NCBI GenBank assembly: GCA_965242965.1
Contig: OZ251518.1
Span: forward strand, 371,680-435,679
Length of the DNA stretch: 64,000 bases
Source of the DNA: Candidatus Poribacteria bacterium
Lineage (GTDB): Bacteria > Poribacteria > WGA-4E > WGA-3G
Reading direction: 5' to 3'
Below the pieces are notes generated by a model. That model was not told where the DNA came from, ran no database searches, and saw nothing but the letters and a program-made list of their open reading frames with translations. A program made the position numbers and the translations under genes. Positions 1-64,000 of the stretch are shown here, piece after piece (position 1 is the first letter of the stretch; every line of letters starts with the position of its first letter).

Positions 1-257
1 TTGATGACAGGGTAGAGAATCGGTGTTTCCAATTTTCGGTTTGCCGTGCGAAATTGCAATTCGCCGATGCGTCCGTGTTCCGTGGCGGTGACGGTGCGGA
101 AGATAGTGGGCGTGCTGTCGGTTTTTGTATCGCGGGCGTTTTCGTGTGTGTGCATAAGTTGTTTTTGGTTCCTGTCTGTCGAGGGTTATAGATTATTAAT
201 ATGATACCACAAACGCGAATTTCGTGCAAAGAAAAAAACGCCTCGCTTTCATCGTAG

Positions 258-800
258 GCGGCGAAAATCCCCCTTTCACCGTAGGGCGAGGGCCTGTCCC
301 TCGCCATGCCTCGGTCTACCGAACGTTCGCGGGGGACAGGCCCCCGCGCTACGGAAAAAAACGCCTCCCTGTCACCGTAGGGCGAGGGCCTGTCCCTCGC
401 CATGCCTCGGTCTACCGAACGATCGCGGGGGCCTGTCCCCCGCGCTACGGTAAAAAACGGTCCTTGAGGCTCTGTAGGTCAGGATCGCCTGATCCTGACC
501 TGTTTGTGATCAGGCGATCACAAACTACAGATGGGGAAACACACATCGGGACGATGAGATCGCGGGGGACAGGCCCCCGCACTACGATAAAAAAACGCCT
601 TCCCTTCACGTAGGGCGAGGGCCTGTCCCTCGCCATGCCTCGGTCTACCGAACGATCGCGGGGGACAGGCCCCCGCACTACGATAAAAAAACGGGGCTTG
701 AGCCATCGCGGGGGACAGGCCCCCGCGCTACGGGAACATCGAGACCGGGAGGTCTCGCCTACCGGAAATTGAGCCCCGAGGTCTCGCCTACCGGACACAT
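258..800. repeat. Cluster of small palindromic repeats (REP/MITE-like): family 1 (GCGrGGG-ACAGG-CCCyCGC hairpins flanked by CCGTAG/CTACGG), family 2 (about 60-bp CTGTAG...CTACAG double hairpin at 470-535), family 3 (GAGACCGGGAGGTCTC(G/T)CCTAC at 735-800)
   Basis: Direct reading: repeated stem-loops with a conserved ACAGG/CCTGT loop. ORFs 224..613, 445..798 and 518..706 are translations of these repeats. Confidence 0.85.
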
Positions 801-848
801 CGGAATTATGAAAACCCTCAGATTAATATGATACCACAAACGCAAATT

Positions 849-3800
849 TCATGCAAATTTGATAAACGCCGCGCTGCAAATGACCTTGGGAGGGACACGG
901 ACGGACTGAATAGGTGGCACCTCGTCGCTTGCCAACGCCGACATATTGTAGCGGTGATAGAGGGTTTTCAACGCCGTTAACAACTCTTCGCCCGTGAGTT
1001 CGGCGCGATAGAGGCGGCTGATTTCGCGTTTGAGACGTTCTGTTAAGCGGCCGCGGAACGCTCGTTCAAGCGTCCCTATCGCGCGCTCTTCCGAGGTGCT
1101 GGCCAGCATCCTTAACTCCCGCAAAATGTATCGTTGCGCGCGGGACAACGTCTGTTTTGGAAAGGCGTTTCGCGTCCGACAGACTTCCGCTGCAGACGCT
1201 TTTTGGACTTGGGTGACGCGGGCGTTGTGATGGGCCGGAAGCGGTTTGCCTTGCAATTCGGCATCGCACTGGAGCAAGCGAAGGATTTCGGCAACATCGG
1301 TAGTCCGTTCAACGCCGTTTTCATCAAGCAGGACAAGCCGTCTTTGCTGTTCCTGTTCCCCGCGACAGCAGACGTAAGTGCCTTCTACTTCGGCGGGGAT
1401 GCCGGTGCGAATGCCATCTCTTAACTCGGCGATGCGCTGATATTCCGCTGGGTTTTGCCGTCTCAATTGCCGCAGCAACTCTTCCGCCTCACTTAATCCG
1501 AAGCCCGGTTCTTCGGTTTCTTCTTCCAAGAGGCTGAGTTGTTCGCCGTTCTGTTCATAAATGGCATACATCGCTTTTTCGTTGAGTTGCTCGGTGTTGT
1601 CAAGGATTGCCGCGTCTTCACCGATGGTATCGTGGATTTCCTGAATGCGGCATTGGAGTTTCTCGCGTAGCCCGAGGTTGCGTTCAATTCCCAATTCCGG
1701 CAGGAAATTGAACCCGTGGATTTCGTCAAATTGACTGCCAATCCTATCAATGCGGCCGAAGCGTTGGATTAAGCGCACCGGATTCCAGTGTAAATCGTAG
1801 TTGATGAGCATGCCGCAATCTTGCAGGTTCAATCCCTCGGCGAGGACATCTGTGGCGATGAGCGTCTCTATCTCGGTTTCATCCGACTTCAAGCGATGTT
1901 GATTGGCGTTCGGTGCGAACCGCTCGACGACGCGCCGCTTCCTATCGCTGCCGTGGCTATGGATAACCTCCGTATTCGCTGTGTGCAGGTTTCGGTAGAG
2001 ATAGTTTGCAGTATCAATATATTGTGTGAAGATGAGCCGTTTTTTGCCCTGCAGCGATGGCGATGCCAGCAACGCTTTCAACTTCTGAAGTTTCGCATCC
2101 TGCGCAGGCGTGATATGCTGAACCTTCTCGAAGATCTGGTTTAGAATACCGATGTCGTTCTGAATCGCCGCGCGAAGTTCAGGGACGTTGAAGTCACGGA
2201 TGTCGTATTGCGCGGAGGCTTCGCGGCGTGCTTCCAGAAACTGTGCAATGTCCCGTTCTTCCGGGCTGATGTCGGTTTCATCAGAAGTGCTCGCTTCATA
2301 GAGGATTTTCTGGGCATCGTCACCGGCTGGCACGATCCCATTTTCAAGCGCGCGGAGGAAATCGACGTGGACGTTATAGAACCGGGAGATAGTTGTCTTG
2401 AAGGCGTAAACACTGGATTCAAACCGTTTGAAGAGCAGAATACGCATGAGGCCCCGCAGGTTTCTACCCGCGCTCTGCAAATCCTGATACGGCGGGACAT
2501 TCTGACTCTCCTCCTTCACATAGTGCCAGAGGCCATACCGTGCATAAGTCAACTGCGCAGCGGTATCCGATTTACCGAGGTAATCGCGAATCTGTGCATA
2601 GAGCCCCTGATAGGTATCTTCAATGCTGTATTCAACCGTCTTGAGGGTGCGCTTCGGAAAGAACTGCTTGGTATCGCCGACGCGGACATAGGCGCGGCGT
2701 TCGCGGTTCAGGTAATCGGTGAATTGCGTTGCATCTACGGGTTCATCTGTCTCGGCATCGTAACCGTACCAACGCAAGATGTGGTTTCGCGTTCGGCGGA
2801 TGAGAATGTGTTGTAAAAGCGTCGGGAGGCTCCGTTCCCCGTTCTCAATCAAGCGGAAGTATTCGCGAAGATTTGGCGCGTCCACCGGCAACTGCGTTTC
2901 GTCGTTGAGATGGAAAAGTTTGAGTTGGTGGTAGATATCCCACGCGCTTTTATTGCGCGGTGTCGCTGTGAGGAAGCAGCACTTCTTATCGCCTGTTGTG
3001 AGGAATTCCTGCAAGACGCGGTAGCGTTGCGTAGTGGCATTTCGGAAGTTGTGGCTTTCGTCAACGAGGACAAAATCGCAGTGTCGATAGCGAATATCTT
3101 CAAAGAGCAATTCCCGCGCGTTTTCTTCCCCGCTACTTAAAAGCCCGGTGGAGAGGATTTGCGCGCCGAGGCGGTAGAGGACGTTATAGGATTCCCACAT
3201 GGACATAAGCGCGGGGGGACAGAGGATGAGCGGACGCGCCTGTTCAACTTGTTCAAAGTGCTTGACAATCGCCGAACCGATGTAACTTTTGCCGAGCCCG
3301 ACGACATCGGAGATGAAGACACCGCCGTATGCGTCAATAATCCGAATGGCTTGGGAAACGGCTACCTGCTGAAAATCCGCGAGTTGCGCTGTCAATTCGT
3401 CTGCCGGTGCGATGCGGCTCTCATCCGTTTCTACCCTATCTTTTACCAATTCGTAGAGCGTCTTCATGTAGATGTCATAAGGACGAACAAGCGCGAGGGC
3501 CCAGGAGGTTTGCATCTCGTCCATCAACGCCTTGTCAAAATCCTCTGCTTCGTCCCATAACGCGTCAAACCAGTCGCGGAGTTGCACCTGATTGGCGTTG
3601 CCGTGCACGACGACGTTCAATTCGGTGTTGCTGGTTAACCCTGCCAAGGTAAGATTCGATGAGCCGACGATGGAGATGCCGGATTCATATCCCGCGTTTT
3701 TGCCATAATCGAAAATATACGCCTTGGCGTGGAAACGCTCCTTCGTGTAAACCCTGACTTTCAGTTGTCCGCTAGCAATCATCTCCACGAGAGTTTTGAT

Positions 3801-4160
3801 GAGTTGCGCCGAGTCATCTGTCTGCGGCATGAATTCCATGCAGGCGCGGAGGTTTTGCGCTGTGTCACCGACGCGTGCCTTGCGTTCAACGCCGCGTGAA
3901 TAGCGGCGCGCCGACTGAATCTCGCCTACAGATGCCAATTGTCGATATCCTTCGGCGAGCTGCTCAATCGTCTCGCGTGTACTCGTATTCCCGATGAGGA
4001 GACGGAGCTCGGTGACGTTTTGCAGTGCTTCCGCGATGCCGGTAAAGCCGGTGAGGAAAAAATATCCGACAGCGAAGCGGGCGCGCTCTGTCTCCTCTAA
4101 CATGAGAGTGACGTTGTCGATGAGTTTTTCGGTGCGATTGTCGATAATGTCTTGTGGCAT
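849..4160 (-). CDS. PLD-family nuclease domain fused to an SNF2/SF2 helicase (1103 aa)
   Basis: N-terminal PLD HxK(x4)D(x6)GSxN motif (FHAKAYIFDYG...GSSNLT). Helicase motifs I VGLGKSY, II LVDESHNF, III LTATPRN, V/VI LIATDVLAEGLNL and QRFGRIDRIGS. The ATG lies 10 nt after the stop of the upstream repeat-protein gene, suggesting translational coupling. Confidence 0.8.
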   Translation of the reverse strand: MPQDIIDNRTEKLIDNVTLMLEETERARFAVGYFFLTGFTGIAEALQNVTELRLLIGNTSTRETIEQLAEGYRQLASVGEIQSARRYSRGVERKARVGDTAQNLRACMEFMPQTDDSAQLIKTLVEMIASGQLKVRVYTKERFHAKAYIFDYGKNAGYESGISIVGSSNLTLAGLTSNTELNVVVHGNANQVQLRDWFDALWDEAEDFDKALMDEMQTSWALALVRPYDIYMKTLYELVKDRVETDESRIAPADELTAQLADFQQVAVSQAIRIIDAYGGVFISDVVGLGKSYIGSAIVKHFEQVEQARPLILCPPALMSMWESYNVLYRLGAQILSTGLLSSGEENARELLFEDIRYRHCDFVLVDESHNFRNATTQRYRVLQEFLTTGDKKCCFLTATPRNKSAWDIYHQLKLFHLNDETQLPVDAPNLREYFRLIENGERSLPTLLQHILIRRTRNHILRWYGYDAETDEPVDATQFTDYLNRERRAYVRVGDTKQFFPKRTLKTVEYSIEDTYQGLYAQIRDYLGKSDTAAQLTYARYGLWHYVKEESQNVPPYQDLQSAGRNLRGLMRILLFKRFESSVYAFKTTISRFYNVHVDFLRALENGIVPAGDDAQKILYEASTSDETDISPEERDIAQFLEARREASAQYDIRDFNVPELRAAIQNDIGILNQIFEKVQHITPAQDAKLQKLKALLASPSLQGKKRLIFTQYIDTANYLYRNLHTANTEVIHSHGSDRKRRVVERFAPNANQHRLKSDETEIETLIATDVLAEGLNLQDCGMLINYDLHWNPVRLIQRFGRIDRIGSQFDEIHGFNFLPELGIERNLGLREKLQCRIQEIHDTIGEDAAILDNTEQLNEKAMYAIYEQNGEQLSLLEEETEEPGFGLSEAEELLRQLRRQNPAEYQRIAELRDGIRTGIPAEVEGTYVCCRGEQEQQRRLVLLDENGVERTTDVAEILRLLQCDAELQGKPLPAHHNARVTQVQKASAAEVCRTRNAFPKQTLSRAQRYILRELRMLASTSEERAIGTLERAFRGRLTERLKREISRLYRAELTGEELLTALKTLYHRYNMSALASDEVPPIQSVRVPPKVICSAAFIKFA

Positions 4161-4170
4161 AGAACCTGCC

Positions 4171-6299
4171 TTATTTCAGGAGCTCTAATAGTGCATTTAT
4201 ACCTTTTACGCCGAGCACAGACAAAACTGTTGCAAAAGCGATGCTGACAATTCCGCCAAGGACGATCTTCCAGGGAGTCAGCGCGCCCTTCAATGCCTCA
4301 ACGGATTTTTCAGTGTTCACCAACTTTTCGTTCATATTGTCTAGTTGCACATCCCGTTTTGCGTCGCGTTCGGCACTAGCGGCGAGATGAGCTTCTGTCT
4401 TGGCTTGGAATTTCCCAATCTGCCGGAGGGACTCGTCAATGCTGCCTAAGCGTGCATCGCGTGCAGTGTCGCGTTCCGCACTGGCGGCGAGGAGTGCTTC
4501 TGTCTTGGCTTGGAATTCGCCAATCTGCCGGAGGGATTCGTCAATGCTGCCTAAGCGTGCATCGCGTGCAGTGTCGCGTTCCGCACCGGCGTTGAGGAGT
4601 GCTTCTGTCTTGGCTTGGAATTTCCCAATCTGCCGGAGGGATTCGTCAATGTTGCCTAAGCGTGCATCGCGTGCAGTGTCGCGTTCCGCACCGGCGTTGA
4701 GGAGTGCCTCTGTTTTCGCCTGGAATTTCGCGATGTCATCTAAGCGCGCGTCCCGTTCGGCATCGCGCGCTGCACTGGCATTGAGGAGTGCCTCTGTTTT
4801 CGCTTGGAATTCCCCAATCTGTTGGAATAACTCCCCGAGGTGTTCCAAGCGTGCATCGTGTGCAGCGTCGCGTTCCGCACCGGCGTTGAGGAGTGCCTCT
4901 GTTTTCGCTTGGAATTTCGCGATGTCGTCTAAGCGTGCATCCCATTCCGCGCCGCGTTCTGCACTAGCGGTGAGGAGTGCCTCTGTCTTCGTTTGGAATT
5001 CGCCAATCTGTTGGAACAACCCCTCAAGGTGTTTCAAACGTGCATCGCGCTCGGTATCGCGTTCGGCACTGGCGGTGAGGAGTGCTTCTGTCTTGGCTTG
5101 GAATTCGCCAATCTGCCGGAGGGACTCGTCAATGCGGACGAAGTGTGCATCGCGTTCGGCATCGCGTTCGGCACTGGCGGCGAGATGGGCCTCTGTCTTG
5201 GCTTGGAATTTCGCGATGTCCTCTAAGCGTGCATCCCATTCCGCGCCGCGTGCTGCACTAGCGTTGAGGAGTGCCTCGGTCTTGGTTTGGAATTCGCCAA
5301 TCTGTTGGAACAACCCCTCAAGGTGTTTCAAACGGGCATCGCGCTCGGTATCGCGTTCGGCACTGGCGTGAGGAGTGCTTCTGTCTTTGCTTGGAATTCC
5401 CCAATCTGCCGGAGGGACTCGTCAATGCGACCGAAGTGTGCATCGCGTGCAGCCTCGCGTTCTGCACTCGCGGCGAGATGGGCCTCTGTTTTCGCTTGGA
5501 ATTTCGCGATGTCATCTAAGCGTGCATCCCATTCCGCGCCGCGTGCTGCACTAGCGTTGAGGAGTGCCTCTGTCTTGGCTTGGAATTTCGCGATGTCATC
5601 TAAGCGTGCATCCCGTGCAGCGTCGCGTTCGGCACTGGCGTTGAGGAGTGCCTCGGTCCTGGTTTGGAATTCCCCAATCTGTTGGAACAACCCCTCAAGG
5701 TGTTCCACTCGGGCATCGCGTTCGGTGTCGCGCGCTGCACTGGCGGCGAGATGGGCCTCTGTCTTCACTTGGAATTCTCCGATTTGGCGGAGGGACTCGT
5801 CAATGCGACCGAAGTGTGCATCGCGTTCGGTGTCGCGCGCTGCACTGGCGTTGAGGAGTGCCTCAGTCTTGGTTTGAAATTCGCCAATCTGTTGGAACAA
5901 CCCCTCAAGGTGTTCCACTCGGGCATCGCGTTCGGTGTCGCGCGCTGCACTAGCGGTGAGATGAGCCTCTGTCTGCTCTTGAAACGCCGCTATCCGCTTG
6001 AACAATTCCTCAAGACTATCTAACCGCGTATCGCGTTTGGCATCTAATGCCTCAACTGCAGTCAATCGTGCATGCGTTTGGGTCTGGAGTTCTACAACGC
6101 GTTGGAGCAATTCCTCAGTGCCGTCCAGTCGTGCGTCGCGCGCTGCGTCGCGCTCAGCACTGGCAACGAGATACGCATCTCTTTTGACATCCAGTTCAGC
6201 ACTACGTTCTTGTATCTTCTCGATCCTCTCCAACCGAGGAATGCTTTCGTGACGTGCCGGCTCCGAAGCATTTTTAGGTTGATTATCGGTAGTTTTCAT
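4171..6299 (-). CDS. Tail-anchored coiled-coil protein made of about 17 tandem 35-aa (105-bp) repeats (unit ~RDARLGSIDESLRQIGEFQAKTEALLNASAERDTA). The frame is broken once near 5330-5375 (ORFs 5328..6299 and 4171..5331).
   Basis: 105-bp periodicity is visible in the DNA (e.g. 4441 vs 4546). C-terminal hydrophobic helix WKIVLGGIVSIAFATVLSVLGV. RBS AAGGAGAAACC before the ATG at 6299. One G is missing in the unit at about 5371-5376 relative to other units (cactggcgtgagg vs cactggcggtgagg). Confidence 0.6.
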
Positions 6300-6351
6300 C
6301 GGTTTCTCCTTGCAAATTTATTGTTAAGTATAAGTTTACCATACTTCAATA

Positions 6352-6388
6352 GGTTTGCGCAAGGATTTTTTTACAATCGATGCACCGC
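6352..6388. repeat. 37-bp direct repeat (ggtttgcgcaaggatttttttacaatcgatgcaccgc), left copy. The right copy at 6841..6877 overlaps the 3' end of the Uma2 remnant.
   Basis: Exact 37-bp identity read directly. The two copies bracket the 450-bp REP/MITE cluster. Confidence 0.8.
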
Positions 6389-6475
6389 ACGCGTGTTTCG
6401 CCTGTAATCAAATTAGGGTGTTTCATAAATCCGTGTAGGAGAAACCTCCAGGTCCTGATATCGGCCGCGCAAGCC

Positions 6476-6838
6476 AACGCTCGCGGGGGACAGGCCCCCG
6501 CGCTACGAAAAAAACTTCTCTTAGGTCCGTAGGACCTTAATGTCTATAGCACGCGCGTCTGTGAAGAACCCTAAGGTCCTTTAGGTCCTTAATAGATTTT
6601 GCCTTACCGCGTGGTTTTGATTAAGGACCTAAAGGACCTTGAAAAGGGACCTGCACGTTTTTCTATAGACATATAGGACCTAAAGGACCTAAAACGCGAT
6701 TCTTGATGATGGAGATCGCGGGGGACAGGCCCCCGCGCTACGGGAACATCGAGACCAGGAGGTCTCTCCTACCGGGGAGTCGAGACCGGGAGGGCGCGCC
6801 TACGGAGAGAAATCGAGACCGGGAGGTCTCTCCTACCG
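6476..6838. repeat. REP/MITE cluster: family 1, family 3 (x3), and copy 1 of a composite ~190-bp MITE-like element (6520..6700) with TAGGTCCTTAATGTCTATAG-type terminal inverted repeats and internal AAGGACCTAAAGGACCTT palindromes
   Basis: Direct reading. The same composite element recurs at 29090..29280 and 43105..43295. Confidence 0.8.
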
Positions 6839-6859
6839 GCGGTTTGCGCAAGGATTTTT

Positions 6860-7168
6860 TTACAATCGATGCACCGCGACGAACTCCGGCGTGGCTCCCT
6901 CTTCCCAAACGGCAGACGTCCGCCGGTCTTTTTTGCCAACACCGAAAATAACGAATACGTCAGGGGCAACCGAACGCCTGTTTTCGGGGGTGCCGTAATA
7001 GATGAGCAAATTTCCGGACACATACACATCGGGCGCGTGCCGGAAGTGGTGCTCCAACGTCTGAATAAGGGACATCATTACTCTTCGGTGTTTATCGGTT
7101 TCTGCCATAGGTTTTCCATCTGATTCGGGTAGGGTGAGTGTCGGCGCAGAGCGTATTTGTTGCAACAT
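6860..7168 (-). pseudogene. Uma2-family (DUF820) putative endonuclease, truncated remnant (102 aa; ends where the conserved E-V-L-SP segment should begin)
   Basis: Motifs DGKPMAE...H, LLIYY, APDVFVIFGV, DRRTSAVWEEG, PEFVAV are typical of Uma2/DUF820. The stop lies inside the 37-bp direct repeat. Confidence 0.55.
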
Positions 7169-7276
7169 CGTTCCATCTCCTTAGGTGAAGAAATGCGCGC
7201 ATCCCGCGCAGCATCATTACGATTCATCAGATAGTATACCACATTTTCCTGAAAAATCAAACCTTTTCTTTCGGTT

Positions 7277-7465
7277 TCAACTCCGCGCCTTCTTAAGCCT
7301 AGTTTCAACGAGATTGATAACCGCCTCGTAAACGCCATCACGCTCGCCTTGCGTCAATTCCAAGATGTCAAAGATGACGTTGTCAATCGCGATGCGCGCC
7401 GGTGAAGGCGATAAAACGTCCCATTCTTCGGATGCGAGGAGGGATGCATTTACCCCCCCCCTCAA
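7277..7465 (-). CDS. Probable displaced C-terminal segment of the adjacent methyltransferase (62-aa ORF in an alternate frame, beginning inside the G9 tract)
   Basis: Overlaps the MTase ORF by 83 nt in another frame. Its peptide (…DNVIFDILELTQGERDGVYEAVINLVETRLKKA) looks protein-like, whereas the MTase tail after the tract (KCIPPRIRRMGRFIAFTGAHRD) does not. Confidence 0.4.
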   Translation of the reverse strand: MRGGVNASLLASEEWDVLSPSPARIAIDNVIFDILELTQGERDGVYEAVINLVETRLKKARS

Positions 7466-10400
7466 AATTCATGTCTGTTAAGTTAGGGTTAACACATCGT
7501 AGCTCTCCCAAATCCGAGGTTTGGAGTTCTAACTCCCCATATCCTAGGTTTGAGCGACCGTTCACGTTCACCATCAACTGGAAGAAAGTAGAATTGAGGG
7601 AGAAACAGAGAGGTATCCTCAACTCAAGTGCGCATTGGAGTTCCATAAACTTGCCAGTCACATAACACCCCTCACTGGCATACAATGTTTTTGCCGTTGA
7701 ACGCATCCGGTGCGCAAAACTCATATACGGAGGCGGGCGTTTGCCCACATCATACCATCGCCGTCTAGATCGGATGCTCGGCCGCTGAGGCAGTTTCTGG
7801 CTTTCACCCGATTCAATGTATGCCAACGCAGCGGTGCCTCTTAAGGCTTCTCTCTCCTTTTGACACAGAAAGAGTTGATGTGGTGATTGTTCGGGGCGAA
7901 TCAACAGGCTCTCAGTGACTCTCCTGTCGTTGACAATCGGGTGTAAAAACTCTGGCTCAATATGCCACGCCGAAATCGTCTCCGCATCAAGGATGAAAAA
8001 CTGGTTTGCCCCGCTCATGATTCCTCGCCGAATCTGAGCGATGTCGCCGACACGGACGAGTTTATCCGAGCCTTTTTCTAGTAATGTCCAATAGATGTCG
8101 GGAGCGCGCAGATACTTCGCGCCCCATTTGTTTCCGGTATACTTCGTCTTTGCATCCATTCCGGCGGCTAAAAGTGCATCCTGCGAGAGAAGGTGAATTC
8201 GATATTCAGGCAGAGCATTCCGCTGGATTTCGGTTTCGATTTCGTAAAAGATGACAGGATCCAAAATAGCCTCAAACGGTTCGGTAAAGTTAACAAACCG
8301 CACAATGTCTTGCAAACCTGATGCGCTATCTCTAACCGGGGCGGAGATGAGACAAATAGCAGTGTTGATATTTACGGCTTTGAAGGAACGTCGTGCCGCG
8401 TTGTCCAAAACCAGTTTGAGATGACACCGCTTAAGGAGGAATTCCTGCAAATCTTTGCCGAAGTCCGCATCTAACCACGATCTGGATGTGATAGTGCAGA
8501 AGGTTCCTTTGGGATTTAGCAACGAGAGTCCGTGAAAGTAGAAGTAGACGTAGAGATCGCTGTTGCCATCTAGTTTATGCTTCACGGCAGACGCGGGGTT
8601 TTCCTTCGTATCCTTCTCCGGTTGATACCCGAAGAATGCAGGGAACGCCTGATAAACGGAACGCGCCAACTTGGCTTTATACGCCTTCGTGTTAGCGGGT
8701 GTAACCGCGTCTCGGGCTAGCGTCGGGTCTGTGAGTTTTTTCGTTGAAACGTAAGGCGGGTTTTCTATCACGATGTCAAAACCACCATACTGTTTGAAAA
8801 TCTCAACGAAGGCAATGTCCCACACGAAAGGTGGAACTGCATCTGACGTAAGGGCATGCTGGGCACGTTGGAGGTTGTTGAGATTCGCCTGTTGAAGTGC
8901 CAACTCCTGTTGCTTTTGCCGAGTTGCAAGATCTAATTGCGCTGCCTGGGGTTTCTCAATCCCGTCAAGCGTCAGTTGTTCAGCCGGATCTTCAAGCCAT
9001 TCCTGTAAACCTGCAATGCCTTCCAAAATTTGGCTTTCCTGCGACTGCAGTGTCTCCCGAAAGAGCAAGTTCTCGGCGCGTTGCACATCCGCTTTCTCAC
9101 GATATTTCCGCTCACGTTCGTTGTGATAAAACTTCAGTTTCTCTGTCTGGTGGAATACGATTTTGCGCGAGATGTCAGTCGGCACGCCGCTGCCCAACGC
9201 GCGCGTCTGCGCGAGGTTCATCCCACCGATGTCCTGCACCAGACTATCGCCGTGACGAATGTTAAACGAAAAATCAGGCAGCAAGGGCTCCTCGCGAATC
9301 TGCAGTTCCGCGGTGGAAATCTCTGCCTCAATGATGAGCGCGAGCCAGAGGCGTAACTCGGCAACTTTGCATGCCCACGGCATCACGTCTACGCCGTAGA
9401 GATTCTTGCCGATAATCGCCTTGCGGCGTTCAAACCTTGAGGTAACAGATGCACCGAGGTGCCGTGCGGCGCGTTCCCCCAGGTCATCGAGAATATGGAG
9501 CATGCCGACGAGAAACGAACCGCTGCCACACGCCGGATCCAACACCGTGAGACGGTTCAGATGCGTCGCGATATCACCCCACTGCGCGGCGAGGTGGGCA
9601 TCGGCATCTTCCTTCTCTGTTTCATCGAACGTAAAGAGTGCGGCGTAAAATTGATGCTTATGCGCCTCACCGATGTGATTTGCGAGGTTATCTACGAGCG
9701 CGAGACGGCACATCATATCTATCTCGATGCGCGGCGTGTAGAAGATGCCGGCATCGCCGCGTTCATCGGTTTCAGCGGAGACACTGACGAGACTCTCGTA
9801 GACTTTGCCGATCATCTCGGGGTCTACGGCGACTTCCTGTTCCAGCGGGGTATCCTCGGCGATGGTGAAGTTATATCCCTCGAAGAACTGGAAGATGTCG
9901 CGCCATAAATCATCGGGAATCGTGGTGGCATACTCGGTATCCCATTCGTTTTCTCGGAATAAGCCGCCGTTGAGATAGGGCGCGTGCTGAAGCGTTTCGC
10001 GGATGTTGTCAGGAAAGTAACGATATCCGCCGTGAAACTTCTGATTGAAAGCGGCGAAGAAGAGGACGTTGAGCCACTTTGCCACGAAGGTATCCGCTGG
10101 TTGCGTTGCGTTTTGATACGCCTGCCAAAACGTGTGCAGGAAATCGGTGTCGTTTCCGAGCCACCGTTTTCGCTGGATGAAATAGAGGAAGAGGCAGCGG
10201 CTGAGGAATTGTTGGGCTGCATCGTGCGCCCACTTTTTATCAGCGGTTTGCGTTTCCAACTCGGTTTGGAGGTTTCTGAAGACGCGCTGATAGTCGGCGA
10301 AAAACTGCGCTGTCACGGCATCGACATCGAAGGCGGCATCGTGCTGTTTGGTAATTTGCAGAGGTGTCAGCAGCTCTGGATTTGGGAAGAGGCTCTCCTG

Positions 10401-10886
10401 TTGGCCGTCAATGGCTATCGTCGCCAGATCGAGCATTGCGATACGTTCGGCGGCGGTGCGGAGTTTTTCATCGGGCGCGACAGTGATGCGCCGGAATCGG
10501 TGGCGTGCCTTGTGTTTCTTGCTTGCCTCGCGGACGAGTGTGACGTTGACGAAGTGCCAGTGGTCTTGCGCAATATTGCTAAAGATGTAGAGCGCGTGCG
10601 GGAAGCGCGTCTGCAAGTGCGCGATGACGCGGCGTTCGGCGGTCTTGCGGGGTGTTTCGGTATTGAGGCGCGCGTATATGATGTGAAAGTCGTTATCCCT
10701 ACCCCCGGCGGCAAAGCGTCGCGGTGCCTCGGCGAGGCAGTCGGCGATGGCTTCCGGGATGTTCTCAATCGGTTCATCGATGCGGTGATAATTGAGTTCT
10801 ACCCAAAAGAGTTCGCGCAGGGGTTCGATGCCGCGGAGGTTTTGTAGCAGAGTTAAGATGCGTTCGGTGTTTTCGGGTGTTGGCAT
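7383..10886 (-). CDS. Large gamma-class N6-adenine DNA methyltransferase, 1167 aa (Type IIG / BREX PglX / DISARM DrmMI-like). The true C-terminus is probably in the 7277..7465 frame.
   Basis: Motif X AGIFYTPR, motif I VLDPACGSGSFLV, motif IV IENPPY. A long N-terminal region precedes the MTase core. The C(9) run at 7453..7461 sits at the frame junction. Confidence 0.75.
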   Translation of the reverse strand: MPTPENTERILTLLQNLRGIEPLRELFWVELNYHRIDEPIENIPEAIADCLAEAPRRFAAGGRDNDFHIIYARLNTETPRKTAERRVIAHLQTRFPHALYIFSNIAQDHWHFVNVTLVREASKKHKARHRFRRITVAPDEKLRTAAERIAMLDLATIAIDGQQESLFPNPELLTPLQITKQHDAAFDVDAVTAQFFADYQRVFRNLQTELETQTADKKWAHDAAQQFLSRCLFLYFIQRKRWLGNDTDFLHTFWQAYQNATQPADTFVAKWLNVLFFAAFNQKFHGGYRYFPDNIRETLQHAPYLNGGLFRENEWDTEYATTIPDDLWRDIFQFFEGYNFTIAEDTPLEQEVAVDPEMIGKVYESLVSVSAETDERGDAGIFYTPRIEIDMMCRLALVDNLANHIGEAHKHQFYAALFTFDETEKEDADAHLAAQWGDIATHLNRLTVLDPACGSGSFLVGMLHILDDLGERAARHLGASVTSRFERRKAIIGKNLYGVDVMPWACKVAELRLWLALIIEAEISTAELQIREEPLLPDFSFNIRHGDSLVQDIGGMNLAQTRALGSGVPTDISRKIVFHQTEKLKFYHNERERKYREKADVQRAENLLFRETLQSQESQILEGIAGLQEWLEDPAEQLTLDGIEKPQAAQLDLATRQKQQELALQQANLNNLQRAQHALTSDAVPPFVWDIAFVEIFKQYGGFDIVIENPPYVSTKKLTDPTLARDAVTPANTKAYKAKLARSVYQAFPAFFGYQPEKDTKENPASAVKHKLDGNSDLYVYFYFHGLSLLNPKGTFCTITSRSWLDADFGKDLQEFLLKRCHLKLVLDNAARRSFKAVNINTAICLISAPVRDSASGLQDIVRFVNFTEPFEAILDPVIFYEIETEIQRNALPEYRIHLLSQDALLAAGMDAKTKYTGNKWGAKYLRAPDIYWTLLEKGSDKLVRVGDIAQIRRGIMSGANQFFILDAETISAWHIEPEFLHPIVNDRRVTESLLIRPEQSPHQLFLCQKEREALRGTAALAYIESGESQKLPQRPSIRSRRRWYDVGKRPPPYMSFAHRMRSTAKTLYASEGCYVTGKFMELQCALELRIPLCFSLNSTFFQLMVNVNGRSNLGYGELELQTSDLGELRCVNPNLTDMNFEGGGKCIPPRIRRMGRFIAFTGAHRD

Positions 10887-10961
10887 GCCGTTGTCTCCGA
10901 TTCTTAAGGTTTACGATATTATAGGAGAAAAGCGGATTTTAAGTCAAGGAATTTCATGATC

Positions 10962-11140
10962 GGCATGGCGAGGGACAGGCCCTCGCCCTACGGGAAAACG
11001 GACCGTTCCGGATACCGTAGCGCGGGGGCCTGTCCCCCGCGAGCGTTCAGTAGACCGGAGCCTGGCGAGGGACAGGCCCTCGCCCTACGGTGTTCGATGC
11101 GGTTTCAGCATGGCGAGGGACAGGCCCTCGCCCTACGGGG
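10962..11140. repeat. REP cluster (family 1, four or more hairpins)
   Basis: GGCGAGGGACAGGCCCTCGCCCTACGG units read directly. Confidence 0.85.
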
Positions 11141-11142
11141 AA

Positions 11143-12333
11143 TTAGAAGACCTCGCCCATCGATTTTTCGACGATGTTCACCGCTTCTTCAACATGCCCT
11201 GTGTTGATATTGAGCGGTGGCAGGAACCGAAGGACATAATCGTTGGTGCAGATGGTGACGAGCCCGTTTTCGATGCACTTGGCGGCGAGAGGTTTCGCGT
11301 CCACTTCCATCACCATGCCGCGCAGCAACCCTTTCCCGCGCACTTCCTTGACAGGATATTTCCCCTTGAGTTCCAGCAACCCGCCGGCGAGGTAATTCCC
11401 CATTTTCACGGCGTTGCTGGCGAGATTCTCGTCCAAGATGGTCTGCACGGTTGCGCGAGCCGCTGCTGTGACAAGCGGGTTTCCGCCGAACGTCGCTGCG
11501 TGTGTGCCGGGGACGAAGCTGGCGGCTATCTCACGTTTCGCGAGCATTGCGCCGATAGGGACACCGCTGCCGAGTGCCTTCGCCATCGTGATGACATCGG
11601 GGACAACGCCGTAACTCTGGTAGCCGAAGAAGGTGCCGAGTCGCCCCATCGCCGTTTGCACCTCGTCGAAAATGAGGAGCAGGTTATGTTTATCGCACAG
11701 TTCGCGGAGCCCCTGCAGGTAACCGTCGCTAGGGATGTTGACTCCACCTTCGGACTGAATCGGCTCTACCAATATCGCGCAGGTTTTCTCGTTGATAGCG
11801 GATTCGGTTGCGGGCAAATCATCAAACGGCACGTAGGTGAAGCCTTCCAGCATCGGTTCAAACCCGACGTGGTATTTCGTCTGCGCCGTGGCGGTGATGG
11901 TTGCCATCGTTCGCCCGTGGAACGAATTCTCCATCGTGATGATTTCGTAGGCATCCGGTCTGCCGCTGTCTTTGGCGAATTTGCGCGCCAGTTTAATGGC
12001 TGCTTCGTTCGCCTCCGCGCCGCTGTTGCAGAAGAACACCTGGTCCATGTCGGAATTCTCCACTAACATCTTCGCCAATTCTGCCTGCGGTTGGATGTAG
12101 TAGAGGTTGGAGGTGTGCAGCAGTTTGCCTGCCTGCTCCTGAATAGCGGCGACGACGTTCGGATGGCAGTGCCCGAGTCCGTTGACGGCGAGTCCGCCGA
12201 GGAAATCGAGATACTGCTTGCCTTCGGCATCCCAGAGATAGGGTCCTTCGCCTTTGACGAAAGCGAGGTTTCTGTCGCCGTAGGTATTAATGATGTATTC
12301 TGTCGCCATCGTTTTGATTTCAGCGGTTGTCAT
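11143..12333 (-). CDS. argD: Class III (acetylornithine/ArgD-like) PLP aminotransferase, 397 aa. The ORF-caller extension to 12741 is not coding.
   Basis: MTTAEIK start with RBS AGGAGA. LGHCHP, VFFCNSGAEANEAAIKLARK and DEVQTAMGRLG motifs typical of ArgD-type aminotransferases. Confidence 0.7.
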   Translation of the reverse strand: MTTAEIKTMATEYIINTYGDRNLAFVKGEGPYLWDAEGKQYLDFLGGLAVNGLGHCHPNVVAAIQEQAGKLLHTSNLYYIQPQAELAKMLVENSDMDQVFFCNSGAEANEAAIKLARKFAKDSGRPDAYEIITMENSFHGRTMATITATAQTKYHVGFEPMLEGFTYVPFDDLPATESAINEKTCAILVEPIQSEGGVNIPSDGYLQGLRELCDKHNLLLIFDEVQTAMGRLGTFFGYQSYGVVPDVITMAKALGSGVPIGAMLAKREIAASFVPGTHAATFGGNPLVTAAARATVQTILDENLASNAVKMGNYLAGGLLELKGKYPVKEVRGKGLLRGMVMEVDAKPLAAKCIENGLVTICTNDYVLRFLPPLNINTGHVEEAVNIVEKSMGEVF

Positions 12334-12375
12334 GAAAATTTCTCCTTCGGGACCTGCAGGTCCCGTTGATAAAAA

Positions 12376-12410
12376 ATGTGCGGGTAGGCGCGCGTGGAAA
12401 GCGCGCCCAC
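12376..12410. terminator. GC-rich hairpin CGGGTAGGCGCGC-GTGGAAA-GCGCGCCCAC. It belongs to a small hairpin family also seen at 17720..17745 and 37515..37545.
   Basis: Read directly. Lies between the argD-like start and the dehydratase stop. No T-run, so its terminator role is uncertain. Confidence 0.3.
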
Positions 12411-12424
12411 GGGCTGAATCAGTT

Positions 12425-13561
12425 CTACCAGTTGGTATAGGCACCGTCGTCACGGTGATAGCCAGTCGGCGGGCCATATTCTTGGGTTGAGACGTTCGTG
12501 ATCGCGTCTTCGTTGAATTCAATGCCGAGCCCCGGTGCTTCGGGCGGCAAGAGATGTCCCGATTCAAACGGCACTTGCACCGGAAATACATCGGTGAGAT
12601 CGGACATCGGTGCGCGCGGCAATTCTTGCACGCCGACGAGTGAAGAGGACAGACAGAGATGCAGACACGCCGCTGCGGATACTGGCCCCAACGGGTTGTG
12701 CGGTGCGAGGTGGATGTAGTGCGTTTCACACCAGCCTGCAACTTTCTTCGCTTCTGTTAACCCGCCGACGATGCACACGTCAACGCGGCAGTAATCGAGC
12801 AGTTCTTCCTCGATTACCTCTCGGAATGCCCACTTGCTGTCGAATTGTTCACCGATGGCGAGTGGCACCGAGGTTTGCTGTCGTATGCGCCGGAGACTAG
12901 CGGGGTTTTCGCTGCGAAGCGGGTCCTCGATGAAAAACGGGTGGTAAGTTTCCACCTTATTGCAGAATTCGAGACTATCCACCGGATCGAGGCGGGTATG
13001 CACATCGATAAGGATTTCCACATCGTCTCCGAGTGCTTGCCGCACGGCTTGCGCCTGCGCGAGTCCGTGTTGCACGGCGCGTCGCGGTTCAAAGTTGCCG
13101 GCGGCACCGGTATCATCGGCGAGTCCCCATCGGACGAATTTCCAGCCGGCGGCGTGGGTTTGGCGGCAGTTTTCGACGAGTGCGTCAATTGAGCCGCCGC
13201 CGTTGTGCGGATAGCAGGCGACTTTATCGCGTGTGCGCCCGCCGAGAAGTTCATAGACAGGGACGTTCAGGGCTTTGCCTTTGATGTCCCAAAGGGCAAT
13301 ATCGACGGCACTGACAGCGGCGGATTGAACGACACCGCCGGGGAAGAAGCCGCCTCGGAACATCACCTGCCACAGGTGCTCAATCCGAAACGGATCTGCG
13401 CCGATGAGGAACGGTTCAAACGAGCGGACAACTTCTGCGAGGGCGAGTGAGCGTCGTCTTAAGCCGCCTTCGCCGACTCCGTAAATGCCGGCATCCGTTT
13501 CGACTTTGACGAAGAAATGTCCGGATGCCGAGACAAAGGATTTGACGTTGGTAATTTTCAT
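12425..13561 (-). CDS. Enolase-superfamily dehydratase (D-galactonate/D-mannonate dehydratase-like)
   Basis: N-terminus MKITNVKSF...FVKVETDAGIYGVGEG resembles DgoD/ManD. Enolase-superfamily metal-ligand region IDVHTRL...FIEDP. Confidence 0.65.
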   Translation of the reverse strand: MKITNVKSFVSASGHFFVKVETDAGIYGVGEGGLRRRSLALAEVVRSFEPFLIGADPFRIEHLWQVMFRGGFFPGGVVQSAAVSAVDIALWDIKGKALNVPVYELLGGRTRDKVACYPHNGGGSIDALVENCRQTHAAGWKFVRWGLADDTGAAGNFEPRRAVQHGLAQAQAVRQALGDDVEILIDVHTRLDPVDSLEFCNKVETYHPFFIEDPLRSENPASLRRIRQQTSVPLAIGEQFDSKWAFREVIEEELLDYCRVDVCIVGGLTEAKKVAGWCETHYIHLAPHNPLGPVSAAACLHLCLSSSLVGVQELPRAPMSDLTDVFPVQVPFESGHLLPPEAPGLGIEFNEDAITNVSTQEYGPPTGYHRDDGAYTNW

Positions 13562-13603
13562 CAATTTTCCTCCTTAGTTAATCAGTGTGTTTCATAAATC
13601 GTT

Positions 13604-13790
13604 CAACGGCGCGGGGATAGGCTCCCGCGCTACGATAAAAAACGCCATCCCTCACCGTAGGGCGAGGGCCTGTCCCTCGCCATGCGTTTTGCTGTCAGAC
13701 CGCCTCACCCCTGTAGGTCAGGATCGCCTGATCCTGACCTGTTTGTGATTAGGCGATCACAAACTACAGAGGTGGGCCCGATGCGCGCCT
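13604..13790. repeat. REP cluster (family 1 plus family 2 double hairpin 13706..13767)
   Basis: Direct reading. Confidence 0.85.
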
Positions 13791-13834
13791 CCAAGGGAGA
13801 TAACTACCGAAACGGAGTTAGGAAACACCCCCAG

Positions 13835-14563
13835 TTAATCAGTATGTGCGAATTGCGGTGCCGTTTCCAATTCCGATGCTTTGGTTTGCGTGTTGACATC
13901 TTCACATCCCGGTGGTTGTGCGCCGCGTATCCAGGGTTTCGGGCGTTTTTCCCATGGCAGTTTCGTGAAGCCGAGCCATCGGCAGAGGCGCGGGATATGT
14001 CCAGGGCGCGCAATACGGAGATGCTCAATCTCCGGCACGATGATAGGCACTACTTCCCAGCGTCCATCGGGATAGGCGGCATTTTCCCGGTGTCGCGCGA
14101 TGGGGTTAGGTTTCGGTATGTCGGTGTTTTTGAGCACCAAGGTTTCTATGTGTCGTTCGATGGCGAGTGCTGCTTTTGCATGGACTTCCATTGCGGTTTT
14201 GCCGTGTGCGGTGCAGCCGGGCAAATCTGGAACGCTGAGCCGGTAATGCCTCCGCCGTTTGCGGGTTATCAAGACCGGATAGTGGCGTAGTTCGGGCATC
14301 GTTATCGTCACGGTGTCCCACTGCAGTGCATCGGCATATCCCGGGTCGTTCTGATGGTAGGCGATGTCCTGGGGTTCAGGAATCGGATCATCTTCAAGCA
14401 TCATGCTTTCAAGATGTCCTTCGATTGCTTCCACGGCGCGCGTCAGCACCTGCTCTACGGTGTCTGCTGCAGTAATGCACCCTGGCAAATCGGGGACGAC
14501 GATGCCGTAGATGCTGCCCGGGTCTTTGAAAATCGCAACAGGATATTGCATAAAAGTTTTCAT
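13835..14563 (-). CDS. hicB: HicB-family antitoxin with two tandem HicB/UPF0150 domains (copy 1)
   Basis: YPVAIFKDPGSIYGIVVPDLPGC..A.TVEQVLTRAVEAIEGHLE repeated twice within the protein. Three paralogous copies in tandem. Confidence 0.75.
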   Translation of the reverse strand: MKTFMQYPVAIFKDPGSIYGIVVPDLPGCITAADTVEQVLTRAVEAIEGHLESMMLEDDPIPEPQDIAYHQNDPGYADALQWDTVTITMPELRHYPVLITRKRRRHYRLSVPDLPGCTAHGKTAMEVHAKAALAIERHIETLVLKNTDIPKPNPIARHRENAAYPDGRWEVVPIIVPEIEHLRIARPGHIPRLCRWLGFTKLPWEKRPKPWIRGAQPPGCEDVNTQTKASELETAPQFAHTD

Positions 14564-14632
14564 ATCTCCAACTCCGAGTTTCTAATTTCTTGTCTTAAGG
14601 TAGACAGTTTGGTAGAGACCTCATCAGTTGTT

Positions 14633-14863
14633 TTAGTTCCACTTCCATCCGGCTTGTTCATAGATACTTCGCACCGTCCCGATCGGTATGTCTTTGTTTG
14701 GATGTGGAACAGATACCGTGCCTGACTTGTCGGTGTGCCTGAATTGATGGTGAGATCCTTTGATGCGATGTAGGAACCATCCTTCGCTTTCAAGCTGCTT
14801 TATCATGCGTCGCGAGTCTCGGAGACGTTTCCAACTGGGCCGCTTCGATTTGCGATGTTTCAT
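14633..14863 (-). CDS. hicA: HicA-family mRNA interferase toxin (copy 1)
   Basis: LESEGWFLHRIKGSHHQFRHTDKSGTVSVPHPNKDIPIGTVRSI matches the HicA/YcfA signature. Confidence 0.8.
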   Translation of the reverse strand: MKHRKSKRPSWKRLRDSRRMIKQLESEGWFLHRIKGSHHQFRHTDKSGTVSVPHPNKDIPIGTVRSIYEQAGWKWN

Positions 14864-14875
14864 CTGTCCCCGGCG

Positions 14876-15589
14876 TTAAGCCTTGGCGTGTTCCGGTAGC
14901 ATCCCTTCGTTTTCGGCGGTGCTGTCGGTTTCCGGTGGTTGTGCGCCGCGTATCCAGGGTTTCGGGCGTTTCTCCCATGGCAGTTTCGTGAACCCGAGCC
15001 ATCGACAGAGGCGCGGGATACGGCCAGGGCGCGCAATACGGAGATGCTCGATCTCCGGCACGATGATAGGCACCACTTCCCAATGTCCATCGGGACATGC
15101 AGCATTTCCTCGGTGTTGCGCGATGGGGTTGGGTTTCGGTATGTCCCTATTTTTGAGTATTCGTGCTTCCATGTGTCGTTCAATGGCGAGTGCTGCTTTT
15201 GCATGGACTTCCATTGCGGTTTTGCCACGCGCGGTACAGTCGGGCAAATCTGGGACGCTGAGCCGATAGTGCTTCCGCCGTTTGCGGGTTATCAAGACAG
15301 GATAGTGGCGCAGTTCTGGAAACGCTACCGTTACCTCCTCCCACTGCCCCCCAGCATATTCTGGATATGCCGGATTGTTCTGATGGTAGGCGATGTCCTT
15401 AGGTTCGGGAATCGCATCTCCATCAATTAACATGCCGCCGAGATGACATTTAATCGCTTCCACGGCCTGGGTCAGAACGTCCTCGACTGTATCGCCCCAG
15501 GTATAACACCCAGGTAAGTCTGGAACAATTACGCCGTAGTCGCTATCCGGGTCTTTGTGGATGACAATCGGATACCTAAAGATTTTCAT
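14876..15589 (-). CDS. hicB: HicB-family antitoxin, tandem-domain (copy 2)
   Basis: Paralog of 13835..14563. Confidence 0.75.
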   Translation of the reverse strand: MKIFRYPIVIHKDPDSDYGVIVPDLPGCYTWGDTVEDVLTQAVEAIKCHLGGMLIDGDAIPEPKDIAYHQNNPAYPEYAGGQWEEVTVAFPELRHYPVLITRKRRKHYRLSVPDLPDCTARGKTAMEVHAKAALAIERHMEARILKNRDIPKPNPIAQHRGNAACPDGHWEVVPIIVPEIEHLRIARPGRIPRLCRWLGFTKLPWEKRPKPWIRGAQPPETDSTAENEGMLPEHAKA

Positions 15590-15626
15590 AATTCTAACTC
15601 CTGTTCCTACTTGGCATTTAATGGCT

Positions 15627-15857
15627 TTAGTTCCACTCCCAGCCGGTCTGCCGATAGATATTCCGCAATGTGCTTATTGGGATATCTTTGTTTGGATGCG
15701 GCACCGAAGCTTTGCCCGGTTTGTCGGGATGTCTGAATTGATAGTGATCTCCGTTGGTTTGGACCCAGAACCATCCTTCGCTTTTAAGTTGTTTTATCAT
15801 GCGCCTTGAGTCGCGGAGGCGTTTCCAACTGGGCCGCTTCGATTTGCGATGTTTCAT
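15627..15857 (-). CDS. hicA: HicA-family toxin (copy 2; motif NGDHYQF instead of KGSHHQF)
   Basis: First 25 aa identical to copy 1, the rest divergent. Confidence 0.7.
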   Translation of the reverse strand: MKHRKSKRPSWKRLRDSRRMIKQLKSEGWFWVQTNGDHYQFRHPDKPGKASVPHPNKDIPISTLRNIYRQTGWEWN

Positions 15858-15869
15858 CTGTCCCCGGCG

Positions 15870-16568
15870 TTAAGCCTTGACGTGTTCCGGTAGCATCGCT
15901 TCGTTTTCGGCGGTGCTGTCGGTTTCCGGTGGTTGTGCGCCGCGTATCCAGGGTTTTGGGCGTTTTTCCCATGGCAGTTTCGTGAACCCGAGCCATCGGC
16001 AGAGGCGCGGGATACGCCCGGGACGCGCGATACGGAGATGCTCAATCTCCGGCACGATGATAGGCACCACTTCCCAATGTCCATCGGAATAGGCGGGATT
16101 TCCCCGGTGTTGCGCGATGGGTTTGGGTTTCGGTATGTCGGTGTTTTTGAGCACCAAGGCTTCCATGTGTCGTTCAATGGCGAGTGCTGCTTTTGCATGG
16201 ACTTCCGTTGCGGTTTTGCCGTGCGCGGTGCAGCCGGGCAAGTCCGGGACGCTGAGTTGATAGTGCTTCCGCCGTTTGCGGGTTATCAAGACCGGATAGT
16301 GGCGCAGTTCGGGTAAGGTTATGGTAACCCAATCCCACCGTTGGAAGTCGGCATAGTGCGGATTGTTTTGATGAGCGGCGATGTCCTGGGGTTCAGGAAT
16401 CAGGTCTCCATCAATCAACATGCCGCCGAGATGACATTTGATGGCTTCCACGGCTTGGATAAGCACTTCCTCAACGGTATCCGCTGCGGTAATGCATCCG
16501 GGTAAGTCCGGAACGAGGATGCAGTAATCACTATCCGGGTCTTTGTCAATCACGACAGGGTAACGCAT
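15870..16568 (-). CDS. hicB: HicB-family antitoxin, tandem-domain (copy 3)
   Basis: Paralog. RBS GGGAGGA upstream. Confidence 0.75.
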   Translation of the reverse strand: MRYPVVIDKDPDSDYCILVPDLPGCITAADTVEEVLIQAVEAIKCHLGGMLIDGDLIPEPQDIAAHQNNPHYADFQRWDWVTITLPELRHYPVLITRKRRKHYQLSVPDLPGCTAHGKTATEVHAKAALAIERHMEALVLKNTDIPKPKPIAQHRGNPAYSDGHWEVVPIIVPEIEHLRIARPGRIPRLCRWLGFTKLPWEKRPKPWIRGAQPPETDSTAENEAMLPEHVKA

Positions 16569-16638
16569 GAAACTTTCCTCCCTCTAATCATCTGTCTTGG
16601 TGTGGCCAACTTGGCATAAAGATGCCATCAATTGTGAT

Positions 16639-16869
16639 TCAATTCCACTCCCAGCCGGCCTGTCTATAGATGCTCCGCACCGCCGTTATTGACAAGTCTT
16701 TTTTAGGGTGCTGAACAGAGACTTTGCCCGGTTTGTCGGGGTGTTTGAATTGGTAGTGATCTCCGTTGGTTTGGGCCCAGAGCCATCCTTCGCTTTTGAG
16801 TTGCTTTATCATGCGCCTTGAGTCGCGGAGGCGTTTCCAACTGGGCCGCTTCGATTTGCGATGTTTCAT
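16639..16869 (-). CDS. hicA: HicA-family toxin (copy 3)
   Basis: Paralog. Its N-terminal 25 aa are identical to the other two copies. Confidence 0.7.
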   Translation of the reverse strand: MKHRKSKRPSWKRLRDSRRMIKQLKSEGWLWAQTNGDHYQFKHPDKPGKVSVQHPKKDLSITAVRSIYRQAGWEWN

Positions 16870-16887
16870 CTGTCAAAATGTTCGCGC

Positions 16888-17703
16888 CTACCCCGTCTCC
16901 AGCGTTGGAACGTTGTCCTGACAGTAAACCGGTCGGAAAAGCGTCTGGCGTTTGAACGGCATCTCAGCGAGGTGCTGCGGGTGCGGTTCCCACTTGTGCC
17001 ACTTGTTACCGACGGTATTGTAGCAGTGGAAAATCGCGACGCGGTCTGCCATCTCATCTGTCCATCTCGCGCCAGTGTGCGTAATGGCTTCCGTGAAGAC
17101 TAGCATGGAGCCTGCTGGGCACGTGTAGTCCTCCCACAGCGGCGAATCGCGGTTTTCTGTCGATTTGGGTGCGGGGAACGCGCCTTTGTGGCTGCCCGTA
17201 AGGAACATCGTGCCGCCGCGGCCTTTTTCGACAGGGTTCAGTTCCCAAACGACCCGAGTTAAGCCGCTGTGCGCCTTGTCATGGTGCAGATGATACGTAT
17301 GCGAATTGCCGGGAAAGTTGAGCATCCCGCGGCCGCCGTGCGGCCGGAAGTTATCATGTCCGTTTTCCCGAATCGTGAGAAACGTTCCTTCCAACCGAAA
17401 CCCGTAGCAATTTTCATTGGCATACCCGGATGTCAAAAACTCATTCATGAACCCGAGGACAACGGGATGATCGATGAGCGTTTCCAAAGGCCCGCCGATT
17501 GGAGAACGATGGTGTTCTGGAATCGCTTGTGGTTCTCGCTTGAGTTGATAACAGAATTCGCGCATTTCCTCGATTTCTGTTTCGCTCAGCACCGCCGGCA
17601 TCAGGAGCCAGCCGCGGGTATCAAAGAGATACCGTTGCTCCTCTGAAAGCGGCATCGGAGGTAGATTGTCTGCGTTCGTCGTCGGATGTGGCATCAGTTT
17701 CAC
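16888..17703 (-). CDS. Phytanoyl-CoA dioxygenase (PhyH) family Fe(II)/2-oxoglutarate oxygenase
   Basis: PhyH-like sequence with the HxD...H facial-triad context (HLHHDKAH, TGSHKG). Confidence 0.65.
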   Translation of the reverse strand: MKLMPHPTTNADNLPPMPLSEEQRYLFDTRGWLLMPAVLSETEIEEMREFCYQLKREPQAIPEHHRSPIGGPLETLIDHPVVLGFMNEFLTSGYANENCYGFRLEGTFLTIRENGHDNFRPHGGRGMLNFPGNSHTYHLHHDKAHSGLTRVVWELNPVEKGRGGTMFLTGSHKGAFPAPKSTENRDSPLWEDYTCPAGSMLVFTEAITHTGARWTDEMADRVAIFHCYNTVGNKWHKWEPHPQHLAEMPFKRQTLFRPVYCQDNVPTLETG

Positions 17704-17743
17704 CTTCTATTTTTTCTCAAAGATGCGCGTTCTGAAAGCGCGC

Positions 17744-18907
17744 CTACCCGGCATTGTCCAACCGTTCCGTTTCTTTCGCTAACCATGTGCCATAATCGCG
17801 GGGCATTTCTGGCATGTCGCCCAATCCAACTTCGGCGCGCCACTGCAATAAGGGATGCTCCCGATTTTTCTGGGGCAACTCCACACGGGTGCCACGGACA
17901 GCGGACTCGAAAATGCCCATGAGCACCTCAAGCACGTGTCGTCCTTCTTCCCCGCTGCATTCATGTTCGCGGTTTTCGTCAAGGGAGTTGACGTATTCCT
18001 CAACGATGCCATAGTCGTCGGCATCCGCGCCTTTGCTAGCATCAAAGTGCGGGGGATAGATAGGTGCGAGTTTTTCCCATCTGTCATGCGTTCCGTCCGG
18101 CACAAAATGCGGCGTTGGCAGCCACCACGCGCCTCGCAATTCTGACCAGAAGAGTCGCCCCTCGGTGCCGTAGAGTTCCATCGCATAGGCATCGCTATCC
18201 ACCTTTGGGCACCGGTGTTGGAGCAGCGTACCGGTAACATGTCCATCGAATTGAAGTGTGGCGGTGACGTATTCGCCCGCGATGATGCCCATCCCACTCG
18301 GCGAAGGGAGAACATCGTTTGGCGTGATGGCACGTCCCCCGGTAGTCGCCTGCGTCACGACGCTCCGGCAATGCCCGCCGAAACGGAGCATGTTGTTGAT
18401 GACATGCGTCCCGATGTTCATGAGTCCATAGCCTGCGTAATACCCCTTGCCGCTGGCGTAAATGTATCGGAGTTCGCCGATTTTGCCTTCGTTGAGGACT
18501 TTGGCGACAGCCTGCATCGTCGGGCTAACACGCCGCTGATGATGCACGACGACGCGCGCGTTTTTCTCCTTCGCTTTCGCCAGCACTGCATCGGCTTGAA
18601 CCAGATCGATGCAGATGGGTTTTTCTACCTCAATGTTCACGCCGTGTTCCAGCACGCGCATGGCGAGCGGGTAGTGCGCGTCTGTTGCTGTCGGAATAGC
18701 GACGATGTCGGGTGAAGTCTGCCGGATCATCTCATCTAAATCGGTGAACTGCGCGGAGACGTTTACGATGTCGCCGAGTGCGTCTAACCGTTCTTGCACC
18801 AGATCACAGAGTGCGACGATTTCTGTGCGTGGGTGCGCGTGGTATGCTTTCGCGGCTGATGTGCCGCGGCTGCGGCAGCCTAAAATGGCAACGCGATAGG
18901 TTTTCAT
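17744..18907 (-). CDS. Gfo/Idh/MocA family NAD(P)-dependent oxidoreductase
   Basis: N-terminal Rossmann RVAILGCRSRG...EKP motif. Confidence 0.8.
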   Translation of the reverse strand: MKTYRVAILGCRSRGTSAAKAYHAHPRTEIVALCDLVQERLDALGDIVNVSAQFTDLDEMIRQTSPDIVAIPTATDAHYPLAMRVLEHGVNIEVEKPICIDLVQADAVLAKAKEKNARVVVHHQRRVSPTMQAVAKVLNEGKIGELRYIYASGKGYYAGYGLMNIGTHVINNMLRFGGHCRSVVTQATTGGRAITPNDVLPSPSGMGIIAGEYVTATLQFDGHVTGTLLQHRCPKVDSDAYAMELYGTEGRLFWSELRGAWWLPTPHFVPDGTHDRWEKLAPIYPPHFDASKGADADDYGIVEEYVNSLDENREHECSGEEGRHVLEVLMGIFESAVRGTRVELPQKNREHPLLQWRAEVGLGDMPEMPRDYGTWLAKETERLDNAG

Positions 18908-19039
18908 GATTTTTCTCCTCTGTTTTGTGTTATTTTAACGTCTTTTGGATTTTAATGTCAAGTTTTTTTGGTGATAAGGCCATTTTTGGGGAGGCGGCGG
19001 TTTTGCAGGGTTCCGATGTTTCAGGAGTGTCAAGGACGG

Positions 19040-19320
19040 GAGGTATTGCATTGAGACCAGGAGGTCTCTTCCCTACCGGAAGGCATCGGGCCCATCTCTG
19101 TAGTTCGGGATCGCCTGATCCCGAACGGTTCAGGATCGGGCGATCCTGACCTACAGAGGTGAGGCGGTCTGACTCCAAAACGCATGGCGAGGGACAGGCC
19201 CTCGCCCTACGGTGAAGGGGGGGGCTTTCTGCCGCCGCGGCCCCGGTAGGCGCGCCGCCCTATTGCATCGAGACCGGAAGGTCTCGCCTACTGAGGCGGA
19301 TATAAGCGCGAATTCGTTTC
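19040..19320. repeat. REP cluster (families 1, 2, 3)
   Basis: Direct reading. Confidence 0.85.
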
Positions 19321-19325
19321 ATGGT

Positions 19326-20063
19326 TTACCGCCTTTGTAAACCTAAGAATTCGTAGGGGTCGATGCCCCCTTCTTCAAAAGGAACAATTTTTATGTCCGA
19401 GGGAATATCAGCCTCGGTAAAATCGTCTCCTTTTGCTTCTTGAATGGCTTCGATACGATTGCAAGCCGCCGGATCGCCTATCATTGTACCGATATATCTA
19501 ACGATGCCAGGCGGTCCGAGATATTCCTCCCATTTGATATGGACGGTGCCTGGGATCATCGGATATACCAAACCGTTATCCATCACGGAGCCCCTGACAT
19601 CTATTCCTTGATGTGCGAGTTTTATCTCGACGCGCATCATTAATTCATGCGTCGCAGATTGGCGCGGCCAGATATCGGCTGGCCACCCTGCCGGCAACGG
19701 CGGATAGGGCCCGAAGCCGTAAGGCGACACAGGAACAGCCTCTGACTCCGCCAAGGGAAGTTCGGCATCCGAGTTAGGAGTGCCCTCTGTCTCTTCGGCT
19801 TGTTCCGTGGCCGCCGGTGCCACGTTGAGGGTGTCGGCGGGTTGCGAGAGGCGTTCAACAAGCTGTGGGTTTTTGATGACCTGAGGGGTGACAATAGGTG
19901 CGCTGGGATGCGTTAGATTCCGTTCTTCTTGTAACTGCTTGAAGGCTTTGTCTTCCGCAGCGAGTTTTTTCATCTCGTGGTGGTACCAGAGCGTGAAGCC
20001 GCCAGCAATCACGCAGAAGAGGAGGAGCGCGCCGAGGAGCACCCGGACATCATGGGTTCTCAT
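19326..20063 (-). CDS. Hypothetical single-pass membrane-anchored protein (245 aa)
   Basis: N-terminal TM LLGALLLFCVIAGGFTLW. No recognisable catalytic motif. Confidence 0.5.
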   Translation of the reverse strand: MRTHDVRVLLGALLLFCVIAGGFTLWYHHEMKKLAAEDKAFKQLQEERNLTHPSAPIVTPQVIKNPQLVERLSQPADTLNVAPAATEQAEETEGTPNSDAELPLAESEAVPVSPYGFGPYPPLPAGWPADIWPRQSATHELMMRVEIKLAHQGIDVRGSVMDNGLVYPMIPGTVHIKWEEYLGPPGIVRYIGTMIGDPAACNRIEAIQEAKGDDFTEADIPSDIKIVPFEEGGIDPYEFLGLQRR

Positions 20064-20149
20064 GTTGAGGGCCTCGTCGGTTGTGAGGTTACCTTTTTAA
20101 AAGGAGAACCTCAGGCTGAATTTAAATGAGGGGGTTTCATAAATCGATG

Positions 20150-20620
20150 CACACCCGTAGGAGAGACCTCCTGGTCTTGATGTTCCCGTAGCGCGGGGGC
20201 CTGTCCCCCGCGAGCGTTGGATTGCACCGACGATGGCGAGGGACAGGCCCTCGCCCTACGGTGAGGGAGGGGCGTTTTTTTCGTAGCGCGGGGGCCTGTC
20301 CCCCGCGATCTCCATCGTCACGATGTGTGTTTCCCCCTCTGTAGTTCGGGATCGCCTGATCCCGAACGGGTCAGGATCAGGCGATCCTGACCTACAGAGG
20401 GGATGCGGTCTGACTCCAAAACGCATGGCGAGGGACAAGTTTTCCCACCGCCCCACGGCGAAAGGGACCGTTTTTTACCGTAGCGCGGGGGCCTGTCCCC
20501 CGCGATCGTTGCATGGCGAGGGACAGGCCCTCGCCCTACGGTGAGGGGAGGGTTTTTGTCGTAGCGCGGGGGCCGGAGGCAATCGAGACCAGGAGGTCTC
20601 TCCTACCGGGGAGTGCCGCT
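20150..20620. repeat. REP cluster (families 1, 2, 3)
   Basis: Direct reading. Confidence 0.85.
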
Positions 20621-20674
20621 GCGTTCAAATTCATCGTTTATTTATCACGCGTCCGCCGCGGGTAATCGCGGCAT

Positions 20675-22597
20675 CTACGGATAAAATTGATACATCGTCG
20701 TATTCAAGAGGACATTCAGTAAACTCCACATGCTGCCCATAAGATAATCGCCGAGGACGAGCCCGAGGAAAAAGGGAATCACGCGCCGATAACTTTGGAT
20801 GCCGCCGTGGCGCAGAATCAACCATTTTAAGAACAAGGCAATGACGAGCGGTATCCAGAGATCAGACATTTCTTGGTTGCTTGCCATGACGTAGCCGAGC
20901 GGATGCAATGGCAGCCAGAAGAATTTGACGCGCAGATAGGACAATGCCATCATCACCGTAAATCCGATGCCGATGAAAATAACGCCTATCCAGTCCGTGT
21001 CAAGTGGATAGGTTATCCAATTCGTCAACCGCCCGAAATACTCGCGGCCGTAGCCGAGCGACCAGGGCCCGAAGTAGCCGGAATCCGAGCCGAATTGGTA
21101 ATAGAGGTGCAGTTGCACCCAGAAGGCGACGAGGGCACCGAATACGGTTGCGATGAGAATTGTCCAGAGCATTCGCCGTTGCGATATGCGTGCGACTTCG
21201 GCAATTTTAAACGCTTCTAGTTGATGCGGCATCTGTTGCGGACGATAGTCTCGGTTGAAAAAGCACACCGAGAGTGCGGTGAGATTCCGTGCGCCGAGTC
21301 GGTGCGTGCCTAGCACGGTGTTTAAGATGTATCGCGGTGCTTGCCAGTGGTAAGCATGCACAAAAATGCCGGATTCTGCGCGGATGCGCGTCGTCACTAT
21401 CGGCGTGATGAGGAACAGCACGGCGAATACGAACGCCAGCCACACTGCCATCCCTGCCTTGTAAAGCAGAAACGCGAACAACAAGATACCGAGCACAAAT
21501 CCCCAGACTGCCATCCGATAGGACATCGGTTCGTCGCGGGCTTGCGTTTGAGCCTCGCGTCCAAGAGAAGTCGCGCTTTTCAACACCGAGCGGAAGTGCC
21601 GTTTGCCTGTCCACGCGAAGAAAAAGCATAACCCGATGAACGCGCCGATAGTCTGCTCGTTGAGATAGGGGAAGTTCGGGATGCTGTGCCATCCTACCGC
21701 TCTTGCCAATGCGACTTCGTTCCGATAGAGGAAATAGAAAAAGGTGGTTGAGAACAGCACGTCTAACGGCATGAGGAACATGATGCCGATGGCGAACGGA
21801 TAGAAGGCGGTGATAATCGTCCCATAGAGACTAAACGGCGGCTCGTGAAACGTGAAAAATCGGCGCGTGACAGGGATGTGCGGAATGACCGGGTAGAGAT
21901 GACTTAATCCGTTAAAGAGACTGATACCGGCGGCAATGCTAAACCCTATCCACATCCGTTTATTCCGAAAGAAGCGGGAAGTAGGGTTTGTCATCGCAAG
22001 CGGCAGTTGGATGATGGGGAACGTGAGGCGTTCGCGTTCTGCCCACTGTCGGCGCAGGATAGTATTGAGGCAGAGAAAGATGAACGCCGTGACGAGGAAT
22101 AGCAATATCCACGCTGCGACAACAGGAACCCACACTCGCAGGTGTTGCGATAGATACAGGCTAGATTCGCCGAGGTAGTAACCGCGCAACGCGTCTCTAT
22201 CTGAAACGGTGAGCCATTGCGGGAGGTGATGCCAAAATAGCGTCCGCCATTCGTTTTCTTCCGTGGCGAACCAAGTGCTGTGTCCAAGCACCGACAAGAT
22301 GGCTTGCAAGACATCGCATCCGGCTAGAGTTGTGGCGAGGCTGAGCGTGACATAGAGGAATAGCAGTTCGCCTTGTCCGAATGCGAGACTGCTTTTCAGT
22401 AGGCGGATAACCCCGTTAATCAACATCACGGCGGTGAGGATGAAAATCACGTTGGAGAGCGGCACCACCCATGTCGGAAAGGTGTATCGCACCAATTCCA
22501 TTTGAATGAGGAAATAGCAGTTGATAGGCGCGGTGATAGCGAAAAGTAGCACGACGCGCCAAGTGAGGGTTCTCTGTTGTGGGGATTTCAATTCCAT
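20675..22597 (-). CDS. Polytopic integral membrane protein (641 aa, 12 or more predicted TM helices), function unknown
   Basis: Hydrophobic segments throughout. Start MELKSPQQ at 22597, preceded by a sigma70-like promoter TTGCAT-N17-TATCAT (about 22620..22668, minus strand). The caller's extension to 22711 is rejected. Confidence 0.6.
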   Translation of the reverse strand: MELKSPQQRTLTWRVVLLFAITAPINCYFLIQMELVRYTFPTWVVPLSNVIFILTAVMLINGVIRLLKSSLAFGQGELLFLYVTLSLATTLAGCDVLQAILSVLGHSTWFATEENEWRTLFWHHLPQWLTVSDRDALRGYYLGESSLYLSQHLRVWVPVVAAWILLFLVTAFIFLCLNTILRRQWAERERLTFPIIQLPLAMTNPTSRFFRNKRMWIGFSIAAGISLFNGLSHLYPVIPHIPVTRRFFTFHEPPFSLYGTIITAFYPFAIGIMFLMPLDVLFSTTFFYFLYRNEVALARAVGWHSIPNFPYLNEQTIGAFIGLCFFFAWTGKRHFRSVLKSATSLGREAQTQARDEPMSYRMAVWGFVLGILLFAFLLYKAGMAVWLAFVFAVLFLITPIVTTRIRAESGIFVHAYHWQAPRYILNTVLGTHRLGARNLTALSVCFFNRDYRPQQMPHQLEAFKIAEVARISQRRMLWTILIATVFGALVAFWVQLHLYYQFGSDSGYFGPWSLGYGREYFGRLTNWITYPLDTDWIGVIFIGIGFTVMMALSYLRVKFFWLPLHPLGYVMASNQEMSDLWIPLVIALFLKWLILRHGGIQSYRRVIPFFLGLVLGDYLMGSMWSLLNVLLNTTMYQFYP

Positions 22598-22804
22598 CTG
22601 TCGCTCGATTTTCGTTGGAGTGGTTTTCTGAAAACGCAATGTTTTTGATGATAACAGAATTCCATTTGCAATGCAAGTGAAAATGTGGTATGCTATAAAT
22701 ATGAACAGCAATTTTCGGAATGGTATCAGCGAACTCGCGCGGGCGAGTCGGCATCGTTTAACGGAGGATTTATTGATGAGGGTGTTTCATAAATACCGAA
22801 AGGC

Positions 22805-22990
22805 ATCGAACCCGCCTCTGTAGTTCGGGAGCGCCCGCTCCCGAACGGGTCAGGATCAGGCGATCCTGACCTACAGGAGGGATGCGGTCTGATAGCCAAA
22901 CGCATGGCGAGGGCCTGTCCCTCGTCCTACGTGAAGGGGCGGCGTTTTTTTCATCGTAGCGCGGGGGGCTCGGATGCCACACGCGCCTCC
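22805..22990. repeat. REP cluster (families 2 and 1)
   Basis: Direct reading. Confidence 0.85.
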
Positions 22991-23043
22991 AATCGGGTTT
23001 CCCCCGCGACATTGAACGACTTATGAAACACCCTTGATTTATT

Positions 23044-23307
23044 ATGGATTCTGAAACGGTTAAGCGTCGCATCTACGAGACGCTCAAAGCGGGATATTTC
23101 AACGATGATGACGATTACGTTGATGTCTCCAACGGTTCTGGCGATGATATCGAAATTGTCGTCGTCAGCCGAAAATTTGAAGGCCACAATCGATGGAGGC
23201 GGGTAGATATTATCCTTGATGAACTCGTCAAGCACCTGTCGCCGGCGGAATGGGGACATGTGTTCTTCTCTATCGGCGTGCTTCCGGAAGAGGTCCGCTT
23301 TTTGTAG
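23044..23307 (+). CDS. Small BolA-like protein (87 aa)
   Basis: IEIVVVSRKFEG...RWRRVDIILDEL...SPAEWG loosely matches the BolA family signature. Confidence 0.35.
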   Translation: MDSETVKRRIYETLKAGYFNDDDDYVDVSNGSGDDIEIVVVSRKFEGHNRWRRVDIILDELVKHLSPAEWGHVFFSIGVLPEEVRFL

Positions 23308-23355
23308 TGGATACGGCGGATAATCGAGCCCGGGAGGGCGCGACGAAAGGACAAA

Positions 23356-25059
23356 ATGCACGGCTCAATGATGAACTATCCATTGAATATCGCGCGGATT
23401 TTGGAACATGCACGCCGCATCCACGGCGATAAACGGGTGACGACATACAGTTCCGATGTTCTGCAGAGTTACACTTACGCTGAGTTTTATCGCCGCGTTC
23501 AACGGCTGGCGAACGTCCTCATCCGGCGCGGTATACGGCCGGGGGATAGGGTGGCGACCTATGCCTTGAATACATATCAGCACTTGGAGCTCTATTATGC
23601 GATTCCGTGCATCGGCGCGGTGCTTCACCCGCTCAACGTCCGCCTCACTGCCGCCCAACTCGCCGAAATCGTGCGAGAGGCAGAGGATAAACTTGTCTTT
23701 GTCGATGACAGGTTTGCCTCGCAGTTTGAAGAACTGCAGGAAGAAATCGGATGCCTACCGAGAATCTTTTGCTCCTCTGAGTCGGACGATTATGAGCCAC
23801 TTATCGCCGCCGCAGAAGAAACGGAAACGTGGGATATTCAGGACGAAAACTGGGCGATGGGACTTTGCTATACGAGTGGAACGAGTGGTGAACCACGCGG
23901 TGTCCTCTACACGCACCGCTCCATGTTCCTTCACACGATGGCGGTGAATCAGGCAGATGTGTTCGGCTTAACGGAGGCGGATGTCGTGCTCCCGCTCGTG
24001 CCGATGTTTCACGCGATGGCGTGGGGATTGCCGTATGCTTCGCTGTTTGTAGGCGCGGATTTGGTGCTACCCGGCGATGCTAAACCTGCGCAGATTGCTG
24101 CACTCATCGCTGAAACGGGGGTAACCGTCGCCGCTGGTGTTCCCACGGTCTGGGGAAAAGTGTATCCCGAATTACAGAAGCGCGCGCGAGATATTGCTTC
24201 ACTGCGGCTCATCATCGTCGGTGGGGAAGCGATGCCGATGACGCTCATCAAGGCTTATGAAAAGGAGCTCGGTGTTGAGGTGCGCCACGCCTGGGGGATG
24301 ACGGAGATGTCGCCGACCGGCACGTTATCGACACTCCGCCGCGCACATCAGAACCTGTCTGATACTGAAAAATGGCAGGTGAAGGCACTGCAAGGCAGCC
24401 CGGTGCCGGGGGTTGAGATTCGGCTGGTAGAAGAGAAACGGAGTTCGGATGAACTTACGGGAATGCATCGAGACCGGGAGGTCTCGCCTACTGGGCTGGA
24501 GCATTATGATGACGACGCACAGATCAAAATGCATCGAGACCAGGAGGTCTCGCCTACGGTAGAAGAGAAATGTAGTTCGGATGCACTGCCTTGGGACGGA
24601 GAAACGGTAGGCGAGCTGCAGGTGAGGAGTCCTTGGACAGCGAATAGTTATTACAAAACGGAGCCGATGCCAGAACATTTCACGGCGGACGGATGGTTGC
24701 GCACCGGCGATATCGCGACTATCAACCCGGAAGGCTATGTGCAGATTGTGGATAGGGCGAAGGCACTCATTCGGAGCGGCGGCGAGTCTATCTCAAGCAT
24801 CGCATTGGAGACGGCGTTGATGGCGCACCCACAGGTGCTTGATGCCGCTGTCATCGGTATCCCTGACGAGCAGTGGGGTGAACGTCCGGTCGCCGTTGTC
24901 GTCTGTGAATCTGCGACGGCTGCGCAACTCAAGGTATGCCTCGCAACCCAATTCCCGAAGTTTTGGATACCAGACCGGTTTATCTTTGTTGATGAGCTCC
25001 CGAAAACCAGCGTTGGAAAATCTGATAAGCGAGAGATTCGGAGACGAGTTTTATCCTAA
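23356..25059 (+). CDS. AMP-dependent synthetase/ligase (long-chain fatty-acid--CoA ligase-like). Carries an in-frame 132-bp palindromic-repeat insertion at 24457..24588.
   Basis: AMP-binding motifs (YTSGTSGEPRGV, GEL.VR.PW, TGD.....EGY, final K). The insertion encodes MHRDREVSPTG twice. Confidence 0.75.
   Translation: MHGSMMNYPLNIARILEHARRIHGDKRVTTYSSDVLQSYTYAEFYRRVQRLANVLIRRGIRPGDRVATYALNTYQHLELYYAIPCIGAVLHPLNVRLTAAQLAEIVREAEDKLVFVDDRFASQFEELQEEIGCLPRIFCSSESDDYEPLIAAAEETETWDIQDENWAMGLCYTSGTSGEPRGVLYTHRSMFLHTMAVNQADVFGLTEADVVLPLVPMFHAMAWGLPYASLFVGADLVLPGDAKPAQIAALIAETGVTVAAGVPTVWGKVYPELQKRARDIASLRLIIVGGEAMPMTLIKAYEKELGVEVRHAWGMTEMSPTGTLSTLRRAHQNLSDTEKWQVKALQGSPVPGVEIRLVEEKRSSDELTGMHRDREVSPTGLEHYDDDAQIKMHRDQEVSPTVEEKCSSDALPWDGETVGELQVRSPWTANSYYKTEPMPEHFTADGWLRTGDIATINPEGYVQIVDRAKALIRSGGESISSIALETALMAHPQVLDAAVIGIPDEQWGERPVAVVVCESATAAQLKVCLATQFPKFWIPDRFIFVDELPKTSVGKSDKREIRRRVLS
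24466..24560. repeat. Two family-3 palindromes (ATGCATCGAGACCrGGAGGTCTCGCCTAC) inside the CoA-ligase ORF, flanked by a 30-bp direct duplication (24425..24455 and 24558..24588)
   Basis: Direct reading. The reading frame is preserved (132 bp). Confidence 0.8.
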
Positions 25060-25085
25060 CCAGAAAGCAAACGGAGGAACCGCTC

Positions 25086-26120
25086 ATGAAAATGAAAGCC
25101 GCTATTTACACGGGCATTGAGCAGATTGCGATTCGGGAGGTGGAACGGAACGAACCCCCACCCGGCTATGTGCTTGTGGATACCAAGCAGACCGGGATTT
25201 GTGGCAGTGACTTGCACAGTTATTTCGGGCATTGGGGGCAATCGCATGAACACGCCGCTGGCCACGAAACTTGTGGCACAGTCGTCGCACTCGGCGATGA
25301 CGTTACCGATTTTGAAATCGGGGACAAGGTCGCGGTGGAATGTTTCTCGCACTGCAGCGCGTGCAAGTATTGCGAGACCGGGCAGTATAACCTCTGCCGG
25401 CATCGCGCTTGGATCTCGCCGAAGATGCACGGTGGTTTCGCCGAATACACGGCAACGCACCACTCTGGGCTGTTTCAACTGCCGGCGACGATGACGTTTG
25501 AGGAGGGCGCGCTCGTTGAGCCGCTTGCTGTATCGCACCGGGCTGTCGCGCGCACCGGTGCGAATTCCCGTGATAGCATCGCCATTATCGGCGGCGGCAC
25601 CATCGGACAATTCTGTTTGGCGGATGCCGTTGCCGCGGGGATAAAGGAGACGTTGATTACCGTCAAATATGAACAGCAGGCGGAATTGGCGAGGGCTCTT
25701 GGGGCAAACCACGTCGTGAACATCGGTGACACCGATGTGCGCGAGTATGTGAAGGACATCACGGATGGCATCGGTTTTGACGCGGTGGTAGAGACGGTGG
25801 GCGGCGCGGAGAATTTCAATATCGCTACCACTATCGTGCGGAAACAGGGGGCTGTCGTCCTTGTCGCGGGGTATTACAAACCGCTTGAGGTGAACCTTTC
25901 CACTATCGTCTGGTCGGAGGCGTTTATCACCGGCTCGAACTGTTATGGCTATAGTGGGATGGAAACCGATTTTGAGGCGGCAATCGAACTTATCGCCTCT
26001 GGGAAGGTGGATGCGACGAAGTTGGTAACGCATCGCTATCCGTTTGATGAGATTGAGGAGGCGTTCCGCGTCTCTGCCGATAAAACCTCTGGCGCGATTA
26101 AGGTGCATGTGTGTCAGTAG
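25086..26120 (+). CDS. Zinc-dependent alcohol dehydrogenase (MDR family, sorbitol/threonine-DH-like)
   Basis: GICGSDLH, GHE..G, catalytic and structural Zn cysteines C..C..C, Rossmann GGGTIG. Confidence 0.8.
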   Translation: MKMKAAIYTGIEQIAIREVERNEPPPGYVLVDTKQTGICGSDLHSYFGHWGQSHEHAAGHETCGTVVALGDDVTDFEIGDKVAVECFSHCSACKYCETGQYNLCRHRAWISPKMHGGFAEYTATHHSGLFQLPATMTFEEGALVEPLAVSHRAVARTGANSRDSIAIIGGGTIGQFCLADAVAAGIKETLITVKYEQQAELARALGANHVVNIGDTDVREYVKDITDGIGFDAVVETVGGAENFNIATTIVRKQGAVVLVAGYYKPLEVNLSTIVWSEAFITGSNCYGYSGMETDFEAAIELIASGKVDATKLVTHRYPFDEIEEAFRVSADKTSGAIKVHVCQ

Positions 26121-26134
26121 AAACGTCATGGTTC

Positions 26135-26530
26135 GTAGGGTGAGGGGGGCGTTTTGTTTCGTAGCGCGGGGGCCCTCGGATGCCATACGCGCATGCGAGC
26201 GGGTTTCCCCCGCGATCCCCATCGTCATGATGTGTGTTCCCCCTTCTGTAGTTTGTGATCGCCTGATCACAAACAGGTCAGGATCAGGCGATCCTGACCT
26301 ACAGAGGGGAGGAGGTCTGCTGGCCAAACGCATGGCGAGGGACAGGCCCTCGCCCTACGATGAAGGGGGACCTTCTGCCGCCGCGGCCCCGGTAGGCGCG
26401 CCGCCCTATTGCATCGAGACCGGGAGGTCTCTCCTACAAGAAGGAATCGGGCTCACTCTGTAGTTCGGGAGCGCCCGCTCCCGAACAGGTTAGGATCAGG
26501 CGATCCTGACCTACAGAGGTGATGACGTTG
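26135..26530. repeat. REP cluster (families 1, 2, 3)
   Basis: Direct reading. Confidence 0.85.
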
Positions 26531-26650
26531 AGCAATTTATGAAACACCCTGGACTAAGTCAAAAACTGAAACGTGCCTCCCCATGCCGCGTCAAATTTGA
26601 CACTGAATTATGCTGATGCTATACTATAAACGCGCAGGAGGAAGCAACAG

Positions 26651-26893
26651 ATGAAATTTAGTGAACGGACAAAGGGAGGCGCGTTCAGTGTCGGCGAACT
26701 CATTACATGTGATGTCGAAATTATGAGCGGCACACCGGTGTTCAAAAACACGCGTGTCCCTATAAAAAACTTAATCGATTATTTGGGGACAGGGGAGAGC
26801 CTTGACGAGTTTTTGGAGGATTTTCCTTCTGTCACCCGTGAACAAGCTATCCAAACTTTGGAGTTAGCGAAGACTTTTTCCATTGATTTCTAG
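26651..26893 (+). CDS. DUF433-domain small protein (antitoxin-like)
   Basis: SGTPVFKNTRVPIKNLIDYLGTGESLDEFLEDFPSVTREQ matches the DUF433 pattern. Confidence 0.6.
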   Translation: MKFSERTKGGAFSVGELITCDVEIMSGTPVFKNTRVPIKNLIDYLGTGESLDEFLEDFPSVTREQAIQTLELAKTFSIDF

Positions 26894-26919
26894 TTATTCG
26901 TAATGAGGAGAATACGCTT

Positions 26920-27642
26920 ATGCCACAGAAGAACCATCAACTCAGTGCGGTGGAGATGGAGCAGTTCAGGAAACAGGGATACCTCGGTCCTTACACCCTC
27001 TGCAGTCCTGACGAGATGCGAGGTATGCAACCCGAAATTGTGAAGGTGCTGGAAACGGACGCGCCAGATCACAGCGCGCGGGAACATAATCGCCATCTCG
27101 ACTGCGCACTGATTCACGAACTCGCCACGCATCCCGCTATTGTCAAACGGATGGCGGCACTCTACGGGCCAGATCTCCTGCTCTGGCGCACCAACTTCTT
27201 TGTCAAGGAACCGGGCGCGAAGGAGATTCCGTGGCACCAAGACTTTAACTATTGGCCCCTTGAGCCGCCTATTATCATCTCGGCGTGGATTGCCGTTGAT
27301 GCGGCGACGCTGGAAAATAGTTGCCTCCAGATTATTCCCGGTTCACACCGCAAGGTGGTGCCGCACGTGAAGGCGACATCCGACATGGCATTCGGCCAGA
27401 TGGGCGACTTGGGGTTTATTGATACGGACAGTTGCGTCAATCTGGAGATGCAACCCGGCGAGTTCGTGCTTTTCAACGAGCGGACGCTGCATCATTCCGA
27501 TGCGAATCGTTCCGATAAACGGCGCATCGGCTTGGCGGTGCGCGTCATTGTCCCGATTGTCAAAGTGCTGGATTGGGACGCGCCGAAGCACGAACTGATT
27601 GTTATCCACGGCGAAGATCCGGTTCAATTCAATGTCCGATAA
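26920..27642 (+). CDS. Phytanoyl-CoA dioxygenase (PhyH) family oxygenase
   Basis: WHQDFNYWP...IIPGSHRK motifs. Confidence 0.7.
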   Translation: MPQKNHQLSAVEMEQFRKQGYLGPYTLCSPDEMRGMQPEIVKVLETDAPDHSAREHNRHLDCALIHELATHPAIVKRMAALYGPDLLLWRTNFFVKEPGAKEIPWHQDFNYWPLEPPIIISAWIAVDAATLENSCLQIIPGSHRKVVPHVKATSDMAFGQMGDLGFIDTDSCVNLEMQPGEFVLFNERTLHHSDANRSDKRRIGLAVRVIVPIVKVLDWDAPKHELIVIHGEDPVQFNVR

Positions 27643-27683
27643 GCGCGATGTCCCATCGTGCAAACTTTCATAAGGAGAGAAAT

Positions 27684-28694
27684 ATGAATCGTCAAATTAC
27701 CTTAGCCGCACGTCCTGTCGGCTATCCGAAAACATCTGATTTCAACTTGGTAGAAACCGCGATGCCTACCCCCGGCGAGGGACAGGTATTAGTGAAAAGC
27801 CTCTACCTCTCCGTCGATCCTTATATGCGTGGACGGATTAACCAAGCGAAGTCTTACGCCGCCAATGTCCAAATCGGCGAGGTTATGGTAGGTGGTGTTA
27901 TCGCCGAGGTCGCGGCATCGAAGCATGCCGATTTTGAGGTTGGCGATATTGTGAACGCGCACATCGGCTGGCAAGAATACGGTGTCGCGGGAGGCGATGA
28001 ACTCCGGAAGATCGACCCGGGCCTCGCGCCTATCTCCACCGGTGCCGGCATCCTCGGTATGCCGGGGTTGACAGCCTACTTCGGTTTGCTGGAAGTCGGC
28101 AAGTTGCAAGAAGGCGAGACGGTGTTCGTCTCTGGCGCGGCAGGCGCAGTCGGATCTGTCGTCGGACAGATTGCGAAGATTAAAGGCTGCCGCGTCATCG
28201 GCACCGCGGGGACAGATGAGAAGGTGGCATATATCCTTGACGAACTCGGTTTTGATGCCGCTTTCAACTACAAAAACGTCGGCGATTACACTGCGAAACT
28301 GGCGGAACTTTGTCCCGATGGCATTGATGTCTATTTTGACAACGTCGGTGGCCGCATTACAGATGCAGTCTTCCCGAATCTGCGTATCAAGGGCCGCGTG
28401 GTGATCTGCGGACAGATTTCGCAGTATAATTTGGAGAATCCGGAGGTGGGTCCGCGTTTCCTGTGGAATCTTATCACGAAGCGTGCGCGGATTGAAGGCT
28501 TCCTCGTCTTTGAATTCGCCGAGCAGCATGCCGAGGCACTCGTCCAGATGGGTGAATGGGTGCAGCAAGGCAAACTGAAATACCGCGAGACGATTGCGGA
28601 AGGCGGGATTGCGGCGGCACCGGCGGCGTTTATTAGCATGCTGAAGGGCGGCAATATCGGCAAACAGTTGGTGAAAATCGCCGAACCGAGTTAA
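27684..28694 (+). CDS. NADP-dependent oxidoreductase (zinc-independent MDR; YncB/CurA/prostaglandin-reductase-like)
   Basis: RBS AAGGAGAGA plus ATG at 27684. GAAGAVGSVVGQIAK Rossmann motif. Confidence 0.8.
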   Translation: MNRQITLAARPVGYPKTSDFNLVETAMPTPGEGQVLVKSLYLSVDPYMRGRINQAKSYAANVQIGEVMVGGVIAEVAASKHADFEVGDIVNAHIGWQEYGVAGGDELRKIDPGLAPISTGAGILGMPGLTAYFGLLEVGKLQEGETVFVSGAAGAVGSVVGQIAKIKGCRVIGTAGTDEKVAYILDELGFDAAFNYKNVGDYTAKLAELCPDGIDVYFDNVGGRITDAVFPNLRIKGRVVICGQISQYNLENPEVGPRFLWNLITKRARIEGFLVFEFAEQHAEALVQMGEWVQQGKLKYRETIAEGGIAAAPAAFISMLKGGNIGKQLVKIAEPS

Positions 28695-28704
28695 CATCGC
28701 GCGT

Positions 28705-29570
28705 TAATTCCGTAGGGCGAGGGCCTGTCCGAGTTAAATCGCGTCTTAGTCCGTAGGGCGAGGGCCTGTCCCTCGCCAGGCCGGGGGATATGAATACGTG
28801 CCTTAGTCCGTAGGGCGAGGGCCTGTCCCTCGCCATGCCGGAATATGAATGTTCCTCGCCGTGCGGGAGCGTTAAGCGGCGGTTTTCATGATGCGAGAGA
28901 TCGCGAGGGACAGGCCCTCGCGCTACGGGAACATCGAGCCGTTGGTGGAACGCGAGGGACAGGCCCTCGCGCTACGGGCCGGGAGGCGGTTATTTGAGGG
29001 TGTTTCATATTTCGATGCGTTCGGTAGGAGAGACCTCCCGGTCTCGATTTCTTCCGGTAGGAGAGACCTCCTGGTCTCAATGTTCCCTCTTTAGGTCCTT
29101 TAGGTCCTTAATGTCTATAGAAATACGTGTCATTACGTTGTCAAGGTCCTTTAGGTCCTTAATAGAGAAACAACGCAGCGTGTCAAAATTTATTAAGGAC
29201 CTAAAGGACCTTAAATCTTTTCGTATCGCGGCTGCTATAGACATGCAGGACCTAAAGGACCTGAAGAGGCGTTATTTTCATCGTAGCGCGAGGGCCTGTC
29301 CCTCGAGATCTGTCCCGGTAGGAGAGACCTCCTGGTCTCGATGTTCTTCTGTAGTTTGTGATCGCCTGATCACAAACAGGTCAGGATCAGGCGATCTTGA
29401 CTTACAGGGCCTGACGCGAGAGCGATCGCGAGGGACAGGCCCTCGCCCTACGGTAACATCGGGCTGTTTGCAGATCGCGAGGGACAGGCCCTCGCGCTAC
29501 GGTGAAAGCGCGCCGTTGGTGGAACGCGAGGGACAGGCCCTCGCGCTACGGGCCGGGAGGAGGTTGTTTC
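28705..29570. repeat. Large REP/MITE cluster including copy 2 of the ~190-bp composite MITE-like element (29090..29280)
   Basis: Direct reading. Confidence 0.85.
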
Positions 29571-29573
29571 GTA

Positions 29574-30518
29574 TCAATACCCCTTCTCCTTATCAATAAC
29601 GCTGAGCAGGGGTTTGCCGACTAGGAGGCGTTCTAGATTATCGCAGAAAAGCCCCACCGTCCGGTCCAGCCGAATTGGAGAGCCACCGGCGACATGCGGC
29701 GTGATAATCACGTTCGGCATATCCCACAGCGGGCTATCCATTGACAGCGGTTCTTCTGGCGTGACATCTAACCCCGCGCCGCCGATGCTCCCGTTATTAA
29801 GCGCGCGGAGAAGTGATGGACCGTCGACAATCTTGCCTCGCGTGACGTTAACGAGCAGTGCATGCGATTGCATCGCTTGGAACGCCGCGTCGTCAAACAT
29901 CCCGTGTGTTTCTGGTGTCAACGGCGCGCAAATGGCGACGACATCCGATTGCGCGAGCAGTTCATGGAACCGCTCCATCTGCCACACTTCATGGACGAAG
30001 GAAGGGGCATCGACTGTTTCCGGATCTACGGCGATGACGCGCATATCAAACCCTTGTGCGCGGCGTGCCACGTCAATCCCTGTGCCGCCGAGTCCGACGA
30101 TGCCGAGGGTGCGTTCGCTCAGTTCCCATGTTGCGAGTCTGATGGACATGCGGTTGTCCCATGTCCGTTCGCGCACGGAACGTCCGATGCCGCGGAGTAA
30201 GCCGAGGATGAGTGCCCACGCCTGGTCTGCCAGATGCGGTCCGACGAACCCTTTCGCGCTTGTTAAGATGACATGGCTCTGGACAAATTCGGGAAACAGG
30301 AGTCCGTCAACGCCTGCGGAAAGCACTTGCACCCACTTAAGTTGCTCGGCATTCTCAAACAGTGTGCGGTTGAAGCCGCCGAAGACTACCTCGGTATCGC
30401 CGATTTCGCGAAGTGCCGCTGCAGCATTCTCTGCCTCAATGACATGCAATTGTTCGGATACCGCCTCTATCTGCTGTCGGTGTTCCGAGGTTATCTCGGT
30501 GTTAATCAAAATCTTCAT
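29574..30518 (-). CDS. D-isomer-specific 2-hydroxyacid dehydrogenase
   Basis: GIVGLGGTG NAD-binding motif followed by acidic D, catalytic R/E/H region. Confidence 0.8.
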   Translation of the reverse strand: MKILINTEITSEHRQQIEAVSEQLHVIEAENAAAALREIGDTEVVFGGFNRTLFENAEQLKWVQVLSAGVDGLLFPEFVQSHVILTSAKGFVGPHLADQAWALILGLLRGIGRSVRERTWDNRMSIRLATWELSERTLGIVGLGGTGIDVARRAQGFDMRVIAVDPETVDAPSFVHEVWQMERFHELLAQSDVVAICAPLTPETHGMFDDAAFQAMQSHALLVNVTRGKIVDGPSLLRALNNGSIGGAGLDVTPEEPLSMDSPLWDMPNVIITPHVAGGSPIRLDRTVGLFCDNLERLLVGKPLLSVIDKEKGY

Positions 30519-30639
30519 TTGAATTTTCCTCTGTTTGGTGGTATACTATCTAAAATTCAATGGACAACACGTTTTATCGGATGGACCCGAATCGAAATGA
30601 GGGTGTTTCATAAATCGCCATGCGTTTTGGTGTCAGACC

Positions 30640-30720
30640 GCATTCCCCTGTAGTTCAGGATCGCCTGATCCTGATCCGTTCGAGATCGGGCGATCTCGAA
30701 CTACAGAGGTGGGCCCAATG
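30640..30720. repeat. Family 2 double-hairpin element (single copy)
   Basis: CTGTAGTTCAGGATCGCCTGATCCTGATCCGTTCGAGATCGGGCGATCTCGAACTACAG. Confidence 0.85.
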
Positions 30721-30802
30721 CCTTTTTCTATCGGTTTTCGCCCATCCCCCAAGGGGGAATAAATACCGAAAAGTCCATTGTAAAAAAAGGAGAACACTAT
30801 TT

Positions 30803-31327
30803 GTGATTTACTCACGTTCAACCCATAAATTTCATTCCGTTTGGCTAGTCCTCCTCTGCATGGGACTCGCCGTTTTCATGCTCAGCTGCGGTGACGAAGG
30901 CGATCTGGTTGAGGACGAACCGAGCGGTATGACAGATATCGTCCAACCTGTTGCAACACCACCGCCGCCGCCAACACCTGAGCCGCCTGTCCAACCAGTT
31001 GTTGAGGAGCCGGTCGTTGAGGAGCCGGTTGTTGTGGAACCGAAGGTTTCGTTTGAGGCGGACATATCACCGATTCTTGAGGCGCGCTGTGCAATTCCGG
31101 GGTGCCACGCCGCCGCAGGTGCTGCAGCAAGGCTAAACCTCAGTCAATACGACACCTTTAAAAATGGCGGCAATAACGGTCCCGCCTTTGTTGCCGGTGA
31201 TGGTGATGGCAGCCTCGTCGTCAAGCGCATTGATGGCGGCGGCATGCCTCCCATCCCACCGCCTCTCAATGACGAGGAGATTCAACTCTTCATTGATTGG
31301 ATTGATGAAGGTGCCGAGGACAATTAG
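30803..31327 (+). CDS. Lipoprotein with a Planctomycete-type cytochrome c (PSCyt1-like) domain and a Pro-rich linker
   Basis: GTG start after RBS AAGGAGA. Signal peptide with ...FMLSCG lipobox. ISPILEARCAIPGCH...GG.NGPAFVAG...MPPIPPPL..EEI.LFIDWIDEGA fits the PSCyt1 pattern (unusual C-x4-CH spacing). Confidence 0.55.
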   Translation: MIYSRSTHKFHSVWLVLLCMGLAVFMLSCGDEGDLVEDEPSGMTDIVQPVATPPPPPTPEPPVQPVVEEPVVEEPVVVEPKVSFEADISPILEARCAIPGCHAAAGAAARLNLSQYDTFKNGGNNGPAFVAGDGDGSLVVKRIDGGGMPPIPPPLNDEEIQLFIDWIDEGAEDN

Positions 31328-31372
31328 CCATATCCTAGCATTTTTCCGCTTTTGTGTCAAGGGCGGCAGAAA

Positions 31373-31398
31373 AAACGCCCCGCGGGGCGTTTTTTTAA
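31373..31398 (+). terminator. Rho-independent terminator AAAAAACGCCCCGC-GGGGCGTTTTTTT (bidirectional)
   Basis: Perfect GC stem flanked by A-run and T-run, 45 nt after the lipoprotein stop. Confidence 0.75.
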
Positions 31399-31444
31399 TC
31401 AGGGTGTTTCATAATTCCGTTTCGGTATTTATCCCACCGTGGAG

Positions 31445-31805
31445 GGCAGGCGAATATCGCAAGGCATCGGGCCCACCTCTGTAGTTCGAGATCGGGCGAT
31501 CTCGAACGGGTCAAGATCAGGCGATCTTGACCTACAGGGGTGAGGCAGTCTGACACCAACACGCATGGCGAGGGACAGGCCCTCGCCCTACGATGACGTG
31601 CCGTTTTTTCGCCGTAGCGCGGGGGCCTGTCCCCCGCGATCGTTGGATTGCGCATGCGCGGACGATGGCGAGGGAAACCCGCTCGGATGCGCGTGTGGCA
31701 TCCGAGGGCCCTCGCGCTACGATGAGGGGGGGCTTTCTGCCGCCGCTGCCCCGATAGGCGCGCCGCCCTACCGCATCGAGACCGGGAGGTCTCTCCTACC
31801 CGGAG
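31445..31805. repeat. REP cluster (families 2, 1, 3)
   Basis: Direct reading. Confidence 0.85.
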
Positions 31806-31836
31806 GGCATCGATTTATGAAACACCCTCAAAAAAA

Positions 31837-31884
31837 TTGCATTTTATGCAACCTTTCCCTCTTCAATTCGCGTCACTATATAAT
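31837..31884 (+). promoter_or_regulatory. Conserved promoter module: inverted repeat TTGCATTTTATGCAA, then GCAACC-N17-CGTCA and a strong TATATAAT box. An almost identical module recurs at 34895..34945.
   Basis: Two about 50-bp near-identical segments, each roughly 30 nt upstream of a start codon (31914 and 35019). Confidence 0.55.
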
Positions 31885-31913
31885 GAGGCAAACTTTTTTT
31901 GGAGGAACCAGCA

Positions 31914-34814
31914 ATGAAAAACGTAGATGCTGAACTCATTGAAGCCTTTTTAGATGGCGACGAAGGTGCTTTCACCAAGTTGGTGAGGAAGCATGAAAAG
32001 GCTGTCCATGCGCTTGCGTGGCGGAAGGTAGGCGATTTTCAGGCCGCTGAGGAGATTACGCAAGATGCGTTCGTTAAGGTGTATCACAAGTTGTCCACGC
32101 TCAAAAACCGGAACCAGTTCGCGGGCTGGCTATATGTGATTACAGACCGGCTCTGTATCGAGTGGCATCGCAAGAAACGCGTTCCGATGGGGTCCTTGGA
32201 GGCGATGGCACCCGGTGAGCTTGAGGAGCACTATTACTCCGGGCATCTGGCGGCGGAACGGGAAGCGGCGGTTGCCGAGCGTAAGCGCGAGGCAGTCAAG
32301 CAAATTCTCCGGAGACTCCCGGAGAGTGAACGCACGGTTGTCTCGTTGCACTATCTCGGCGAGAAGACTTGCGAGGAAATCGGCGAGTCCCTCGGCGTGT
32401 CAACGAACACCGTCAAGAGTCGGCTGCATCGCGCGCGGAAGCGATTGAAAGCCGAGGCAGAGTCGCTCCGCGAGATGTTGGGCGATGTCCCCCTTCCAGC
32501 GATGTTCACGGGTAATATCCTACGTGCTGTTGCGCGTGCAACACCGCCTGCGCCGAGCGGCGGTAACCCGTTAGTGCCGTGGGCGGTGTCGCTTTCAACG
32601 GCGGTATTGCTTTTCTTGCTGGCCGGTTTGGGTGCGCAGCACCTGCTCCGTTTCCAGCAACCGTATAGTTTTGTGGCAGACTCGGCAATGACGGTGGAGA
32701 TTGTGGATGCGCCGGTGAGTCTTCCGCAGCAGGCGAAGCCGGCGTTGCGGACGCGGTTCGGCAACACGGCTGAGTCGGGTAAGCACCGCGGTGCTGGTTC
32801 GCGGACGGATGCGTTACTTGTAACCGCTGCTGCGGATGATGCACAGGTCTTGGATGCCGCACAGCGGTGGCATCAAACTAATGGGCCTTCAGGCGGCGCG
32901 GTCACGTCCCTTTTTGTCACCTCTGAAAATGAACTCTATGCCGTTGGAGAGGGGAGCCTTTTCAAGTTGGCTGCCGATAGAGAGACTTGGACTTTCGTCA
33001 CCGGCGATTTGCCTGTTGACAATTTCGGTTCGCCGATGGCAGAGCGGGGTGACACGCTCTATATTGCCTGCGAATCAGAATTGTTTGCGTCAACCGATGG
33101 CGGTGAAACGTGGGATTCTGTCGCGCCATGTCCGCCGGGCAATCGCGCGCTTGCCTTGCTCATTACCGACGATGCGTTTTATCTCGCGCTTGAGGCAGAG
33201 GGGATGTTTCGTTCCACCGATGAAGGTAAAACGTGGCACCCGTTTAATGCGGGGTTAGCGCAGCCGTTGGCAGTGCGTCATCCGTCGACAGCCAACGCGA
33301 TTTTGTCAGCCGCTGTTCTTGGAAACACAGTGTTTGCCGGAACAAGCCAAGGGCTCTATCGCCTTCATTCCAATAGAGAAGTGTGGGAGAAAATGCCGGT
33401 TGCAGGCAACCGCAAGATCTCTTCCATCGCTGTTGTTGAAAACCGCGTCTATTTCTGCGCCGATAAACAGCATGACGAACGTTCGTCGATGCTCTTCGTT
33501 TCAATCGACTACGGGGATTCGTGGGCAGAAATTACGCCTGAACTCCGGCAGAGGATGACACCGCTCACCGTCGGAGGTGTCAAATTAGTAGGCGCAGGGA
33601 AAACGGTCTTGGGACTCGGTGCCGGTGTGATACGTTCTACCGATAATGGCAACACGTGGGCCTATCTCGGTTTCCACCGGGATGCGTTTACCCTCCCGAT
33701 GTTCCCCGCTGTGGCGTTGGACGAAAAGACGTTCTTCTTAACGGGGCCGATGGGAGTCAGGCGTTCAACCGACGGCGGCCACACATGGCATGAATTGATG
33801 AATGGCATTGTGCAGACCCGAGTTTTGGATTTGGCACGGGTTAATAACGTTCTCTACGCCGCAACCTACGGAGGTATCTTCCAATCTGCGGACAGCGGTG
33901 AACGGTGGACAGAAGTGACTATCGTTGGGTTACCGCCGCATTTTGAGGGCCGTTTAGGACATCCGAAAATTATAGTAGCGAACGGCACGCTTTACGTTAA
34001 AGCCTACCACTTGACCGAATGCTTTCTATTAGAGTTAGTTTCGGATGGGAATGTGTTGGTGCCGGTTGAAGGCATTCCACCGTTTGGAGAAGAGTATGGC
34101 GAGTGGTTAAGGAAAAATGCGGAGATTTTCTCCAAGACGAGCCTTGGTGAAGAAGCGGTGAACGAACTCGTGGGACAGAACCGGCGGGCATTTCAGAAAC
34201 ATGCGCGAGCCGGCGCATTCGCTGTCAGTGGGGAGACATTCTACTTTGGAGACGAACAGCGGCGGCTCTTCCGATGGAGGTTTGGCGGCAGTGAATGGCA
34301 CGACACAGGCCTGGAAAATGCCCGCAGTCTTTCTCCCGACACTGACGATGGTTTCCGGTTAGCCGCTTCCAATGACGTTGTCTATGTTGGAAAAGGTGAT
34401 GGACACCTCTTCCAATCGCGGGATAGCGGTGACACGTGGCAGGACATCACCGCGAACCTCCCCGCGTTCGGCAGTATTCAGGAGATAATGTTCGCGGGTT
34501 CAGCCGTATGCGTCGCCACAGATACGGGAGTCGTCACGTCAAGCGATGGCGAAAATTGGTATCCTATCACCGATGCATCGGAAGTCCCGATTGTGATGCG
34601 CGAGTTGGCGATAGACGGCTCTCGTGTTTACGGTGCAGCTGGTGAGGCTGTCTATCGGCTAAAACACGAGACCTTGACGTGGGTGCAGATTGCATCAGAG
34701 CTGCCGGAGGGAGTGACTTCTCTCGTTGCTGATGGGGATGTGTTGTATATAGGCACAGAGGGACGCGGCGTGCTTCGGTTGCAGGTTAACCGCGACGAGG
34801 AGATAGACAAGTAG
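31914..34814 (+). CDS. ECF sigma factor (sigma-70 regions 2 and 4) fused by one TM helix to a large extracytoplasmic BNR/Asp-box beta-propeller domain. A one-component sigma/anti-sigma-like regulator, 966 aa.
   Basis: Sigma region 2 (QDAFVKVY...WLYVITDRLCIEWHR) and region 4 HTH (LPESERTVVSLHYLGEKTCEEIGESLGVSTNTVKSRLHRARKRLK). TM PWAVSLSTAVLLFLLAGLG. Eight or more S-x-D-x-G-x-T-W repeats. Confidence 0.75.
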   Translation: MKNVDAELIEAFLDGDEGAFTKLVRKHEKAVHALAWRKVGDFQAAEEITQDAFVKVYHKLSTLKNRNQFAGWLYVITDRLCIEWHRKKRVPMGSLEAMAPGELEEHYYSGHLAAEREAAVAERKREAVKQILRRLPESERTVVSLHYLGEKTCEEIGESLGVSTNTVKSRLHRARKRLKAEAESLREMLGDVPLPAMFTGNILRAVARATPPAPSGGNPLVPWAVSLSTAVLLFLLAGLGAQHLLRFQQPYSFVADSAMTVEIVDAPVSLPQQAKPALRTRFGNTAESGKHRGAGSRTDALLVTAAADDAQVLDAAQRWHQTNGPSGGAVTSLFVTSENELYAVGEGSLFKLAADRETWTFVTGDLPVDNFGSPMAERGDTLYIACESELFASTDGGETWDSVAPCPPGNRALALLITDDAFYLALEAEGMFRSTDEGKTWHPFNAGLAQPLAVRHPSTANAILSAAVLGNTVFAGTSQGLYRLHSNREVWEKMPVAGNRKISSIAVVENRVYFCADKQHDERSSMLFVSIDYGDSWAEITPELRQRMTPLTVGGVKLVGAGKTVLGLGAGVIRSTDNGNTWAYLGFHRDAFTLPMFPAVALDEKTFFLTGPMGVRRSTDGGHTWHELMNGIVQTRVLDLARVNNVLYAATYGGIFQSADSGERWTEVTIVGLPPHFEGRLGHPKIIVANGTLYVKAYHLTECFLLELVSDGNVLVPVEGIPPFGEEYGEWLRKNAEIFSKTSLGEEAVNELVGQNRRAFQKHARAGAFAVSGETFYFGDEQRRLFRWRFGGSEWHDTGLENARSLSPDTDDGFRLAASNDVVYVGKGDGHLFQSRDSGDTWQDITANLPAFGSIQEIMFAGSAVCVATDTGVVTSSDGENWYPITDASEVPIVMRELAIDGSRVYGAAGEAVYRLKHETLTWVQIASELPEGVTSLVADGDVLYIGTEGRGVLRLQVNRDEEIDK

Positions 34815-34894
34815 TTCTCCGCGTATATTGGGAGGAGTTGTGCACTTGTTTATACTGCGATTTTGATCTAATCCGGTCGATTGTGACTGAATTT

Positions 34895-34945
34895 TTCAAA
34901 AAATCGCATTTTATGCAACCTCTACTCCCTGAATACGCGTCATTA
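34895..34945 (+). promoter_or_regulatory. Second copy of the conserved promoter module (TCGCATTTTATGCAACC-N17-CGTCATTATATAGTGA)
   Basis: Alignment with 31837..31884 gives the same spacing. Confidence 0.5.
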
Positions 34946-35018
34946 TATAGTGACAGCTGAGAAGTGCTCAGCATGTTCGGATATGGAAAAACCAAATGCG
35001 AAAATAAGGAATCCCCCA

Positions 35019-35807
35019 ATGAAACTATTTCAGATATTAACTGTGTGGACGCTCGTTTGCCTCTTGTTTAACTCGGGATGTCTGGACCGGCCCAATGACA
35101 TAGTTGATATAACAACTGAGGCAGCCGACTCGGCGGTTGAGACGGCGGAATCCGAAGATGCCGCAACTCCGCCAACGGCCGAGCAAACATTTGCCAAACT
35201 GCAAACCGCGTTTCCAACCGTTTTCGATGCCGAGTTCAAAACGCTCAGGAAAATCGTCAATTCAAAAACCTATCTCGATTTTCTACGGCGGGAGAACTCA
35301 ATTGATAAAACGGTTCAGGATTTTGATGAACTGTTAGAAGTCGTTCCTCCACCGACGGAGCGTTACTTGCCGTTTTTGGAGGAACATTTTAAGAACCCCG
35401 GTGACATAGACGTAGTCGGCATGCATCGCATGACGATATACACGCGCAACATGTTAGCGCGGCTGTGCGAAAACCCGCAGAACATATTTCTTATCATGAA
35501 CGATCTTGCGCAGGCCTCTGGGAACGATGAGCATATTGACAAATGGATGTCCTTCCGCTTTGGAAATCAGGCTCCTGATGTCATTGAGCTCTTCAGCGCG
35601 ACCGTGGCTGATTTCGTCAAGAAAGTTGAAAGCGAAGATCAGGCACGTATCCAGGAGCACTTTGAACAATATGGTAGGAATGCGGGGCTGTTATGGCTTG
35701 CACTCCGCGAACCTGTTTTAATCGGCCACATCTTGAACGATTTTCCGAATACGGACATTTTCCTGCGTTGGGTTGATGGAAAATGTAATCAACTTGATGT
35801 GCACTAA
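35019..35807 (+). CDS. Hypothetical secreted protein or lipoprotein (262 aa)
   Basis: Signal peptide MKLFQILTVWTLVCLLFNSGC. Same promoter module as the sigma-fusion gene. Confidence 0.55.
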   Translation: MKLFQILTVWTLVCLLFNSGCLDRPNDIVDITTEAADSAVETAESEDAATPPTAEQTFAKLQTAFPTVFDAEFKTLRKIVNSKTYLDFLRRENSIDKTVQDFDELLEVVPPPTERYLPFLEEHFKNPGDIDVVGMHRMTIYTRNMLARLCENPQNIFLIMNDLAQASGNDEHIDKWMSFRFGNQAPDVIELFSATVADFVKKVESEDQARIQEHFEQYGRNAGLLWLALREPVLIGHILNDFPNTDIFLRWVDGKCNQLDVH

Positions 35808-35859
35808 CCTGAGGGTGTTTCATAACTCCGTTTCGGTATTTATCCCTCTTGGGGAGCAG

Positions 35860-36370
35860 GCGACTCCCGCGCCTTCTTGGTAGGAGAGACCTCCCGGTCT
35901 CGATGCAATAGGGCGGCGCGCCTACCGGAGCCGCGGCGGCAGAAGGTCCCCCTTCATCGTAGGGCGAGGGCCTGTCCCTCGCCATCGCTCGCGCAACCCA
36001 ACGATCGCGGGGGACAGGCCCCCGCGCTACGGTATCCGGAACGGCTCCATTTACCGTAGGGCGAGGGCCTGTCCCTCGCCATGCTGCGATCGCGGAGAAA
36101 CCCGCTCGCCTGCGCATATGGAAATTTCCGAGGGCCCCCGCGCGACAGAGCCTGAAACGCTCGCGGGGGACAGGCCCCCGCGCTACGGTAGCCGGAACGG
36201 CTCCATTTACCGTAGGACGAGGGCCCTCGCATGCCACACGCGCATGCGAGAGGGTTTCCCTCGCCATGCGTTTGGCTGTCAAACCTCATCACCTCTGTAG
36301 GTCAGGATCGCCTGATCCTGACCCGTTCGGGTGCAGGCGCACCCGAACTACAGAGGTGGGCCCGATGTTT
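35860..36370. repeat. REP cluster (families 3, 1, 2)
   Basis: Direct reading. Confidence 0.85.
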
Positions 36371-36473
36371 TCCGAATCGTTCGAGGTCTCACGAAATCAT
36401 TTTGACAACAACGACTTATGAAACACCCTCGTTTAATTATAATTCGCACGGTAACTATCACCGCTCGTTTTTC

Positions 36474-36508
36474 GCCGCTATTGTGTTTTCACAATAGCGG
36501 CTTTTTTT
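36474..36508 (+). terminator. Hairpin GCCGCTATTGTG-TTTTC-ACAATAGCGGC followed by a T7 run
   Basis: Canonical intrinsic-terminator geometry. Confidence 0.6.
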
Positions 36509-36510
36509 GT

Positions 36511-36539
36511 TTGACAAAAAAGTGCATTTTTGCTAAATT
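36511..36539 (+). promoter_or_regulatory. Sigma70-like promoter TTGACA-N17-TAAATT upstream of 36648
   Basis: Consensus -35, 17-bp spacer. Confidence 0.45.
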
Positions 36540-36647
36540 GAAAAGAGGATGATTCCGCTGGATAATGACGCTAGCAGAATCCCTTTTCTGGCGCGGGTTA
36601 CCTCAACTCGCGCACGACTTAAACGACTAACCTAAAGGAGAAATACA

Positions 36648-37484
36648 ATGATGAAACGAACCTACCTGATGACGCTCATCGCGTTGTTTTCGATGATTTT
36701 TCTCAGCTACGCGAGCGCGCAAGTTATCTTTTTCGCTGACTTTGAAGCCGATTCTTCCGAGGCTATCCCGGATGCCAGCGTCAATGACCCGGGCAGTTAC
36801 GAACCGGAGAACCCCGGCATGGCATGGGAGGCAGCGTCTGATTTCCCCGAAGGCGGAGAGGGCGCGCTCCACCAGACCGTGGAAGGCTGCGGCAACTCCG
36901 GCAACACGCCGTTACCCGGCGTTGAGGATTTCACCGACGGTATCATTCAGGGTGTTTTCTCGTGGCAAGATGACGATGGCGTTGGATTCCAATTCCGCCG
37001 CGTCGGCGAAGACCAGGGCTATCTCGTCGCTTTCGGCTATAACGAGACACCGCAGATTGTCATCGGCAGCCTCGCCGATGGATGCTGCCCCTCCGGGCAA
37101 TGTCTCGACCAGTGCAGCTGCGAAAACGGCGGCAATGAGCTCCTCGGCGTAGACCACGGTTTAGGCCCAGAGCTCTCGCAAGACAATTCTGTCGCCTACT
37201 TTGGGCGGGTTGAAGTGACTGGCACGCTCATCCAGGTCTGGTATATGCCGCTTGCGGATGTGCCGGATCTGTTTGTCGATTCCGGTGAACTCGGCGATCC
37301 GGTCGCGGAGTTCGATGGGGCAGACCACGGCGGACCCGGCAGTGTCGGCATTTGGCACGAGAGTTGGGGCAACGGCCGCGTCGGCAGTTTGCTTGTCACC
37401 GGTCCGGATGGCTTCTCCACGACAGATGTCGATCCGCGCGCCAAACTCTCCACGACATGGGGCGATGTGAAAAACAGTTATTAA
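36648..37484 (+). CDS. Secreted Cys-rich protein, paralog 1 (concanavalin/LamG-like fold suspected). C-terminal tail AKLSTTWGDVKNSY.
   Basis: RBS AAAGGAGAAA. Signal peptide. ADGCCPSGQCLDQCSCENGG motif. 60% identical to 37658..38485. Confidence 0.65.
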   Translation: MMKRTYLMTLIALFSMIFLSYASAQVIFFADFEADSSEAIPDASVNDPGSYEPENPGMAWEAASDFPEGGEGALHQTVEGCGNSGNTPLPGVEDFTDGIIQGVFSWQDDDGVGFQFRRVGEDQGYLVAFGYNETPQIVIGSLADGCCPSGQCLDQCSCENGGNELLGVDHGLGPELSQDNSVAYFGRVEVTGTLIQVWYMPLADVPDLFVDSGELGDPVAEFDGADHGGPGSVGIWHESWGNGRVGSLLVTGPDGFSTTDVDPRAKLSTTWGDVKNSY

Positions 37485-37657
37485 GACGTGGACAGACGTA
37501 AATCTATCGTTTCCGGTAGGCGCGGTTTGAAATCGCGCCTACTGGTGACGTTCTGCGTCCGTCCTGAAAGTTCAGGCTGCGCGCTTTGCAAGTGCTTCTG
37601 AGCCTGAGCACGGCACGTTTTCGTGCCATCCTTCCTGACATACAAAGGAGCGATTTC

Positions 37658-38485
37658 ATGAAGACGCAACTCATCTTTTCGATTCTGATTTTAGTGCTAT
37701 TTGTTTCTTTTCACGCCGGTGCCCAGGTCGCCTTCTATGCGGATTTTGAGCCCGGCTCAAACGAGGCGAAACCGAACGCCGCTGTGAACGACATCAAGCG
37801 GTATAAACCGGAGAACGCGGGAACCATCTGGGGCGAAGCAGATTTCAAAGGCGGTAAACTCGGCGGGAAAACTGCGATGGCGCAAACCGCCGAGGGCTGC
37901 GGTATCTCTGGCAATACGCCGCTTCCCGGCGTTACAGACTTCTCCGATGGCATCATCCAAGTGATTTTCTCCTTCGGCGATGACGATAGTTTCGGTGTGC
38001 AATTCCGCAGAAAGGGCGATGATAAAGGGTATCTCGTCGTTTTCGGCTATAACGAAACGTCGCAAGTCATTTTCGCCGACCTCGCCGATGGATGTTGTCC
38101 CTCCGGGCAATGTCTCGACCAGTGCGGCTGCGAGAACGGCGGCAAGGAATTGGAAGGTGTTCCCCACGGGTTAGGCGGTGGGTTGGACCAGACGAATGCC
38201 GTCCCCTACTTGGGCCGCGTGGAGGTAAAGGGCAACAACGTCAAAGTCTGGTATATGAAACTTGAGGAAGTCAAGGACCTCCATGCTTCTTCCGAAGACC
38301 TCGGGGCTCCTATCCTTGAGTCGGACAAGGCGACGAACAAGTCGGCTGGGAGTGTCGGTATCTGGCACGAAAGTTGGGGCATGGGACGCGTGGATAGCAT
38401 CCTCGTCACAACCGCCAGCGGCTTTGATGTTCATGTCAAAGACAAATTGACGACGACGTGGGGCGATGTGAAGAGCGGGTATTAG
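37658..38485 (+). CDS. Secreted Cys-rich protein, paralog 2. C-terminal tail DKLTTTWGDVKSGY.
   Basis: RBS AAGGAG. Signal peptide MKTQLIFSILILVLFVSFHAGAQ. Same cysteine motif. Confidence 0.65.
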   Translation: MKTQLIFSILILVLFVSFHAGAQVAFYADFEPGSNEAKPNAAVNDIKRYKPENAGTIWGEADFKGGKLGGKTAMAQTAEGCGISGNTPLPGVTDFSDGIIQVIFSFGDDDSFGVQFRRKGDDKGYLVVFGYNETSQVIFADLADGCCPSGQCLDQCGCENGGKELEGVPHGLGGGLDQTNAVPYLGRVEVKGNNVKVWYMKLEEVKDLHASSEDLGAPILESDKATNKSAGSVGIWHESWGMGRVDSILVTTASGFDVHVKDKLTTTWGDVKSGY

Positions 38486-38494
38486 GCCGTGCCT

Positions 38495-39005
38495 ATGCTC
38501 GGCGCGCGAGGGATAGGCCCTCGCGCGCGCCCCAGTTTGGCGAGGGAAACCCTCTCGGATGCGCGTATGGCATCCGAGGGCCCAAGCCCTACGAACCAGG
38601 AAACGGTTTTTGTCCCGTTCGTAGGTTGGCGAGGGGAACCCTCTCGCCTGCGCGTATGGCATGCGAGGGCCCTCGCCCTCCGGTGCGATGGAGCGTTTTT
38701 TTCACCGTAGCGCGGGGGCCTGTCCCCCGCGATCGCAGCATGGCAAGGGGAACCAGCTCGGATGCGCGTATGGCATCCGAGGGCCCCCGCCCTCCGGTGA
38801 GAAGGAGCATTTTTATCGTAGCGCGGGGGCCTGTCCCCCGCGATCGCAGCATGGCGAGGGACAGGCCCTCGCCCTACGGTGCAAGAGATGGTTATTTTGT
38901 TGCATTCGTAGGCTGGCGAGGGACAGGCCCTCGCCCTACGGTATATTGGCTTGGCGAGGGAAACCCGCTCGGATGCGCGTATGGCATGCGAGGGCCCTCG
39001 CCCTA
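38495..39005. repeat. REP cluster (family 1 variants, about 12 hairpins)
   Basis: Direct reading. The caller ORF 38458..40323 is wrongly extended across it. Confidence 0.85.
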
Positions 39006-39051
39006 CGATTCAGGAGACGGTTTTCAGAAGACGGTTTTTAGGAGGCCCACC

Positions 39052-40323
39052 ATGAAAGTTACAAACGTTGAACGTATTCTCGTAGATGTCCCCTTCACCC
39101 CGCGCCAACAGCAAATTACCACGCAAAGCGTTTCCACTGTCTACAACTGGTCCCTCCTTGAATTGTGCAAGGTGACGACAGATAGCGGGCATGTAGGTTG
39201 GGGTGAGACGGTTATCCACTATACTTATCGCCGTGTGAGCGATGAGAGCGTGGCGCGCGTGCTTGGAGAAAGTCCCGCCGCCCTCATGAACGATGATTCC
39301 CTCGGTGCCGGCTTGCAGATGGCACTTTTCGATGTGGTAGGTAAGATTTTAGAGGTGCCGGTGTATCAACTGCTCGGCATGCAGTGTCGCGAGGCTGTGC
39401 CTATTTCGTGGTGGAGCATTGATGCTTCGCCTGAGAGCTGGGCGGCGGAAGCGGCAGATGCCGTTGCGCACGGCTACACCAGCTTTAAGAATAAACCGCG
39501 CCCGTGGTGGGATATTATTGCGCAGGTGGAGGCAGTCGCGGCGGTTGTGCCGGACAATTTCAAGTTGGATCTGGATCCGAACGCTTCCTTGCGCGATGCC
39601 GATACAGCCATCCCGATTTTGCAGAAATTGGCGGCCTATCCAAACGTGGCGATGTTTGAGACACCGATTCCACAGAGTGATGTAGCGGGAAATAAGCAGA
39701 TTCGGCAGGCTGTTGACAGGCCGATTGCGATGCACTTTGGTTCGCCGCCCTATACCACTTGCGTTCGTGAGGATGTGTGCAGTGGTTTCGTCATCGGCGG
39801 TGGGAAATCGCAGGTAATGCGCGAGGGGCAACTCAGTGCAGCAGCGGACATGCCGTTCTGGCTCCAGATCGTCGGTAACGGCTTGACGACGACGTGGGCA
39901 GGGCATTTGGGGAGTGTGCTGACGCATGCCACCTGGCCGGCGATTACCTGCATCAATCTTTATAGTGAGCACCTCATTACGCAACCGGTTCAGGTTTCGG
40001 AAGGCGTTCACAAGATTCCCGATGCGCCGGGGTTAGGCGTTGAGGTGGACGAAGACGCTGTTGAACGCTTCCGCGTCCCCGCCGAAAAGTTGGATGCTGA
40101 GGGTTACACGATTCATCCCGTGCCGGAGATAATCAAAACCGCTGTTTATCCTGATGGCAGTTGTATCCATATGGCGGGTGATGGGTTGGGTTATTTCAAC
40201 GCTGGCAACGGCGAGGCGCAGGTAGAAGGCGCGCGTTTGGCGTTGACATTCAACGACGGTTCTGATGCGTGGGCAAAATTGTTTGCGCAGGCGGGCGAGG
40301 CACCGGTGCATGGGGAGTGGTAA
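39052..40323 (+). CDS. Enolase-superfamily enzyme (mandelate racemase / muconate lactonizing enzyme-like), 423 aa
   Basis: RBS AGGAGG plus ATG at 39052. KLDLDPN...D...MFETP...D metal-ligand pattern. Confidence 0.65.
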   Translation: MKVTNVERILVDVPFTPRQQQITTQSVSTVYNWSLLELCKVTTDSGHVGWGETVIHYTYRRVSDESVARVLGESPAALMNDDSLGAGLQMALFDVVGKILEVPVYQLLGMQCREAVPISWWSIDASPESWAAEAADAVAHGYTSFKNKPRPWWDIIAQVEAVAAVVPDNFKLDLDPNASLRDADTAIPILQKLAAYPNVAMFETPIPQSDVAGNKQIRQAVDRPIAMHFGSPPYTTCVREDVCSGFVIGGGKSQVMREGQLSAAADMPFWLQIVGNGLTTTWAGHLGSVLTHATWPAITCINLYSEHLITQPVQVSEGVHKIPDAPGLGVEVDEDAVERFRVPAEKLDAEGYTIHPVPEIIKTAVYPDGSCIHMAGDGLGYFNAGNGEAQVEGARLALTFNDGSDAWAKLFAQAGEAPVHGEW

Positions 40324-40384
40324 TGCCGCGAAGCGCGTCTCTTTCGTCAAGGAAGTCAATCCAAACGCCGTTTTTTTTATCCTA

Positions 40385-40990
40385 GCGTGATGGCCTGTCC
40401 CCCGCGAGCGTTGGAGCGCGCGGACGATGGCGAGGGACAGGCCCTCGCCCTACGATGAAGGGGCGTTTTTTTCCGTAGCGCGGGGGCCCTCGGATGCCAG
40501 ACGCGCATCCGAGCGGGTTTCCCCCGCGATGGCTCAAGCACCGTTTTTTTTTCGTAGCGCGGGGGCCTGTCCCCCGCGATCGTCCATCGTCAAGTTATGT
40601 TTTTAGGTCCTACGGACTGAAGAGAACAAGAAACGTTTTTTTTCATTCTGTAGTTTGTGATCGCCTGATCACAAACGGTTCAGGAGCAGGTGCTCCTGAA
40701 CTACAGGGCCTGGCGCGCGAAGGATGGCGAGGGACAGGCCCTCGCCCTACGGTAAGGCACGCCGTTTTTTCGCGTAGCGCGGGGGCCTGTCCCCCGCGAT
40801 CGTTGGAGCGCGCGGACGATGGCGAGGGGAACCCGGCAGGCGTTGGGCCCACCTCTGTAGTTCGGGAGCACCCGCTCCCGAACGGGTCAAGATCAGGCGA
40901 TCTTGACCTACAGGGGTGAGGCAGTCTGACACCAACACGCATGGCGAGGGACAGGCCCTCGCCCTACGGTGAAAGCGGCAATCAAGCCTG
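40385..40990. repeat. REP cluster (families 1, 2)
   Basis: Direct reading. Confidence 0.85.
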
Positions 40991-41166
40991 GCGAGGGAAA
41001 CCCGTGCCGTTGGATGATTTATGAAACACCCTCATCTAACAGAGGAACTAGACATGGCATGCAAAATGTTAAAACGCAAAATTTACAATGCTCTCATCTG
41101 ACAAAACTATTGCTTTTTTTTCAACGTATGCTATAATGATGTCAATTCACATGCTTAGGGAGAAAA

Positions 41167-41730
41167 ATGAATAAAAATAGACTCATCTTTGGCATCACGC
41201 TTCTTTTTGTCGGCGCGCTGATTGCGGTGAGCATCAACCGCGCACAGAGTCAAAACGATATGGTGGTGAAGGGAAAATACCTCGTGGATACCGTCGGTGC
41301 GTGCGGACAGTGCCACACGCCGCGCGCGGGCGCAGCATTTGATATGGAGATGTATCTCGCCGGACACCCGGCGAATGCCCCGGCACCGCGCTACGATTTT
41401 AGCATGATGCGACAGGGCATCTTTTTGTTAACGGCTCCGACGATGAGTGCCTTCTCTGGCCCCTTCGGGACGAGTTTCGCCTCGAATCTGACACCGGATA
41501 ATGAGACAGGACTCGGAGAATGGACAGAGGCGATGTTCATCGGCGCGATACGCACTGGGCATCATCAAGGCGAGGAGAGCAATCGGAAGATTCTGCCGCC
41601 GATGCCGACGAAGCATTACGCGGAAATGTCGGACACAGATCTGAAGGCGATTTGGGCGTATCTCCGCACGGTGAAACCTGTGAAAAACGAGGTGAGCCCC
41701 GCGCTCAATCAGCGAGGGCGGCCGTATTAA
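41167..41730 (+). CDS. Membrane-anchored or periplasmic mono-heme c-type cytochrome
   Basis: Single CGQCH heme-binding site. C-terminal PMP...Y..LSD.DL.AIWAYLRT pattern of class I cytochromes c. Confidence 0.7.
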   Translation: MNKNRLIFGITLLFVGALIAVSINRAQSQNDMVVKGKYLVDTVGACGQCHTPRAGAAFDMEMYLAGHPANAPAPRYDFSMMRQGIFLLTAPTMSAFSGPFGTSFASNLTPDNETGLGEWTEAMFIGAIRTGHHQGEESNRKILPPMPTKHYAEMSDTDLKAIWAYLRTVKPVKNEVSPALNQRGRPY

Positions 41731-41759
41731 ACCCGCGCTATTAAATTGGGAGAATCTTT

Positions 41760-42820
41760 ATGACATCAACAAACGGGACGGCGCGCATCGCCGTTGTCGG
41801 CATGGGTATCGGCCGGCCGAACGGTGCTGCGCTTGCACGAAACCCACGCGGACAGGTAGTTGCCCTCTGCGACTTGGTTGAAAACGGATGCAAGCCTTCG
41901 CCGCCGATTTGCCGGACGAAGTCACCTTTTATACCGATTACAAGCAGATGTGCAAGGCGGACGACATTGACGCTGTCTTCGTGGGCACGCCGAATCAGTG
42001 GCACGTGCCGATTGCGTTGGAGGCGGTGCGCAACGGCAAGCACGTCATGGTAACAAAACCGCTCGCGGATTCGGAAGAAGCGGCGCAACAGTTGGTAACC
42101 GCAGCGGAAGCGGCGGGGGTTGTCAACATGATGTCCCTCTCCACCCGCTTCGGTGACAGCTGCCAATATCTCGGTAACCTTGCGCGCGGTGACTACTTCG
42201 GCGAGCTCTACTATGCTCGTGCGCGCAGCGTCCGTCGGAACGGCATCCCGGCTTGGAACCTCGGTTTCATTCAGCAGGGAGGCGGTGCATTCCGCGATAT
42301 GGGTGTGCATGTGCTTGATGCAGTCTGGTGGCTCTTGGGATTGCCGAAGCCGGTTGCGGTGCTCGGTGCCGCTGGCGCGAAGTTTGGCCCGCGCGGACGC
42401 GGCTATTGGAACCGCACCCGGCCCCCGAAAGAGACTTACGAGCAATACGCGGCGGATGACTACGCCGGTGGGTTTATCACTTTTGAGAACGGACTCGGTT
42501 TGCAAGTCGAAAGTTTTTGGGCATCGCACCAACCGGACGAATTTCAGATAGAGTTGTTTGGCACGGAGGCGGGGGCGACGCTAAGTCCGCTACGCCTTTT
42601 CCGTACGGACGATGAGGGCATCTCCGAGGATATCAACGTGAATCTGCCGCCAGGGAAATATAAAGAGGCGTGGGATGCCATCGCTGCGCATTTCATTGAA
42701 TGCATCCTTGACGGTGTAACGTGCAAGGCTCCCCTCCGCCATGGGCTGATTGTCCAGCAGATGATGGAAGGTCTGCTTAAAAGTGCGGAGACTGGGCGCG
42801 AAGTTCAACTTGACGTTTGA
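41760..42820 (+). pseudogene. Gfo/Idh/MocA family oxidoreductase with a frameshift near 41885 (ORFs 41760..42053 and 41888..42820)
   Basis: The Rossmann N-terminus RIAVVGMGIGR is in one frame and the remaining 310 aa are in another. Could be a sequencing error. Confidence 0.6.
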
Positions 42821-42884
42821 TGCCCCTGCAATTCGCGAGCAGTCCGTTAAGACTGAGGGTGTTTCATATCGCGATGCACACCTG

Positions 42885-43300
42885 TAGGAGAGACCTCCCG
42901 GTCTCGATGCCGCCCAGTAGGAGAGCCCTCTGGTCTCGATGTTCCCGTAGCGCGGGAGCCCTCGGATGCCATCCGCGCATCCGAGCGGGTTTCCCCCGCG
43001 AGCACCATCGTCAAGATCTGGTCTCAATGTTCCCGTAGCGCGGGGGCCCTCGGATGCCATCCGCGCATCCGAGCGGGTTTCCCCCGCGAGCACCATCGTC
43101 AAGATGCTGTCTTAGGTCCTTTAGGTCCTACATGTCTATAGAAAAACGTGTCGGCCCTAGTCAAGGTCCTTTAGGTCCTTAATAACACACGCGCGGCCCT
43201 GGTAAAATCTATTAAGGACCTAAAGGACCTTAGCGTTCTTCGCGGGTGCGCGTGCTATAGACATTAAGGACCTAAAGGACCTAAAAGACGTTTTTTTCAT
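42885..43300. repeat. REP/MITE cluster including copy 3 of the ~190-bp composite MITE-like element (43105..43295)
   Basis: Direct reading. Confidence 0.85.
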
Positions 43301-43360
43301 CGTATTTGACAACAACGAGTTATGAAACACCCTCGTTAAGACTGCAATGTTTAGAGAGGC

Positions 43361-44080
43361 GTGACAATGCATCTGGATATACCAACGCTTTGCAATAGTT
43401 TTGCCGAGACAGGGTTCGCCATCGTGCCGAATCTGTTCACGCGAACCGAAGTCCAACGGCTGAAATCGGAGTGTGTTGACATTCTGGCGGCAGTCCAAGC
43501 AGATACGGGTGTGGAGAACGCTGCTGGACACGGCGTTTTCGTCGGTTTGGCTGCACGGAGTCCTGTCTTTCAAGAGGCAGTCGGCGATGCGCGATTGCTT
43601 GCTATTTTAGCGGAAATTCTCGCGCCGGATATTGAATTCTTGAGCGATAAATTCGTCTTCAAGAGCGCGTCCACGGACTTCGCGAGCCCGTGGCACCAAG
43701 ATTGGCCCTATTGGCACGGCGCGCATAAAGTTTCTATCTGGGTTGCCCTTGACGATGCCACCGTGGAGAACGGCTGCCTCAAATTGTTCCCAGGTTCTCA
43801 TAAATCCGCCATTATCCACGATGGTGATGCGAGTGATGGGCACGGGTTCGGCAATCGCCTTCGTTCCGATGCGGTGGATGAAACGCAAGCGGTGACAGCG
43901 GAATTGGAGGCTGGCGGTGCTGTTTTCTTCCACGATTTGACGCTTCACGCCAGCCATCCGAACCGTTCCGGCGCTGAACGCTGGGTATGGATTCCCACCT
44001 ATCGGGATGCAAACGCCGAGGATAACGATTATCCGTGGGCAGTCGCCGCGAAAGTTGTCCGCGGCGAAAAACGAATCTGA
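43361..44080 (+). CDS. Phytanoyl-CoA dioxygenase (PhyH) family oxygenase
   Basis: WHQDWPYW...LFPGSHK motifs. Confidence 0.7.
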   Translation: MTMHLDIPTLCNSFAETGFAIVPNLFTRTEVQRLKSECVDILAAVQADTGVENAAGHGVFVGLAARSPVFQEAVGDARLLAILAEILAPDIEFLSDKFVFKSASTDFASPWHQDWPYWHGAHKVSIWVALDDATVENGCLKLFPGSHKSAIIHDGDASDGHGFGNRLRSDAVDETQAVTAELEAGGAVFFHDLTLHASHPNRSGAERWVWIPTYRDANAEDNDYPWAVAAKVVRGEKRI

Positions 44081-44092
44081 AGAGAAGGAGAT

Positions 44093-44950
44093 ATGATGTT
44101 TAAAAATCTGAGTACCGGTGCTATTGGCATCCGGGCGAACATGCAAGAAGGCCTCGCATTAGCGAATGCCGCGGGGTTTGAAGGACTTGACCTGGGTATT
44201 GACGAGGCGAGCCAACTCGCGCAAGAACATTCTGTCCAATTTGTCAAAGAACTCTGGGCAGAAGCCGGCATCAAAATGGGCGGCTGGGGCTTCGGCGTGA
44301 ATTGGCGCGGTGCCGATGCTGACTATTACGCCGGGTTAGCGCAGTTGCCGGCGCGTGCAGAACTCGCCGCCAAACTAGGCTGCTACCGCACGACTACCGT
44401 CGTCGGGCCCGCCTCAAACGATATGACGTATCAGGAGAATTGGGATTTCTCTGTCAAGCGGCTCCGTCCTGTCGCCGAGATTCTCAAGGAATATGGGCAT
44501 TCGCTTGGACTTGAGTTCATCGGCCCGGCGACGAGTCGGAAGGCAGCCAAGCACCTGTTTGCTTATTCAATGGATGCGATGTTAGGGCTCGCCGCCGCAG
44601 TCGGCACGGGCAACGTCGGCTTGTTGTTTGATACATGGCACTGGTATACCTGCCGTTCCACGATTGACGATGTCCGGAAGTTGTCCCTCGCCGATGTTGT
44701 CTATGTGCATATCAACGACGCGCCTGCAGGCATTGACGCTGACGAGCAGATCGATAATATCCGGTGCCTCCCCGCTGAAACCGGTGTGATTCCACTCACT
44801 GAATTGATGCATGTCTTGACTGACATCGGTTATGAAGGACCGGTTACGCCGGAACCCTTCAGCAAAACGGTGAACGCGATGGAACCGGTAGACGCGGCGA
44901 AAGCCACGGGGGCATCGCTGGATAAGGTATGGGAAAACGCGGGGTTGTAG
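44093..44950 (+). CDS. Sugar phosphate isomerase/epimerase (xylose isomerase-like TIM barrel)
   Basis: LLFDTWHWY and HINDAP motifs typical of the family. Confidence 0.7.
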   Translation: MMFKNLSTGAIGIRANMQEGLALANAAGFEGLDLGIDEASQLAQEHSVQFVKELWAEAGIKMGGWGFGVNWRGADADYYAGLAQLPARAELAAKLGCYRTTTVVGPASNDMTYQENWDFSVKRLRPVAEILKEYGHSLGLEFIGPATSRKAAKHLFAYSMDAMLGLAAAVGTGNVGLLFDTWHWYTCRSTIDDVRKLSLADVVYVHINDAPAGIDADEQIDNIRCLPAETGVIPLTELMHVLTDIGYEGPVTPEPFSKTVNAMEPVDAAKATGASLDKVWENAGL

Positions 44951-45039
44951 GTGACGAAATAGGGGATCTTTGTAAGAGGGTGTTTCATAACTCCGTTTCG
45001 GTATTTATTCCATCTTGGGGGCGGGCGAAAACTGAGCCC

Positions 45040-45340
45040 TCTTGGTAGGCGAGACCGGAAGGGTTCTCCTACCGGAAGGTGTCGGACCCACCTCTGTAGT
45101 TCGGGAGCGCGATGCGCCTGCCTCAGCACAGATTGCGGAGGTTGATGTCGGGCCCACCTCTGTAGTTCGGGAGCGCCTGCTCCCGAACGGGTCAGGATCA
45201 GGCGATCCTGACCTACAGAGCCTGGCGATCGCAGCATGGCGAGGGACAGGCCCTCGCCCTACGTGAAGGGACGGCGTTTTTTATCGTAGCGCGGGAGCCC
45301 TCGGATGCCACACGCGCATGGCGAGAGGGTCCCCCCCCGA
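45040..45340. repeat. REP cluster (families 3, 2, 1)
   Basis: Direct reading. Confidence 0.85.
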
Positions 45341-45430
45341 CGTTGAGCGATTTATGAAACACTATCAACGTAGATATCGGATTACGGAGAGAGACGTTCT
45401 TGCACGAGAAACGCGTGCGAAATAACAAAA

Positions 45431-46234
45431 ATGCAACTTATCAACAAAGAAAACATCCTCGCGATGACAGACAAGTGGGAAGGCGAGAGATTTCCCGATG
45501 GCCGCCCGCGGGTTTCAGATGATATTCTCCAACGGATGAAGGCGATTAGTATTGAACAGGCGTGGGGTGTCCTCCACGGCAGCGGTTATCGGTTTCAGTT
45601 TGCTGGCGATTGGTGGAATCTTCACCCGGAGCGCGTTCTCGTCGGGAGAGCGGTGACGTGCGCCTTCGTGCCTGTCCGTCCTGATTTCAACGATGCCGTT
45701 TCGGCGCAGGGAGAAAAAGAGGGACGCGTCGGTGGACAAAATTCGTGGGTAATCGATACGCTGGTTCAAGACGATGTCATCGTCGTAGATCTGTTCGGCA
45801 AAGTCAAAGATGGCACGTTTGCCGGTGATAACCTCGGCAACTCCATCTACGCCAAAACCGGCACCGGGATGGTAATTGATGGCGGCATCCGTGATTTAGA
45901 CGGCATCTATGAATTGCCGGACTTCGCAACCTTCGTTCGGGGTGTAGATCCGACTGGAATTGCGGATGTCACGTTGACAGGGATTAACACGCCGATTCGC
46001 ATTGGGGAAGCGACTGTTTTGCCGGGCGATGTGGTGCTAGGCAGGCGTGGTGGTGTCATCTTTATTCCGCCGCACTTCGCGCAGCAGGTAGTTGAACGCG
46101 GCGAGGAGGTGCATCTCCGCGACCGGTTTGGGCATCAACGTCTGCGGGAAGGCAAATATACGCCCGGCGAGATAGATAGGAAATGGACAGAAGAGATTGA
46201 GGCGGACTTCGCGCAGTGGCAGGAAAACCAATGA
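45431..46234 (+). CDS. RraA-family protein (RNase E regulator / 4-hydroxy-4-methyl-2-oxoglutarate aldolase-like)
   Basis: GD..V.D..G......G.......A...G..G.VIDGGIRD pattern. Confidence 0.6.
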   Translation: MQLINKENILAMTDKWEGERFPDGRPRVSDDILQRMKAISIEQAWGVLHGSGYRFQFAGDWWNLHPERVLVGRAVTCAFVPVRPDFNDAVSAQGEKEGRVGGQNSWVIDTLVQDDVIVVDLFGKVKDGTFAGDNLGNSIYAKTGTGMVIDGGIRDLDGIYELPDFATFVRGVDPTGIADVTLTGINTPIRIGEATVLPGDVVLGRRGGVIFIPPHFAQQVVERGEEVHLRDRFGHQRLREGKYTPGEIDRKWTEEIEADFAQWQENQ

Positions 46235-47946
46235 CAGACACACTCCAATCCGAAATTCACGCTATTTTACAGGGCGCGATACGAGATGCTATTGCGGCGG
46301 GAGAACTCTCTATCGCTGAGGTGCCAGAAATCCTGTTTTCGCCGACGAAAACGCCGGAACACGGCGATTTTGCTACGCCGGTTGCGTTGGGGTTGGCGAA
46401 ACAGGCAAAAATGCCGCCTCGCAAGATTGCCGAGACGATTGTCGCGCGCGTTAACGTGGCGGCGCATCCGCATATCCGCGAGATTGACATCGCCGGGCCG
46501 GGGTTTATTAACATCCATCTTTCGGATGCGTGGCTTTATGAGACGCTTCGCACGATTGTCGCCGAAGGAGATACTTACGGCACCTGCAGCGAAGGTGCCG
46601 GGCAGCGCGTCCAAGTTGAGTTTGTCAGCGCGAATCCAACGGGACCGCTGAATATTGTGAGCGGGCGCGCTGCCGCTGTAGGCGATACCCTCGTCAATCT
46701 GCTCAACGCTGTCGGCTACGATGCCATCCGTGAGTTCTACGTCAACGATGCAGGTGGACAAGTGGAACGGCTCGGTGAATCGATAGACATCCGCTACCGG
46801 CAGGCGTTGGGGGAAACAGGACTGGAAATTCCCGAAGGCGGTTACGAGGGCGAATACCTGCGGGATTTCGCGCAGGATGTCGTCAAGGCGGCGGGTGACA
46901 CGCACCTGCAGCTTGAGACAACCGAACGGGTATCCCTCTTCCGCGACAGGGGCATTGCGCACATCCGCGCGCAACAAGAGGCATCCTTGGAACGCTTCGG
47001 CGTTCAGTTTGATGTCTGGACAAGCGAGAAGGCAATCCGCGCAAGTGGAAAACCGGCGGAGATTCTCCAACTCTTTCGCGACAAGCAGTATCTCTATGAA
47101 GCGGAAGACGCAACGTGGTTTCGGATGTCTGACTTCGGGGACGATAAGGATTGCGTTGTCATCCGTCGCGATGGGGAATGCACCTATTTCGTGCCGGACG
47201 CGGCTTATCATCGCGATAAGTTTGACCGGGGATTCAATAAAGTCATCAACTTTTTTGGGCCGGACCATCAGGGGCACGTCAGTCGTCTCTACAACTTCGT
47301 GAAGGCACTCGGTTTGCCGGATGACTGGCTGGAGATTGCTATTATCCAACAGGTGAATCTCGTTGATGACGAGGGACAGCGGTTGGATATGTCAAAACGG
47401 CGCGGGAAGTTCTACACGCTAGATGTGCTACTTGACGAGCTCGCGGCGGCGATTGGGGAACGGTTCGCGGTGGATGTCGCGCGCTATTTCTACCTGATGC
47501 GCGCCAATAACACGCACCTTGATTTCAATCTGGAGTTGGCGGTTAGAGAGGCGAATGAAAATCCTGTCTTCTACATTCAGTATGCCTTTGCGCGGTGCTG
47601 GAGTATTTTCCAAAAGACTGCCGAGCATGGGATTACGCCGCTGCCTATTGACAAGGTTTCTTTGGAGTTGCTGACAGAACCGATGGCGCATGCGTTAATT
47701 CGGAAGTTGTCGGAATTTCCGGCATTGGTGCTTTTCAGTGCGGAGTCGCGCGAGGTGCATCGCATCGCGCACTATTTGCATGAGTTGGCGGGGTTATTCC
47801 ATCCCTACTATAATCAGCATCGGGTGCTGGATGCCGAGCATCAGGAACGGACGCAGGCGCGGCTTGTCTTGACGCAGGCGGTGCAGACGGTGTTGAAAAA
47901 CGGGCTGGCATTGTTGGGGATTTCCGCGCTGGAAAAACGGATGTAA
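46231..47946 (+). CDS. argS: Arginine--tRNA ligase
   Basis: SANPTGPL..., DALK-type anticodon-binding C-terminus (ENPVFYIQYAFAR), DMSKRRG. Note that the HIGH signature reads NIVS. Confidence 0.8.
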   Translation: MTDTLQSEIHAILQGAIRDAIAAGELSIAEVPEILFSPTKTPEHGDFATPVALGLAKQAKMPPRKIAETIVARVNVAAHPHIREIDIAGPGFINIHLSDAWLYETLRTIVAEGDTYGTCSEGAGQRVQVEFVSANPTGPLNIVSGRAAAVGDTLVNLLNAVGYDAIREFYVNDAGGQVERLGESIDIRYRQALGETGLEIPEGGYEGEYLRDFAQDVVKAAGDTHLQLETTERVSLFRDRGIAHIRAQQEASLERFGVQFDVWTSEKAIRASGKPAEILQLFRDKQYLYEAEDATWFRMSDFGDDKDCVVIRRDGECTYFVPDAAYHRDKFDRGFNKVINFFGPDHQGHVSRLYNFVKALGLPDDWLEIAIIQQVNLVDDEGQRLDMSKRRGKFYTLDVLLDELAAAIGERFAVDVARYFYLMRANNTHLDFNLELAVREANENPVFYIQYAFARCWSIFQKTAEHGITPLPIDKVSLELLTEPMAHALIRKLSEFPALVLFSAESREVHRIAHYLHELAGLFHPYYNQHRVLDAEHQERTQARLVLTQAVQTVLKNGLALLGISALEKRM

Positions 47947-47964
47947 GCTGTGGGGGGGCATAAA

Positions 47965-48600
47965 TGGTTCAACGTCGCGGGGGACAGGCCCCCGCGCTAC
48001 GGTTAAAAAAACGCCGCCCCATCCCGTAGGGCTTGGGCCCTCGCATGCCATACGCGCATGCGAGAGGGTTTCCCTCGCCATGCGTTTTGGTGTCAGAGCG
48101 CCTCACCCCTGTAGTTCAGGAGCGCCTGCTCCTGACCCGTTCGGGAGCGGGCGCTCCCGAACTACAGAGGGGGAAACCCTCATCGTAACGATGGAGATCG
48201 CGGGGGACAGGCCCCCGCGCTACGGTAGGTGGGGCGTGCGCTCATCACGTCTGTAGGTCAGGAGCGCCTGCTCCTGACCCGTTCGGGAGCGGGTGCTCCC
48301 GAACTACAGAGGGGGAAACCCTCATCGTAACGATGGAGATCGCGGGGGACAGGCCCCCGCGCTACGGTAGGTGGGGCGTGCGCTCATCACGTCTGTAGGC
48401 AGGAGCACCTGCTCCTGACCCGTTCGGGAGCGGGTGCTCCCGAACTACAGAAGGGGAAACCCTCATCGTGACGATGGCGATCGCGGGGGACAGGCCCCCG
48501 CGCTACGGTAGGTGGGGCGTGCGCTCATCACGTCTGTAGTTCAGGAGCGCCTGCTCCTGACCCGTTCGGGAGCAGGCGCTCCCGAACTACAGAAGGGGAA
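47965..48600. repeat. REP cluster. From 48107, a tandem array of 3.4 copies of a 143-bp composite unit (family 2 double hairpin + linker + family 1 hairpin).
   Basis: Units start at 48107, 48250, 48392 and 48535 with near-identical sequence. Confidence 0.85.
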
Positions 48601-48624
48601 ACACTCATCATCCTGATTTTAAAC

Positions 48625-48654
48625 TTGCAATGCATTGCGAATTTAAGGTATAAT
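48625..48654 (+). promoter_or_regulatory. Sigma70 promoter TTGCAA-N18-TATAAT. The ATG at 48661 lies 7 nt downstream, so the mRNA is leaderless or near-leaderless.
   Basis: Consensus -10. No RBS before the ATG. Confidence 0.5.
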
Positions 48655-48660
48655 CACATT

Positions 48661-51600
48661 ATGACAACACTTAACCTGAAACCAACTCACAAAGCGATAA
48701 CCGCCTATTATGCCGCACTCAACAGGTATCAACAGCACGGGGTAACCCACGAAACCGCCGTGCGCGCCGCCTTTCAAGCACTCCTCGAAGCCTGCACGCG
48801 ACAACTTGACTGGACGCTGATTTGTGAACAGACACTACGCCTCCCCGATAGAAATCCTATCCGCCTCGATGGCGCGCTGCTCGACGAACATAGTTTGCCC
48901 CGCGGCACCTGGGAGGCAAAAGGCGTTAAAGGAGCTCTCCGCGCCGAAATCAATAAGAAATTCGACGCAGGCTATCCCCAGGACAACATCCTCTTCCAAA
49001 CACCGGAACGCGCCATTCTCTATCAAAACGGACGCGAAGTGATGGACGCAGACATCACCGCACCGGAAACGCTTGTCACGGTGTTGCAGACGTTCTTTGC
49101 CTACGAGCGCGCGAACGCCGCCGAATGGCGCGCCGCCGTCGCACGCTTCAAAGAACTTGTCCCCGAACTCGGGGCGGAGGCGGCGAACCTTATCCAAACG
49201 CAGCACGAAACAAACGCGCAATTCCGCGCCGATTTCACCGCGTTTCACGAACTCTGCAAAACCGCCATCAACCCGAATCTCTCGGCGGCGGCTGTCCAAG
49301 AGATGCTCGTCCAACATCTTCTCACCGAACGGATGTTCCGCACTGTCTTCGAGGATCCGGATTTCGCCCACCGCAATATCATCGCCCGCGAAATTGAAAA
49401 AGTCCTCAAGGGAACACTGGCGAACTTCCTCAACCGCGGCCAACTGCTCCAAAAACTCACGCCGTTCTATCGCGAAATCGAACGCGAGGCAGCTACACTC
49501 GTCGATTTCTCGCAGAAACAGCACTTCCTCAACACCGTTTACGAGCAGTTCTTCCAAGGCTTCTCCGTGAAGCAGGCGGATACGCACGGCATCGTTTACA
49601 CCCCGCAGCCTATCGTCGATTTTATGGCGAACAGCGTCCAGCATATCCTCCAAACCGAATTCGACCACGCGCTGGCAGATGAAGGCGTTCACATCATCGA
49701 TGCGTTCGTCGGCACCGGCAACTTCATCGTCCGACTCATGCGCGACATCCCCAAGACGAAACTGGAGGCGAAATACCGAAACGAACTCTGGTGCAACGAA
49801 GTGCTGTTATTGCCTTATTACATCGCCACGCTCAACATCGAGCACGAATTCTACGCCGCCACCGGCACCTATCTGCCGTTTGAAGGCATCTCCCTCGTGG
49901 ATACGTTCGAGTTAGCGGAAGACCGGCAGTTGTCGCTCTTAACCGCTGAAAACACGGCGCGTGTGGCGAAGCAGCAAGCCTCGCCGATGTTCGTCGTCAT
50001 CGGAAATCCGCCCTATAACGCCGGGCAAATCAACGAAAACGATAACAACAAAAATCGGAATTATCCGACGCTGGAGGCGCGCGTGCGAGAAACCTATGCG
50101 AAAGACTCCACCGCAACGCTCAAAAATTCGCTCTATGACACTTACGTCAAGGCACTTCGTTGGGCTTCCGATAGGATTGGCAAACAGGGGATCGTCGCGC
50201 TCGTCACGAATAACAGTTTTCTTAGCGGCACCTCGTTTGATGGCATGCGGAAACACCTCGCTGAAGACTTTGATGCCATCTATGTCGTCGATTTGGGCGG
50301 CAATGCGCGGCGTGATAAACTTGTCGCTGATGCAAGCGTTTTTGGTATCCGCGTCGGGGTGAGTATTAATTTTTTCGTGAAAAACCCTTCCCGGCGATCG
50401 CGGGGGACAGGCCCCCGCGCTACGGTGCCTTCCGGTCTCGATGGGATCGCGGGGGACAGGCCCCCGCGCTACGGTAACGGGGAAAATTCCGCGCGCATCT
50501 TCTATTACCGCACCGATGACGCGTGGAACAAACACCAGAAATTCGATTTCTTGACGCAAACTGAACACGTTGGGAATGTGGACTGGCAAACGCTAGAACC
50601 CGATGCACGAAATACCTGGCTCACCGAAGGACTCAACCCTGAATTTTTGACGTTCATGCCGATAGGGAGCAAAACGGCAAAACGGGAAAAAAAGGAGCCC
50701 GCCGGGGTGATATTCCACCAGTTCAGCAACGGTTTGAAAACAAACCGGGATGCATGGGCTTACAACTTCAACCGCGATGCGCTCGCTGAAAACATGCAGC
50801 GCATGATAGGTGCCTATAACGCGCAGGTCTCCCAGTGGCGCGATAGGGACGACAACGCGGAGATAAGTGTTGACGATTTTGTCGATGCCGACTTGCGGAA
50901 AATCAAATGGAGTGGCGATTTGAAAACCGCTCTCAAAAAAGGGGTTTTCGCGGCGTTTTCCAATGAAAAATTGCGAACGTCTCTCTACCGTCCTTTCACC
51001 CGTTCTTTTCTGTTCTTCGACCGGCTCATGAATAACGGCACCTTTCTTCAGCCCTATATCTTCCCTACGCCGGAGACAGAAAAGGAAAATCTCGTTCTCT
51101 CTGCCGCGGGAACTGGGCATCGGACGGGATTTGGCTGTCTCGTCTCAAACGTCATTCCCAATGTAGATCTTGCCTATGAAAAAGGGCAGTGCTTCCCGTT
51201 CTACTTTTACGATGAAGATGGCACTAACCGCCGAGAAAACATCACCGATTGGGCATTGGAAAACTTCCGCAAGCACTATGGCGACGATACCATCACGAAA
51301 TGGAACATTTTCCACTACACCTACGGTATCTTGCATCATCCTGCGTATCGCGAACGTTACGCCGCTGATCTCAAGCGCGATTTACCGCATATCCCCTACG
51401 CCGACGATTTCTGGGCATTTGCAAACGCCGGCGCACGGTTAGCGGAACTTCATGTCAACTACGAGGCGCAGCCGGAGTATCCGCTCACGTTTGTCGAAGA
51501 TGCGACGCGGCAGTTGGATTTCCGCGTGGAAAAAATGAGGTTGTCCAAGGACAAGACCTCGCTTATCTATAACGAGTTTCTGACGTTGGAGGGGATTCCT

Positions 51601-51813
51601 GCGGCGGTGTTTTCGTATCGCTTGGGTCAGTATTCGGCGTTGGAGTGGGTGGTGAAGCAGTATCGTGTGAAGGCGGATGCGCGGAGTGGTATTGTGAACG
51701 ATCCGAACGATGCGTCGAATCCGCGTTATATCGTGGAGCTCATCGGTTCGGTGGTTACGGTGAGTTTGGAGACGTGTAAGATTGTTGGGGGTTTGCCATC
51801 GTTTCGTTCGTGA
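48661..51813 (+). CDS. Type IIG/IIL (MmeI-like) restriction-modification enzyme: N-terminal PD-ExK nuclease motif + gamma-class N6-adenine MTase + C-terminal TRD. Has an in-frame repeat insertion at 50395..50470.
   Basis: D76...E85-A-K87 (LLDEH...TWEAKG), comparable to MmeI D70/E80/K82. Motif X VYTPQ, motif I IIDAFVGTGNF, motif IV GNPPYNAGQ. Confidence 0.65.
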   Translation: MTTLNLKPTHKAITAYYAALNRYQQHGVTHETAVRAAFQALLEACTRQLDWTLICEQTLRLPDRNPIRLDGALLDEHSLPRGTWEAKGVKGALRAEINKKFDAGYPQDNILFQTPERAILYQNGREVMDADITAPETLVTVLQTFFAYERANAAEWRAAVARFKELVPELGAEAANLIQTQHETNAQFRADFTAFHELCKTAINPNLSAAAVQEMLVQHLLTERMFRTVFEDPDFAHRNIIAREIEKVLKGTLANFLNRGQLLQKLTPFYREIEREAATLVDFSQKQHFLNTVYEQFFQGFSVKQADTHGIVYTPQPIVDFMANSVQHILQTEFDHALADEGVHIIDAFVGTGNFIVRLMRDIPKTKLEAKYRNELWCNEVLLLPYYIATLNIEHEFYAATGTYLPFEGISLVDTFELAEDRQLSLLTAENTARVAKQQASPMFVVIGNPPYNAGQINENDNNKNRNYPTLEARVRETYAKDSTATLKNSLYDTYVKALRWASDRIGKQGIVALVTNNSFLSGTSFDGMRKHLAEDFDAIYVVDLGGNARRDKLVADASVFGIRVGVSINFFVKNPSRRSRGTGPRATVPSGLDGIAGDRPPRYGNGENSARIFYYRTDDAWNKHQKFDFLTQTEHVGNVDWQTLEPDARNTWLTEGLNPEFLTFMPIGSKTAKREKKEPAGVIFHQFSNGLKTNRDAWAYNFNRDALAENMQRMIGAYNAQVSQWRDRDDNAEISVDDFVDADLRKIKWSGDLKTALKKGVFAAFSNEKLRTSLYRPFTRSFLFFDRLMNNGTFLQPYIFPTPETEKENLVLSAAGTGHRTGFGCLVSNVIPNVDLAYEKGQCFPFYFYDEDGTNRRENITDWALENFRKHYGDDTITKWNIFHYTYGILHHPAYRERYAADLKRDLPHIPYADDFWAFANAGARLAELHVNYEAQPEYPLTFVEDATRQLDFRVEKMRLSKDKTSLIYNEFLTLEGIPAAVFSYRLGQYSALEWVVKQYRVKADARSGIVNDPNDASNPRYIVELIGSVVTVSLETCKIVGGLPSFRS
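50395..50470. repeat. Two family-1 hairpins (CGATCGCGGGGGACAGGCCCCCGCGCTACGG) inserted in-frame in the RM gene
   Basis: They encode ...RSRGTGPRATVPSGLDGIAGDRPPRYG... Confidence 0.8.
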
Positions 51814-51824
51814 AAAAAACGCCG

Positions 51825-52270
51825 TCATGTTACGTAGGGCGGGGGCCTGTCCCCCGCCATGCTGCGGTCTACCGGAAACTCGCGAGGGACAGGCCCTCGC
51901 GCTACGGAAAAAAACGCTGCTACGTTACGTAGGGCGGGGGCCTGTCCCCCGCCATGCTGCGATCTCTAGGCTCTGTAGTTCGGGAGCAGGCGCTCCCGAA
52001 CTACAGTGGGCCCGATGCGCGCCCCCCCAACGGGGATAAAGCATCCGAGCGGGTTTCCCTCGCCATGCAACGATCGCGAGGGACAGGCCCTCGCGCTACG
52101 GTGAAAAAACGCATCCCCGCCATCGCGCGCGCCAGTTTCTGTAGTTCAGGAGCGCCTGATCCTGACCCGTTTGTGATCAGGCGATCACAAACTACAGAGT
52201 GGGCCCGATGCGCGCCAGGTTCTGTAGGTCAGGATCGCCTGATCCTGACCTATTCGGGAGCAGGTGCTCC
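51825..52270. repeat. REP cluster (families 1, 2)
   Basis: Direct reading. Confidence 0.85.
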
Positions 52271-52308
52271 CGAACTACAAACCGAGGAATTGACAATAGG
52301 ACTACGTT

Positions 52309-53673
52309 ATGCAAGAAAACAGACACAATCAAACGCCACGCGAAATCCGAAAAATTGATAAGGCGCATGTGTGGCATCCGCTTTTTCAACATCAACGGCT
52401 TGAAGAGACAGACCTGCTCGTCATCAAGTCGGCGCACGGGACGACGCTTGTGGACGAAGAAGGCAGGGAATATTTAGACGCATACTCGGCACTGTGGAAC
52501 GTCAACGTCGGCTATGGCAGGCAGGAGATTGCGGATGCAGTCTACGCGCAGATTCAGCAGTTGCCGTATTATCCGCACTCGCAGATTAACGCGCCGGCGA
52601 CGATGCTGGCGGAGCAGTTATCGGCGTGCTTGCCGGGCGATCTGAACCACGTCTATTTCTGCAACAGCGGTTCTGAGGCGAATGAGACGGCTATCAAGAT
52701 TGCGCGCCAATACGGGAGGCAAACCTACCCGGGTGAGAATCGCTATAAAATCATCAGTCGGTATCGCGGGTATCATGGATTCACTTACGGCGCGTTGTCG
52801 GCGACGGGACAGGCGCGTCGGCGGAAGGCGTTTGAGCCGCTCGTCCCTGGTTTTTACCACGCGCAGCCGCCTTACTGTTATCGGTGTCCGTTAGGCTTAG
52901 CATCTTCTACTTGCAACGTCGGTTGCGCCGAGGACATCGCGCGGATTATTCAGTCTGAGGGCCCCGAGACGGTGATTGCCGTTATCGCGGAACCTATCAT
53001 CGGTGGGGGCGGCGTGATTGTGCCGCCGGCTGAATATTTGCCGAAACTCCGCGAAATCTGCGATGCTTATGGGCTGCTGCTTATCCTTGACGAAGTGATT
53101 ACAGGGTTTGGAAGGACCGGGAAGATGTTCGCATGTGAGCATTGGGGGGTCCAACCAGACCTGATTACGCTTGCCAAGGGGTTGACGAGCGGCTATGTCC
53201 CCCTCGGTGCGTGTGTTGCATCGACGAAGGTGTTTGAGGCGTTCCTCGGTGGGCCCGATGATAATAACGAGTTCGCGCAGGTTTGCACCTATGGTGGACA
53301 TCCTGTCGCTTGCGCCGCCGGTGTGGCGAATCTGAACATTTTGCAGGAAGAACGTCTCTGGGAAAACGCCGATAAGGTGGGGAGTTATCTCCTTGAAAAA
53401 CTGACGACGTTGAAAACTTTGCCTATCGTTGGTGATGTGCGCGGCAAAGGTTTGATGTTGGCGGTGGAGTTAGTTCAGGCTGATGGCGCGCATCTGGAAA
53501 CGGCGCACACGAACCGTATCGTCGGTGCATTGCGCGAGAAAGGCGTTATCGTCGGTAAGATTGGACACGCCGTGGACGAACCGGAGAACATCATTTTCAT
53601 CGCGCCACCGCTCATTCTCACTGAGGTTGAGGCGGATAGAATTTTTGAGACGCTCCGTGCTGTTCTCCGGTAG
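52309..53673 (+). CDS. Class III PLP aminotransferase (omega-transaminase/BioA-like)
   Basis: [33 protein letters not shown] motifs. Confidence 0.8.
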
Positions 53674-53727
53674 CAGGACGCTTGCAAACGTCTGCAAACG
53701 TTCAGGGTTTTCCCGAAAATCGGGGTG

Positions 53728-54591
53728 TTACGCGAGGTATTTATCGAGCAGGAAGCTGAGCCGTTGTCGCGCGGCAGGCGAAATTTTATCGGGCTGCGTG
53801 GCAATCGCGCCTTCAAGCGCGTTTTCACAGCTGCACGTTCGCTGAGTCTCGGTAATCTTCGCCACGGCACTTCGCACTGTCTGTTTTGATACCTCAACGT
53901 TGGCGCGGACATTGCCGAGAACCATATCGTTGGTGACAGCATCGTGTTCGGGATGCCAGCAGTCGTAATCGGTGGTGCAGGCGAGGAGCGCGTAACACAT
54001 TTCCGCTTCGCGTGCGAGTTTCGCTTCCGGTGCCGCTGTCATCCCAATGATGTCAAATCCGAAGTGCCGGTAGACTTCGGATTCGGCGCGGGTTGAGAAG
54101 GCGGGGCCCTCCATACAGAGATAGGTGCCGCCCCAATGCACAGTCGCGCCTGCTTCCTCTGCGGCGGTATGTAAACACGTGCTCATAAGTGGACAGAAGG
54201 GGTGCGCGAGGCTCACATGCGCAGTGACACCCTCACCGAAAAAGGTGCTGTTGCGGTGTTTCGTGTTGTCATAGAGTTGCTCTGGCACGACGAAATGCCG
54301 CGGTTCGATCTCCAGTTTCAGACTGCCGACGGCACTGACGGAGATGAGATTTTCGACACCTAGGGTTTTCAAGGCGTAGATATTGGCACGGGCATTCACC
54401 TCTGAGGGGAGCGTCCGGTGCCCGGCACCGTGGCGCGGTAGAAAAACCACCGGAATTCCATCAAGGCTGCCGACGATGAGCGCGTCGCTCGGTTTCCCGA
54501 AGGGGGTTTCTACTTCGGTTCTTTCGATGTCGGTTAAGCCGTCCATTTGATAAAAGCCGCTGCCGCCGATAATTCCGATTTTAATAGACAT
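53728..54591 (-). CDS. mtnP: S-methyl-5'-thioadenosine phosphorylase
   Basis: KIGIIGGSGFY...VGSL..E..P..FV.P.Q.....H..TFF...V.HVS...PFC, PNP/MTAP family. Confidence 0.8.
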   Translation of the reverse strand: MSIKIGIIGGSGFYQMDGLTDIERTEVETPFGKPSDALIVGSLDGIPVVFLPRHGAGHRTLPSEVNARANIYALKTLGVENLISVSAVGSLKLEIEPRHFVVPEQLYDNTKHRNSTFFGEGVTAHVSLAHPFCPLMSTCLHTAAEEAGATVHWGGTYLCMEGPAFSTRAESEVYRHFGFDIIGMTAAPEAKLAREAEMCYALLACTTDYDCWHPEHDAVTNDMVLGNVRANVEVSKQTVRSAVAKITETQRTCSCENALEGAIATQPDKISPAARQRLSFLLDKYLA

Positions 54592-54639
54592 ACGTTCTCC
54601 TAAAAAGCGTTGGGATTGTGAGGTTCATCCTATTGTTTG

Positions 54640-54805
54640 TCGAGACCAGGAGGTCTCTCCTACTGTCTTTCAAGACTCCGGAATCCGTAGGGCGAGGGCC
54701 TGTCCCTCGCCACCTTGCAAGCCCCCGGGATCCGTAGGGCGAGGGCCTGTCCCTCGCCACCTTGCAAGCCCCCGGGATCCGTAGGGCGAGGGCCTGTCCC
54801 TCGCC
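54640..54805. repeat. REP cluster (family 3, then 3 tandem copies of GGGATCCGTAGGGCGAGGGCCTGTCCCTCGCCACCTTGCAAGCCCCC)
   Basis: Direct reading. Confidence 0.85.
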
Positions 54806-54834
54806 ACCTTGCAAGACTAATTGAGAAACGAAAC

Positions 54835-55656
54835 ATGGCACTTTTGCACTGTGGCAATTTAACACTTGAAGGCAAATCCAGCTCCGCTGTGGCCACCTAT
54901 ATCCGAGTGAAAGAGCTCGATCTGGTTTTCGATTTAGGCAGGTGTCCGATGCATTTTATCGGCACCAACAACGTCTTCATCTCGCATTTTCACTTGGACC
55001 ACTATTTCGGGCTGCCCATCTATATCAGCCAACGGTGGCTTTCTGATATACCGCCGGGGAACATCTATGTGCCTTCAAGTGGGTTTCGCCAGTTGACACA
55101 CATTTTGGATATGATTTCTGCACTGGATATGGGGCGACGCTGGGCATATAGCGTCACGCCGGTGCATGTGGGCGATGCGATTCCGTTTCGGCAGAATCTC
55201 ATGGCGCACATTCTACCGGGCAACCACAGTGTTCCCGCTGTCTCTTACCTCATTTGTGAGGTTCGCAAAAAACTCAAGCCTGAGTTCCATGCATTGCAGG
55301 GGCATGAGATTGCCGCCCTCAAGCATTCCGGCACCGAGGTGACGACAGAGGTGCAGTTGCCGCTCATCGCCTATCTTGGTGACACGCGCGGGATTCCGTT
55401 GGATGCGCATCCGTTGCTTAAACAGTGCCAGGTTCTGATTTGTGAATGCACGTTTGTCCTGCCGGAGCATCGCGCGCGTGCGAAAAAGACGATGCACCTG
55501 CATCTCGACATGCTGCTGCCGATGTTAGCCGAACTTGAGAGTGAACATGTCGTGTTGACGCACTTCTCCCGCCGCTATACACCGGAACTTATCCGGCAGA
55601 CAGTTTTCAACCGTTTGCCAGTGAAGGAACGTTCACGCGTTAAGTTATTCCTGTGA
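54835..55656 (+). CDS. MBL-fold metallo-hydrolase (RNase Z/ElaC-like)
   Basis: HFHLDH zinc-binding motif. ATG at 54835 after the repeat cluster. Confidence 0.65.
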   Translation: MALLHCGNLTLEGKSSSAVATYIRVKELDLVFDLGRCPMHFIGTNNVFISHFHLDHYFGLPIYISQRWLSDIPPGNIYVPSSGFRQLTHILDMISALDMGRRWAYSVTPVHVGDAIPFRQNLMAHILPGNHSVPAVSYLICEVRKKLKPEFHALQGHEIAALKHSGTEVTTEVQLPLIAYLGDTRGIPLDAHPLLKQCQVLICECTFVLPEHRARAKKTMHLHLDMLLPMLAELESEHVVLTHFSRRYTPELIRQTVFNRLPVKERSRVKLFL

Positions 55657-55700
55657 GGGAAGTTCTGGCAGGCGCGTTTTCCTTTCCCGTGAGGTTGTCT

Positions 55701-56450
55701 CTATTTCAAGGCACGTTTCATTTTCCCCCACGTCGTTGTCAATTTATGTGTCGCTTCGACGGCGAGTCCTTGCGTAGCGAGCTGCAAGAGTTCATCTTCA
55801 GACAACGCCCGGTCGAATATCATCACCTCATCAATAATTCCTTTGAAATAGCGATTTCCGCCGCAACAATCCACCCATGCGATATTCAGCGCGCCGATTT
55901 CTTGCTCAACGTGCGGAATATCGTTGACTCCCTTATCCAATCCGTTGGCATCGGTATAGATGTAAAGCGTCGCCTGCTTGGGTTCAATTGTCATCGCGGC
56001 GAGTGCCCATTCGTCTTGCGGAATTTCGGGTCCGCCGTCCCACCGCCATGTGTCAGCGGCGTTGTTATTCCAGACGTAGTGCAGGAAATCGTTATCGCCG
56101 AAGATGAGTTCGGTGGCAGTCGGTGTGCGCGAACCGACGATGCCTGCCCAGTCGTTGGCTTTCCAGCCGTTAATCCACGCGGCGTAAGTCGTTGTCGTGG
56201 TGATAAGGTTATAGTCGGGGATTTGGATTTTCTGTGAGCTGCCGTCAAACTTCGCGCCTTTCCCGACGCGTGCGTCTACCCAGGTCAGTTTTCCGACAGC
56301 TTCGCCATCGTCTTTACCGATGCTATCGGTTGCATCTCCATCGAGGGGCCAGTAGTTGACGAGGCCATCTTGCAGGTCCGCGGCGATAGCGATGTTGAGT
56401 GCCATGCAGAGGCAAATGATAACAAAGCCGGTGGTTTTAAGCGTTAACAT
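55701..56450 (-). CDS. Secreted LamG/concanavalin-like domain protein. C-terminal tail HKLTTTWGKMKRALK.
   Basis: Signal peptide. YWPLDGDATD...GKGAKFDGSSQKIQIP...DEVMIFDRALSEDEL LamG pattern. Confidence 0.6.
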   Translation of the reverse strand: MLTLKTTGFVIICLCMALNIAIAADLQDGLVNYWPLDGDATDSIGKDDGEAVGKLTWVDARVGKGAKFDGSSQKIQIPDYNLITTTTTYAAWINGWKANDWAGIVGSRTPTATELIFGDNDFLHYVWNNNAADTWRWDGGPEIPQDEWALAAMTIEPKQATLYIYTDANGLDKGVNDIPHVEQEIGALNIAWVDCCGGNRYFKGIIDEVMIFDRALSEDELLQLATQGLAVEATHKLTTTWGKMKRALK

Positions 56451-56499
56451 AAGCGTTCCTCTCTGTTGTTCTGAGTCAGAATTTGTGGTGGGCCCCTCC

Positions 56500-56800
56500 T
56501 ACAGTAAGATATCGGTTCCACCTCTGTAGTTCGGGAGCGCCCGATCTCGAACGGATCAGGATCTGGCGATCCTGATCTACAGAATCAGCGTGGCGATCGA
56601 ACGATGGCGAGGGACAGGCCCTCGCCCTACGTGAATGGGCGGCGTTTTTTTCATCGTAGCGCGGGGGCCCTCGCATGCCATACGCGCATGCGAGCGGGTT
56701 TCCCCCGCGATCGTTGCATGGCGAGGGACAGGCCCTCGCCCTACGGTAAGCAGCACGTTTTCCCTCATCCCGCGATCGTTGCACGGCGAGGGACAGGTTT
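56500..56800. repeat. REP cluster (families 2, 1)
   Basis: Direct reading. Confidence 0.85.
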
Positions 56801-56832
56801 TCACACCGCCCTACGTGCTGTCCGAACGAGGC

Positions 56833-58206
56833 TTAGCTGCCGCTGCTGCCGGGATATGAATTCGCGTCCTGGTCAGATGTTCCTTCTTCTTGTTCTTGGT
56901 AGAAGAGGTATCCATCCTGGTCCTGGTCGAGTTCAAACTGCCGGACGATTTGTTCTGCTTCGCGGAGGTAAGGCGTGTCGCCCTTGGTGATGCTCATATA
57001 TGCCTTGAACCCCTCGTAAGCGGAACCGAACTCCCGGATTGCGCGGTAGCAGATAGCCTGCTGGTAAACGGCTTCATTGCGCCATGTGGATTCAGGCGCG
57101 TTTTCAAAGAGGCTGTCGTATGCACGGATGGCGCGTTCGTATTCGCCGTTCTGCTGGTAGAGCGTGCCGGCGCGGTAGAGCGCGTCTGCGGCGGCGAACT
57201 TCTTATGCGATACCTCCGTGGCTAACGTTTCGTATGCCTCAATGGCCCTGGGATAGTTTCGGAGTTTCTCCCAGTTGCTCGCTACCTGTTGGAAACTCTG
57301 GACAACCAGGTCAGCCATGCCCATGCGCCATCTATCCGCCGGTGTAATCTTCCTGCCGGATTTTTCGTATTCCACCGCTTTCTTACTGCGATTCTGCTCA
57401 ATTTCGTCCATCAGCTGCTTAATATCTGTCAAGACATCGGCTGTCTGCTTCAGGAGTGTTGAGGCTTGCGATGCTTCGTAAGATTCGGGGAACTTTTCGG
57501 TGACAGCGACGAATGCGGGCCAGCCGCCGGTGTAGTCGTAGAGTTCGTAAAAATAGATGTTGCCGATCTGGAATTGCGCCTGCGGTGCTTTGGCGTGTTC
57601 CACGAATTCCTCGCCCATCCGTTCGTAATTTCGGATGGCTTCGGGATAGTTTTCCAACGCTTCGTATGCCCGCGCGACTTCGTAGAGTGCATCGGCAGCG
57701 ATGTTAAAGGTTTCGTCCTTCGGATCCGCGTCATAGAGTGCCTTGTAGTTCTGGTATTCGGCACGCTTATCCTTAATGATTTGGCGGTTCTTCCGGATGT
57801 TCGCCGTTCCGCTTTTCGCCTCGTTGGCGTAATAGCCGGTGGGTGCAAGCGCGACGATTGCCTGATAATGCTCGGTGGCTTTATCCCACTCATACTGCCG
57901 TTTATAGATTTCCGCAATCTGGTAGTGGGCGCGCTGGGCATATTTGCCCTTGGCATCACGTTCGATGACTTCGAGATAGAGTTGCATCGCGCGAGCGTAG
58001 CGTTTCTGCTGCTCGGCACGGTTTTTCTGCATTTTTCCCGGGTCTTCGTCCTGCACTTTCATCGATGCCGCTTCGTTAAAAGCGTTATCGGCGTTCTGCA
58101 GTTTCGCGCCGAGTGGGACGATGCTCACACCGCCTGGCCCACAACCGACGAACAGCGTCGCAGTCAGCAAGGCGATGATGAGGAACATGGGGGTAAACCG
58201 GTTCAT
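56833..58206 (-). CDS. TPR-repeat lipoprotein
   Basis: Signal plus LFVGCG lipobox. Multiple TPR-like A..Y..A......Y.EA units. Confidence 0.65.
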   Translation of the reverse strand: MNRFTPMFLIIALLTATLFVGCGPGGVSIVPLGAKLQNADNAFNEAASMKVQDEDPGKMQKNRAEQQKRYARAMQLYLEVIERDAKGKYAQRAHYQIAEIYKRQYEWDKATEHYQAIVALAPTGYYANEAKSGTANIRKNRQIIKDKRAEYQNYKALYDADPKDETFNIAADALYEVARAYEALENYPEAIRNYERMGEEFVEHAKAPQAQFQIGNIYFYELYDYTGGWPAFVAVTEKFPESYEASQASTLLKQTADVLTDIKQLMDEIEQNRSKKAVEYEKSGRKITPADRWRMGMADLVVQSFQQVASNWEKLRNYPRAIEAYETLATEVSHKKFAAADALYRAGTLYQQNGEYERAIRAYDSLFENAPESTWRNEAVYQQAICYRAIREFGSAYEGFKAYMSITKGDTPYLREAEQIVRQFELDQDQDGYLFYQEQEEGTSDQDANSYPGSSGS

Positions 58207-58364
58207 TGTTATCCTCCTTAAGGTTTGCGTGCCAGCATTTTTCAGCTGGCGTTTATCGAATTATATCAGCATTCCGTTCATTATTTTATTTATTATACCA
58301 AATGTGCAAAAATTGTCAAGAATTTTTTTGAGATTTTTTGTCTGCATCAGGATTTTAAAGTGCT

Positions 58365-58393
58365 TGACAATTTTTTGAAAATATGTCAAAATA
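58365..58393 (+). promoter_or_regulatory. Sigma70-like promoter TTGACA-N17-CAAAAT (weak -10)
   Basis: Consensus -35 upstream of 58423. Confidence 0.35.
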
Positions 58394-58422
58394 GAGATAT
58401 CTTGAATATAGGGAGGCGAATT

Positions 58423-59325
58423 ATGGAAAATAGTGCATACAATGTCGGCGTTGTCGGTGTTGGAAGGATGGGCGCGAATATTGCCCGGCATCTGAACGAT
58501 GATGGATTCAATGTCACCGTCGTTTACGATGTGGCCAGTGAACGCGCGCAGGAGCTCGCCGCGGAGCTCGGCGCAGTTGCGGCGGATACGTTAGCGCAGG
58601 TTACGGCGCGCGCCGACTATATCATCACCGTTGTTACGGACGATGCGGCGATGCGCCAGGTCTTCGCCGAAAATGCGGATGACAGCCTGCTCACCGGTTC
58701 GTGCTGCAAACTCTTCATTAACTGCGCCACGATTAGTCCGCATGTTCACGTTGAGGTGGAACAACTCGCGGAAAGGCACGGTGCGGAGAGCCTTGAAGGG
58801 TGCATGGCGAGTAGCATTACGCAGGCGCGGGAAGGCACACTCTATCTGATGTGCGGTGGAAAAAAAGAGACGTTTGAGAGGGCACGCGCCATTCTCGATT
58901 CGATGAGCATCTCCCTCCGTTATATCGGCTCGGCGGGACAGGCGGCGCAAGTCAAGGCACTTGTCAATATGGTGATGAACATCAACACGGCTGGGCTCGC
59001 TGAGGGCCTCGGCTTGGGTGCCGCGCTTGGGTTGGACCTGGGGATGTTACAGCAGGTCTTCGCGCAGACCGGGGCAAACTCTCGCGTGTTGGAGACAGAT
59101 GGCGAAGACATGGAGTCCCGGGACCACGAGTGCTATTTTTCGGCGGCGCATGCATCGAAAGATTCGGGCATCGCGCTGGATTTAGCGGACGCGGCTGGCA
59201 TTGCTCTCCCACTGGCGCAGGCGACGAAAGCGCAGTATGACAAGATGATTGAAATGGGATTAGGCGAATTGGATAAATCCGGTGTCGCTGAATTGACGTT
59301 CCCCGGTCGCGGAGGACAATCGTAA
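58423..59325 (+). CDS. NAD(P)-dependent oxidoreductase of the 3-hydroxyisobutyrate/6-phosphogluconate dehydrogenase family
   Basis: RBS GGGAGG. VGVVGVGRMGANIA Rossmann motif. Confidence 0.75.
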   Translation: MENSAYNVGVVGVGRMGANIARHLNDDGFNVTVVYDVASERAQELAAELGAVAADTLAQVTARADYIITVVTDDAAMRQVFAENADDSLLTGSCCKLFINCATISPHVHVEVEQLAERHGAESLEGCMASSITQAREGTLYLMCGGKKETFERARAILDSMSISLRYIGSAGQAAQVKALVNMVMNINTAGLAEGLGLGAALGLDLGMLQQVFAQTGANSRVLETDGEDMESRDHECYFSAAHASKDSGIALDLADAAGIALPLAQATKAQYDKMIEMGLGELDKSGVAELTFPGRGGQS

Positions 59326-59439
59326 GTGTGGATGTAGGCAATCGTGCCTCAAGCAAGAACGTAGTCAACGTAATCTGAGGGTGTTTCATAAGTCCGTTTC
59401 GGTATTTATTCCGCCTTGGAGGGCTGGCGAACACCAGAA

Positions 59440-59705
59440 GGCATCGGGTCCATCTCTGTAGTTCGGGCTCGCCTGATCCCGAATGGGGCATGGAGAGGAG
59501 AACCCCTCCCTGGCCCGTAGCGCGGGGGCCTGTCCCCCGCGATCGTTCGATCTGCGCGAAAAACGCACACTGGCCAAAGCCGTTTCCCCAATCGAGGCAC
59601 GGCGAGGGACAGGCCCTCGCCCTACGGGCCAGGGCGGCGTTTTTTCACCGTAGCGCGGGGCCCTCGGATGCCACACGCGCATCCGAGCGGGTTTCACCGC
59701 GACGT
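59440..59705. repeat. REP cluster (families 2, 1)
   Basis: Direct reading. Confidence 0.85.
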
Positions 59706-59770
59706 TGAGCGAGTTATGAAACACCCTCAACGTAATCTGGCAGTGTCAATAATGGCATCGGTGGAGAGAC

Positions 59771-60523
59771 ATGCAACGACAAGAAGTGTCCGCTGAACGC
59801 ATTGGGAAAGACGAAAAACTCAGAGGCGTAATCCTTGCCGGCGGTTTAGGCACGCGCCTGCATCCGCTTACCAAAGTGACGAGTAAGCATCTGCTGCCGG
59901 TGGGTAACGAACCGATGATTTTTCATTGCGTCAAGCAGTTCACCTCGGCAGGCGTTACGGATATCCTCATCGTGACGAATCCGGAGTATGTCGGCGATTT
60001 TGCGAGGGTTCTTGGTGGCGGTGCCGAGTTCGGGTGTGAGTTCACCTATCGCGTGCAGGAGGAGGCTAAGGGCATTGCGCACGCGCTTGCACTAGCGGAG
60101 GGATTCGCTGCCGGTGGCAGGATTGTCGTATTTCTGGGCGATAACGTTTTTGAATCGCCTATTCAGCCCGCGGTTGCGGATTTCCTTGCGCAACGAGAGG
60201 GTGCGCGCGTCATGCTCAAGCAGGTGCCAGATCCTCGGCGTTACGGCGTTGCGGTTCTGGACGACAATCGCATCGTTGCGATTGAGGAGAAACCGCCGCA
60301 TCCGAAAAGCGATTACGCGGTGGTAGGTGTCTATTTTTACGATGGGGCTGTTTTTGACATTATCCGCACGATTGAACCCTCGGCGCGCGGTGAATATGAG
60401 ATAACGGCTGTCAACAACGTTTATCTCCGCCGTGGGCTGCTTGAATACAGCGTCGTGCAGGGAAGGTGGGTTGACGCTGGCACGTTTGATTCGCTAAATG
60501 AGGCGCATCATATTTTGTTGTAG
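59771..60523 (+). CDS. Sugar-phosphate nucleotidyltransferase (RmlA/G1P-thymidylyltransferase-like short form)
   Basis: GVILAGGLGTRLHPLT...K motif. Confidence 0.7.
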   Translation: MQRQEVSAERIGKDEKLRGVILAGGLGTRLHPLTKVTSKHLLPVGNEPMIFHCVKQFTSAGVTDILIVTNPEYVGDFARVLGGGAEFGCEFTYRVQEEAKGIAHALALAEGFAAGGRIVVFLGDNVFESPIQPAVADFLAQREGARVMLKQVPDPRRYGVAVLDDNRIVAIEEKPPHPKSDYAVVGVYFYDGAVFDIIRTIEPSARGEYEITAVNNVYLRRGLLEYSVVQGRWVDAGTFDSLNEAHHILL

Positions 60524-60539
60524 GTGGGCATCGGGACCG

Positions 60540-60660
60540 GGAGGGGAAGTCGGGAGCGGGAGGTTTCGCCTACCCGTTCGGGAGCAGGTGCTCCCGAACT
60601 ACAGTCATATTGCATCGAGACCAGGAGGTCTCGCCTACGGGACCGGGAGGTCTCTCCTAC
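60540..60660. repeat. REP cluster (family 3 x3 plus family 2 half)
   Basis: Direct reading. Confidence 0.85.
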
Positions 60661-60690
60661 GGTAATTTTGATAATGGCATTGGTAAATAA

Positions 60691-62001
60691 ATGGTGAATC
60701 ACTCAGAAACTTTGTCCGAACACATTGCGAGAGAGGAAAACCCGTTTCTCTCGATTGTTGTGCCGGTTTACAACGAAGAGGAGAACGTTCGTCCGCTGTT
60801 TGAAAAAATTCGGGCGGTGTGCGAGGAAATCTACGTAACCTACGAGGTGTTGTTCGTAGACGACGGTAGCCGAGACGATACCTTCGCGGTGCTTTCTGCA
60901 TTGCACGAGGAGCTGTGCTCGCGCTTCCAGAGTGAGGCAGCGGGTGAATCTTATCCGGTAGGCGCGATTTCCAAGCGCGGCATCTTGCGAGTTCTGCAAT
61001 TTGAGAAGAATGCGGGACAGACGGCGGCGATGGCGGCAGGGTTTGAATATGCCCGCGGCGAATACATCGTCAGTATGGACGGTGATTTGCAGAATGATCC
61101 GGTTGATATTCCGCGCATGCTGCGGGAGCTTGACAAAGGCTATGACCTGGTTTGTGGCTGGCGGAAGGACCGGCAGGATAAGTTTTGGACTCGGCGCGTG
61201 CCTTCTGTCGCAGCCAATTGGCTTATCGCCAAAATAACGGGGATTCCGATTCATGACAATGGGTGCTCGCTGAAGGCATATCGGGCATCGATTATCAAAC
61301 AGGTGCCGCTTTACGGCGAGATGCACCGATTTATCCCGTTGATGTCGCGGTTCGCCTGCGCGATAATCACCGAAGTGGCAGTCACACACCATCCGCGTCG
61401 TTTCGGGGAAAGCAAGTATGGGCTCGGCAGAGTATGGCGTGTGATTTTGGATATTATGGCGTTCGTGTTTATCCTCATCAGTTTTCCGGTCCGTTCGGAA
61501 GACCCGAGGTTCAGCGCACTGCGGCGTAAAAACCCGAAAACAAATGTGTGGTTAGTCACGGGGTGCCTCAGTATCCCTTTTTTGATTTTCGGTGGTAGAA
61601 TCGCGCTGACAGATCCGTTTCTCCTTCCGATGGCGGTGACGCTTTTGGTCTACGGGTCCTGCATGATTCTCATCGGTTTGATGACGAGCCGGGCACTCAC
61701 GCGGGCGCAACGTTCGGCGGATTTGGGCATGCTTGCGCGGTTCTTTAAGTTTTTCTGTAAGCGGCGGCCAATCAGGGTTTTCGGTCCCATCGGTGTGCTA
61801 CTGTTCGTGTCAGGTTGCATTCTCCCGCTGCTGTCCGGGGGAACGCTGATCATCTATGTGATTAAGATGCTCGTCCTGCTGATAGCGTTGATAAAAGCGA
61901 GTATCGTGGTGTTCTGGTTCGGCTTGTTCGGTGAGCTCGTCTCGTTTGCGAATGCGGATAAGGTGAAGGATTACAAGGTGGCAACGTTGCTTGGTTCGTA
62001 A
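60691..62001 (+). CDS. GT2 polyprenol-phosphate glycosyltransferase (ArnC/GtrB/DPM1-like) with a C-terminal multi-TM extension
   Basis: LSIVVPVYNEEENV, FVDDGSRD, DGDLQNDP motifs. C-terminal hydrophobic helices. Confidence 0.8.
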   Translation: MVNHSETLSEHIAREENPFLSIVVPVYNEEENVRPLFEKIRAVCEEIYVTYEVLFVDDGSRDDTFAVLSALHEELCSRFQSEAAGESYPVGAISKRGILRVLQFEKNAGQTAAMAAGFEYARGEYIVSMDGDLQNDPVDIPRMLRELDKGYDLVCGWRKDRQDKFWTRRVPSVAANWLIAKITGIPIHDNGCSLKAYRASIIKQVPLYGEMHRFIPLMSRFACAIITEVAVTHHPRRFGESKYGLGRVWRVILDIMAFVFILISFPVRSEDPRFSALRRKNPKTNVWLVTGCLSIPFLIFGGRIALTDPFLLPMAVTLLVYGSCMILIGLMTSRALTRAQRSADLGMLARFFKFFCKRRPIRVFGPIGVLLFVSGCILPLLSGGTLIIYVIKMLVLLIALIKASIVVFWFGLFGELVSFANADKVKDYKVATLLGS

Positions 62002-62009
62002 ACGTTGAT

Positions 62010-62170
62010 TGCATCAAGACCAGGAGGTCTCTCCTACCGAGGGATGCATCGAAACTTCTGTAGTTTGTGATCGCCTGATCACAAACATGTCAGGTCTCTC
62101 CTACCGGGGGGAGAATCGAGATGCGGGAAGCTATTGCATCGAGACCGGGAGGTCTCTCCTACCGGGACGT
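62010..62170. repeat. REP cluster (family 3 x3, family 2)
   Basis: Direct reading. The caller ORF start at 62134 lies inside it. Confidence 0.85.
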
Positions 62171-62193
62171 TGAGACTGGACGGGAAGGAAAGG

Positions 62194-63339
62194 GTGGATG
62201 TTTTGGATACGCATGCCGATAATTGGCGCGCCGAATTTCCGGTAACCGAAAACTATATCTATATGAACCACGCCGGGGTCGCGCCGTTATCGCGGCGGGT
62301 GCGGGAGGCGATGACAGCGTTTGTGGAAGATGCCACCGTGAACGGTGCGGTTCATGCTGACATTTGGGCAGAAACGGCGGAAGAGTGCCGTGTTGCAGCG
62401 GCGCGCTTTCTTAATGCCGACGCGGCTGAGATTGCGTTCATGAAAAATACGACGCAAGGGATTCTCATCGCAGCGAACGGTATTGATTGGCGCGCCGGGG
62501 ACAACGTCGTCACAACGGCGGTTGAGTTTCCGGCTAATGTTTACCCTTGGTGGAGCTTGAAGGAACGCTACGGCGTTGAGACGCGCATGGTGCCGGAACG
62601 CAATGGATGCATCGACATTGCTGATATTGCCGATGCCGTGGATGCGCGCACCCGCGCCGTGACGATTAGCCACGTTGAATTCGCCTCCGGGTTCCGCAAT
62701 GACATTCGGGCCATCGGCGAGTTGTGCCGAGCGCGCGATGTCTGGTTCATCGTTGACGCGATTCAGAGCCTCGGTGCAATTGAGGTTGATGTCAAGGCGG
62801 CGCACGTCGATATCCTCGCCGCCGATGGACATAAGTGGCTACTTGCACCGGAAGGAGCGGCGATTTTCTATTGTGCCGCCGAGAAATTGGAACGGCTCAT
62901 TAACACCAACGTCGGATGGGCAAGCGTTGTGAATCCGCGCGATTTTCTTAACTATGAACTGACCCAAAAACCGGACGCGACTCGGTTTGAAGAGGGCTCT
63001 TACAACAGCGTTGGTTTGTATGGGCTCAAGGCGGCGATTGAATTGTTGCTGGAGGTGGGCATCGCTAATGTTGCGGCGCGCGTTTTGAGGCTGACAGCAC
63101 ATTTAATGGCGGGGTTAGAGGCGAAAGGGTATCGCGTTGTCACGCCGAAAGCAGATAGTTCGCGGGCGGGGATTGTGATTTTTGAAAGTCCGCGGCATGC
63201 GCCTGCTGAGATTGAGGAGCTGCTTCGCGATGAACGTATCATCACGGCGGCGCGCGGGAGCGGTGTCAGAGTCTCGCCGCATTTTTACAACACGGAATTG
63301 GAAATAGCTCGTTTGTTAGAGGTGCTCCCCGTTTTGTGA
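62194..63339 (+). CDS. Class V PLP aminotransferase / cysteine-desulfurase-like (start uncertain: GTG 62194, or later)
   Basis: IYMNHAGVAPLS N-terminus, HVEFASG, ILAADGHKWLLAPEG (PLP-lysine region). Confidence 0.7.
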   Translation: MDVLDTHADNWRAEFPVTENYIYMNHAGVAPLSRRVREAMTAFVEDATVNGAVHADIWAETAEECRVAAARFLNADAAEIAFMKNTTQGILIAANGIDWRAGDNVVTTAVEFPANVYPWWSLKERYGVETRMVPERNGCIDIADIADAVDARTRAVTISHVEFASGFRNDIRAIGELCRARDVWFIVDAIQSLGAIEVDVKAAHVDILAADGHKWLLAPEGAAIFYCAAEKLERLINTNVGWASVVNPRDFLNYELTQKPDATRFEEGSYNSVGLYGLKAAIELLLEVGIANVAARVLRLTAHLMAGLEAKGYRVVTPKADSSRAGIVIFESPRHAPAEIEELLRDERIITAARGSGVRVSPHFYNTELEIARLLEVLPVL

Positions 63340-63394
63340 AACAGGATGTATGCAAGATGCGAGTTGGAGAAAAACAAGCAAGGAAGGGTAAAAA

Positions 63395-64000
63395 TTGATT
63401 AGACAGAGACAAAATAACGTTCGCGGTTACGCGTGCTCCTCGTTCTGGGTGATGCTCGGTTTTCTGGTGATGCTTGGGAGTTGCACGGTGCCGGGTGGCA
63501 ACCAGAAGATTAGCAAGATCCGCCTCTCCGTCCAAAATCCGCTGCCTATCCATCGGCAGAATGTTCCGATCGTGCTAACGGGCGAGTATCTCCGGAAAGT
63601 CAATTCGGATTTTTCCTTTAAGGCGTATTCCGTGGTTGTTGGGAAAGCCCCTCAGGAACGGATGCTTTCGTCACAAGCCGATGACTTGGACTACGATGGT
63701 GAGCGCGATCAGCTCAGTTTCTTGCTGGATTTGGAACCGGAGGAGACAAAGGAGATTTCCATTCTTTATGACGCTACCGTGGAGGCGGCATTAACGTTGG
63801 AACTCAATAAACAGACGCGGGCGGGCATTTTTCCGGAACTTAACGCCGTGGCGGCGATGGAATCCAACCTCATTGCGTATGTTTTGAAACCAGACGGTGG
63901 TATCGTCGCGTATGGCAAAAAACGGGCGGAACTCTTCAGCATTGATTCGGTGTTTCAGTATGAGTTGGACTCGGGGCAGCCGCTTTCCCCCGACTTTCGT
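63395..64000 (+). CDS. Partial (3'-truncated by the window end) lipoprotein, function unknown
   Basis: RBS AAGGAAGGG. Signal FWVMLGFLVMLGSC lipobox. Open frame runs to the end of the window. Confidence 0.5.
   Translation, partial: MIRQRQNNVRGYACSSFWVMLGFLVMLGSCTVPGGNQKISKIRLSVQNPLPIHRQNVPIVLTGEYLRKVNSDFSFKAYSVVVGKAPQERMLSSQADDLDYDGERDQLSFLLDLEPEETKEISILYDATVEAALTLELNKQTRAGIFPELNAVAAMESNLIAYVLKPDGGIVAYGKKRAELFSIDSVFQYELDSGQPLSPDFR

Follow-up and report, generated by a model that had tools for sequence, protein, structure and literature searches.

GTAG-tagged REP hairpins in frame within the MTase domain of a Type IIL RM enzyme related to DrdV

The stretch of DNA analysed here, referred to as the window, is 64 kb long and contains a gene for a DrdV-like, single-chain Type IIL (IIG) RM enzyme (Table 1). 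According to Pfam and phmmer searches, the domains of the protein are arranged in the order nuclease, helical connector, gamma-class N6-adenine MTase and TRD, and its Pfam domains are ISP_coupler, N6_Mtase, Eco57I and Type_ISP_C. In a phmmer search against the PDB, DrdV (7lo5) is matched by the RM protein over residues 27-1047 with an E value of 5.8e-192. The preliminary description of this DNA, which had called the gene Type IIG-like, is thus borne out along the whole chain. The DrdV-like catalytic set is also present in full, as D...ExK (RLD70GA and WE85AK87), FxGxG (DAFVGTGNF) and NPPY (GNPPYN), so that the two proteins share domain order, catalytic motifs and a full-length sequence match. 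Further PDB matches are LlaGI and LlaBIII. These Type ISP enzymes carry a helicase (RecA-like translocase/ATPase) module between nuclease and coupler, whereas Pfam found no helicase domain in the 1050-residue RM protein. As the matches begin at residue 582 of LlaGI and residue 746 of LlaBIII, only the coupler-MTase-TRD portion is common to them and the RM protein.

Table 1. Coordinates of the RM gene, its motifs, the REP copies within it and the neighbouring arrays (positions in the window)
Feature	Position	Strand	Remarks
Upstream intergenic array	47973..48508	+	four REPs of family 1, argS to RM gene
RM gene	48661..51813	+	1050 aa; DrdV-like Type IIL (IIG) enzyme
Second hotspot of the family, nuclease domain	~48844-48858	+	after aa 62-66; empty here (DRNP)
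PD...ExK-type nuclease motif	48862..48924	+	RLD70GA ... WE85AK87; intact
MTase motif I	49693..49728	+	IIDAFVGTGNFI; intact
MTase motif IV	49999..50022	+	IGNPPYNA; intact
Motif VIII region and outgoing strand	50329..50382	+	DASVFGIRVGVSINFFVK; from alignment to DrdV
Whole expanded turn	50383..50490	+	aa 575-610, 36 aa (G7 R6 P5 S4), between the hairpin strands
Segment absent in L082	50386..50427	+	42 nt, 14 codons; from DNA alignment
REP copy 1 (family 1)	50396..50425	+	exact 30-nt GATCGCGGGGGACAGGCCCCCGCGCTACGG; translated SRGTGPRAT
REP copy 1, parts	50399-50406 / 50412-50419; 50407-50411; 50420-50423		stem; loop; CTAC (GTAG on - strand)
Spacer between REPs	50428..50443	+	CCTTCCGGTCTCGATG; encodes PSGLD
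REP copy 2 (family 1)	50445..50474	+	exact GATCGCGGGGGACAGGCCCCCGCGCTACGG; translated IAGDRPPRYG
REP copy 2, hairpin plus tag	50448-50472	+	
Returning strand of the beta-hairpin	50491..50511	+	ARIFYYR
Downstream intergenic array	51839..52101	.	four REPs, mixed orientation, RM gene to aminotransferase gene

The elements within the gene are GTAG-tagged REP hairpins, of which the window holds many. The 30-mer GATCGCGGGGGACAGGCCCCCGCGCTACGG has 31 matches in the 64 kb with up to three mismatches, against 0.00 expected from shuffled sequence; for the core GGGACAGGCCC, 68 matches were counted where 1.14 would be expected. Perfect hairpins with a GTAG tag number 103 (~1.6 per kb). Families 1 and 2 comprise 64 hairpins, and every one of the 64 has CTAC/GTAG directly beside its 8-bp stem. 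The two families differ by compensatory changes in the stem (GCGGGGG/CCCCCGC in family 1, GCGAGGG/CCCTCGC in family 2). Folded as single-stranded DNA, each copy gives a G+C stem of 8 bp capped by a loop of 5 nt, with an energy of -11.8 kcal/mol (z ~-3.8 to -4.1). Some arrays alternate in orientation, for example 286-/331+ and 11022-/11067+, and some intergenic arrays are direct, with a period of 49 nt (28905/28954 and 29430/29479/29528). The elements have features by which GTAG REPs are recognised: an unpaired terminal GTAG, a short G+C stem of 5-13 bp, high copy number, a mostly intergenic location and occurrence in pairs or clusters. A MITE derived from a DDE transposon has terminal inverted repeats and a target-site duplication of fixed length. 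The unit in the window consists of one hairpin, tagged asymmetrically with GTAG, and a CCTTCC repeat bounds the 42-nt segment listed in Table 1.

Several other searches were made with these elements. The RNA fold of the 111-nt insert region is no more stable than those of shuffled sequences (z -1.68), a consensus scan detected nothing resembling a terminator at the REPs, and Rfam gave no match anywhere in the window. The exact REP has 0 matches in JGI metagenome contigs; a degenerate family-1/2 pattern has 24 there, all of them isolated single matches outside arrays. Within the window only two genes have internal REP copies, the RM gene and a gene for an acyl-CoA synthetase.

The RM gene contains two copies of the family-1 REP, with identical DNA and with starts 49 nt apart. 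Since 49 is not a multiple of three, the identical copies are translated in two different reading frames. Both are read through without a stop codon in the open reading frame (...NPSRRSRGTGPRATVPSGLDGIAGDRPPRYGNGENS...), and the length of the insert is an exact multiple of three. On the minus strand, each copy reads GTAG-CGCGGGGG-CCTGT-CCCCCGCG. The presence of two in-frame family-1 hairpins in this open reading frame was already recognised in the preliminary description, whose span of 50395-50470 is essentially right, except that the second copy extends to 50474. The spacer between the copies matches the reverse complement of half a family-3 hairpin (GTAGGCGAGACCTCCCGGTCTCGATG) at 15 of 16 positions. 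Visual comparison with family-3 copies at 24460-24560, and with the loop DNA of homologous loci L084 and L001, suggests that it looks like the remnant of an older insertion from a third hairpin family.

Alignment places the insert at a beta-hairpin turn immediately after motif VIII, within the MTase domain. The site corresponds to DrdV residues ~578-586; in DrdV the MTase domain comprises residues 295-635 and the TRD begins at 636 (bioRxiv 10.1101/2021.01.06.425610). An earlier placement of the insert in the MTase-to-TRD linker must therefore be abandoned. The alignment gap falls exactly at the insert, between query residues 579 and 610, DrdV residues 582 and 587, and LlaGI residues 987 and 990; the turn has 2-4 residues in DrdV and LlaGI but 36 in the RM protein. 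In 80 species-representative homologues, with loop lengths taken from a MAFFT alignment, the turn is usually 8 residues long and free of family-1/2 REPs. This comparison of the insertion point had been proposed beforehand, and the distant homologues do have the short, REP-free turn; no homologue was found to carry the segment without repeat-like DNA.

An AlphaFold2 (AF2) model of the full-length protein, built on a 44-sequence alignment, has a mean pLDDT of 50 and a pTM of 0.38 and was used only for local secondary structure. At this low confidence, it has a strand at residues 567-574, coil with a pLDDT below 50 at 579-609 and a second strand at 612-617. Together with the alignment to solved structures, this poor model suggests that the turn is exposed at the surface. 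The Gly/Arg/Pro-rich peptide probably forms a flexible loop at the surface, with no role that depends on its sequence.

Related genes show the same site in many states. Of two syntenic orthologues, one (L083) has only the first REP and the other (L082) only the second, each unit being 42 nt long. In a 95%-identical paralogue (L081), the same codon bears a REP that points the other way. In L084 there is a 27-nt in-frame REP truncation between GGGGA repeats. REP-derived peptides occur in 70 of 121 close homologues, and only at the MTase turn and at one turn of the nuclease domain; both hotspots adjoin strands that bear catalytic residues. At least 21 REP architectures were distinguished among homologues, with loops of 9-133 residues. 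Frame analysis of the sequence indicates that family 1 has five frames free of stops and that four of them occur in these genes, with REPs of both orientations, which argues against selection for a particular peptide.

The REP copies are identical at 30 of 30 positions between the RM gene and its orthologues, whereas third codon positions are just 73-75% identical. A purely passive insert under neutral drift would not be expected to remain identical; such identity across diverged orthologues implies recent independent insertion, homogenisation against other copies, or selection acting on the hairpin as DNA or RNA. The TRD core (residues 691-840) has 50-66% nucleotide identity to the syntenic orthologues and 94-100% to a non-syntenic paralogue. 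Judged by these identities, the TRD core has clearly been exchanged between paralogues. Because it diverges even among syntenic orthologues, the enzyme probably has a recognition sequence of its own. A recombination breakpoint for the TRD exchange at the REP site finds no support, as identity to the syntenic orthologues declines gradually from residue 630 and sharply only from residue 691.

These data are best accounted for, in our view with good probability, by passive insertion, gain and loss of REPs in a surface turn that is permissive, with selection for an open frame acting as the filter. The identity of the in-gene DNA to intergenic REPs, taken with the REP-free turn of 2-8 residues in relatives, supports insertion. 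According to this scheme, REPs would enter genes roughly at random, through RAYT-type transposition of single strands, through duplication on the spot or through recombination with other copies, and would be lost through deletion between short direct repeats. Selection would purge every event that breaks the frame or the fold, so that only insertions in structurally permissive surface turns would persist, and a resident REP would make more gains and losses at that position likely. The 42-nt segment absent from L082 is flanked by a direct repeat, CCTTCC, and its exact boundary slides by 6 nt; this repeat and the GGGGA repeats that bound the L084 truncation are evidence of the type expected for such loss. 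The CCTTCC forms part of an adjacent repeat remnant, and other copies do not show it.

As regards a source of transposition, tblastn with a RAYT query sequence gave no match in the window, but it did pick out RAYTs at loci L044, L073 and L040. RAYT genes with flanking GTAG REPs thus occur in Poribacteria; the L044 example (PF01797, positions 5904-6512) adjoins a homologue of the RM gene, and its flanking GTAG REPs have another sequence (GTAGGTTGGGTTGAG...). A protein search returned numerous Poribacteria-annotated transposases closely related to the L044 RAYT; its best 120 matches include none from the 5.74 or 5.81 Mb contigs that represent the closest relatives.

It is possible, though we hold the idea only tentatively, that the pair of REPs arose by tandem duplication or slippage of a ~49-nt unit followed by a 7-nt deletion, or by gene conversion from a paralogue. 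CCTTCC opens both units, the main difference between them is one of 7 nt (42 and 49 nt), the 49-nt period recurs in the intergenic direct arrays, and the RM gene is a mosaic relative to its paralogues; conversion would also fit the identity of REP copies across diverged orthologues. However, duplication needs two events (+49, then -7), the orthologues with only the first or only the second REP fit independent gains and losses at least equally well, and the opposite-orientation REP at the same site in L081 cannot be produced in this way. The ~49-nt unit in question consists of half a family-3 element and a family-1 REP. Duplication bears only on the origin of the second copy and is otherwise compatible with passive insertion.

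It is unlikely that the REP arrays are exploited rather than just tolerated, whether as a frame switch, as junctions for module shuffling or as a hypervariable surface that evades phage inhibitors. Such a role would suit the restriction of REPs to exactly two sites beside strands with catalytic residues, in more than half of the close homologues and in many architectures, as well as the 49-nt spacing, the exchange of the TRD core and a conservation of REP DNA beyond neutral expectation. Yet all five sequenced alleles that were compared as DNA keep the frame, and in 84 loci the disruptions of four genes all lie away from the hotspots. The drop in identity starts 20-80 residues downstream of the REPs, the variety of frames and orientations indicates that no particular peptide is selected, and REPs behave in the same way in the unrelated acyl-CoA synthetase. 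Should exploitation nevertheless prove true, the arrays might be portable homology blocks for swaps of nuclease and TRD modules among the many paralogues per genome, an outcome we regard as improbable. Equally improbable would be an on/off frame switch operated by gain and loss of the 49-nt unit. On the same long shot, the identity of REPs across orthologues would reflect selection on, or continual homogenisation of, the junctions.

The suggestion that the insert modulates or inactivates the enzyme also has to be weighed against passive insertion. In DrdV, F562 contacts the flipped adenine, and F562 and K567 are active-site residues (bioRxiv 10.1101/2021.01.06.425610); they align with F561 and R564 of the RM protein, and the insert lies only ~11-14 residues beyond these motif VIII residues. 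A crippled enzyme, with the gene as a decaying pseudogene or a methylase-only remnant, is nonetheless very unlikely. The dN/dS ratio is 0.10-0.20 against three relatives (1035-1040 codons), and by this measure the gene is under purifying selection. D70, E85, K87, FVGTGNF and NPPY show no variation among 44 homologues, the reading frame is uninterrupted, and homologues with much longer inserts, in loops of up to 133 residues, retain full-length open reading frames. Most likely, then, to judge from its sequence, the enzyme still works despite the REPs. That repeat-induced misassembly put the REPs into the gene is scarcely credible: the genome is extremely dense in REPs, and repeats mislead short-read assemblers, but independent assemblies from other samples (ERZ23496388, ERZ26050812 and ERZ23495997) carry in-frame REPs at the same codon, and the insert is stop-free and an exact multiple of three.

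In-frame insertion of this kind is a known type of event, with intragenic GTAG REPs and Rickettsia palindromic elements (RPEs) as precedents, and is unusually well documented here. Intragenic GTAG REPs have been described as short G+C hairpins of high copy number, mostly intergenic and often paired or clustered (PMC3733652). They are occasionally in frame in genes, where over half are dimers or groups encoding 20-30 residues, and in recB of two Xanthomonas species different REPs lie at about the same site (PMC3733652); in-frame repeat insertions have also been reviewed (PMC3184786). The REPs in the window have the same hairpin and GTAG design, copy number and in-frame habit as those of PMC3733652. 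In contrast to that study, however, the gene affected encodes a Type IIL RM enzyme and does not serve replication or repair, and the host belongs to an uncultured sponge-symbiont lineage, whose relatives are labelled Ca. Poribacteria. In addition, at least four hairpin families have repeatedly entered the same two turns across dozens of paralogues, and the arrays reach up to ~125 residues beyond the baseline.

RPEs, in the account of Ogata et al. (2000) given in PMC3184786 and PMC3733652, are selfish palindromic repeats found in frame in coding genes and retained because they leave the fold intact. Their length is given as ~105-146 bp (PMC3184786), and the RPE sequences of R. conorii end in CGTC (PMC3733652). 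The elements in the window are GTAG hairpins of ~30-40 nt, and the likeness to RPEs is in behaviour only. RPEs are not known outside Rickettsia, and no dedicated transposase is known for them. The REP/REPIN-RAYT systems (REPtrons) of Proteobacteria share the GTAG-tagged hairpins, inverted doublets and arrays seen here but differ in that no RAYT was found in the window.

For the engineering of DrdV- and MmeI-like enzymes, the tolerance of 1 to ~125 extra residues at the two turns amounts to a map of permissive sites. The locus also adds uncultured sponge symbionts, with ~1.6 GTAG hairpins per kb, to the bacteria in which REPs have colonised genes in frame, and the identity of in-gene REPs to their family consensus while the gene diverges bears on how REP families are maintained. 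With respect to annotation, REPs inflate protein lengths, spawn long spurious intergenic open reading frames and mimic low-complexity linkers. Hairpins at 38818-38939, within a 621-residue open reading frame, were considered as a third intragenic case and rejected: reading of the translation indicates that an enolase-superfamily protein starts downstream at MKVTNVERILVDVPF, so these REPs are intergenic. The acyl-CoA synthetase open reading frame, by comparison, has ~46 extra residues at 24425-24590, where PDB 1ult has a 3-residue turn. REP elements are thus tolerated inside open reading frames in two cases in the window, as had been noted before; the second example is real, although it does not involve the same hairpin family, the extra residues being derived from two GTAG hairpins of family 3.

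Within the stretch 50380-50480, GATCGCGGGGGACAGGCCCCCGCGCTACGG is present as two exact copies on the + strand, REP1 and REP2. Both fall inside the restriction-modification (RM) gene and are read through as NPSRRSRGTGPRATVPSGLDGIAGDRPPRYGNGENS; the ORF is open across the pair, as the preliminary description had stated. Its length is counted from the ATG that agrees with the N-terminus of homologues. Because the two copies start 49 nt apart, identical DNA is read in two frames, giving SRGTGPRAT and IAGDRPPRYG. At up to three mismatches, shuffles predict 0.00 matches to the 30-mer, whereas the 64-kb window holds 31; for its core GGGACAGGCCC the count is 68 against 1.14 expected. As single-stranded DNA, each in-gene copy forms an 8-bp G+C stem capped by a 5-nt loop (-11.8 kcal/mol, z ~ -4).

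Coordinates of the features discussed
Feature	Position	Detail
RM gene	48661-51813 (+)	1050 aa
REP1	50396-50425 (+)	family 1
REP2	50445-50474 (+)	family 1
Nuclease-side hotspot	~48844-48858	after aa 62-66, just ahead of catalytic RLD strand
MTase hotspot		distal turn of post-motif VIII hairpin
TRD core	50731-51180	aa 691-840
Acyl-CoA synthetase ORF	23356-25053 (+)	
Extra DNA in acyl-CoA synthetase ORF	24425-24590	family 3
REP-dense stretches (examples)	286-733, 10970-11131, 28758-29551, 38712-38939, 54692-54802	
Array-derived ORF artefacts	38458-39050, 28892-29596, 10960-11130, 54691-54800	
Rejected intragenic case	38818-38939	
Family-1 left flank (example)	50394-50401	
Tandem 77-aa genes	L081 1198-2307	four genes, 292-nt pitch
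REPtron	L044 5560-6640	
RAYT gene	L044 5904-6512	

All 64 hairpins in the window that share this loop were oriented and listed. Family 1 has the stem CGCGGGGG/CCCCCGCG, and family 2 (GGCGAGGG/CCCTCGCC) is a compensatory variant of it. CTAC directly follows the stem in both families, so that the opposite strand reads GTAG-stem-loop-stem, the arrangement that defines GTAG-tagged REPs (PMC3733652). A generic search of the window for perfect hairpins with a GTAG tag returned 103 (~1.6 per kb) in at least four families; among them are a third family of the form GTAG-G(C/A)-GAGACC-TCCC-GGTCTC and a set of 12 hairpins with stems starting TCGGGA. Copies are mostly intergenic and often form arrays of alternating orientation; where arrays are direct, the units repeat every 47-50 nt, and inverted doublets occur frequently. 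The left flank of many family-1 REPs is often GCGATCGC or CGATCG. The 8-mer palindrome, here part of the REP unit, is identical to the cyanobacterial HIP1 motif; the host genome is apparently non-cyanobacterial.

Family 1 can be read without a stop in five of its six frames. Survival of a copy in frame is thus limited only by the need for a multiple-of-three length and by the protein fold. Because most REP frames are open, arrays between genes also generate spurious long ORFs and N-terminal extensions, and are a trap for gene callers. In a 621-aa ORF at 38458, the true enolase-superfamily protein begins ~199 codons in. A candidate third intragenic case was rejected, its REPs lying upstream of the gene's true start.

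The Pfam domains of the RM protein are ISP_coupler, N6_Mtase, Eco57I and Type_ISP_C. Its best match among solved structures is DrdV (7lo5/7lvv, E 5.8e-192, residues 27-1047), a single-chain Type IIL enzyme of 1029 aa comprising a nuclease, a helical connector, an MTase domain (295-635) and a TRD (636-1029) (bioRxiv 10.1101/2021.01.06.425610). LlaGI and LlaBIII, in contrast, match only from the coupler onward, and the RM protein is therefore without a helicase module. The motifs RLD70GA, WE85AK87, DAFVGTGNF and GNPPYN are all intact and are invariant across 44 homologues. The initial label 'Type IIG-like' is thus correct, and can be sharpened to DrdV-like Type IIL. Species-representative genomes, a set without the window genome in which the best match is 70% identical, yield homologues that come nearly all from sponge-associated MAGs with several paralogues per genome; most belong to Ca. 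Poribacteria and some to Caldilineaceae and Latescibacterota.

The HMMER alignment breaks exactly at the insert, query residues 579 and 610 corresponding to DrdV 582 and 587; in LlaGI the bracketing residues are 987 and 990. Query F561 and R564, 11-14 residues before the insert, are the aligned counterparts of two DrdV residues: F562, stacked on the flipped adenine, and K567, which occupies the space that the base has left (bioRxiv 10.1101/2021.01.06.425610). Together, these matches identify the site as the distal turn of a hairpin whose first strand carries motif VIII (IRVGVSINFFVK) and whose returning strand is ARIFYYR. By alignment, then, the insert maps inside the MTase domain, ~50 residues ahead of the TRD, and its earlier placement in the MTase-to-TRD linker was wrong. 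An AF2 model, itself poor (mean pLDDT 50), agrees with a turn, having strands at 567-574 and 612-617 and low-confidence coil at 579-609. The turn is usually 8 aa long in 80 species-representative homologues (range 7-18), except at L001, a related locus with three tandem 33-nt family-3-like units at the turn.

When the query was aligned with 120 close homologues (65-95% identity), internal length variation of at least 5 residues was confined to two places, the nuclease-side and MTase hotspots. REP-derived peptides occur in 70 of the 121 proteins, always at these hotspots and never elsewhere. The MTase turn uses four of the five open family-1 frames, in both orientations, and also hosts family 2, family 3 (RRDLPVS) and a GQGCPSYP family, in at least 21 distinct architectures with loops of 9-133 aa. 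The nuclease-side hotspot is empty in the window gene (DRNP); in the close homologues P0053-P0120 it is longer by as many as 51 aa, chiefly SRGTGPRAT repeats read in a single frame. That many frames are used, and both orientations, speaks against selection for any one peptide; restriction to two turns points to strong structural filtering, to which insertion beside existing REPs may add.

The insert varies among relatives. Loci L082 and L083 are orthologous to the window locus, since in both, as in the window, argS lies upstream of the gene and an aminotransferase gene downstream. L082 has REP2 alone (NPSGLDAIAGDRPPRYGNGDNA) and L083 has REP1 alone (NPSRRSRGTGPRATVLPDLDSP); the window gene has both, at 42 nt or 14 codons per unit. 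CCTTCC stands as a direct repeat at the borders of the 42-nt segment, and such borders would fit a duplication-type gain or a deletion between the two repeats. The closest relative, L081 (95% aa identity), is not syntenic and carries at the same codon a family-1 unit in opposite orientation (RSAGACPPRS), preceded by a decayed family-2 unit. A 294-nt stretch of L084 comprises two family-3 units, two GGGACA/TGTCCC hairpins (GGGACA-AGGA-TGTCCC, akin to the TCGGGA-stem set) and one family-1 unit; a second family-1 unit has lost 27 nt, in frame, between GGGGA repeats. The flanks of L081-L084 are rich in family-1/2 REPs, and L001-L080 have none; insert presence therefore tracks genome REP load. These comparisons indicate that the segment is a dynamic insertion. 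Upstream of the RM paralogue at L081, in a 5.74-Mb relative, lie four tandem 77-aa genes, for which no Pfam match was found.

The in-gene REPs are identical at 30/30 positions between the window (50396-50474) and L082/L083 (7740-7770), whereas third codon positions of the gene are only 73-75% identical and nucleotides overall 85-86%. The chance of 30 unconstrained sites staying identical is ~0.75^30 = 2e-4. The in-gene copies are thus recent and independent, homogenised against other copies, or constrained as DNA or RNA hairpins, and are not drifting neutrally. A passive insertion model does not fully explain this identity.

The insert may have a quantitative effect on enzyme activity. Inactivation of the enzyme, raised initially as a possibility, is unlikely: the ORF is uninterrupted, dN/dS is 0.10 against L081, 0.18 against L082 and 0.20 against L083 (1035-1040 codons), and in the four of 84 related loci with a broken homologue (L007, L052, L055 and L064; longest ORFs 526-808 aa) none of the breaks is at either hotspot. 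A consensus scan found no terminator-like site at the REPs. That REP arrays act as recombination junctions or a frame switch is improbable. The TRD core is mosaic, with nucleotide identities of 50-66% to the syntenic L082/L083 and 94-100% to the non-syntenic paralogue L081. This implies exchange of TRD cassettes between loci or genomes, and recognition specificities probably differ among orthologous loci.

The second intragenic case is a long-chain acyl-CoA synthetase (1ult match, E 5e-116), with ~46 extra residues (362-410) against a 3-residue turn in 1ult (372-376). The extra DNA consists of two GTAG hairpins, CATCGAGACC-GGGA-GGTCTCG-CCTAC. Both of the independent cases proposed for the window are real; their repeat families differ.

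Intragenic GTAG REPs are documented, with dimers and groups encoding 20-30 aa and clusters up to 82 aa, and two Xanthomonas species carry different REPs at about the same recB site (PMC3733652). The classic precedent, as cited in later work, is that of in-frame palindromic elements in Rickettsia genes (Ogata 2000, via PMC3733652 and PMC3184786). The in-frame REPs are real, their first reading holds in essentials, and the kind of event is already known. Among the papers searched, none describes REPs in Poribacteria or in RM enzymes. What adds interest is that several REP families have recurrently colonised two specific turns in a large paralogous Type IIL family, and that the in-gene copies are homogeneous.

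The window yielded no RAYT gene, which is weak evidence given the approximate query. RAYTs (PF01797) are common in Poribacteria among the matches listed. At L044, in another Poribacteria MAG, a REPtron lies directly downstream of the RM homologue. Its RAYT gene encodes the HUH motif LPDHLHCIW, then YIHYNPVKHG, and is flanked by inverted GTAG REPs (GTAGGTTGGGTTGAG...) differing in sequence from the window families. The next ORF opens with codons (MGRDQEVAPT) formed by a family-3-like hairpin.
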